DNA of 33,614 nucleotides from a virus (taxonomy: Duplodnaviria > Caudoviricetes). Below, in pieces: positions 1-33,614 of this stretch. The first letter of the stretch is position 1; each line of letters begins with the position of its first letter. The stretch covers positions 1 through 33,614 of the IMG/VR virus record IMGVR_UViG_3300020043_004190. One strand, given 5' to 3'. Under the pieces are notes generated by a model. It ran no database searches, was not told the DNA's origin, and was given only the letters and a program-made list of their open reading frames with translations. The position numbers and the translations under genes are program-made.

Positions 1-121
1 TAACAGTAAACAGTAACTATAACGGTACGGTTGCAGGCGAAATAGTAGGTAAGGCGTTCAAAGAAGCGGATACTATCGCAAAAGGTTTGGTAACAGTATT
101 ACCAAATATTCCCGTAAAAAC
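1..121. repeat. Terminal direct repeat (circular assembly overlap), copy 1
   Basis: Bases 1-121 are identical to 33494-33614. Confidence 0.97.
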
Positions 122-902
122 TTCAATCCGTAAAATTGACTACGGTAACGGTCGTCAAGACTTCTCTTGTGGATTCACTCCTGCGGGTTCAGTAACCTTA
201 GCAGAGGTTGTACTTGAGCCTAAGAAAATCAAAAACGAAGCTGAAATTTGTAAAGAGGATTTTCGTAATGTATGGGATACCGCTTCAATGGGATTCTCAG
301 CACACAACGACAATATGCCAGTTGACGAAGAGCAAGCGTTATTGGTTGAAATCTTAGCAGATACAGCACAAGCAACAGATGCTAATATTTGGACGGGAGA
401 TGCTACAAACGATGGAGAGTTCGACGGGTTTATTCCTTTATTCTTAGCCGATGCTACAGTTATCGACGTGGCTACTCCAGTAGCACCTACAAAAGCAAAC
501 GTAATCGCAGAAATCGAAAGCGTATTGGATGCTGTGCCTATCGCTTTGAGAAGAAAAACAGATTTGATTTTCGCAGTTTCTCCTGACGTTGCATTAGCTT
601 ATACACAAGCTTTAGTTGGTGCAGGAATTGTAAACGGGTTAGGCGGTGCAGATATGCCTTTAATGTACGGTACTTATAAATTGGAAGTTGTAAACGGTTT
701 ACCACCTGCAACAATGATTGTTTACCAAAAGAAAAACCTTTATTTCGGTACTGGTTTATTGTCAGACCACAACGAAGTACGTATCAAAGATATGGACGAA
801 ACTGATTTAAGCGGTACAGTACGTTACAAAATGGTTTACACAGCAGGTGTACAATATGTAAGAGGAAACGAGATTGTTTTATACACTACTTACACAGTAT
901 AA
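1..902 (+). CDS. Major capsid protein, 3' part (true start is ATG 33481 across the circular junction; 304 aa total)
   Basis: The frame is open from ATG 33481 (MATSVTVNSNYNGTVAGEIVGKAF...) through the overlap into ORF 87..902; it follows the protease/scaffold gene and precedes a terminator. Confidence 0.85.
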   Translation, partial: TVNSNYNGTVAGEIVGKAFKEADTIAKGLVTVLPNIPVKTSIRKIDYGNGRQDFSCGFTPAGSVTLAEVVLEPKKIKNEAEICKEDFRNVWDTASMGFSAHNDNMPVDEEQALLVEILADTAQATDANIWTGDATNDGEFDGFIPLFLADATVIDVATPVAPTKANVIAEIESVLDAVPIALRRKTDLIFAVSPDVALAYTQALVGAGIVNGLGGADMPLMYGTYKLEVVNGLPPATMIVYQKKNLYFGTGLLSDHNEVRIKDMDETDLSGTVRYKMVYTAGVQYVRGNEIVLYTTYTV

Positions 903-912
903 TTATTAACAT

Positions 913-939
913 AACCGCCTCTTATTTGGGGCGGTTTTT
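913..939 (+). terminator. Rho-independent terminator after capsid gene
   Basis: Stem AACCGCCTC / GGGGCGGTT followed by a T run. Confidence 0.75.
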
Positions 940-955
940 AAAACATATATAAATT

Positions 956-1489
956 ATGGCTTGTGACTTTATTATAAATGGGCGTTTGCTCGAATGTAAG
1001 AACTTTACGGGCGGTTTAAGAAACGCATATTTTGCCCCTTGGCAGGATTACGGTTTTACAGTAACCGCTTCGGAACTTACAAGTATTGGAACGCTTGCAG
1101 AGGTATTCCAATTTGAATTAAAAAATACGGGAAATGTACCGACTGAAACTGAAACAGCTTCAAGAGATAATGGTACAATTTTCTACGATGCTACAATCGA
1201 GTTGGTATTGACTGGATTAAGCGCACCGCTTGTAAACCAAGCAAAACTTTTGAGCCGTGATAGAATGGTTTTATTCTTAGAGGACAACAACGGTTTAGTT
1301 CACTGCTTTGGTATTGAAAACGGTGTTGACAAAACAACGGGAACGAGAGAAATCGCAGGAGATTTAGGCGGATTTTACGGACTTAAAATGACTTTACAAA
1401 GTCTTGAGCCTGATACAGCACCTATCCTATCGGGTTCGGCAAAGACATCGCTTTTAGCTATCGTTTCACCTGATTACGTGAATGCATAA
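956..1489 (+). CDS. Major tail tube protein (putative)
   Basis: 177 aa; MAC...GR..EC....GG N-terminus and SRDNGTIFY motif; follows capsid and has its own terminator, as expected of a highly expressed structural gene. Confidence 0.65.
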   Translation: MACDFIINGRLLECKNFTGGLRNAYFAPWQDYGFTVTASELTSIGTLAEVFQFELKNTGNVPTETETASRDNGTIFYDATIELVLTGLSAPLVNQAKLLSRDRMVLFLEDNNGLVHCFGIENGVDKTTGTREIAGDLGGFYGLKMTLQSLEPDTAPILSGSAKTSLLAIVSPDYVNA

Positions 1490-1510
1490 TAATTAAAAGA
1501 AAGGAGCATT

Positions 1511-1540
1511 AAACCCGTCTAACAAGGCGGGTTTTTTGTT
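1511..1540 (+). terminator. Rho-independent terminator
   Basis: AAACCCGTCT-AACA-AGGCGGGTTT followed by TTTT. Confidence 0.8.
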
Positions 1541-1570
1541 TTAATACAAAACTGTTTTTTGTTGTTATTA
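1541..1570 (+). promoter_or_regulatory. Putative phage-sigma late promoter, copy 1
   Basis: TTAATACAAAACTGTTTTTTGTTGTTATTA, identical to 24808-24837; ATG follows 4 nt later. Confidence 0.7.
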
Positions 1571-1574
1571 TAGT

Positions 1575-1874
1575 ATGACAATATTAAGACCATCTTTAGA
1601 AACTCAAAGCATAACAATTATACCTCGTTACGATGCGGAAAATGTTGTACTTACTTTATTGAATGAAGAAACCCAAGTCTTAAATACTTTTAACATTTCA
1701 AGTACTTATGCAAACGGTTATATGGGTTTAGAATTTGAGTTTGATTGCTTAGAAATGCAAAGTTTTAACTTAGAGGTAAAAGATGGCGATACTGTTTTGT
1801 TTAGAGGCAAAGCATTTGCAACGGATGAAACAGATTTAGAAAATTACAAATTAAGTAAAAATTTACTACAATGA
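1575..1874 (+). CDS. Small virion/head-associated hypothetical protein
   Basis: 99-aa ORF translationally coupled to the portal gene (ATGA overlap). Confidence 0.55.
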   Translation: MTILRPSLETQSITIIPRYDAENVVLTLLNEETQVLNTFNISSTYANGYMGLEFEFDCLEMQSFNLEVKDGDTVLFRGKAFATDETDLENYKLSKNLLQ

Positions 1875-3712
1875 GCGATATACGAATAGTTAACCTTTCA
1901 TCACATCAAAGTCCAATATTCACACCTACAAAAAATAAAGAGTGGATGTTGAACGGTAAGGATAACGCAGGCTATACTTATATAATTGACAGATACAAAT
2001 ACAGTCCGACTAACTCGGCAATCATTGACAGTTATTCAAATTACATTAACGGTAAAGGATTAACGGCTAAATATACACCCGCTCAGGCTTCGGAATGGGC
2101 AAAGATTCAGTCTATTATAGCCAAAGATGAACTGAGAAAAATTTGTCAAGACTTTGCAATTTTTGAAGAGTCAAGCGTTGAAATAATTTTAGGTAAATCA
2201 GGTAGTGATATTGTAAGTATAACGCATTTACCAAAGGAGAAAGTAATGCCGAGCGTTGTCGATGAAAACGGGGAAATCTCTTCTTATTTTTATAGCTATG
2301 ACTGGAGTGATATTCGTAAATATCCGCCCGAAGAAATCCCCGCATTTACTTTAGATACTAAAGAAAAAAGAACGGTTTATATAATTAAGAAATATAGTAT
2401 TTCTGATTTCTACTTTACAAGACCATCATATTTCAGCGGGTTAAACTATGCCGAACTCGAGGAGGAAATTGCGGTTTATTCTGTTAACCATATTAAAAAC
2501 GGATTGAGTGCGGGTCATATAATCAATTTTAATGATGGCGAGGCAGATACAGAGGTTAAAGACAGAATAGAGAGAAACATCGATAAAAAGTTAGCAGGTT
2601 CTAACAACGCAGGAAAGCGTATTTTATCATTTAACTCTAATAAAGAAAACGCTACGACTGTAGAGGCTATAGAGATAAGCGATGCACACCAACAATACCA
2701 ATTTTTTAGCGAAGAGGCACGCCGTCAATTAATGGTTGCACACAAGGTAACATCGCCTATTTTATTTGGAATTAAAGATAACACAGGATTTGGCAATAAT
2801 GCCGACGAAATGACTACGGCTTTTGATGAGTTGATGCTAAACGTTATCAAACCTAAGCAGGATGTAATATTAGAGGGTTTAATGTACCTTTTAAGACAAA
2901 ACAAATCGACTTTAAAGTTAGAGTTTATACCGCTTAGAGGCTCGGCAGTAGGTACTGAAATGGATGCTAACCAAAACAGTTACAACGGTGCGCAAATTTC
3001 ATCGGCTATCGATGTAGTGGCAAAAGTAAAAGAGGGAATATTAACTAAAGAGCAAGCGATTGTATTCTTAATTCAGTTTTTACAATTACCTAAAGAGGTT
3101 GCTTTGGCTATGTTTACAGAGCAAGCCGTTCCTATTCAACAGTTATCAAAGTTTCACAAATTTAACGAGGTTACGGTTGCTGAGGGTTTAATCGCTTTGG
3201 GCGAAGATGAAAATTTAAACGAGTGGGAGTTAGTAGCTGAGTGTGAAGTAGATTACACCAATGAATACAGCTTTGCGAGTACTGGATCAGCTTTTCCAAA
3301 CGCTAAAAGCGAGCAAGACAATTCAGATTATATGGTTAGATACCAATATGCACCTTTAAAAGTTAGCGAAAACAGTAGAGATTTTTGCCGTAAGATGGTA
3401 AATGCAGGTAAAATTTACAGAAAAGAGGACATTATCCGTATGGAAAACGAGGTAGTTAATGCGGGTTGGGGTGCTGAGGGTGCAGATAAGTATTCTATTT
3501 GGCTATACAAAGGCGGTGGCGATTGTCATCATAAATGGTTTAGAAAAATATACGTTAAAAAAGGCGTAAAAGTGGATGTTAATAGTCCTTTAGCTGAGTT
3601 AATTTCAACTACAAAAGCACGTCAAGAGGGTTTTAATCCGCCTGCAAATAACGATTTAGTAGCTATTGCGCCAAAAGATATGCCTAATAATGGATTTTTA
3701 AAAGACAGATAA
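1871..3712 (+). CDS. Portal protein with C-terminal extension resembling a minor head morphogenesis domain
   Basis: 613 aa; portal-like motifs (SPTNSAII, NGLSAGHII, AHKVTSPILFG); C-terminal SRDFCRKM...KGGGDCHH.W Cys/His motif. Confidence 0.8.
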   Translation: MSDIRIVNLSSHQSPIFTPTKNKEWMLNGKDNAGYTYIIDRYKYSPTNSAIIDSYSNYINGKGLTAKYTPAQASEWAKIQSIIAKDELRKICQDFAIFEESSVEIILGKSGSDIVSITHLPKEKVMPSVVDENGEISSYFYSYDWSDIRKYPPEEIPAFTLDTKEKRTVYIIKKYSISDFYFTRPSYFSGLNYAELEEEIAVYSVNHIKNGLSAGHIINFNDGEADTEVKDRIERNIDKKLAGSNNAGKRILSFNSNKENATTVEAIEISDAHQQYQFFSEEARRQLMVAHKVTSPILFGIKDNTGFGNNADEMTTAFDELMLNVIKPKQDVILEGLMYLLRQNKSTLKLEFIPLRGSAVGTEMDANQNSYNGAQISSAIDVVAKVKEGILTKEQAIVFLIQFLQLPKEVALAMFTEQAVPIQQLSKFHKFNEVTVAEGLIALGEDENLNEWELVAECEVDYTNEYSFASTGSAFPNAKSEQDNSDYMVRYQYAPLKVSENSRDFCRKMVNAGKIYRKEDIIRMENEVVNAGWGAEGADKYSIWLYKGGGDCHHKWFRKIYVKKGVKVDVNSPLAELISTTKARQEGFNPPANNDLVAIAPKDMPNNGFLKDR

Positions 3713-3715
3713 GAT

Positions 3716-4249
3716 ATGAAAGCGATAATAAGAGCGAGCGACATCGTAAAATATACCCCGATTGGTGGCAATGTAGACTTAGATAAGTTTTTACCGTGCG
3801 TTTTGGATGCACAAATCACAGACTTAGAGCCGTTATTGGGCGAAAGTCTATACAATAAAATAGCTACAGACTACGAAAACGATGCTTTAACGGGACTTTA
3901 TGAAACGTTATACGAAAACTATATCAAACCTTTTTTAATTCACGCAAGCGCAAAGAATTATTTTCTTATCGGTGCTTACCAAATTAACAACGGGGGCATA
4001 ATGAAACATACAACCGAGAACAGCGAAAGTATTTCTAAAAGCGAAATAGACTACTTATACACTAACCAACGTAGTAAATGCGAAGTTTATGCGGGTCGTA
4101 TGAAAAAATGGCTTGTACGCAATCGTATAGACGAATACTACGACTTTAATGAGGTAGTAAACAAACGAGGTGTTGATTATGGTGCTTGGTATTTCGGTGG
4201 GGCTTCGAGTTGTGGTAACGAACAAATAGATACTTATGAACAAGACTAA
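3716..4249 (+). CDS. Head-tail adaptor/connector protein (putative)
   Basis: 177 aa directly after portal; AQ..DL.PLLG..LY motif. Confidence 0.55.
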   Translation: MKAIIRASDIVKYTPIGGNVDLDKFLPCVLDAQITDLEPLLGESLYNKIATDYENDALTGLYETLYENYIKPFLIHASAKNYFLIGAYQINNGGIMKHTTENSESISKSEIDYLYTNQRSKCEVYAGRMKKWLVRNRIDEYYDFNEVVNKRGVDYGAWYFGGASSCGNEQIDTYEQD

Positions 4250-4337
4250 AAAACCGACCAAACCGAGAATCGAAAACGAAAAGAAATTACAAATATTTTT
4301 AGCAAAATTACAAAAAGATGGCAAGACAAACGGTTAA
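4236..4337 (+). CDS. Small basic hypothetical protein (33 aa)
   Basis: Read manually: MNKTKKPTKPRIENEKKLQIFLAKLQKDGKTNG; fills the gap and overlaps both neighbours. Confidence 0.5.
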   Translation: MNKTKKPTKPRIENEKKLQIFLAKLQKDGKTNG

Positions 4338-6870
4338 TATCGGAAGCGCACCAAACGACGGAACGGGCGACCCGTTAAGAGTAGCCTACGATAAACTTAA
4401 CGATAACTTTTTAGAGATTTACGACGAGGGCGGTGCGAATATAATTGTAAACAATCCCGTTACTTTAACCGAAACCACTTTGGATGTAGCTTTAGCAGAC
4501 ATCGAAGCGGGAAGTGGTGGCGGTGCAGTAACCTCTGTAAACTCCGACACGGGCGCAGTAATTGTGGATTTGCAGAGCGTAACGGATGAGGGGAATACAA
4601 CAAGTAATCCTATAATATTTAACGATGGTAGCGATGAGTTTGAAGTGTCAGGAACATCTATAAAATATAAAGCAATCGGAAGTGGTTTTATAAAAGAATT
4701 GACTTTTGATAGTTTATCAGCTAACAGAAATTTAATTTTACCTAATTCTGACGGAACGTTAGTTGTTCAATCCGATTTAGAAAATTATATATTCACAGAG
4801 CCAAAAACAGCTGATTTTGATGCCGTTAATTCCGCATTATATACAGCAAACGGCACAATAACAGTAACCGACCCAACACCCGTAACCAACAAAGGCTACA
4901 TAGTCCACGTTATAGGCGGAACATCTACAATAGGCGGAGTAGGATATACAACGGGTGATTTAGTTTATCGTTACTATGACGGTACAAGTTGGATTTCAAC
5001 TAATATGAATGCGAGTACTTTGCAAGACTTACAAAGTGTATTAACAGAGGGTAATATCGCTACGGATTCAACAATAGAATTATACAACACTATAAATGAT
5101 TTATCAAACTTTATTAATAGTCAAGAAATAGCCATAGAGAATTCATCCACTAATGATTATTCTTATCTAAATATAAATGCATTATCACTTCGTAATGAGG
5201 CATTAGCAAGCACAATCTCTGTTCAGCACGATAAAGTTATTAAAATCAAAGGGGATTTTTCAACAAGCTTAACTTTTACAGACCCAACAGCAAACAGAGT
5301 TATAACTTTCAAAGACGAAAGCGGAACAGTTGCTTTAACTTCTGACATTCCATCACCTATCACAATCGATGCAACACCAACAGACGGAAGTAGTAACGCT
5401 GTAAGTAGTAACGGGGTTTTTGATGCTTTAGATTTAAAAGCTCCTTTAGCCTCGCCTGCTTTAACCGGAAACCCAACAGCACCAACACAATCAGCAAACG
5501 AAAACAGCACTAAATTAGCAACTACAGCTTATATTGAAAACGCCAATCTACAGCGCAAAGAGCTTGTTTTAACGGGTAAAACTATTGTATTCTTTGGGGA
5601 TAGTTACACAACAGGATTTGGTGCTACCAATACTGGTCGCAGATATTCATCATTATTAACTGCGGCAGTTGGTGGATTTGAACTAAATCAAGGCGTGCAA
5701 GGTACTACAATGGAAAAAAGAGTACCTATAAATTACATTAACTCGCCTAATATGGTGGATAATGTAACTACTATTCCAACCTACGTTTCAACTACTCACG
5801 GAATGTTAGTATTCCAATTTGGCTTAAATGACATAGGGCAAAACGGTGCAAATTATACGCCTGCTAATTACATAACGGATGCTCAAACTGTATTAACTTA
5901 TGCAAACGTTACAAAAGGGTGGCCTATGAATAAGATATTAATGTTGGGTGCGCCTTATGCAAATGCAACTGGTTACGCTGCATACGCTACATTGTCAGGA
6001 AATCCTGCACCTGATGTAACACGACATTTAGCATTTATAGAAGCACAAAGACAAGTGGCACAAACTAATCAAACAATGTTTTTAGATTGGTACGCCTTAC
6101 AAGTTAAAAACGATATTTTAAATACAATGAATGCCGATGGCTATCACCCTAACGATTTAGGACATTATTCACTCGCAAAATATACGGCTAATTATTTAGG
6201 ATATGGAGGTATTTTTGAAAGTAGGGTTCCGGTTTCGAGTGGCACTAATTTCAAAGTGGTTAACGGGGGGGGGTCTTTTTCTAATGTGGAAGGTAGTCAA
6301 GCAAGAACAAAAGTAGATGTTTATAATGATGGTGCAAATGTTTTCGGATTCAGCACAAGTACGAATAGAGGCGAGTATCATATTTACACGGGTGGTTCTC
6401 ATACTTTTTATATTGGCGGTGCATCACGTTTAAATTTAAGTGCGTCAGGTCTTGGAATTATTAACGGTATAACAGCACCAACGGCAAAGGTTCACATTGG
6501 AGCAGGAACGGCATCGGCAGGAACAGCACCTTTAAAATTAACAAGTGGAACAAATTTAACAACGCCAGAAAACGGAGCAGTAGAGTATAACGGTACTAAT
6601 TTCTTCATCACTACGGGCGGCGTAAGGTATCAAATTGACAGACAAGTTTTAGCGGGTAGTTATTCAACAACAGCAACGGCACAAACTACCTTCACTGTGA
6701 CTATTGGTTCAACTATGGCAAATACAAACTATAAAGTCAATGTAACGCCTTCAGGAGTTTTAACAGCGGCAGTGTTTTATGTATCAAACAAAACAACAAC
6801 CACCTTTGATGTAACGTATTTATCAGCATTGACGGGAGCGGTTTCATTTGATTGGATTGTAGCGCCTTAA
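4318..6870 (+). CDS. Tail fibre/receptor-binding protein with SGNH/GDSL hydrolase domain
   Basis: N-terminal NDGTGDPLR anchor motif; fibre repeat KAPLASPALTGNPTAPT; SGNH blocks FFGDSY, GVQG, FGLND, DGYHPN; Thr/Gly-rich C-terminus. Confidence 0.8.
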   Translation: MARQTVNIGSAPNDGTGDPLRVAYDKLNDNFLEIYDEGGANIIVNNPVTLTETTLDVALADIEAGSGGGAVTSVNSDTGAVIVDLQSVTDEGNTTSNPIIFNDGSDEFEVSGTSIKYKAIGSGFIKELTFDSLSANRNLILPNSDGTLVVQSDLENYIFTEPKTADFDAVNSALYTANGTITVTDPTPVTNKGYIVHVIGGTSTIGGVGYTTGDLVYRYYDGTSWISTNMNASTLQDLQSVLTEGNIATDSTIELYNTINDLSNFINSQEIAIENSSTNDYSYLNINALSLRNEALASTISVQHDKVIKIKGDFSTSLTFTDPTANRVITFKDESGTVALTSDIPSPITIDATPTDGSSNAVSSNGVFDALDLKAPLASPALTGNPTAPTQSANENSTKLATTAYIENANLQRKELVLTGKTIVFFGDSYTTGFGATNTGRRYSSLLTAAVGGFELNQGVQGTTMEKRVPINYINSPNMVDNVTTIPTYVSTTHGMLVFQFGLNDIGQNGANYTPANYITDAQTVLTYANVTKGWPMNKILMLGAPYANATGYAAYATLSGNPAPDVTRHLAFIEAQRQVAQTNQTMFLDWYALQVKNDILNTMNADGYHPNDLGHYSLAKYTANYLGYGGIFESRVPVSSGTNFKVVNGGGSFSNVEGSQARTKVDVYNDGANVFGFSTSTNRGEYHIYTGGSHTFYIGGASRLNLSASGLGIINGITAPTAKVHIGAGTASAGTAPLKLTSGTNLTTPENGAVEYNGTNFFITTGGVRYQIDRQVLAGSYSTTATAQTTFTVTIGSTMANTNYKVNVTPSGVLTAAVFYVSNKTTTTFDVTYLSALTGAVSFDWIVAP

Positions 6871-6873
6871 TTT

Positions 6874-7359
6874 ATGAGAATGGGATATTTATTTTTAGTT
6901 TTTATAGTTGTCGTAGGCTCGTTAGTCTTATTCAGTCAATGCACCTACAACGAAACCCATAACTACTACTACAATCCAATAGTTAAAAATGATTTGACAG
7001 TTGAAGAAAGACATTTATTAGACTTAATCAATAACCATCGGACTAACTTAGGTTTAAACAAATTAATTCCTGAGATGCTTGCGAGTGAAGTGTGTGAGAT
7101 TAGAAATGTAGAGGACATCGATAATAACGTTCCACCAAATCATAACGGGTGGAATGAAATGATACAAGACAGTCAAGCGGTTGAGGGTGACCAAATATTA
7201 GCGTATAACTTTTATAGTGTTGAAAGTTTATTCAATGCTTATCTAACAAGTCCTTACGGACATAGAAATGTTATAGAGAAAACAGATAGAACGCATATAG
7301 GAATAAGCCTAATAGACGGCAGAAATTACATAATAGTAGTTAAACATATAAGCAGATAG
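6874..7359 (+). CDS. CAP/SCP-domain secreted or membrane-anchored protein
   Basis: Hydrophobic N-terminus; LINNHR..LGL, SPYGHRNVI and THIGIS motifs typical of CAP domains. Confidence 0.7.
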   Translation: MRMGYLFLVFIVVVGSLVLFSQCTYNETHNYYYNPIVKNDLTVEERHLLDLINNHRTNLGLNKLIPEMLASEVCEIRNVEDIDNNVPPNHNGWNEMIQDSQAVEGDQILAYNFYSVESLFNAYLTSPYGHRNVIEKTDRTHIGISLIDGRNYIIVVKHISR

Positions 7360-7360
7360 A

Positions 7361-7771
7361 ATGAATTTTTTAATAGATAATTGGATTGCCTTATTAGGGT
7401 TTATTTCAGCACCTTTAGCGTGGGTATTTGGTGGTAAGCAAGCCAAAAAAGTAGAGATTAAAAAAGCTAATGGAGATGCAGTTTCGACAATGCAATCGGT
7501 TTATGACCAATTCTTATCCGATTACAAAGATAGAATGAGCGAGGTTATGGCTGAATTAAAATTTGTTAAAGACCATAATAGAGAGTTGCAATCACAATTT
7601 AATAAAATACAGTTAGATTATGCAAAAGAGGTTGAGCGTTAACAAAACTGGGAAAAACTACATAGAGAATTATCTACAAAATACACCATTTTAGAACGTG
7701 ATTATGAACAACTAAAAATAGACCATTATCAGTTGAAAAAAGATTTCGATAAATATAAAAGAGCAAATTAA
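7361..7771 (+). CDS. Holin-like membrane-anchored coiled-coil protein, interrupted by in-frame TAA at 7640-7642
   Basis: N-terminal TM segment (WIALLGFISAPLAWVF); the coiled coil continues for 42 codons in frame past the TAA; lies upstream of the endolysin. Confidence 0.5.
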
Positions 7772-7787
7772 TAAAAGAAGTAAAATA

Positions 7788-7819
7788 TTTGGATTTAGTA
7801 TAGTTAATCGCTACCTTTA
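7788..7819 (+). promoter_or_regulatory. Bacteroidota sigma-A-type promoter overlapped by a 23-bp operator-like site
   Basis: TTTG(7788)-N20-TACCTTTA(7812); operator variant at 7795-7817. Confidence 0.5.
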
Positions 7820-7826
7820 TAACTAT

Positions 7827-8525
7827 ATGGCAATAGTTTATAGACATAGAAGATTAGATGATAATTCTATTTTTTACATAGGAATAGGTGTTGATGAAAA
7901 AAGAGCATTTCAATTACGCTCAAGAAATCAACTATGGAAAAATATAGTTTTAAAAACTGATTATAAAGTTGAGATAATAGCAGAAAATATTGACTATGAT
8001 AAAGCTAAAGAATTAGAAATATTTTTAATTAGTATTTACGGTAGAAGAGATTTAAAAAACGGTATTTTATGTAATATGACTGGTGGTGGCGATGGAAATA
8101 CAAATATGAGTGATGAATTAAAAAATAAAATATCCAATAGTTTAAAAGGAATTAAGCAATCTGAAGAAACAAAGTTAAAAAGAAGTAATGCTTTAAAAAA
8201 AGTTTGGGAAAACCAAGACTTAAGAGAATTAAAAAGAAAACAAAGCTTAGAATTAAATAGATTAGGATTAATAGGTACAAAAGGTAAACCTTCAAAAAAG
8301 AAGGGTATTAAAATTTCACAAGAAATTATAGACAAAGTTTCTAAGGGATTAAAAAAATATTATGAAAATAATAAACCGCATAATTTTAAAGATATAGATA
8401 TTGAGATAAAAATCAATATTTATAAAGATTATGAAAACGGAATTAAAAAATTTCAACTACATAAAAAATATAACCTATCAAGAACAATAATAGAAAGAAT
8501 AATAAAAGATTATGAGGCTAAATAA
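7827..8525 (+). CDS. Free-standing GIY-YIG-like homing endonuclease with NUMOD3-type repeats
   Basis: IVYRH...FYIGIG, conserved R and E, NMTGGGDG, SEETKLKRS repeats; very AT-rich relative to neighbours. Confidence 0.75.
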   Translation: MAIVYRHRRLDDNSIFYIGIGVDEKRAFQLRSRNQLWKNIVLKTDYKVEIIAENIDYDKAKELEIFLISIYGRRDLKNGILCNMTGGGDGNTNMSDELKNKISNSLKGIKQSEETKLKRSNALKKVWENQDLRELKRKQSLELNRLGLIGTKGKPSKKKGIKISQEIIDKVSKGLKKYYENNKPHNFKDIDIEIKINIYKDYENGIKKFQLHKKYNLSRTIIERIIKDYEAK

Positions 8526-8961
8526 TGTCGGTTACAATTTGATAAAGGAGTTTGAAGGATTAAGCCTTAAACCATATAAGTGCCAAGCAAAAATTAGCAC
8601 TATCGGTTACGGTTCGACTTACTATGAAAACGGAACGAGGGTACAAATGAGCGATGCACCAATCACGAAACAACGTGCAGAGCAATTACTACAACATACT
8701 GCTGATAGGTTTGCCTCAAAAGTGGCTAATCTACTTAAAAAACCCGTTACTCAAAATCAGTTTAATAGTATTGTATCATTTGCTTTTAATTTAGGCGTAA
8801 GAGCATTACAAAACAGTACTTTATTAAGATTGGTAAACATAAACCCAAACGATGCAAACATAGCTAAAGAGTTCTTAAAATGGAATAAAGCCGGCGGTGT
8901 AGTTGTTAAAGGGTTAACCAATAGAAGAATCAAAGAATCAGCTTTGTACTTCACTAAGTAA
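8512..8961 (+). CDS. Endolysin, GH24 phage lysozyme
   Basis: FEG...Y.C....TIGYG catalytic motif, QNQF..VSFAFN.G and W.KAGG....GL..RR..E. Confidence 0.92.
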   Translation: MRLNNVGYNLIKEFEGLSLKPYKCQAKISTIGYGSTYYENGTRVQMSDAPITKQRAEQLLQHTADRFASKVANLLKKPVTQNQFNSIVSFAFNLGVRALQNSTLLRLVNINPNDANIAKEFLKWNKAGGVVVKGLTNRRIKESALYFTK

Positions 8962-9290
8962 TGTTTGTTATTATACGCAAAAGGGTATAATTTGTATAGA
9001 ATAGCAAACATTATACGTTTATAAATATAACTTTACCTAAATTGACTAAATTATAGCTTTATAAATATAACTTTTTGGGATTACAATACTACAATATACC
9101 TACTTTTTTGGATTACAACCTTATAAATAGTAAATTTTTATATAATTTTTAGGGTTGCAACTGTATAAATAATCTCCTTTTCTATACCGATAGGGTGCAA
9201 TGTGATAAAAATAAGCGCATTCTTATCATATCGGGTATAATAAGCGCATTTCATTATAAAAAACACACAACACTTAAATATAAAATCTCA
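8961..9290. repeat. Non-coding array of degenerate ~20-bp palindromic units at ~40-bp period
   Basis: TTATAC-N8-GTATAA-like units at 8971, 9011 and 9051; GGG..(T/C)AA unit ends at 9160, 9200 and 9240; AATAAGCGCATT at 9210 and 9239. Confidence 0.65.
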
Positions 9291-9360
9291 ACTTGGTGGG
9301 TACTTGTATAATGTATTGTAAAAAACCGATAAGTATGGGAAAACAATACTTACTAAGTAG

Positions 9361-9657
9361 TTACCTGCCATTTTCCCAACGACCGACAACCCAATCAGGA
9401 ACAATTCCATCATTAGTTCTATTGGCTAAATCTTCATCCCAAGCGAAATTGACTACTATCTTTTCATCCGAACTCCAATCCCTGCCAAAATCTTCAATAG
9501 TCAATTCAGCATCGTATTTAGACAGTAATGATTTTAACTCCTTTTGGAATTGTTCAACCTTATCCTTACCCGACAAAAAAACGGCAGGTAACAATGGTTT
9601 TGCGTCAGGCGGGGCGACTTGCTCCGAACGAACATTTGTGGTTAATTTATCTTTCAT
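9361..9657 (-). CDS. Cassette-borne hypothetical protein (98 aa)
   Basis: Starts inside the attC loop and its stop codon coincides with the TTA of the left core site. Confidence 0.65.
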   Translation of the reverse strand: MKDKLTTNVRSEQVAPPDAKPLLPAVFLSGKDKVEQFQKELKSLLSKYDAELTIEDFGRDWSSDEKIVVNFAWDEDLANRTNDGIVPDWVVGRWENGR

Positions 9658-9713
9658 TTTTCAAATTTACTTTTGTGGTTAATAATCCCGCCCGAACGCA
9701 AAGCCATCGGACG
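9361..9713. mobile_element. Integron-type gene cassette (353 bp)
   Basis: Left junction G|TTACCTGCC (9360-9369) is the exact reverse complement of GGCAGGTAAC (9583-9592) at the start of the attC-like hairpin; right junction G|TTAAAA at 9713. Confidence 0.75.
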
Positions 9714-9719
9714 TTAAAA
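9586..9719 (+). other. attC-like recombination site (134 bp)
   Basis: R'' AGGTAAC (9586-92), arm ATGGTTTTGCGTCAGGCGGG (9594-9613) pairing with CCCGCCCGAACGCAAAGCCAT (9687-9707) with one bulged base, R' GTTAAAA (9713-19). Confidence 0.75.
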
Positions 9720-9804
9720 AGTATCTTTTAACAATACAAAATTATACAAATAAGTAATACAAATTACACAATTTACTATTTAGACTTATTCTAAATTATT
9801 AACT

Positions 9805-9829
9805 AAAGTATCTTTAAACTATACTTTTG
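9805..9829 (+). promoter_or_regulatory. 23-bp operator-like site overlapping a TAnnTTTG promoter box
   Basis: AAAGTATCTTTAAACTATACTTT (9805-9827); TACTTTTG at 9822-9829. Confidence 0.6.
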
Positions 9830-9860
9830 TTTAATTTTGATAAAACCAAAACACAAATTT

Positions 9861-10970
9861 ATGATTAAAGACGGTAATAAGAAATTCGGCATTAAAGATA
9901 AATACGCCTTAATGTTAGGCTTAGAGTTAAACCATTCAAAGACTTATAGGTTAACCCCACAAAAGCAAATCGAATACTACAACCTAAAAGCAAACGAGGG
10001 TATTTTAAACGCTTGCGAAAACGTAGGTATCAATCCCGAAACAACTCCGATGTTATGGCTAAAGACTAAACACGAAAGCGTAAGAGTTACAAATCCATTA
10101 TTTAAAGCACCGGAGCAAACACAAATCGAGGATTTACATAAAGCGTTATTAAGCGATTTAAAAGACTATTCGCCAAAATACGATACTTATCAAAGACAAA
10201 CTTTAAAAGACCCGCATTTATTAGTTATAGATCCCGCAGACATACATATAGGTAAATTATGTAGTGCATTTGAAGTTGGCGAAAGTTATGACAATCAAAT
10301 AGCCGTTAATCGAGTTTTAAACGGAGTTAATGGAATACTTGACAAAGTAAGTAGTTTGAATATTGATAAAATACTTTTCGTAATTGGTAATGATATTTTA
10401 CATATCGACAATCCTAAAAGAACTACCACAAGCGGAACGCCACAAGATACAGACGGAATGTGGCACTCTAATTTCTTAATCGCTAAACAGTTGTATGTAG
10501 ATATTATCGAGAAATTAATGTGTGTTGCCGATGTTGAAGTAGTTTTTAACCCAAGTAACCACGATTATACAAACGGGTTCTTTTTGGCTCAACTAATTGA
10601 AACGCATTTCAGGAACTGCGAAAACGTAAAGTTTGATTGTAGTATAGCACATAGAAAATATTTTACTTATGGTGAAAACTTAATAGGCACTTCGCACGGT
10701 GACGGTGCAAAACAAGCTGACTTACCGATGCTTATGGCTCACGAAAGTAAAGACTGGGTAAACTGCAAACATAAGTACTTCTACATACACCACTTTCACC
10801 ACAAAATAAGCAAAGATTATATGAGCGTTTGTGTTGAGGCTTTACGTTCCCCAAGTGGCACAGATAGTTGGCACCACCGTAATGGTTATGAGCATAGTCC
10901 TAAAGCAGTTGAGGGATTTGTACACCACCCAAAGCACGGGCAAATAATGAGAATTACTAATCTATTTTAA
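9861..10970 (+). CDS. Calcineurin-like metallophosphoesterase
   Basis: DIHIG, GNDILH, SNHD, HGD and HHFHH motifs; ATG 9861 preferred over TTG 9837. Confidence 0.8.
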   Translation: MIKDGNKKFGIKDKYALMLGLELNHSKTYRLTPQKQIEYYNLKANEGILNACENVGINPETTPMLWLKTKHESVRVTNPLFKAPEQTQIEDLHKALLSDLKDYSPKYDTYQRQTLKDPHLLVIDPADIHIGKLCSAFEVGESYDNQIAVNRVLNGVNGILDKVSSLNIDKILFVIGNDILHIDNPKRTTTSGTPQDTDGMWHSNFLIAKQLYVDIIEKLMCVADVEVVFNPSNHDYTNGFFLAQLIETHFRNCENVKFDCSIAHRKYFTYGENLIGTSHGDGAKQADLPMLMAHESKDWVNCKHKYFYIHHFHHKISKDYMSVCVEALRSPSGTDSWHHRNGYEHSPKAVEGFVHHPKHGQIMRITNLF

Positions 10971-10981
10971 ACATAAAAATT

Positions 10982-11089
10982 ATGCAAGTAACATTAAGAA
11001 AAGAGAATTTTATAAGTTTTGGATTCGCATTTGGATTCGATGGAATTACAATCGGGTTTATCATTTGGGTGTTGGATATTAAATTTTAA
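10982..11089 (+). CDS. Small hydrophobic protein (35 aa)
   Basis: Read manually: MQVTLRKENFISFGFAFGFDGITIGFIIWVLDIKF; A-rich start context. Confidence 0.5.
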   Translation: MQVTLRKENFISFGFAFGFDGITIGFIIWVLDIKF

Positions 11090-11092
11090 CCT

Positions 11093-11401
11093 ATGTACTT
11101 AGACGAAGAGATTTTCAATAGCGAATTTAACGAACGCTTAGCAAAGGAACGAGCGCAAAATTATATGAGGCTAAAGGATGGCTATAAAGAGCCAAAAGAC
11201 AAACACGTGCAATCGGTAATTAATAAATTTGCTGAACGTTCCGAAATAGGTTTAATAAAATACGGCACTACTTTAGAACGTAACGACTTGAACCTACTCG
11301 ACTGGATAAACCATTTACAAGAGGAGTTGATGGATGCGACTTTATACTGCGAAAAACTTAAACAACTAACAAATGAGCCTAACACCACTACAAAGAATTA
11401 A
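11093..11401 (+). CDS. Hypothetical protein, possibly all-alpha NTP pyrophosphohydrolase-like
   Basis: G..KYGTTL.R.DL...DW..HLQEELMDA.LY motif (EExxD). Confidence 0.45.
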   Translation: MYLDEEIFNSEFNERLAKERAQNYMRLKDGYKEPKDKHVQSVINKFAERSEIGLIKYGTTLERNDLNLLDWINHLQEELMDATLYCEKLKQLTNEPNTTTKN

Positions 11402-11507
11402 CCGTATATTAGCTTTTTATTATAAGCGTGGCACGAATAAAGAAAGCGTTAACAAAGTGCAGAGAAACATTTTAGCGATTAAATTTAAAGATTATGGAAA
11501 AATTTAG
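11373..11507 (+). CDS. Small basic hypothetical protein (44 aa)
   Basis: Read manually: MSLTPLQRINRILAFYYKRGTNKESVNKV...; overlaps both neighbours. Confidence 0.5.
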   Translation: MSLTPLQRINRILAFYYKRGTNKESVNKVQRNILAIKFKDYGKI

Positions 11508-11709
11508 AAAACATTTAATATTTCATTTTGAATATGAAACAGCAAATAATAAAGGCAGTAGAACTTATGAGGTTAATGTTTCTTATTTTCTAAGTAAAAG
11601 CAAAATTATAAAAGAATTTATGAAATGGTTAAATATTGAAAACGATAAAATAAAAGAACATTTAAAAACAGAAACGTTTATTAAAAACCCTAAAATAATA
11701 GGACTATGA
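11494..11709 (+). CDS. Hypothetical protein
   Basis: 71-aa ORF coupled to the next gene (ATGA). Confidence 0.5.
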   Translation: MEKFRKHLIFHFEYETANNKGSRTYEVNVSYFLSKSKIIKEFMKWLNIENDKIKEHLKTETFIKNPKIIGL

Positions 11710-12161
11710 AACACACACTAATTATCCTAAGCGCATTCGTTCTATTCGGGTGCTCTTCTCGAAAAGTAAACAAAACCGAAGTAAAAGAAACAACCGAAGT
11801 TAAGGCAATCGACACTTCAAAAACCGTTACCAATACTCAAAAGTTTGAAAGGTCAGTCGATACATCAACGGTTAATGAGTTTGAGATAGTACCGATTGAT
11901 ATTAATAAACCAATGGTAATAAACGGTAAGACTTACACAAACGCTATTTTAAAGCGTAAAATAACTAAACTTAATAAAGTAGTCGAGTTAACAGAGAAAG
12001 TTGCTCAAATCCAACGTAAAGGCGTAAATAAGGCTATTAAGACGGATAAAACCATCAAAGAAAAACAAACCGAGCGAGAAAGTGGGTTTAGTTGGTGGTG
12101 GTTATTAATCCTGATTCCGATTTATGTAATTTACCGAGAATTTAAAAACCCACTTAGTTAG
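11706..12161 (+). CDS. Unimolecular spanin-like lipoprotein
   Basis: Lipobox LFGC, a beta-rich middle region and a C-terminal TM segment WWWLLILIPIYVIY. Confidence 0.65.
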   Translation: MKHTLIILSAFVLFGCSSRKVNKTEVKETTEVKAIDTSKTVTNTQKFERSVDTSTVNEFEIVPIDINKPMVINGKTYTNAILKRKITKLNKVVELTEKVAQIQRKGVNKAIKTDKTIKEKQTERESGFSWWWLLILIPIYVIYREFKNPLS

Positions 12162-12175
12162 TGGGTTTCTTTTTT
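12144..12175. terminator. Bidirectional terminator between convergent operons
   Basis: AAAAACCCACT-TAGTT-AGTGGGTTT then CTTTTTT. Confidence 0.75.
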
Positions 12176-12382
12176 AAATGTTTCGTTGTAGTATTGTTCG
12201 GCTTCTAACCATTCCGATTGTAGTGGTTTTTTTACTCTTGCCTCAATTATCTGTTGCTTTTCCATTTCAATAAACTTAATATAACTGTTTATAAACTCCT
12301 TTCCTTCGGTAGTGTAAACGTTGAATAAATTAGGATGTTCAATTTCTAATTTACTGAATAATTCTTGCATTGCTGTTTTCAT
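12158..12382 (-). CDS. Hypothetical phage protein
   Basis: 74 aa, MKTAMQEL...EMEKQQIIEA...AEQYYNETF; coupled ORF. Confidence 0.6.
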   Translation of the reverse strand: MKTAMQELFSKLEIEHPNLFNVYTTEGKEFINSYIKFIEMEKQQIIEARVKKPLQSEWLEAEQYYNETFKKETH

Positions 12383-12573
12383 AATTTAATTAGTTTTATT
12401 TTATCAAATTTGTCTTTTGTTACAATATATCCAAGTGCTTCATAAAGTTTAAGATATCGGTAAACCGTTCTTGTATTTACGTTTAGATATTTAGCCATTG
12501 TGTGCATATTTCTCGGCTTGTCTTGAAGGTACTCCATAAGCCTTATGCACCTATACATTTTGTGTTGGTTCAT
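12379..12573 (-). CDS. Small winged-HTH DNA-binding protein
   Basis: MAKYLNVNTRTVYRYL..Y..LG HTH motif. Confidence 0.7.
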   Translation of the reverse strand: MNQHKMYRCIRLMEYLQDKPRNMHTMAKYLNVNTRTVYRYLKLYEALGYIVTKDKFDKIKLIKL

Positions 12574-12767
12574 AATAAATAAGGTTCAATTTTAGCATCG
12601 GCAATAGTTTCAAATTTCTGCGTATCAAACCAAAAGATGGTATAAAAATATCCGTTATCGGTTTTCTCACATCCTGAAAGTCTAAACTCCCGATTGCTTT
12701 TACTCTTGAAAGTCCTCACCGTAGGCGCTCCATACGTGGACTGTAAATCCTTGCTTTTCGATTTCAT
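12570..12767 (-). CDS. Hypothetical protein
   Basis: 65-aa coupled ORF. Confidence 0.5.
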   Translation of the reverse strand: MKSKSKDLQSTYGAPTVRTFKSKSNREFRLSGCEKTDNGYFYTIFWFDTQKFETIADAKIEPYLL

Positions 12768-12960
12768 CTTTTCTATATTTTTGAATTATTGATAATTTTC
12801 CTTTTGGTTGCTTTACTTCTATAAACATTGTTTCGCCATTTCTAAAGCAAACTAAATCAGGTATCCCGTTGCAGTTTGTCTTTATTAGCTTAACGCAAAG
12901 CCATCCCTCTTTTTGTAGTTGCGTTATTATTTTGGATTGGATTTTGCTTTCTAATGCCAT
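12700..12960 (-). CDS. VRR-NUC domain nuclease
   Basis: ESKIQ..., GIPDL, FIEVK and G.LS..Q motifs; probable start ATG 12960. Confidence 0.85.
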   Translation of the reverse strand: MALESKIQSKIITQLQKEGWLCVKLIKTNCNGIPDLVCFRNGETMFIEVKQPKGKLSIIQKYRKDEIEKQGFTVHVWSAYGEDFQE

Positions 12961-14173
12961 AATCTCGTTTAAAAATTTCGTTAGTATAATCTTTCTTTTT
13001 ACATACCGAAGCGTATATTTTTGCCTCGATTCCGCCCTCTGAGAATATCCAATAAACATCGTTTGATTTTCTATCCATTGTCGTTAAACGGTCACGGCTT
13101 TGCCAGTAGCTAACAGACGAGAAGTCGATATTGTAATAAACCAAATACTTTGCTTTAGCTAAACTTATTCCTTCACGACCCGAAACAATCTGTAAAGCGA
13201 TGCTCTTATCGGTAGTGTTAAACTCATTTAAGTCGTTGCAAACGCTACTTTTTAAAATTGACTTAATTGCATTGTATTCCTCAACAAACTTGTAAAAGAT
13301 TGCTATTTTCTGTCCTTTGAATTTCTCAGCTATAAACAAAGCCTTTGAGTAATCAATCACCTTACTACTGCCATCCTCAAATTTGCACGTTCCACTATAA
13401 AGCTGATGAAGTTTCTGCTGTAGCTTTACGCTTGTATCCGCTAATATGGTTTGACCTTCTTTGTTAGTCACTACTAAATCGGCTTTTAACTTCTCAGCTA
13501 TCTTATGAGTGATAGGGTCTAAATCGCAGTATAAAACATTCTCAAAAACTTGCGTTTCAAATCCCGCTTCAACTTGCGTAAAGGTTAGAATGTAATATCT
13601 TATCAAATGCCAAAAGTCTTTTTTACGGGCGTTGGAGTAGTCATTTACTTTGGCGTATCCTAAATGCTTTATCTCGATATCTACGTACTCGTTCGCCCAT
13701 TTATAAAAGTTGGCGTATTCCTTAAAAGGCGAATGATTACTTACCCAAAATTGGTGATACCATTGCGAATGACTTTCTGCCGTTGGTGTTCCTGATAAGA
13801 ATATCATAGGCAAATCGCCAAACATTTTTTTAAATAGCTTTGCCGTTGCGTTTGGTTTTGGGTACGCTCCAAATCTGTGATGTTCATCGTGAATGATTAA
13901 GTCAAAATCGCCTTGTACCTTATGTAAACTTTCATCATTAGCGATTGTTAATTTGAAACTAAAACCTACATTATCAAAGTCAGATTGCACACTTGAAAAA
14001 GCTCTTATCTTAGTCAGGAATAATACATTTTTAGCACCGTAATTTTGAGCCGTTTGCAAAGCCATAAGTGATTTTCCAGTTCTGACCTGACAAGCTAAAT
14101 AAACTATTTTTTTACGCTGTAATATTTCACAAGCATCGTTGGCTAATCTTATTTGGTATTTTCTTAATTCCAT
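12890..14173 (-). CDS. Superfamily 2 (SNF2/ResIII-like) helicase
   Basis: LRKYQ Q-motif, RTGKS Walker A, DEHH, LSGTP, GREGISL and QSRDR. Confidence 0.85.
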   Translation of the reverse strand: MELRKYQIRLANDACEILQRKKIVYLACQVRTGKSLMALQTAQNYGAKNVLFLTKIRAFSSVQSDFDNVGFSFKLTIANDESLHKVQGDFDLIIHDEHHRFGAYPKPNATAKLFKKMFGDLPMIFLSGTPTAESHSQWYHQFWVSNHSPFKEYANFYKWANEYVDIEIKHLGYAKVNDYSNARKKDFWHLIRYYILTFTQVEAGFETQVFENVLYCDLDPITHKIAEKLKADLVVTNKEGQTILADTSVKLQQKLHQLYSGTCKFEDGSSKVIDYSKALFIAEKFKGQKIAIFYKFVEEYNAIKSILKSSVCNDLNEFNTTDKSIALQIVSGREGISLAKAKYLVYYNIDFSSVSYWQSRDRLTTMDRKSNDVYWIFSEGGIEAKIYASVCKKKDYTNEIFKRDYGIRKQNPIQNNNATTKRGMALR

Positions 14174-14176
14174 ATC

Positions 14177-15289
14177 TTAAAAATCTACTTCTTCAGTTAT
14201 TAATTTTCCCGTCTTAATTGTAAACCATTGCATCCCGTTACTATTTCCGCTGTCATATTCAACATCGATAAATTTGCAATATTTCTGCACCCAAATATTA
14301 AACTTCTTACGGGTTAAGAACTTTTGATAATCTTTGTACTCATTCACGAAATTGTTAAAGGCAAATTGTTTGTCAACTCTTTCGTTTCTTAAACAGTTGT
14401 CAGGTTCGTGTATCCATTCGTAAAACTCCATCGAGGTTTCAGCAATGAATTTTCTCATCTTAATATTTTTAGCGTTTTGCTTAACCAATCCATTAGCTAA
14501 AAACTTCTGCAAACAGTCAACCATATAATTATCAAACTTTTGAAAATCAATCAAATCCCAATCGTCAAACAGCTGTCTGCCGAACTCATCCTCTGGAGTT
14601 AATTTACTGCCGTAGTATTGTGCTATCTCGACCTCAAATCGTCTACGGTCGTGGCTGTTTCCTTCTCCCTTAATTGCGTAGTTAGTTGAGATTATAAGTT
14701 TTGGACTGTCGTGTACGTTTAGCTTAATAGCGTCTTTATTTTTACGCTCTAAGGTTAAGCCTTCCGTTACTAAACTAAACTTTTCCTCAAAAGAAAATCC
14801 TTTGGCTACATCGTCAAAAACTAAAATCTTTGTATCGAGTGATACCGTTTGATAAGCGAAAGACTTTTTGCCATCAAATAACTTACCATCGATTATACTT
14901 GTTTTTCTTATTTGGCTTATACCTTGCACAAATACACCTTTACCGGTTCCGCCTTCGGGGTTTTCACTTATTACCTCGTCGTTAAGGATTACGGCTTTGT
15001 TGTTGCTTCTATTTTTGTAAGTTGATAGCAAGTATCCAATCACACACTCAACGGCAAATGGTTCATTATTTGATATGTTGTTAATAAATGTTTGATAATC
15101 ATTATCAAAGTCCTCAATCTCTACAAAGTCACGGTCTAATATGTGGTCATTCCAAATGTAATAGCCAACATCGATAAAGTCTATTAGTTTAAAATCGTCT
15201 TTGGTAACTTCTAAAACTCCGTTTTGATAAGGTATGTAAGATTTAAACTTTGTGTCCGATAAAATTGATAGGTCAATACTTTCCAACAT
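14177..15289 (-). CDS. Primase-associated SF3 (D5/P4-type) helicase domain; in-frame continuation of 15299..16510
   Basis: GGTGKG Walker A, LVFDD Walker B, STN motif C and RRR arginine finger. Confidence 0.8.
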   Translation of the reverse strand: MLESIDLSILSDTKFKSYIPYQNGVLEVTKDDFKLIDFIDVGYYIWNDHILDRDFVEIEDFDNDYQTFINNISNNEPFAVECVIGYLLSTYKNRSNNKAVILNDEVISENPEGGTGKGVFVQGISQIRKTSIIDGKLFDGKKSFAYQTVSLDTKILVFDDVAKGFSFEEKFSLVTEGLTLERKNKDAIKLNVHDSPKLIISTNYAIKGEGNSHDRRRFEVEIAQYYGSKLTPEDEFGRQLFDDWDLIDFQKFDNYMVDCLQKFLANGLVKQNAKNIKMRKFIAETSMEFYEWIHEPDNCLRNERVDKQFAFNNFVNEYKDYQKFLTRKKFNIWVQKYCKFIDVEYDSGNSNGMQWFTIKTGKLITEEVDF

Positions 15290-15298
15290 TAAAAGATA

Positions 15299-16510
15299 CT
15301 ACTCACTAAATAAATTTTGATACCCAGCGCAATAGTTCCAAACTGTAAACTCTCTTTTTTCCATCAAATAGTCAAGAACAAAATCCTTTATTACTTCGAC
15401 TGATGTTGTTTTAACTTTATTGCTTTGTATAAATACCCAACTCGGTTTTTGACTGTCGTTTGGATAATGCTTTTTAAAGCCGTTACGCTCTAAAAATAAC
15501 TTATACTTTAAAGGCTCTATTTTTACATTTCCTTTTTTATCAATAGTCCAAAAATCGTCGTGGGTTTCTTCTTCCTTTAATTCGTTGTAAACATCCTCCG
15601 CTATGTTATGCTTTTTAAGTACTTCCTCTTTGCCGTTCTTTAAATCAACTTTAATGGCTTTGATTTTATTATAGTCCTCAAAAAATTTACTATTGAACTG
15701 TCTTAAACGATATGCGCTTTTAATAGTGGTCTTTGCTTCACGTTCTGAGAAGTCACCGATTATAACGTTATTTAAGATATATCCTTCGGCTGTGCCTTCA
15801 CTTATACCATATTCACAAAAAGCACCCGCTAAATCAAATATAAATGCGTTTCTTTCACCCTCTCTAAAGTCTTTGCTCCAGTTGAAAGCCATTATCTTTT
15901 CGATAATCTTATCCTCGTCGCTAATTGGCACTAAAGGGGCTTTCTCTTTTATCTCAAATCCTTCATCTATTATATTGGCTTCAAAAGTGGTTGCATCCCA
16001 ATTCACATAAATATTAGGGTCATAGCTTTCAAAACAAACTCGGTCAACGTTGCAGTTAGATATATCGAAATAATCAAAATCAAATTCCTTTTGAAAAGCC
16101 TTAAATATTTTAGGGTGTGTTTCTTTTGTTGCGGTTGGTATCTTAACTACGCCTTTAATTCCGTTCCCTGATGGGGAAATAAATAGTAATAAGAAATGCG
16201 GGTTTTCTTTAAGTAGTTTTAAGTGTTCAAACATCACCTCGTCATTCTCATACTTATCAAAATCCACTACCATCAAACCCGAATGTTTTGTCAAAGATTT
16301 TGAATTACGCTCTGAAAACTCACCCGCAAATAAAATAGACGGTAATTCAGTTTTAAGGGCGTTTCTCAACTCTTTAGTCTCTGATTTACGGATGCGATTA
16401 ATTAAGTCCTTAGAAGTACCTTGTTGTATCCTTTTGATTATTTTTTCAATAGGAACTATAAAGGGAACATCCTGAGATTTAAATAAATCTTTAAAAACTG
16501 ATACGTTCAT
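15299..16510 (-). CDS. Primase-polymerase N-terminal part (VirE_N/BT4734-like plus PriCT-like)
   Basis: HSGLMVVDFD, FISPSGNGIK, DRVCFESYD and EGERNAFIF motifs; ends at a single TAG in frame with the helicase part. Confidence 0.75.
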   Translation of the reverse strand: MNVSVFKDLFKSQDVPFIVPIEKIIKRIQQGTSKDLINRIRKSETKELRNALKTELPSILFAGEFSERNSKSLTKHSGLMVVDFDKYENDEVMFEHLKLLKENPHFLLLFISPSGNGIKGVVKIPTATKETHPKIFKAFQKEFDFDYFDISNCNVDRVCFESYDPNIYVNWDATTFEANIIDEGFEIKEKAPLVPISDEDKIIEKIMAFNWSKDFREGERNAFIFDLAGAFCEYGISEGTAEGYILNNVIIGDFSEREAKTTIKSAYRLRQFNSKFFEDYNKIKAIKVDLKNGKEEVLKKHNIAEDVYNELKEEETHDDFWTIDKKGNVKIEPLKYKLFLERNGFKKHYPNDSQKPSWVFIQSNKVKTTSVEVIKDFVLDYLMEKREFTVWNYCAGYQNLFSE

Positions 16511-16527
16511 AATTTTGTTGTTTTAAA

Positions 16528-16628
16528 AACATAGCAAACATTTAATCGCTTTCCTATACCCTTTTATAAATAATGAATTTCATTTTAGGGGGTGGGGGTC
16601 TTTTTTATGAAAAAATGTTTGCTATGTT
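16528..16628. repeat. Symmetric inverted-repeat element (candidate replication origin)
   Basis: Perfect 16-bp IR AACATAGCAAACATTT (16528-43 / 16613-28), central palindrome AATGAA-T-TTCATT centred on the same base (16578), and a GGGGGTGGGGG tract. Confidence 0.65.
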
Positions 16629-16666
16629 GACTTTATTAGTATTAATAAGGCTTCAAAGGGTAATAA

Positions 16667-17344
16667 TTAGAAATCTAAATCTTCACTCTCTTCAAAAACG
16701 TTGACTGATTCCTCTACTAAAACTGGTTTTAAGTAGCTTTTTAGATAACCTTCTAAAGTATCAAAACAATTATCGGCTAAAATTGCCTCGTCACTTGTTA
16801 GGGATTTCTCAAATCCAAAGTCAGGGGTAAAGAATTTGACAGCTCCTTTTTTGCCTTCAATCGCTTTGGATACAATTACCCACTCGTCAGCTAATCGGTT
16901 TCTAACCTTTTGGGTAAACTCACCCCACTTTTGAACTGCTGAGCCTTTTAGTTGTAGGTTGGCTAAAGTGCCATCCTCTAACATAATGTAAATAGACTTT
17001 ACATAGTGACCGCCAGCGGACTGCACTTTCTCTTTAATGTCTTTATAAAGACCTTTAGCGATTTCATTCCCTTTGAATGGTTTAACAGTCATAGGTTCCT
17101 TAGAAATGTACTTAACCTCGTTTGAGAAAATACCGCTTTCGGTTGCATCGTTCCATCCTTTTATAGTGTGGAGTTCATCCAGTACTAAGAATTTAAAAGG
17201 TAACGGTACTTGTACTTTCTTTTGAGCCTCTTTGTCGTAGTACTCAAAACCTTTGTCGTTTGATTTCCAATCTAAAAACTTTGTGGCTGGGTTAGATTGT
17301 GGTTGTGCGAATGCACTTCTGCGGTTTGATGTTGTATTTTCCAT
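16667..17344 (-). CDS. Putative ssDNA-binding/annealing protein
   Basis: 225 aa in the replication operon; acidic tail ending EESEDLDF. Confidence 0.5.
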   Translation of the reverse strand: MENTTSNRRSAFAQPQSNPATKFLDWKSNDKGFEYYDKEAQKKVQVPLPFKFLVLDELHTIKGWNDATESGIFSNEVKYISKEPMTVKPFKGNEIAKGLYKDIKEKVQSAGGHYVKSIYIMLEDGTLANLQLKGSAVQKWGEFTQKVRNRLADEWVIVSKAIEGKKGAVKFFTPDFGFEKSLTSDEAILADNCFDTLEGYLKSYLKPVLVEESVNVFEESEDLDF

Positions 17345-17355
17345 CTTAAAAATAT

Positions 17356-17466
17356 TTATTTCTGATTCGGAATTAAGATGCCCGAACCTTGCATCGGTAA
17401 TATTATTTCGCAGTCAACTACTTCTATTTCGTTGGCTCTCATTTCAAAGAATAAATCTTTACTCAT
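17356..17466 (-). CDS. Small hypothetical protein (36 aa)
   Basis: MSKDLFFEMRANE...; ATG 17466 lies just after the leader terminator (the TTG-started 64-aa call runs through the RNA structure). Confidence 0.45.
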   Translation of the reverse strand: MSKDLFFEMRANEIEVVDCEIILPMQGSGILIPNQK

Positions 17467-17477
17467 AATTATAGGGG

Positions 17478-17577
17478 TTAAAAAAGCGCCTAAAATTGTC
17501 GGTATCCACTCCAACTCATTTAGGCGCTTTAGGTATATAACTAACCTCAAACTTTTAATGTAGGTGGATATTCTACG
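17478..17577 (-). ncRNA. Structured 5' leader/attenuator of the replication operon
   Basis: Terminator stem AAAGCGCCTAAA/TTTAGGCGCTTT with U tract; its loop AGTGGATA is complementary to TATCCAC in an upstream hairpin loop. Confidence 0.55.
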
Positions 17578-17581
17578 TCAA

Positions 17582-17616
17582 CAAATATACAAAAAAGTAT
17601 CTTATAACTATACTTT
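17582..17616 (-). promoter_or_regulatory. TATATTTG promoter box with adjacent 23-bp operator
   Basis: Minus-strand TATATTTG at 17582-89; AAAGTATCTTATAACTATACTTT at 17594-17616. Confidence 0.65.
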
Positions 17617-17624
17617 ATTTTTAT

Positions 17625-17894
17625 TTACATAAAATTTAATTTACTTTCGAGTATGGTCCAAGTCGTATGAACATAAATAATCTCAGGAATAGTATCCTCT
17701 TTTCGCTTTGCGTAATCTAACACTCGGTCAATGTCAATTCGGTTTAGTCTATATTCGAAATTACCATTGTGAGTAATAGGGTATATCTTTAACTTTTGGC
17801 ATCGGTAACGCAAATTTTCTTTACTGATTCCGTAAACTTTAGAAACTTCTTTTAAGTTGTAAGTCCAAAACTCATTTGGTTTCATTGCTTTCAT
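17625..17894 (-). CDS. HTH/excisionase-like DNA-binding protein
   Basis: YNLKEVSKVYGISKENLRYR MerR/Xis-like HTH. Confidence 0.55.
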   Translation of the reverse strand: MKAMKPNEFWTYNLKEVSKVYGISKENLRYRCQKLKIYPITHNGNFEYRLNRIDIDRVLDYAKRKEDTIPEIIYVHTTWTILESKLNFM

Positions 17895-17896
17895 AA

Positions 17897-18076
17897 TTAA
17901 ATTATTTCTAAATCCTTTTGCGAATAGCTGTTTGTAAATCCGCCCCAGTCGACTATAATTCTACTTGACGATTCGTAAGCCTTAACCACTCCGATAGTGT
18001 CTTTTGGATTGTGTCTGTCATCTTCTTTGTAGTATTGCGATGTTTCGCTTAATTTTACTTGTGTTCCTTTTATCAT
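17897..18076 (-). CDS. Small hypothetical protein (59 aa, SH3-like pattern)
   Basis: Read manually: MIKGTQVKL...IGVV...IIVDWGG..NSYSQKDLEII. Confidence 0.55.
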   Translation of the reverse strand: MIKGTQVKLSETSQYYKEDDRHNPKDTIGVVKAYESSSRIIVDWGGFTNSYSQKDLEII

Positions 18077-18082
18077 TTTGTT

Positions 18083-18256
18083 TTAGTTTATGTAGTCCAT
18101 TAAATATTCATATTTCAAATCGCTTTCGTTAAAAGCGTTTATTTGCTCCTCAGTCATCTCGATTCCATCGCAATCACCACTTACCAAATAAGCATCGCAG
18201 TAATCAGGATAGTCGTTATGGTCTATATCGTCGAATTCTAAGTTGGTGTATCTCAT
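18083..18256 (-). CDS. Small highly acidic protein (57 aa)
   Basis: Read manually: MRYTNLEFDDIDHNDYPDYCDAYL...; 16 D/E versus 2 K/R. Confidence 0.6.
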   Translation of the reverse strand: MRYTNLEFDDIDHNDYPDYCDAYLVSGDCDGIEMTEEQINAFNESDLKYEYLMDYIN

Positions 18257-18462
18257 TACAATAAGTTATTAAGTTGTTGTAAAGGGTTTTGAAACATATC
18301 ATCGAGTACGTTTGGTTTTACTTCCTCAGCGTTGGCTACTTCCCAATCATTAACTATGTCTTGGAATAGTTGTTTAGCTTGTCTTAATTCATTTTCTAAA
18401 TAAGCGTTTCTAATTTCTAACGCTTGTATTCTGTCGCTTTGGTATTTGATTAAATCTTCCAT
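18256..18462 (-). CDS. Hypothetical coiled-coil protein
   Basis: 68-aa coupled ORF. Confidence 0.55.
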   Translation of the reverse strand: MEDLIKYQSDRIQALEIRNAYLENELRQAKQLFQDIVNDWEVANAEEVKPNVLDDMFQNPLQQLNNLL

Positions 18463-18575
18463 AATGTTATTATTAAAAAGGTTAGTGTAAAAGCTATCGA
18501 AAGTGCGATTAACATTTCTTTAGCTCTATTAAAAGTTCGTCTTAGTTCTTTGCGGTCTTGCTCTGTTAATTTCAT
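18450..18575 (-). CDS. Small membrane protein (41 aa)
   Basis: Read manually: MKLTEQDRKELRRTFNRAKEMLIALSIAFTLTFLIITLWKI. Confidence 0.5.
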   Translation of the reverse strand: MKLTEQDRKELRRTFNRAKEMLIALSIAFTLTFLIITLWKI

Positions 18576-18715
18576 ATTTGCCAAATGTGTATTAAGTATT
18601 TAACTATTTTCTCAGGGATATGGTCAAAGCTTGTGTAGTGTTCAACGCCCTCAGCTTTATTGTCTCGGTTGAAAAAATCCTCAACTCTTTTGCGGGTTTC
18701 TGCTGTTAGTGTCAT
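18572..18715 (-). CDS. Small hypothetical protein (47 aa)
   Basis: Read manually; ATGA overlaps at both ends. Confidence 0.5.
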   Translation of the reverse strand: MTLTAETRKRVEDFFNRDNKAEGVEHYTSFDHIPEKIVKYLIHIWQI

Positions 18716-19041
18716 AGCGTTGGAGAGGTTAAGTCATAAAGCATTTGCTTAGTGATAGATTTCACTTCGTAAAAGTGGATGCCGTTGTAATCCATATTTA
18801 CTTTAAAGGTTCTGTTTTGAAAATCTTTATAGAATAAAAGGGTAAACTTTGTAGCGAAGTCTTCAATATTGTTTGACATCGAAAACGCCCCGACTTTGTC
18901 GCCCATATTATAACGGGTTGGTTTACCTATTTTAAGACCTAATTCCGCTATCTTATTAAATGATAGTGATTGTCTTTGCCCATCGATAAGAACGTTAATT
19001 CTCGTTGCTTTGTGTCCTTTGGTTTTAATGTTTGTTGTCAT
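18712..19041 (-). CDS. Hypothetical early protein
   Basis: 109-aa coupled ORF. Confidence 0.55.
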   Translation of the reverse strand: MTTNIKTKGHKATRINVLIDGQRQSLSFNKIAELGLKIGKPTRYNMGDKVGAFSMSNNIEDFATKFTLLFYKDFQNRTFKVNMDYNGIHFYEVKSITKQMLYDLTSPTL

Positions 19042-19152
19042 CTTAATAGTTTTTTGTAGTTTTCTATTTCTTCTCGTTTGGTTAGTTTCTTTTCTTTCGG
19101 TTGCTCTTTGCTTTCGATGATTGCGATTGCGTGTTTAAGTGCTTCGACTATT

Positions 19153-19392
19153 TCAGTTGTTATCATCGTTTTGTTCGTTTAAGGTTCGACTGATAATTTT
19201 AAGAACTGTGTTTTGATGTTCTTTCGGGATGCTCCAACCTCTGTAGTTACTAAACCAAGTGTTTCGTATTGTTCCAAAAGTGGTTGGTACTTCGTTGGCG
19301 ATTTCGGTAATCAATTTTGTTTTGTCTTTTACCGAAACGAATAGCATTTTAATTGTTTCGATTTGCGGTTGTTCTTTTTTTGTTTTGGTCAT
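19153..19392 (-). CDS. Cro-like first early gene
   Basis: 79 aa, divergent from the repressor; helical pattern IANEV..TFGTIRN.W...W.IP. Confidence 0.5.
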   Translation of the reverse strand: MTKTKKEQPQIETIKMLFVSVKDKTKLITEIANEVPTTFGTIRNTWFSNYRGWSIPKEHQNTVLKIISRTLNEQNDDNN

Positions 19393-19509
19393 AAATTTCT
19401 GTTTATCGGTTTTTTATATCTTTTAATCGTATTTCTAACAACTTTTTTTAATCTCAATACTTAAATAATAGTATATTTGTGTTGTTGTTGTTGTTGTTGT
19501 AATACTTAG

Positions 19510-19540
19510 CAAAGATAGTGCAATATTTCATATTTGCAAA
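19510..19540 (-). promoter_or_regulatory. Leftward early (lytic) promoter
   Basis: Perfect Bacteroidota consensus on the minus strand: TTTG(19540-37)-N19-TATCTTTG(19517-10). Confidence 0.75.
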
Positions 19541-19561
19541 TAAAATAGTGCAAAATTTCAC
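19515..19561. promoter_or_regulatory. Tandem repressor operators
   Basis: ATAGTGCAATATTTCA (19515-30) and ATAGTGCAAAATTTCA (19545-60); a third inverted copy GTGAAATATTGCA at 19728-40. Confidence 0.7.
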
Positions 19562-19588
19562 TTTTAAATTAAAATAATTTATAATTAA

Positions 19589-19957
19589 TTGAAAATGAAC
19601 GGGATAGAATTAAGAGAAAATCGTATAAAACACGGTCTAACACAAGAAAAGTTAGGCGAGTTACTCGGTGTATCTAAAAGAACCGTGATAAATTATGAAC
19701 AAGGCGAAGTGATACCAAATACAAAAAGTGAAATATTGCATCGGGTATTTAGTGGAAGTCAAACAGTAGAGTTAAAAGAAAAAGACGACGAACTAACCAG
19801 TCTTATAATAGACAAACTATTTAAGTCGGATAAATTCAAAGAGAAGTTACTGGATTATATTAAAGATAATATGTCCGTAATAGGCGAGGAGGAAGCAATA
19901 AAATTTGAGGCTTATTTAATGGACTTCATTAAACAGCAGAAAGGCAACCAACAATAG
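19589..19957 (+). CDS. CI-like XRE-family HTH repressor (no peptidase domain)
   Basis: LTQEKLGELLGVSKRTVINYEQGE..P HTH_3 motif; start TTG 19589 or ATG 19595. Confidence 0.85.
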   Translation: MKMNGIELRENRIKHGLTQEKLGELLGVSKRTVINYEQGEVIPNTKSEILHRVFSGSQTVELKEKDDELTSLIIDKLFKSDKFKEKLLDYIKDNMSVIGEEEAIKFEAYLMDFIKQQKGNQQ

Positions 19958-20136
19958 GTTAAGGTTTTGTTTGTTTTGGTAATCTTTAAGTAAACGCTCA
20001 AGCATTTCCAAAGGGATTTTCTTTTCGTCATAAAGGCGTTTAATCATCATAAGGTACTGAAGTCGGGCAAACATAACAGATTATTTTAAAATCGACCAAA
20101 GGTAAATAACTATCGTTAAAAGTAAATGTTAAAATT

Positions 20137-20421
20137 ATGAAAAATATTACAGATAAAGTTTTTGACATCATAGAGATATTAAAAGCGAGAGGCGATGTTC
20201 GATTTTATGCGGATGTTTACCGAGTGATGGATATGCAGAAAGGAAACTTTAATCAGGTTAAAATGCGCAGTTATGACTTTACCGTTAAACAACTTTGTCT
20301 ATTCATTAATCACTACAAAATAAACGCCAATCATTTGTTTAAAAACGACCCGAAAATCTTTGACACAAATAATACACAAATACAAAAAAAAAGTGAGTAT
20401 TCGATTTTCTCAAATAACTAA
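20137..20421 (+). CDS. Second HTH-type regulator
   Basis: 94 aa, helical HTH-like pattern ending INANHLF. Confidence 0.55.
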   Translation: MKNITDKVFDIIEILKARGDVRFYADVYRVMDMQKGNFNQVKMRSYDFTVKQLCLFINHYKINANHLFKNDPKIFDTNNTQIQKKSEYSIFSNN

Positions 20422-20552
20422 CAATCAATTAATTAACTTTTTAAAAACATAGTGCAGAGTTTCCCTCTTTCTCCGCTACTAATTGGGAAACGTACTAAAC
20501 ACACGGCTTCCCAATTTTTTTTTAAAATACAGTACACAAATAATACACAAAT
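20363..20552. other. attP site (tRNA-Ser 3'-end core flanked by arm-type repeats)
   Basis: Core TCCCTCTTTCTCCGC (20462-76); identical 19-mers ACACAAATAATACACAAAT at 20363-81 and 20534-52; immediately upstream of the integrase. Confidence 0.7.
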
Positions 20553-21705
20553 GAAGCCTATTTATTCAATCCCAAAAGTGTCAAAAACTACCTCAAATTG
20601 GTATGTACATTTTCGATACGAGGGGAAACAATTTAGGTATAAGATGAATTTAAATAAGATTGAGGATTTAGAACAAAGAGCTGAAAGTTTTAATCGATTG
20701 TGTATTGCTATTTACGAAAAGTTAAGAAGCGGTTGGAATCCAAACTTAAAAGAAGTTCCCGAAATGGGAACTAATTATACTTTCCTCGAAGCGTTAGACT
20801 TTGCATTATCTAAAAAGAAACCGAACATTTCAAAGAAAACCGCTTTAGGTTATGAAGGAACGATTAAATTTATCAAGACAGCCACAAAACAACTACGACT
20901 AATTAACTTACCGATTACCGAAGTCAAACGGGTTCATATTAAAACGATAATGGAAAAGGCACAGTCAAATCGTTGTTGGACTAATAACGCCTATAACAAG
21001 CACCTAAACCAACTTAAAGCGGTTATGAGTGAATTAATACAGTATGATATAATCGAAAGCAATCCCGCCCACAATATTAAAAATCTAAGGATTGAGGAAA
21101 GCATAGCGCACGCACCCGCTACCGACGAACAAATGAAAGCGATAAAAAAAGAGTTACTTGAAAACCACTACAACTTTTATATTTTTATTCTATTGATTTA
21201 TAGTATAGGAGTTAGACCTGTTGAGATACTAAGCATTAAATTGGATATGATTGATTTGGATGCTGACCTAATAGTGTTACCGCCAAACATAACCAAAGGG
21301 CGTAAGAAGTACCGAACACTACCAATCACAAAACAGTTAAAAGAGTTTCTACAAAGTTTGCAATTTGAAAACTTGCCAAAGTCTTATTATTTATTTGGTT
21401 CGTTTAGACAGCAAGGCAAGGGAAACGTTGGCGCAAGTGTTGATTTTATCCCCGCACCTACTCCGCTTAAAAGAGATACAGCTACAAAACGTTGGCATAA
21501 GATTGTAAAGGTTGGATTGGGTATCGATGTAACTATGTACTCTATGAAAAAGTACGGGGCAAATAAAAAAGCTGAGGCTGGTATTTCTATTGATGCTATA
21601 CAAGGAACGTTTGGGCATAGCAAAAAAGAAACTACTTTGATATACCTGACTAAGCAAAACGAGATTAACCGTAAAGAGATAATGGATAAGTCGCCTGATT
21701 TGTAA
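20551..21705 (+). CDS. int: Tyrosine integrase
   Basis: Arm-binding N-terminus (WYVHFRY), GVRPVE (Arg), TKG (Lys), YSMKK box, FGHS and TLIY (Tyr); probable start ATG 20551. Confidence 0.9.
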   Translation: MKPIYSIPKVSKTTSNWYVHFRYEGKQFRYKMNLNKIEDLEQRAESFNRLCIAIYEKLRSGWNPNLKEVPEMGTNYTFLEALDFALSKKKPNISKKTALGYEGTIKFIKTATKQLRLINLPITEVKRVHIKTIMEKAQSNRCWTNNAYNKHLNQLKAVMSELIQYDIIESNPAHNIKNLRIEESIAHAPATDEQMKAIKKELLENHYNFYIFILLIYSIGVRPVEILSIKLDMIDLDADLIVLPPNITKGRKKYRTLPITKQLKEFLQSLQFENLPKSYYLFGSFRQQGKGNVGASVDFIPAPTPLKRDTATKRWHKIVKVGLGIDVTMYSMKKYGANKKAEAGISIDAIQGTFGHSKKETTLIYLTKQNEINRKEIMDKSPDL

Positions 21706-21723
21706 ACAGATTTGTTTATAACC

Positions 21724-21755
21724 AAAAATCCCCATCTAAATCAATAGTGGGGATT
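21724..21755. terminator. Hairpin after integrase
   Basis: AATCCCCA...TGGGGATT; the U tract is on the minus strand. Confidence 0.55.
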
Positions 21756-21811
21756 AATGAACCAAACTAAAAAAACATTATGAAAAACCAAAGATAAAAA
21801 ATATTTTGATA

Positions 21812-21847
21812 AAAGTATAGTTATTCGATACTTTTTTTGTAGCTTTG
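21812..21847 (+). promoter_or_regulatory. 23-bp operator followed by TAGCTTTG promoter box
   Basis: AAAGTATAGTTATTCGATACTTT (21812-34) and TAGCTTTG (21840-47), with ATG at 21852. Confidence 0.65.
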
Positions 21848-21851
21848 TTTT

Positions 21852-22070
21852 ATGGAAGTAGCAAAACTATTAATGTACGGCTTAACCGATGAGGATGGGT
21901 ACTTTGTTGACTTCTATTTTGACATTAACCAAGCGCAAGGAGTTTTTGTAAATGAGGACGGTTACATCGGGTTAGTTTTAAGCGGTCAAATATACGAGTT
22001 GGAATATAGCCAAAGCCTATTCGACAATATAAAGGCGGTACTTAGTTTAAAAACATTAGGATTTAATTAA
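21852..22070 (+). CDS. Small acidic hypothetical protein
   Basis: 72-aa ORF, first gene of the sigma/terminase operon. Confidence 0.55.
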   Translation: MEVAKLLMYGLTDEDGYFVDFYFDINQAQGVFVNEDGYIGLVLSGQIYELEYSQSLFDNIKAVLSLKTLGFN

Positions 22071-22071
22071 T

Positions 22072-22527
22072 ATGCTTGAGCAATTAGCAAAAATGGATAA
22101 GTACTGGCGTAAAATGGCTTTGCAAATTTGCGGAGACAGAATGACAGCCGACGACCTCGTGCAGGATATGTATTTAAAGTTTGCTAATTACGATAAGGAA
22201 ATGAATGAGTACTACGTTTTTTTCGCTTTGCGTTCAATTCACATTAACAACCTAAAGAAGCGGAAGATTGAAACGGTATCAAATGAGGTCGAAAACCTTT
22301 CTTTAAAAGAGGATGACTATTGCGAGGAAACAGATTTCTTAAAGGAACTGATTTTAAAAGAGGTTAACGACTTACCGTATTTTGAAAGAGAAACATTAAA
22401 AGTAACTCAGATAATAAGCCAAAGGGAATTAGCAAGGCAAACGGATATACCTTTTGAAACAATAAATAAGACGATTAAAAAGACTAAACAACAATTAAAA
22501 GAGATATGGCTAAACGAAAAAAAATAA
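22072..22527 (+). CDS. ECF-like sigma-70 factor (phage late sigma)
   Basis: Region 2 ADDLVQDMYLK and region 4 LPYFERE...SQRELARQTDIP..TI. Confidence 0.8.
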   Translation: MLEQLAKMDKYWRKMALQICGDRMTADDLVQDMYLKFANYDKEMNEYYVFFALRSIHINNLKKRKIETVSNEVENLSLKEDDYCEETDFLKELILKEVNDLPYFERETLKVTQIISQRELARQTDIPFETINKTIKKTKQQLKEIWLNEKK

Positions 22528-22841
22528 CTGGACTTGGTGATGCTATTGCAACCGTAACCGATGCGTTAGGAATTGAACAATGCGAGGGGTGTAAAAAACG
22601 TCAAGATACTTTAAACAAACTTTTACCTTTCGGGACTAAAGATTTAACAGACGATCAAAAAGAATATTTACAAAACTTCTTTTCGACTGAGCAAACAGAA
22701 TTAACACCAACACAGCAAAAGGAATTAATTGGCATATATTTTGATGCGTACCAAATTAAACCATTTGTACCTTGCACGGGTTGTAGTGGTGTTTGGAAAT
22801 CAATTATAAAGAAACTAAAAAAACTAAATTATGAAAACTAA
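22506..22841 (+). CDS. Hypothetical protein with two CxxC motifs
   Basis: GLGD.IA..T...GI..CEGC..R and PCTGC. Confidence 0.6.
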   Translation: MAKRKKITGLGDAIATVTDALGIEQCEGCKKRQDTLNKLLPFGTKDLTDDQKEYLQNFFSTEQTELTPTQQKELIGIYFDAYQIKPFVPCTGCSGVWKSIIKKLKKLNYEN

Positions 22842-23103
22842 AATTATGTTAATTGCTTTGGCGTTCGGGTTAATGTCAAGCACGTGTTCAAGTGAAGACC
22901 AACCGCAAGATGAAAACCTTTGCGAGTGTCAAAAAGTATATTATGATTATGGGTTGTTGGGATTCGGTCAAGGCGGTGTAGTTCCAATTTGGGGTTATAC
23001 TGAGGTAGGTGCTGAAACGGCTACGCAAATGGATTGCGATTTAAATACGGGAGAGTATATGCAAATTGATACTAATAGTTACTATAGAATTGAGTGCGAG
23101 TAA
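22831..23103 (+). CDS. Small Cys-containing putative lipoprotein
   Basis: Signal peptide followed by SSTC. Confidence 0.5.
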   Translation: MKTKIMLIALAFGLMSSTCSSEDQPQDENLCECQKVYYDYGLLGFGQGGVVPIWGYTEVGAETATQMDCDLNTGEYMQIDTNSYYRIECE

Positions 23104-23305
23104 TGCGTTTCAAATAGGAGACAGATTAAGAGATATTGAAGATGGGGATTTCTTTTATGAGGGATTTGTTATAGGTTTTAAAGATAACGAGCCTATTTAT
23201 AAAATAGACAAAGTTGTTTTTATTAATGATTGTAAAAATGACGAATTGATAGGAAAAGAAACCACTCCTTTACTATGGTATATAAAAAAAATTAAATGTG
23301 AATAA
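23066..23305 (+). CDS. Hypothetical protein
   Basis: ORF of up to 79 aa; start uncertain. Confidence 0.4.
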   Translation: MILIVTIELSASNAFQIGDRLRDIEDGDFFYEGFVIGFKDNEPIYKIDKVVFINDCKNDELIGKETTPLLWYIKKIKCE

Positions 23306-23331
23306 ATCTAAATATTAAATTCTATTAGATT

Positions 23332-23622
23332 ATGGATAAAAGAGTAAACAACGGTAATAAAGGACATAGCACAAAGGCAGTAGGCATCGACAAGCGTAAG
23401 AACGAATACAAAAGCGCATTGGATTCCGCTTCGGGTGTTGACGATGTTATTAACGTAATTCTAAAGGTAAAGGACAAAGCATTAGAGGGCGATTTAAACG
23501 CTTGTAAATTGTTTTTGGAATACTACTTAGGCAAACCTACTCAGACCATAAATCAAAGCACAGACATAACCTTAAACGATTTCAATTTAAAAGAGGTAAT
23601 TAAATTTGATAACCTTAAATAA
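23332..23622 (+). CDS. Terminase small subunit (putative)
   Basis: Directly upstream of TerL; ALEGD..A.KLFLEYYLGKP motif. Confidence 0.65.
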   Translation: MDKRVNNGNKGHSTKAVGIDKRKNEYKSALDSASGVDDVINVILKVKDKALEGDLNACKLFLEYYLGKPTQTINQSTDITLNDFNLKEVIKFDNLK

Positions 23623-24811
23623 TAAATACAAACCTCTTTTTGAAAACGATACTCGATATTTTATTATAACGGGAGGAAGAGGGTCGAGCAAATCTTTCGG
23701 GGTTGGTACATTTACCAACCTCTTATCGTTTGAAGCGGGGCATAAAATCCTATTCACTCGTCAAACTATGACAAGTGCGCACCTTTCAATTATCCCTGAG
23801 TTTCAAGAGAAAATCGACCTAATGGAATTGAATAACTTTTTTGAGGTTAACAAATCCGAGATTAGAAACAAGCAAAGCAAATCCGATATTATATTCAGAG
23901 GGATTAAAACAAGTTCGGGAGACCAAACGGCTAACCTTAAATCATTACAAGGCGTTACAACTTGGATATTAGACGAGGCGGAAGAGCTGACCGATGAAAC
24001 GACCTTTGATAAGATTAACTTATCAATCCGACAAAAGGGAAAACAAAACCGTATTATATTAATCTTAAACCCCGCAACCAAAGAGCATTGGATTTACAAA
24101 AGGTTCTTTGAAGAGAAAGGCGTACAAGAAGGTTTTAACGGCATTAAAGACGATGTCACATACATTCACACCACTTACGAGGATAACGTCGCAAACTTAG
24201 ACGAAAGCTTCATTAACGAGGTGTTGAGAATTAAAGAAACAAACCCCGAAAAATATAAACACCAAATCTTAGGCGGTTGGTTAAACAAAGCTGAGGGAGT
24301 TGTTTATTCTAATTGGCGCATCGATAACTTTAGCGACTTAGGGAATTCAATTTACGGGCAGGATTTTGGTTTTAGTATTGACCCTACTACATTAGTGCAG
24401 GTTTCAATCGATAAGGCTAAAAAGGTAATCTATGCGAAAGAGCTTCTTTATAAAGTATCGTTAAACACTACCGAGATATACAAAGAGAACTATCGTTACT
24501 GTGGAAATCGTAACTTAATAATAGCAGATAGCGCAGAGCCTCGACTGATTTCGGAGTTAAAGAGTAGAGGGTTAAATATTAAAGGAATCGACAAACCAAA
24601 GATAATCGATAGGATTGCTTTAGTTAATGATTATGAATTAGTAGTTGACCCAGAAAGCACAAACTTAATCAAAGAACTTAACAACTACGTTTGGCACGAT
24701 AAGAAGAGCGAAACCCCAATAGACGACTACAATCACTTACTCGATGCTTTAGGGTATGCCGTTTGGAACTACATAGGCAAACCCAATAAAGGTAAATATG
24801 ACATTCGTTAA
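23606..24811 (+). CDS. terL: Terminase large subunit (PBSX/SPP1-like)
   Basis: GGRGSSKS Walker A, WILDEAEE Walker B, LNP, DFGFSIDP and NHLLDAL nuclease motifs. Confidence 0.93.
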   Translation: MITLNNKYKPLFENDTRYFIITGGRGSSKSFGVGTFTNLLSFEAGHKILFTRQTMTSAHLSIIPEFQEKIDLMELNNFFEVNKSEIRNKQSKSDIIFRGIKTSSGDQTANLKSLQGVTTWILDEAEELTDETTFDKINLSIRQKGKQNRIILILNPATKEHWIYKRFFEEKGVQEGFNGIKDDVTYIHTTYEDNVANLDESFINEVLRIKETNPEKYKHQILGGWLNKAEGVVYSNWRIDNFSDLGNSIYGQDFGFSIDPTTLVQVSIDKAKKVIYAKELLYKVSLNTTEIYKENYRYCGNRNLIIADSAEPRLISELKSRGLNIKGIDKPKIIDRIALVNDYELVVDPESTNLIKELNNYVWHDKKSETPIDDYNHLLDALGYAVWNYIGKPNKGKYDIR

Positions 24812-24837
24812 TACAAAACTGTTTTTTGTTGTTATTA
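24808..24837 (+). promoter_or_regulatory. Putative phage-sigma late promoter, copy 2
   Basis: 30-bp identity with 1541-1570; ATG follows 4 nt later. Confidence 0.7.
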
Positions 24838-24841
24838 AGGT

Positions 24842-25435
24842 ATGGAAATTAACATACCAACTTCTTTAAAAGATATTAAATTAAGTCAGTTTATTGCCTT
24901 TGAAAAGAGCGATAAGACCGACGACGACTTTATAATACACCTTTGCGAGTTTGCAAATCCGAAACTTTTACCGAAAAAAGAATACAACGAAATTGTAACC
25001 TTACTAAAAGAGGTTATGCAAAGCGATGTTGAATTTCATAAGATATTCAAACACGATGGTATTTACTTTGGATTCATTCCAAACTTAGATAAGATAACAG
25101 CTAACGAGTTTATGCATATTGAAGAGTACATTAAACAACCTGATACGTGGAATAAAGCCTTAGCGGTTTTATACAGACCATTAACTAAACGCAAACGTAA
25201 TTGGTTTAAACGTGGCGCGCACGATTTGTATGACGTGCTTCCGTATCAAGAGGAAAACGCATTTGAAAAGTTGATGCTCGACGTGAGTTGTGTTTACTAC
25301 TTAGGGGCGATGGTTTTTTTTTACAATTTAGGGAACGACTTACTAAAATATATGCAGGACTATTCCAAAGTACTGGAGAGCAAAATAAACGAGAGCAACA
25401 CTTCAACGAAAAGTGGGGATGGTATGTTAGCGTAA
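24842..25435 (+). CDS. Tail assembly chaperone (gpG-like)
   Basis: 197 aa; contains a slippery T9 run leading into a -1 overlapping ORF. Confidence 0.65.
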   Translation: MEINIPTSLKDIKLSQFIAFEKSDKTDDDFIIHLCEFANPKLLPKKEYNEIVTLLKEVMQSDVEFHKIFKHDGIYFGFIPNLDKITANEFMHIEEYIKQPDTWNKALAVLYRPLTKRKRNWFKRGAHDLYDVLPYQEENAFEKLMLDVSCVYYLGAMVFFYNLGNDLLKYMQDYSKVLESKINESNTSTKSGDGMLA

Positions 25436-25581
25436 GAGCATTAGCAGAATTAAACAAGGTTGAAGAGGAGATAGTTTTAGACTATACGATTAATAAGTTT
25501 TACCGATTGTTGGAGTTTGAAAAAGACCGAGCAGAGGTTACAAAAGAAATGATTAAGAACGCAAGCAAAAAGCAACAATGA
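25321..25581 (+). CDS. Frameshift extension of tail assembly chaperone (gpGT-like)
   Basis: -1 frame ORF (LQFRERL...EKWGWY...) with no good start of its own; coupled to the next gene by ATGA. Confidence 0.65.
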   Translation, partial: LQFRERLTKIYAGLFQSTGEQNKREQHFNEKWGWYVSVRALAELNKVEEEIVLDYTINKFYRLLEFEKDRAEVTKEMIKNASKKQQ

Positions 25582-26033
25582 GAGAATTTTATAAAGTAGT
25601 TGATTATTTAAAGACCACGTTAGAGGCGGATGTAAACGTGCATACAATTACACACGGTTTACGGTCAATGACTGACATCGATAAAAAGAACATATTTCCG
25701 TTAGTTCATTTGCAGGTAACGAGTTCAAGTGTTTTAAACGGTAGCGTTAATTTTACTTTTGAAATTGCTGTAGTCGATTTGCGTAATATATCAAAACAGA
25801 TTGTAACGGATAAGTTTTTAGGGAACGATAACGAACTCGACAACCTAAACACTTGCCACGCAGTTTTAAATCGATTAGTATCTATTTTAACCAATCAAAA
25901 TAACGAGTTTGGTATACAGTTAGTAAATGCACCTACTTTGCAACCTATCATATTTGAAGAGAGTAATTTGTTGGATGGGTGGCGTACTGATTTAGAGTTA
26001 ATAATTCCTAATAACGAGATAGTTGTCTGTTAA
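25578..26033 (+). CDS. Tail terminator/completion protein (putative)
   Basis: 151 aa; FPLVHL motif, size and position. Confidence 0.5.
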   Translation: MREFYKVVDYLKTTLEADVNVHTITHGLRSMTDIDKKNIFPLVHLQVTSSSVLNGSVNFTFEIAVVDLRNISKQIVTDKFLGNDNELDNLNTCHAVLNRLVSILTNQNNEFGIQLVNAPTLQPIIFEESNLLDGWRTDLELIIPNNEIVVC

Positions 26034-26565
26034 GAATGAAAATACAGAGAAGGCTTTAAATGCGTTTTTAAAGTACACGGTTGATAAGGCAAAGGAAAAC
26101 CTTAACAATAAGAAAAAGAACGCCTCAAAAACTTTGTATAATAGTTTAAAGTACGATTATAAGGTTAGCAAAAACAGTTTAACCGCTTCGATTACTGCAA
26201 CTGATTATGCAGAGTTTCAAGACTTAGGAGTTAAGGGTGCAAGGTCATCGAGAAAAGCACCTAAATCGCCTTTTAAAATGGGTACGGGTTCAGCACCTAA
26301 AGGAAAATTTAAAGGGTCAATAGATAAATGGGTTGTCCGTAAAGGGATTGCACCGAGAGGAGCAGGCGGACAATTTCAAGCAAGACAGCAATTAGTTGTA
26401 AATATAATGCGCTCGATATTTAATACGGGTATTGTTGCGAGTAGATTTTTAAGTGACCCATTCGAGAAAGGATTTAAAAAACTACCTGATGAAATAATAG
26501 AGGCTTACGGCTTGGATGTCGAAACCTTTTTAAAACAAATAATAAACAATGGCAAAACGAGTTAA
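26023..26565 (+). CDS. Neck/tail completion protein (HK97 gp10-like, putative)
   Basis: Basic protein; L.NSL.Y, YAEFQDLG and GI....FL.DPF motifs. Confidence 0.55.
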   Translation: MSVKNENTEKALNAFLKYTVDKAKENLNNKKKNASKTLYNSLKYDYKVSKNSLTASITATDYAEFQDLGVKGARSSRKAPKSPFKMGTGSAPKGKFKGSIDKWVVRKGIAPRGAGGQFQARQQLVVNIMRSIFNTGIVASRFLSDPFEKGFKKLPDEIIEAYGLDVETFLKQIINNGKTS

Positions 26566-27943
26566 GATAACATTTTTAAGCAACCCAATACCAACAGTCA
26601 ATTTGGTTTTAGGTGTGGCTTATACACCATTCTCAAATACGATAGGGGTTAATATTGGAACTACAGTTACAATAGGAGCGACTAAAGAGGATACAGCATC
26701 AAACCTTTATACTTATTATAACGGCTTAACTTTGCCTGCGTGGTTGGATGCATTCACTACGATAACGTTAGCCTCTAATATTATTTATTTTGACTTCGCA
26801 CCTGACAACGATGAAAACCTTTCGTTCCCTACTTTAATTTCGAGCCAGTCAAGTATCACAATAGAGGAAGTTGAATTACCGAGTGTTGGCGATTTTGAAA
26901 TTGGTTTAGTACGTTCTACTTTATCGCTTAGGCTTATCCCGAATGTAAACTTTGATACAGCAACCTTAGACCTTTACAATTACACAGGGGATATTTCTTT
27001 AGTGCCTGCCGTTCCGAGTTATGCATTATCTAAATCGGTTGTACAATTAGGGCAATCGGTTATTAACTTTGATATAAACGAACTTAGCAAAACGGGGATA
27101 ACGCCTACAATCGCTAACTATACTTTGTCAGGTGTTCAGCCTATTCCATTTGACCAAAGCTGTTGGAGTTATTACAACGCTACTTGCTTTGACGGAGAGG
27201 ATATTGTTTACACTAAAGAGGGGATTTATTTATGCCTTTATGGATATGGGTATTTTCAGGACTTATACAACCCACAACCGCAAAGTAATGTATTAATCGA
27301 TGGTAACTCTCACACCCATTTAAGAGGCTACGATAATAGAGTGCATTTCTTAACAAGGGATTTAACGAGCGTAACAGTAAACGGCACACCCGTAACGGTT
27401 AGTTTTGATACTGACTTTAACTATAACAATATCGTTTCTTTAAACTTAAACGATTACGATGCAAGTGCTACAACTTTAACGGTTGTGTTTACCTATGCAG
27501 AAGAAACAAGGACTTTAATTTTTACAGTTAAAGAGGAGTGTAAATATGAAGTAGTTAATTGTGTATTCATTAACAAATACGGTTTACCTCAGTCTTTGTT
27601 TTTTACCAAAGCACAAAAGAGAAGCGACGAAATAGAGGCATCGGAATACAGAGGTTTAATTTCTGACTTTGGAGTTTACAATACAACTTCGCACGTTTAT
27701 AAAGCATTTAACTCAAACGGGCGCACAAAGGTAACGTGCAACACCGATTACCTAAACGAAAGCGAAAACGATACGTTTAGACAAATGATGTTGAGCGAGA
27801 GTGTTTGGCTAATTGAGGGCGGAATTATAAACCCAGTTAGTATCGATAAGAAATCAATAGAATATAAAACAAGTTTAGTCGATAAACTTATCCAATACTC
27901 AGTTGATTTTAAATATGCATTTGATATAATTAACCAATGTTAA
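26549..27943 (+). CDS. Tail tip/baseplate structural protein
   Basis: 464 aa, beta-rich; FINKYG and NTDYL.E...F.QMMLSE.VW motifs; tail-module position. Confidence 0.55.
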   Translation: MAKRVKITFLSNPIPTVNLVLGVAYTPFSNTIGVNIGTTVTIGATKEDTASNLYTYYNGLTLPAWLDAFTTITLASNIIYFDFAPDNDENLSFPTLISSQSSITIEEVELPSVGDFEIGLVRSTLSLRLIPNVNFDTATLDLYNYTGDISLVPAVPSYALSKSVVQLGQSVINFDINELSKTGITPTIANYTLSGVQPIPFDQSCWSYYNATCFDGEDIVYTKEGIYLCLYGYGYFQDLYNPQPQSNVLIDGNSHTHLRGYDNRVHFLTRDLTSVTVNGTPVTVSFDTDFNYNNIVSLNLNDYDASATTLTVVFTYAEETRTLIFTVKEECKYEVVNCVFINKYGLPQSLFFTKAQKRSDEIEASEYRGLISDFGVYNTTSHVYKAFNSNGRTKVTCNTDYLNESENDTFRQMMLSESVWLIEGGIINPVSIDKKSIEYKTSLVDKLIQYSVDFKYAFDIINQC

Positions 27944-30297
27944 AAGTTAGTATCTACGTAGAGGGTCAGGAACTTGAATTATTCAAAGATGAGAACATCG
28001 AAATCAATTCGAGTGTTCAGAATATTGCGGATATATCAAAAACTTTTAGCGATTTTAGTCAAAGTTTTACCGTTCCTGCATCAAATAAGAACAACGCTAT
28101 ATTTCAGCACTATTATAACACCGATATTGACGGGACATTCAACCCAAATATTAGAGTTTTAGGCTATATCGAACTTGGAAGTTTGCCTTATAAGTATGGA
28201 GTTATTCAATTAGAGGATGTAAAAATCAAAAATCAAAAGGCATACGCTTACACAATTAGGTTTTTTTCATCTACAGTAAGCCTTTCAGACTTATTTAAAG
28301 AGGATGAGTTAAGCGTTTTAGACTTTTCAGACTACGACCACGAATTTGACACCTCTATTTTTAACGCTACATTCAACGAAACGATAGCGGGTGGCGATGT
28401 TTACTACCCTTTAATGACTTCTTTGCGTAATTATATCATTGGAAATGGTACAAATTTAGACATTACACACACGGCAGGAGCGATTAAGTACTTTGAATTA
28501 AAGCCTGCATTAAGACTAAATAGGATTTTTGATGTAATACAGTCGCATTATGGAGTTACTTTTAGACAAGACTTCTTAAATCGTTCGGTATTTGACAACC
28601 TTTTTATGTGGTTGCATAGAGAAGCGGGGCAAATACAAGCGTTTGGAGATGAAACGAGAGTTAATATAACGAGTGCGGGTACTTTAGGGGATATATCAGT
28701 AACGGTAAACACTACAAATGACAGCATAGAATACACCAATACAAGCACAACAAAGTACAAAGTACTCTTTAAGGTAACACCTGCAACGGGGTTTGAGGAT
28801 GTAACCTATAAAGCGAGAATTTACGATAATGGAATAGAACGTACAATCGGAGAGGGAACGGGCGAGCAAACATTTATTTTTGAGGGTTTAGAAAATCAAA
28901 CTTATTTAAACACTTTCACGGTGCAAGCCGTTGGAGATTTTCAATTTACAACCCGTATTTTAGTAAGGTTAAAATTTAGCGGTTTTACAACAGACAAAGC
29001 CACTACAACACCAACTCAAACGCTTTCGGGATTTGCTAACATTTCAGCTTTAATGCCTAAAATGAAAGTCAAAGATTTTGTAGTTTCAATCATCAAAATG
29101 TTTAACCTTGTTTTAGTTCCTATAAATTCAAATACATTCACTTTAATTCCTTTGGATGATTGGTATGCACAAGGGCAATTAATCGATATAAGCGACTTTG
29201 TAGAAACTGACGAGGTAACAGTTAAAAGACCGAAATTATTTAAGCAAATCGACTTTAAACATCAAAACACGGGTCAGATATTAGGCGAGCAATTTAGAGA
29301 GAATAACGGGGGTATTGGTTATGGCGATTTGCGTGCTACTTACGACATCGACGGTACAGAGTTAAAAGTTGAAACTCAGTTTGAGAATTTAGTTTTTGAA
29401 AGATTGACCGATATATCAAACGGGGATTTAACTAATATACAAGTTGGTAAGTCAATCGATAAAACGCTTGAGCCTTACATTGGAAAACCTTTTATCTTTT
29501 ACCGATGTGGTTATGCTTTTTATGACCCACCGATTAAAGCACACGACTTTGGGGATTTAGATTACACTTGGGTAACATCAACGGAAAACGATTTGTTTGT
29601 ACCTCAGGTTAGTAATACGGTTAATTTTTCAAGCGACATAAGTACTTATTTATACAGCGAAATTACACGTAATTTATTTAGTAATTATTGGAGTGATTAC
29701 ATAAGCGATTTATATTCGTTAAAACGTAGGCTAACAACTTACACCGCATATTTGCCTATCGGGGTTTTGATTAAGTTAAGACTAAACGATAGGATAAAAA
29801 TAGGAAGTTACGCCTATATTATAAACTCGATGAAAATCAATTTGGTTAGTGGCAAAGTTGATTTTGAGTTATTAAACTATATCGGTGTGCCTTTCACTTC
29901 GATAAACGATGTCGTTATGCTTACAGCTGATACAGTTGATTATTTTGCCGATACGACTTACTTAACAGCGGATTTGATTTCGTTATACTCGCCCGCTTAT
30001 TCTGGTGTACCTAACGGTGTTGAATTTACAACTTTACAAGTAACACCAAGCGCACAAAATTACGACTGTAAAATCACGGCTAACCAAAACTACTTAGCGG
30101 TTAAAACCAATACGGGTGACGGTACAAGTTGGATAACGTTAGAGAACGCAACGGGAACGCAAACCAACTACTTAAAAATTAAAGTCGATAAATACATCGC
30201 AGGGATAACAGATGAAACGTTAAGCCGTTCGATGGATATCGATGTGACAATCGGGGGCGATACATTTACAATAACAGTAACACAAGGACAACAATAA
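27937..30297 (+). CDS. Tail tip/baseplate hub protein
   Basis: 786 aa; LELFKDE.I...S.Q.I.DISK.FSDFSQSFTVPAS N-terminus. Confidence 0.6.
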   Translation: MLKVSIYVEGQELELFKDENIEINSSVQNIADISKTFSDFSQSFTVPASNKNNAIFQHYYNTDIDGTFNPNIRVLGYIELGSLPYKYGVIQLEDVKIKNQKAYAYTIRFFSSTVSLSDLFKEDELSVLDFSDYDHEFDTSIFNATFNETIAGGDVYYPLMTSLRNYIIGNGTNLDITHTAGAIKYFELKPALRLNRIFDVIQSHYGVTFRQDFLNRSVFDNLFMWLHREAGQIQAFGDETRVNITSAGTLGDISVTVNTTNDSIEYTNTSTTKYKVLFKVTPATGFEDVTYKARIYDNGIERTIGEGTGEQTFIFEGLENQTYLNTFTVQAVGDFQFTTRILVRLKFSGFTTDKATTTPTQTLSGFANISALMPKMKVKDFVVSIIKMFNLVLVPINSNTFTLIPLDDWYAQGQLIDISDFVETDEVTVKRPKLFKQIDFKHQNTGQILGEQFRENNGGIGYGDLRATYDIDGTELKVETQFENLVFERLTDISNGDLTNIQVGKSIDKTLEPYIGKPFIFYRCGYAFYDPPIKAHDFGDLDYTWVTSTENDLFVPQVSNTVNFSSDISTYLYSEITRNLFSNYWSDYISDLYSLKRRLTTYTAYLPIGVLIKLRLNDRIKIGSYAYIINSMKINLVSGKVDFELLNYIGVPFTSINDVVMLTADTVDYFADTTYLTADLISLYSPAYSGVPNGVEFTTLQVTPSAQNYDCKITANQNYLAVKTNTGDGTSWITLENATGTQTNYLKIKVDKYIAGITDETLSRSMDIDVTIGGDTFTITVTQGQQ

Positions 30298-30443
30298 TGG
30301 TAACACAAATAATTGAACTATTGCAGTCTATGGAATTTAAAAAAGGAACGGATAATATCGAGTTTGCAAAAGGTGCTTATCGTTATCCACGTTCAATAAA
30401 AGAAACATTTAAAATAGGTAAAAGATGGCTATCAAAAAAATAA
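30297..30443 (+). CDS. Small hypothetical protein (48 aa)
   Basis: Read manually: MVTQIIELLQ...IEFAKGAYRYP...; overlaps both neighbours. Confidence 0.55.
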   Translation: MVTQIIELLQSMEFKKGTDNIEFAKGAYRYPRSIKETFKIGKRWLSKK

Positions 30444-32299
30444 TTGAAATTGATGTTGACCAAGTGCAAGCGATGGGGGGACTTGATGCTCTTCAAAACT
30501 CACTCGCAGAAACCGAAAAAAGTAGCGCATCTTTAAAAGCTGAATTAAGAAAGCTAAAAGAACAACTTGCGCAACTTCCTGAGGGTTCGGAAGAGTATAA
30601 TAAAATCGCACAAAAGGCAGGAGAGGTTAGCGATAAGATAGGCGACATCAACACCCGAATCAAAAACTTAGGGAGCGATACAAAAAATATCGACGCAGTT
30701 GTTCAAGGTACGCAAGCCTTATCGGGAGCGTTTTCTGTTGCTACTTCCGCAAGTGCTTTGTTAGGCGAAGAGAATAAAGACTTACAAGAAACAATGTTGA
30801 AAGTCGAGAGCGCAATAGGTTTAACTGTAGGTATTCAGTCAATCGCCAACGCTTTACAAAAAGAGAGTGCTTTAGCTATCGGACTGTCAACAGTTGCTAC
30901 TAAAATACAAACGGGAGCGCAGATAGTTTACGCTACTGTAGTGGGTACAACAACGGGAGCGTTAAAGGCTTTAAGGGTTGCTTTATTGTCTACGGGTGTA
31001 GGTGCTTTAGTGGTTGCTTTAGGTTTATTAGTTTCCAAATTAAGTGAAAGTTCAGAGGCAACCGAAAGCCAAGAAAAAGCATTGGAAAAATTAACGGAAG
31101 CTCAAAAAAGATTTAATGAAAGTCTTAAAAATGAATTAGAAGGGATTGATTCCTCTACAAAAGTTAGAATATTAAGAGCGAAAATAGCGGGCAAAAGTGA
31201 AAACGAATTAAGAGATATTGAAAAAGAGGGAGAAGCCGAAAGAGCAAGTACATTCCAAAAAGAATTAGAAAGGTTAGATAAAAAATTAAAAAACGAAAAA
31301 CTTTCAACGGAAGAGTTTGCATTTGCACAAGCCGAAAGAACAAGAATTGGAAATGAGGCTTTAGCTTTATCTGAGCAAAGAGAAATAAACAAGCTTGAAT
31401 TCGAATTAGGTATAGCGGAAAAAAGAAGGGATGCGGAAAAAAAATCGAGCGATGAAGCAAGCGCAGAAAGAGAAAGATTAAGAAAGGAAAGAGAAGCAAA
31501 AGAAGCGAAAGAGTTAGAGGAAAAAATAGCCTTTGAAAATGCGAAAGGTCGCTCGGCTGAGGATGCTTTTGATAAAATATTAAAAAGAGAAGCCGAAGCA
31601 AAAGAATCTAATAGACTTGCAGGTCTTACCGAGTTAGAACAAACTGAGCAAAAATATGATGCTTTAATTGAGCAAGCGAGATTGGCAAACGTTTCAATAG
31701 TAGAATTAGAAATTGAAAAAGCGAGCGCAATAAACGAAATCAATTTAGCACAACAGAAAATTGAAGAGGATGCAAGACTTGCCCAAAAAGATGCGGATGA
31801 AAAAGCATTAGCCGATAAGAAAATTTTAAGAGAGCAAGAGTTAGCCTTATCAGCCGAAACATTTGGAAAAATCGCAAGTCTATTAGGCAAAAATAGTAAG
31901 ATAGGAAAAGCCTTTGCAGTCGGTCAAGCGTTAATAAATACTTATCAGGGTATCACAGCAGAGTTAGCGACAAAAGCCGTTACGCCTTACGAAATAGGGT
32001 TAAAGGTTGCGAATATTGCTTTCGTAGCATCAACGGGTTTCAAAGCGGTTAAGAACATTTTATCCACTAACCCGATGTCAAGCGGTGGCGGTGGTTCAGC
32101 TTCAAGTGGTGGAGCAAGTGGGGGCGGTGGAAGTAGCGCACCTCAATTCAATTTAGTAGGTCAGTCATCAACAAACCAATTAACAGCTACAATCGCAGGA
32201 CAACAAAACAGACCCGTTCAAACATTTGTAGTTGGTAGTCAAGTTAGCACCCAACAAGCATTAGACCGTAACGCAGTAGCTAATTCGGTGTTTGGATAA
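30425..32299 (+). CDS. Tape measure protein
   Basis: 624 aa; Ala/Glu/Lys-rich coiled coils with a hydrophobic stretch (TGVGALVVALGLLV). Confidence 0.8.
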   Translation: MAIKKIIEIDVDQVQAMGGLDALQNSLAETEKSSASLKAELRKLKEQLAQLPEGSEEYNKIAQKAGEVSDKIGDINTRIKNLGSDTKNIDAVVQGTQALSGAFSVATSASALLGEENKDLQETMLKVESAIGLTVGIQSIANALQKESALAIGLSTVATKIQTGAQIVYATVVGTTTGALKALRVALLSTGVGALVVALGLLVSKLSESSEATESQEKALEKLTEAQKRFNESLKNELEGIDSSTKVRILRAKIAGKSENELRDIEKEGEAERASTFQKELERLDKKLKNEKLSTEEFAFAQAERTRIGNEALALSEQREINKLEFELGIAEKRRDAEKKSSDEASAERERLRKEREAKEAKELEEKIAFENAKGRSAEDAFDKILKREAEAKESNRLAGLTELEQTEQKYDALIEQARLANVSIVELEIEKASAINEINLAQQKIEEDARLAQKDADEKALADKKILREQELALSAETFGKIASLLGKNSKIGKAFAVGQALINTYQGITAELATKAVTPYEIGLKVANIAFVASTGFKAVKNILSTNPMSSGGGGSASSGGASGGGGSSAPQFNLVGQSSTNQLTATIAGQQNRPVQTFVVGSQVSTQQALDRNAVANSVFG

Positions 32300-32351
32300 A
32301 AAGTATAGTTTAACTATATTTATACGACAAAAAAATAAATAATTGTTATTA
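32300..32351 (+). promoter_or_regulatory. Operator variant plus late promoter, copy 3
   Basis: AAAGTATAGTT (32300-10); ACAAAA(32327)-N10-TTGTTATTA(32343)-N4-ATG(32356). Confidence 0.6.
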
Positions 32352-32355
32352 GTAT

Positions 32356-33477
32356 ATGAGAGTTTACGAGTTATTCATAAATGATGAGATGAAAGATGGT
32401 TTAGATGCCATTTCTGTAGTTGGTAGTCCTGCAATGGAAAGCCAATTTATAGCACTCAAAAAAGAAGAGAAAAAACAAACTTTTGCAAAGGTCGACGATA
32501 AAAAGAAAATCTTAATGGGCGTTATAATGAAGCCTAATAAAAAGATTTACCGCTACGACGAGGCAAGTAAAGAAGAGTATGAGGTTTTCTTTTCAGAGCA
32601 AACAGTTAGACGAGCGAGCGAGTTGTATTTTAAAAACAACAAACAAAGAAACTTTAACGTAGAGCATAATTCAAAAGATACTTTAGAAGCGTATTTAGTT
32701 GAAAGTTGGATTGTTGAAGACCCTAAAAAAGATAAGTCCGCAATTTACGGATTAGATGCTGAACAAGGCGATTGGATTGGTACTATGAAATTTGAAAGTG
32801 ACGAAGAGTATAACAAGGCTTTAGAGAATGGAACGGGGTTTTCCTTAGAGGGTGTTTTTAGTGAGAAAGTAATTTTAAATAGTAATAAAATGGATTTTAA
32901 AACAATGAAAGACGAAATAGTGAACGAGTTAAAAAGCTTGTTTTCTAAGACCGTCAAATTAGCGCAAGCCAATCTAAAAGAGGGTGCGGGCGTTATTGAG
33001 TTCGAGGGGGATATGCCTACAGTTGGCACTCCTTTAGCTTTGGTAACTCCTGAGGGGACAGTCCCTGCTCCTGCGGGCGAGTACACTTTGGAAAACGAAG
33101 CGGTTATAATCGTGGGGGAAGATGGTAACATCGCAGAGTACAAAGAGAAAACCGAAGAGGTTGAAGAGGTAGAGGTTGAAGTTGAGCAAGCGAAAGAAGT
33201 AGCACCAACTACATCGTTAGACCAAACGGGAGAATTGAAAGATATGATTTCGTCAATCTTAGTAAAATTCGGAGAGGAATTAAAAGCTGAGTTTGCAAAT
33301 CAAATCGAGGCTAAATTCAACGAAAGCAAAAAAGAAGTTGAAGAGTTAAAAGTAGAATTAAGCGAGCAACCTGCGGTTACTAAAACCAAAGTCGCTCCTA
33401 TTGAAAAAGAAGTAAAAATGGCTACAACGACAAGAGGTCGTTTAGTTGAATCATTAAATAATTTAAAACAGAAATAA
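32356..33477 (+). CDS. Prohead protease (XkdF-like) fused to scaffold domain
   Basis: AISVV..PA, NVEH, YLVESWIV and GFSLEG motifs; acidic coiled-coil C-terminus; precedes capsid. Confidence 0.8.
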   Translation: MRVYELFINDEMKDGLDAISVVGSPAMESQFIALKKEEKKQTFAKVDDKKKILMGVIMKPNKKIYRYDEASKEEYEVFFSEQTVRRASELYFKNNKQRNFNVEHNSKDTLEAYLVESWIVEDPKKDKSAIYGLDAEQGDWIGTMKFESDEEYNKALENGTGFSLEGVFSEKVILNSNKMDFKTMKDEIVNELKSLFSKTVKLAQANLKEGAGVIEFEGDMPTVGTPLALVTPEGTVPAPAGEYTLENEAVIIVGEDGNIAEYKEKTEEVEEVEVEVEQAKEVAPTTSLDQTGELKDMISSILVKFGEELKAEFANQIEAKFNESKKEVEELKVELSEQPAVTKTKVAPIEKEVKMATTTRGRLVESLNNLKQK

Positions 33478-33480
33478 AAA

Positions 33481-33614
33481 ATGGCTACATCAGTAACAGT
33501 AAACAGTAACTATAACGGTACGGTTGCAGGCGAAATAGTAGGTAAGGCGTTCAAAGAAGCGGATACTATCGCAAAAGGTTTGGTAACAGTATTACCAAAT
33601 ATTCCCGTAAAAAC
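33481..33614 (+). CDS. Major capsid protein, 5' part (continues to 902)
   Basis: ATG 3 nt after the protease stop; in frame with 87..902 through the overlap. Confidence 0.85.
   Translation, partial: MATSVTVNSNYNGTVAGEIVGKAFKEADTIAKGLVTVLPNIPVK
33494..33614. repeat. Terminal direct repeat, copy 2
   Basis: Identical to 1-121. Confidence 0.97.

Follow-up and report, generated by a model that had tools for sequence, protein, structure and literature searches.

The question raised by this locus is how a phage that encodes no integron integrase could come to carry what looks like a single integron gene cassette. A first-pass annotation, made from the letters alone, had proposed just such a captured cassette for the window, i.e., the whole stretch analysed here, the 33,614-nt phage genome IMGVR_UViG_3300020043_004190 (L-numbers denote other loci with which it was compared). 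It held that the phage keeps an attI-like landing pad and loads single genes by means of a host integron integrase. The comparisons described below favor a modified answer: 9361-9713 is probably a gene cassette of a Bacteroidota integron-like system, which lies in a phage-borne attI-like pad and was loaded in trans by a host enzyme.

The window has a 121-nt terminal repeat and is thus a complete circular phage genome, in which Pfam and PHROG identify a terminase, portal, endolysin, primase/helicase, and tyrosine integrase. The source is a freshwater, Flavobacterium-type phage. Among GenBank phages, the nearest kin of its exonuclease gene are cultured Flavobacterium phages. Furthermore, integrases 51% identical to its own lie beside tRNA-Ser(TGA) genes in two of 201 genomes of the genus holding Flavobacterium aurantiibacter, and the 3' end of those tRNA genes is identical to a 16-nt core at 20462-20477 of the window. 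On these grounds, the host is probably Flavobacterium or near kin. The core also bears out the annotation's statement that the phage integrase has its own attP, just as a score of 29 bits with the integron-integrase model (cut-off, 265 bits) agrees with its lacking an evident IntI-type insertion. The longest listed integrase ORF, with GTG at 20452, includes this attP core, and the real start codon thus probably lies further downstream. Elsewhere in the genome, a homing-endonuclease-like gene (7827-8525; NUMOD3, phrog_314) precedes the endolysin and is missing in the sister phage L001/L002, and the primase/helicase family phrog_28855 is split at 14177-16510 between an ORF of 403 aa and one of 370 aa, which correspond to the two halves of the family. 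The features of the cassette locus and its anchors are collected in Table 1.

Table 1. Positions in the window of the cassette, its docking pad, and the anchoring genes
Feature	Position	Strand	Remark
Endolysin, left anchor gene	8512..8961	+	PF00959, phrog_7
Left half of attI-like docking pad; its final G is the G of G|TT	9328..9360	+	33 nt, as in the L260 pad
Left junction; GTTA in common with right junction	9360..9363	+	Overlap of 4 nt against the empty allele; L081 restricts it to GTT
Mobile unit, 353 bp (gene body and hairpin)	9361..9713	+	Missing in L001/L002; exact copy in L081
Cargo ORF, 98 aa	9361..9657	-	Start inside hairpin; stop codon overlaps left GTT
R''-like box, exact complement of cassette start; second exchange point	9583..9592	+	Switch in L084-L087
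Bacteroidota-type attC-like hairpin with non-canonical geometry; AAC to GTT spans 126 nt	9590..9715	+	
R'-like right junction G|TTAAAA	9713..9719	+	
Putative leftward promoter -7 element TAnnTTTG, which would transcribe the cargo	9737..9744	-	Predicted
Exonuclease-like gene, right anchor	9861..10970	+	phrog_704; 99% identical in L001/L002
Phage's own integrase, not the cassette enzyme	20452..21705	+	PF00589, phrog_1; TIGR02249, 29 bits; attP core 20462-20477

Comparison of alleles indicates what moves. The unit moves as a block with its ends in GTT, and in related phages one and the same pad may be unoccupied, contain this cassette, or contain a different one. In a sister phage (L001 and L002, which are identical over the compared region and are counted as one allele), exactly 9361-9713 is missing, and the left half of the pad is kept with few changes; the pad of L005 is similar. 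This sister is 99% identical to the window in the exonuclease, 91-95% in the backbone, and 80% in the endolysin region. The annotated coordinates were all correct (134-nt hairpin span, 9586-9719; 353-nt unit, 9361-9713), and the junction expected upon removal of the unit, ...TAAGTAG|TTAAAAAG, exists as a real junction in L001/L002 (...TAATTAG|TTAAAAAG). Furthermore, L081, a different 47-kb viral contig, has the identical 353 bases between unrelated flanks. There the two sequences agree for 1 further base on the left and 2 on the right and diverge at G|TT at either end, so that the crossover must lie within GTT; the triplet is as narrow a placement as the alleles permit. The empty allele together with an identical 353-mer in another phage places this observation beyond chance. 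A reading of the cassette in the direction of its gene, with the att site left of 9360, is ruled out by these two alleles.

A third allele is found in L260, a related phage (85-87% identical in the flanks) and the single match when metagenomes were scanned with the pad motif. Here the same 33 bases precede G|TT, but the cassette that comes after them is another one, of 521 bp; it carries a phage gene of the YopX family, whose name is of phage origin, and its start and R'' are complementary at 9 of 10 bases. Since the right flank of L260 is unlike that of the window, L260 cannot be derived from the same empty site by insertion alone. It had been predicted that relatives would have an empty site or a different cassette at this exact G|TT, and both have now been found. 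Four public runs were also compared at this region, as contigs and at a likeness of 85. Two contigs of run X4 depart from the reference after 9363 into other sequence, run X7 has the cassette in another context, and contigs of runs X1 and X7 join ~9317 to ~9712 via 9-11 other letters. The latter contigs are read here as deletion scars of an earlier cassette, but they could also come from more distant phages. Relatives lacking the ORF had been expected to part from the window at 9360/9361 and 9713/9714; in the X1 and X7 contigs the right G|TT is indeed kept, but the left breakpoint is another one. Among the joints listed for the public-run contigs (15 of 18), none is that of a 353-bp circle. 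As a separate observation, the interval from the endolysin to the pad (8962-9327) is AT-rich, with many short direct and inverted repeats; it differs from L001 by a 40-nt unit and a segment of ~45 nt, and other deletions occur there in public contigs.

The start of the cassette is related to its own hairpin. As had been noted, the left junction GTTACCTGCC (9360-9369) has an exact 10-bp complement, GGCAGGTAAC, at 9583-9592; the start and R'' thus agree at 10/10 bases, and R'' and R' boxes with the conserved AAC and GTT are present. Among the 41 inverted-repeat 10-mers lying within 400 bp of each other in the window, this is the only pair that starts with GTT. The system is not unique to this phage genome. 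A simple finder returned 60 such hairpins in 100 loci plus the window, compared with 3 in shuffled sequence, and in the window plus 180 viral loci, some of which overlap, an upstream GTT is complementary at 9 or more of 10 bases to the hairpin's own R'' for 57 of 62 hairpins versus 268 of 1969 random AAC. The window itself has one strong hairpin, which shares 67-72% identity with six hairpins in chromosomes and 96% with a hairpin of a phage-like contig; blastn gave no match for it in GenBank phages, and Rfam and ARAGORN gave none in the window. A second, weak profile match (29964-30140) falls within a structural gene and is disregarded. Just upstream of the exonuclease, 4 of 80 loci have hairpin arrays in the orientation of the window. 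The notion that such pads load single genes is thus too restricted, since related pads carry arrays. One array (L003, 3340-3510) combines two hairpins of other, shorter types with a nearly empty cassette.

Whether this hairpin is an attC of the integron type, as was first supposed, is another matter. An imperfect hairpin with a bulged base is present, but the bulge (9695/9696) is on the R' arm, and the hairpin also has a C-A mismatch and a 5x1 internal loop, a geometry that is not that of a canonical attC. In canonical attC sites, 5-6 bases are unpaired on each arm and extrahelical bases lie near L'' (PMC5027507); in this family, the stem begins 5 nt past AAC on one arm and 1 nt on the other. 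A test for the L box (7 canonical pairs, a spacer of 5 or 6 nt, both readings, with 6/7 as a pass) gives 4 or 2 of 7 pairs for the window, depending on the reading, and none of 135 distinct family hairpins reaches 6/7, whereas a Vibrio array used as a control gives 21 matches; consequently, the designation "integron-type" is not supported in its canonical sense. The C-A mismatch is conserved (C in 115 and A in 99 of 135 hairpins), and by fold energies the bottom-strand arms are the more stable in 104 hairpins versus 25 of the 135. Because the hairpin profile was trained on the 5x1 finder, the geometry of the family is partly circular; this circularity does not extend to the negative result of the L-box test. 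Folding of the entire hairpin is no more favorable than that of shuffled sequence (z -0.86 and -0.92), a comparison that is uninformative; the signal resides in the ~21-nt arms and in conservation within the family, and the evidence is comparative. Published sites offer a point of reference: IntI1 recombined five of six phage attC sites (PMC9892861), and the sole site on which it failed, P12002L_attC1, is a short non-canonical hairpin of similar design, a single case that the family profile scores low. It belongs to a published CALIN of the Polaribacter phage P12002L (L279, 29248-32337), where the hairpins are short (AAC-G...TGTT, 47 and 57 nt) and the methyltransferase genes are on the bottom strand, as in arrays of this family.

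Is the pad a dedicated site? Docking halves at the start of host arrays (11 used; one of 12, L125, was dropped because it lies inside a gene) have the consensus T-10 A-9 T-8 A-7 ... A-2 G|TT. At four of these host sites (L149, L151, L152, and L155), a long inverted repeat precedes the docking site and ends ~11 nt ahead of G|TT. With the host-half profile, 25 array-start junctions of phages score above background GTT (p ~1e-7, the background being all GTT in the same loci, coding sequence included); 7 of 32 junctions had been dropped as hairpin arms or as belonging to another hairpin type. A at -2 is found in 18/25 of these junctions versus 28% of the background, and TAG|TT in 13/25 versus 8%. 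The window's own site does not stand out, ranking 65-288 of 1598 GTT sites depending on the profile, and 102-166 with the host profile. Among rows spanning the endolysin to the exonuclease, L001/L002 and L260 alone show the pad motif, and no more than 4 of 37 (duplicates included) have hairpin arms, so that most relatives have neither in this interval. However, what is expected of an attI-like site, a fixed position reused by different cassettes, is found both here (L001 empty, the window, and L260) and in cultured Baltic Flavobacterium phages, in which all five of those examined share one pad with five different first cassettes; many alignment ends among the five lie at GTT and some lie inside hairpin arms. 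This reuse is a stronger argument for a dedicated pad than the sequence profile, although a favored secondary site is possible.

Two of the cultured phages differ by precisely such a unit. In snusmum6-1 (L259), a methyltransferase cassette (2038-2896) occupies the pad, and in snusmum9-1 (L261) it is exactly missing. According to the supplement of the phage paper, snusmum9-1 reaches ~1e6 on strain LMO6 versus 1e11 on LMO9, and snusmum6-1 is equal on both. For two other phages in the same paper, however, passage through the last host restores plating, so that the contrast between snusmum6-1 and snusmum9-1 is confounded. In the main text of PMC7077304, neither "integron" nor "cassette" occurs.

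Hairpins of this family were also sought on the host side. A pattern search returned 10 stretches of Bacteroidota genomes with cassettes in arrays. In three of the five genomes searched, the arrays lie directly behind a co-directional recombinase gene, and in a fourth the contig ends 123 nt past the gene. The first hairpin of the L155 array is of the same subtype as that of the window (69% identity). The host enzyme is a XerA-like protein of ~350 aa with an N-terminal extension of ~75 aa. It scores 185-203 bits with the integron-integrase model (cut-off, 265), being ~42 residues shorter than IntI at the IntI-specific insertion; its best NCBIfam match is XerA NF040815 (203-214 bits; cut-off, 220), and archaeal XerA proteins are the best relatives with a solved structure. 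A first cassette that obeys the complement rule was seen at 12 of the 35 distinct recombinase loci, a proportion that becomes 9 of 11 for proteins at least 53% identical to that of L116. The other 23 showed no first cassette, and some of these are short or XerD-like.

In a scan of 201 genomes of the probable host genus, which scores pieces of a match separately, no IntI exceeded the cut-off (a positive control gave 494 bits in one piece), and 117 genomes matched the recombinase at E<=1e-25, with the break between the listed pieces falling at the insertion. The host integron integrase originally invoked, if meant canonically, thus finds no support, the array-linked enzyme being one without the ~42-residue insertion. 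The other half of that proposal, an enzyme supplied in trans, has fared better: neither the window nor snusmum6-1, the single cultured phage examined over its full length, yielded a host-type recombinase, nor did any of 186 viral loci, and a search of viral contigs that reaches close relatives returned 0 loci. More distant relatives (33-39% identical) of the host enzyme exist in some Bacteroidota phages. Plasmids carry relatives too, one from Chryseobacterium at 63% identity and those from Acinetobacter at 49-57% (hits H96, H97, H100, and H101), and the enzyme family is thus not confined to Bacteroidota chromosomes. Its adjacency to the arrays and the absence of alternatives point, by association, to the XerA-like recombinase as the cassette enzyme.

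The gene carried by the cassette encodes a small alpha/beta protein, whose first ~22 codons lie in the hairpin. It belongs to no Pfam or PHROG family, and its Atlas matches are below 0.9 and mostly unnamed; the protein model (pLDDT 61) gave no Foldseek match at E<=0.001 in two libraries. That it is a host-interaction factor is a guess. Homologues number 148 among 157 candidates and have a variable N-terminus and a conserved core. The idea of a captured host gene is not supported: the body of the ORF is present in 10 viral loci and was not found in the 201 host-genus genomes, of which 17 gave matches to the hairpin alone. In relatives, the proteins beside the exonuclease include five of methyltransferase families and one of the Mom family among 11 scanned.

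In the window, the gene is on the opposite strand rather than reading towards its own attC as in the classical rule. This is general in phages, where the longest ORF is on the bottom strand in 63 of 65 cassettes, 28 of them starting inside the hairpin, versus 6 of 27 host cassettes. To the right of the junction, all seven right flanks examined have TAnnTTTG within 45 nt (7.5% in shuffles), though there is some kinship among these flanks and the genome has 65 occurrences of the motif; TAnnTTTG is the consensus of a -7 promoter element, and its copy at 9737..9744 is a putative leftward promoter element for the cargo. A further shared motif, ATTCTAAAT, occurs once in the window, at 9788-9796, and lies 60-97 nt right of the junction in 7/7 right flanks (window, L001, L003, L005, L033, L065, and L260); it is possibly a regulator site of divergent promoters.

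The R'' box appears to be a second point of exchange. In L084-L087, the body is 93-95% identical to that of the window and the hairpin 53-61%, with the switch right after R''. Of the eight relatives compared, four have a swapped hairpin and one has the body and no hairpin; the swapped hairpins keep self-complementary arms and must thus have moved whole. A switch at this position accords with the variable N-terminus and conserved core of the protein family, and such switches suggest that exchange occurs at both core boxes. In integrons, top-strand exchange at R'' is a known minor route (PMC5027507).

Taken together, these results lead to the following model. In a circular cassette, the start would pair with its own R'' box and complete the hairpin. 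By analogy with IntI, a tyrosine recombinase would then exchange one strand of the folded hairpin, probably the bottom one, with the pad at G|TT, and replication would resolve the strand-exchange junction, as it resolves such junctions in integrons. The enzyme would be the XerA-like recombinase of ~350 aa whose gene stands at the head of host chromosomal arrays with the same hairpins, and it would act in trans during infection or lysogeny. The cargo would be drawn from a pool of phage genes and not from host arrays, and its gene, on the opposite strand and often starting within the hairpin, would probably be read from a promoter in the right flank. If exchange takes place at the R'' end as well, bodies could change their hairpins and N-termini. 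The likely benefit would be a quick swapping of small early genes, often DNA-modifying enzymes that act against host restriction. The model requires that an enzyme without the IntI insertion would handle a folded single strand. A bolder version, which can be put forward only tentatively, is that phages keep their own pads and cassette pool and parasitize a host recombinase that lacks the IntI insertion and acts on hairpins at both core boxes, such that bodies, hairpins, and N-termini reassort and the loading of methyltransferases sets host range on short time scales.

Other explanations have to be weighed against a host enzyme that loads a phage pad. A canonical IntI of the host or of a mobile element might have loaded the cassette, given that the GTT/AAC rule and the polarity are like those of integrons (PMC5027507) and that IntI1 worked on most of the phage attC sites tried with it (5/6; PMC9892861). 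Yet the L box is missing in 135/135 hairpins (4 or 2 of 7 pairs in the window, compared with the 21 matches of the Vibrio control), no IntI exceeded the cut-off in 201 genomes, and the enzyme failed on P12002L_attC1, the one short non-canonical hairpin from a Bacteroidota phage; such an origin is thus very hard to credit. Still less is to be said for loading by the phage's own integrase or by the recombinase of a co-infecting element, which we regard as the least probable of all. The window does encode a tyrosine integrase, and the 33-39% identical relatives of the host enzyme reside in some Bacteroidota phages, but the former has a separate attP core matching tRNA-Ser, and a cultured lytic phage with eight hairpins matches neither enzyme.

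Homologous or microhomology recombination between hairpin ends, without any site-specific enzyme, could draw on the conservation of those ends, could produce the hairpin swaps, and would suit the alignment ends inside hairpin arms in the cultured phages. It would not, however, account for an empty pad that has no hairpin and only GTTA in common with the cassette, for swapped hairpins whose arms are self-complementary and which therefore moved whole, or for the complementarity between start and R'', and it is accordingly very improbable. More weight is due to the possibility, unlikely as it is, that the same cassette system is at work but that 9360 is only a tolerated secondary site of the attG-like GWT kind, situated behind a promoter in a gap that is not essential. 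For IntI1, insertions are reported at a very large number of GWT sites, hot spots among them (10.1101/2022.09.11.507474), the site of the window ranks only moderately among GTT sites, and most relatives are without the pad. What tells against a secondary site is that two different cassettes, and probably a third (the X4 contigs), occupy the very same G|TT, that L005 has a similar pad, that TAG|TT marks 13/25 phage junctions versus 8% of the background, and that five cultured phages share one fixed pad. The reading of a cassette loaded by a host enzyme into a pad kept by the phage is thus preferred.

An empty site, cassette A, and cassette B at one G|TT amount to allele-level evidence for a reusable dock in a phage that encodes no enzyme for it. 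Should the XerA-like recombinase prove to be the enzyme, capture of cassettes by way of hairpins would not depend on the IntI insertion, and part of the mosaic structure of early regions and of the methyltransferase turnover in Bacteroidota phages would be explained. If the bolder version given above is true, there would be a second, mechanistically distinct system of cassette capture common to the phylum and its viruses. Since cultured phage pairs and their hosts exist, the claim is directly testable.

How does this system compare with those already known? Like integrons (IntI/attI/attC, class 1 and Vibrio-type), it has a GTT/AAC core, cassette starts complementary to their own R'', hairpins about as long as attC, a fixed docking half-site where the array begins, and bottom-strand arms that are the more stable. 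Unlike integrons, it has no L box with extrahelical bases on the R'' arm and a 5x1 loop rather than 5-6 unpaired bases per arm; its host recombinase lacks the IntI insertion, has the ~75-aa N-terminal extension, and is co-directional with the array; and the phage cassette genes are on the opposite strand. The host enzyme's best NCBIfam match links it to XerA and the "integron-like" simple tyrosine recombinases (NF040815; PMC8138268). Its resemblance to SALIN/attG (10.1101/2022.09.11.507474) consists of a single cassette far from the integrase, a GWT core, and an enzyme acting in trans; it differs in that the site is reused and is similar to the docking halves of hosts, the enzyme is one other than IntI, the hairpin is non-canonical, and the target is a phage. 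Closest in setting are the phage CALINs of Qi et al. 2023 (PMC9892861), attC-like clusters without an integrase and with methyltransferase cargo, P12002L among them. That paper, however, treats attC as canonical, and its main text mentions no pad of the phage's own, no empty and filled alleles, and no enzyme other than IntI. The literature searched, in which few subscription journals were covered, gave no description of this Bacteroidota variant. Thus, attC clusters in phages have already been published, and what appears to be new is the Bacteroidota variant with its probable non-IntI enzyme and a pad kept by the phage.
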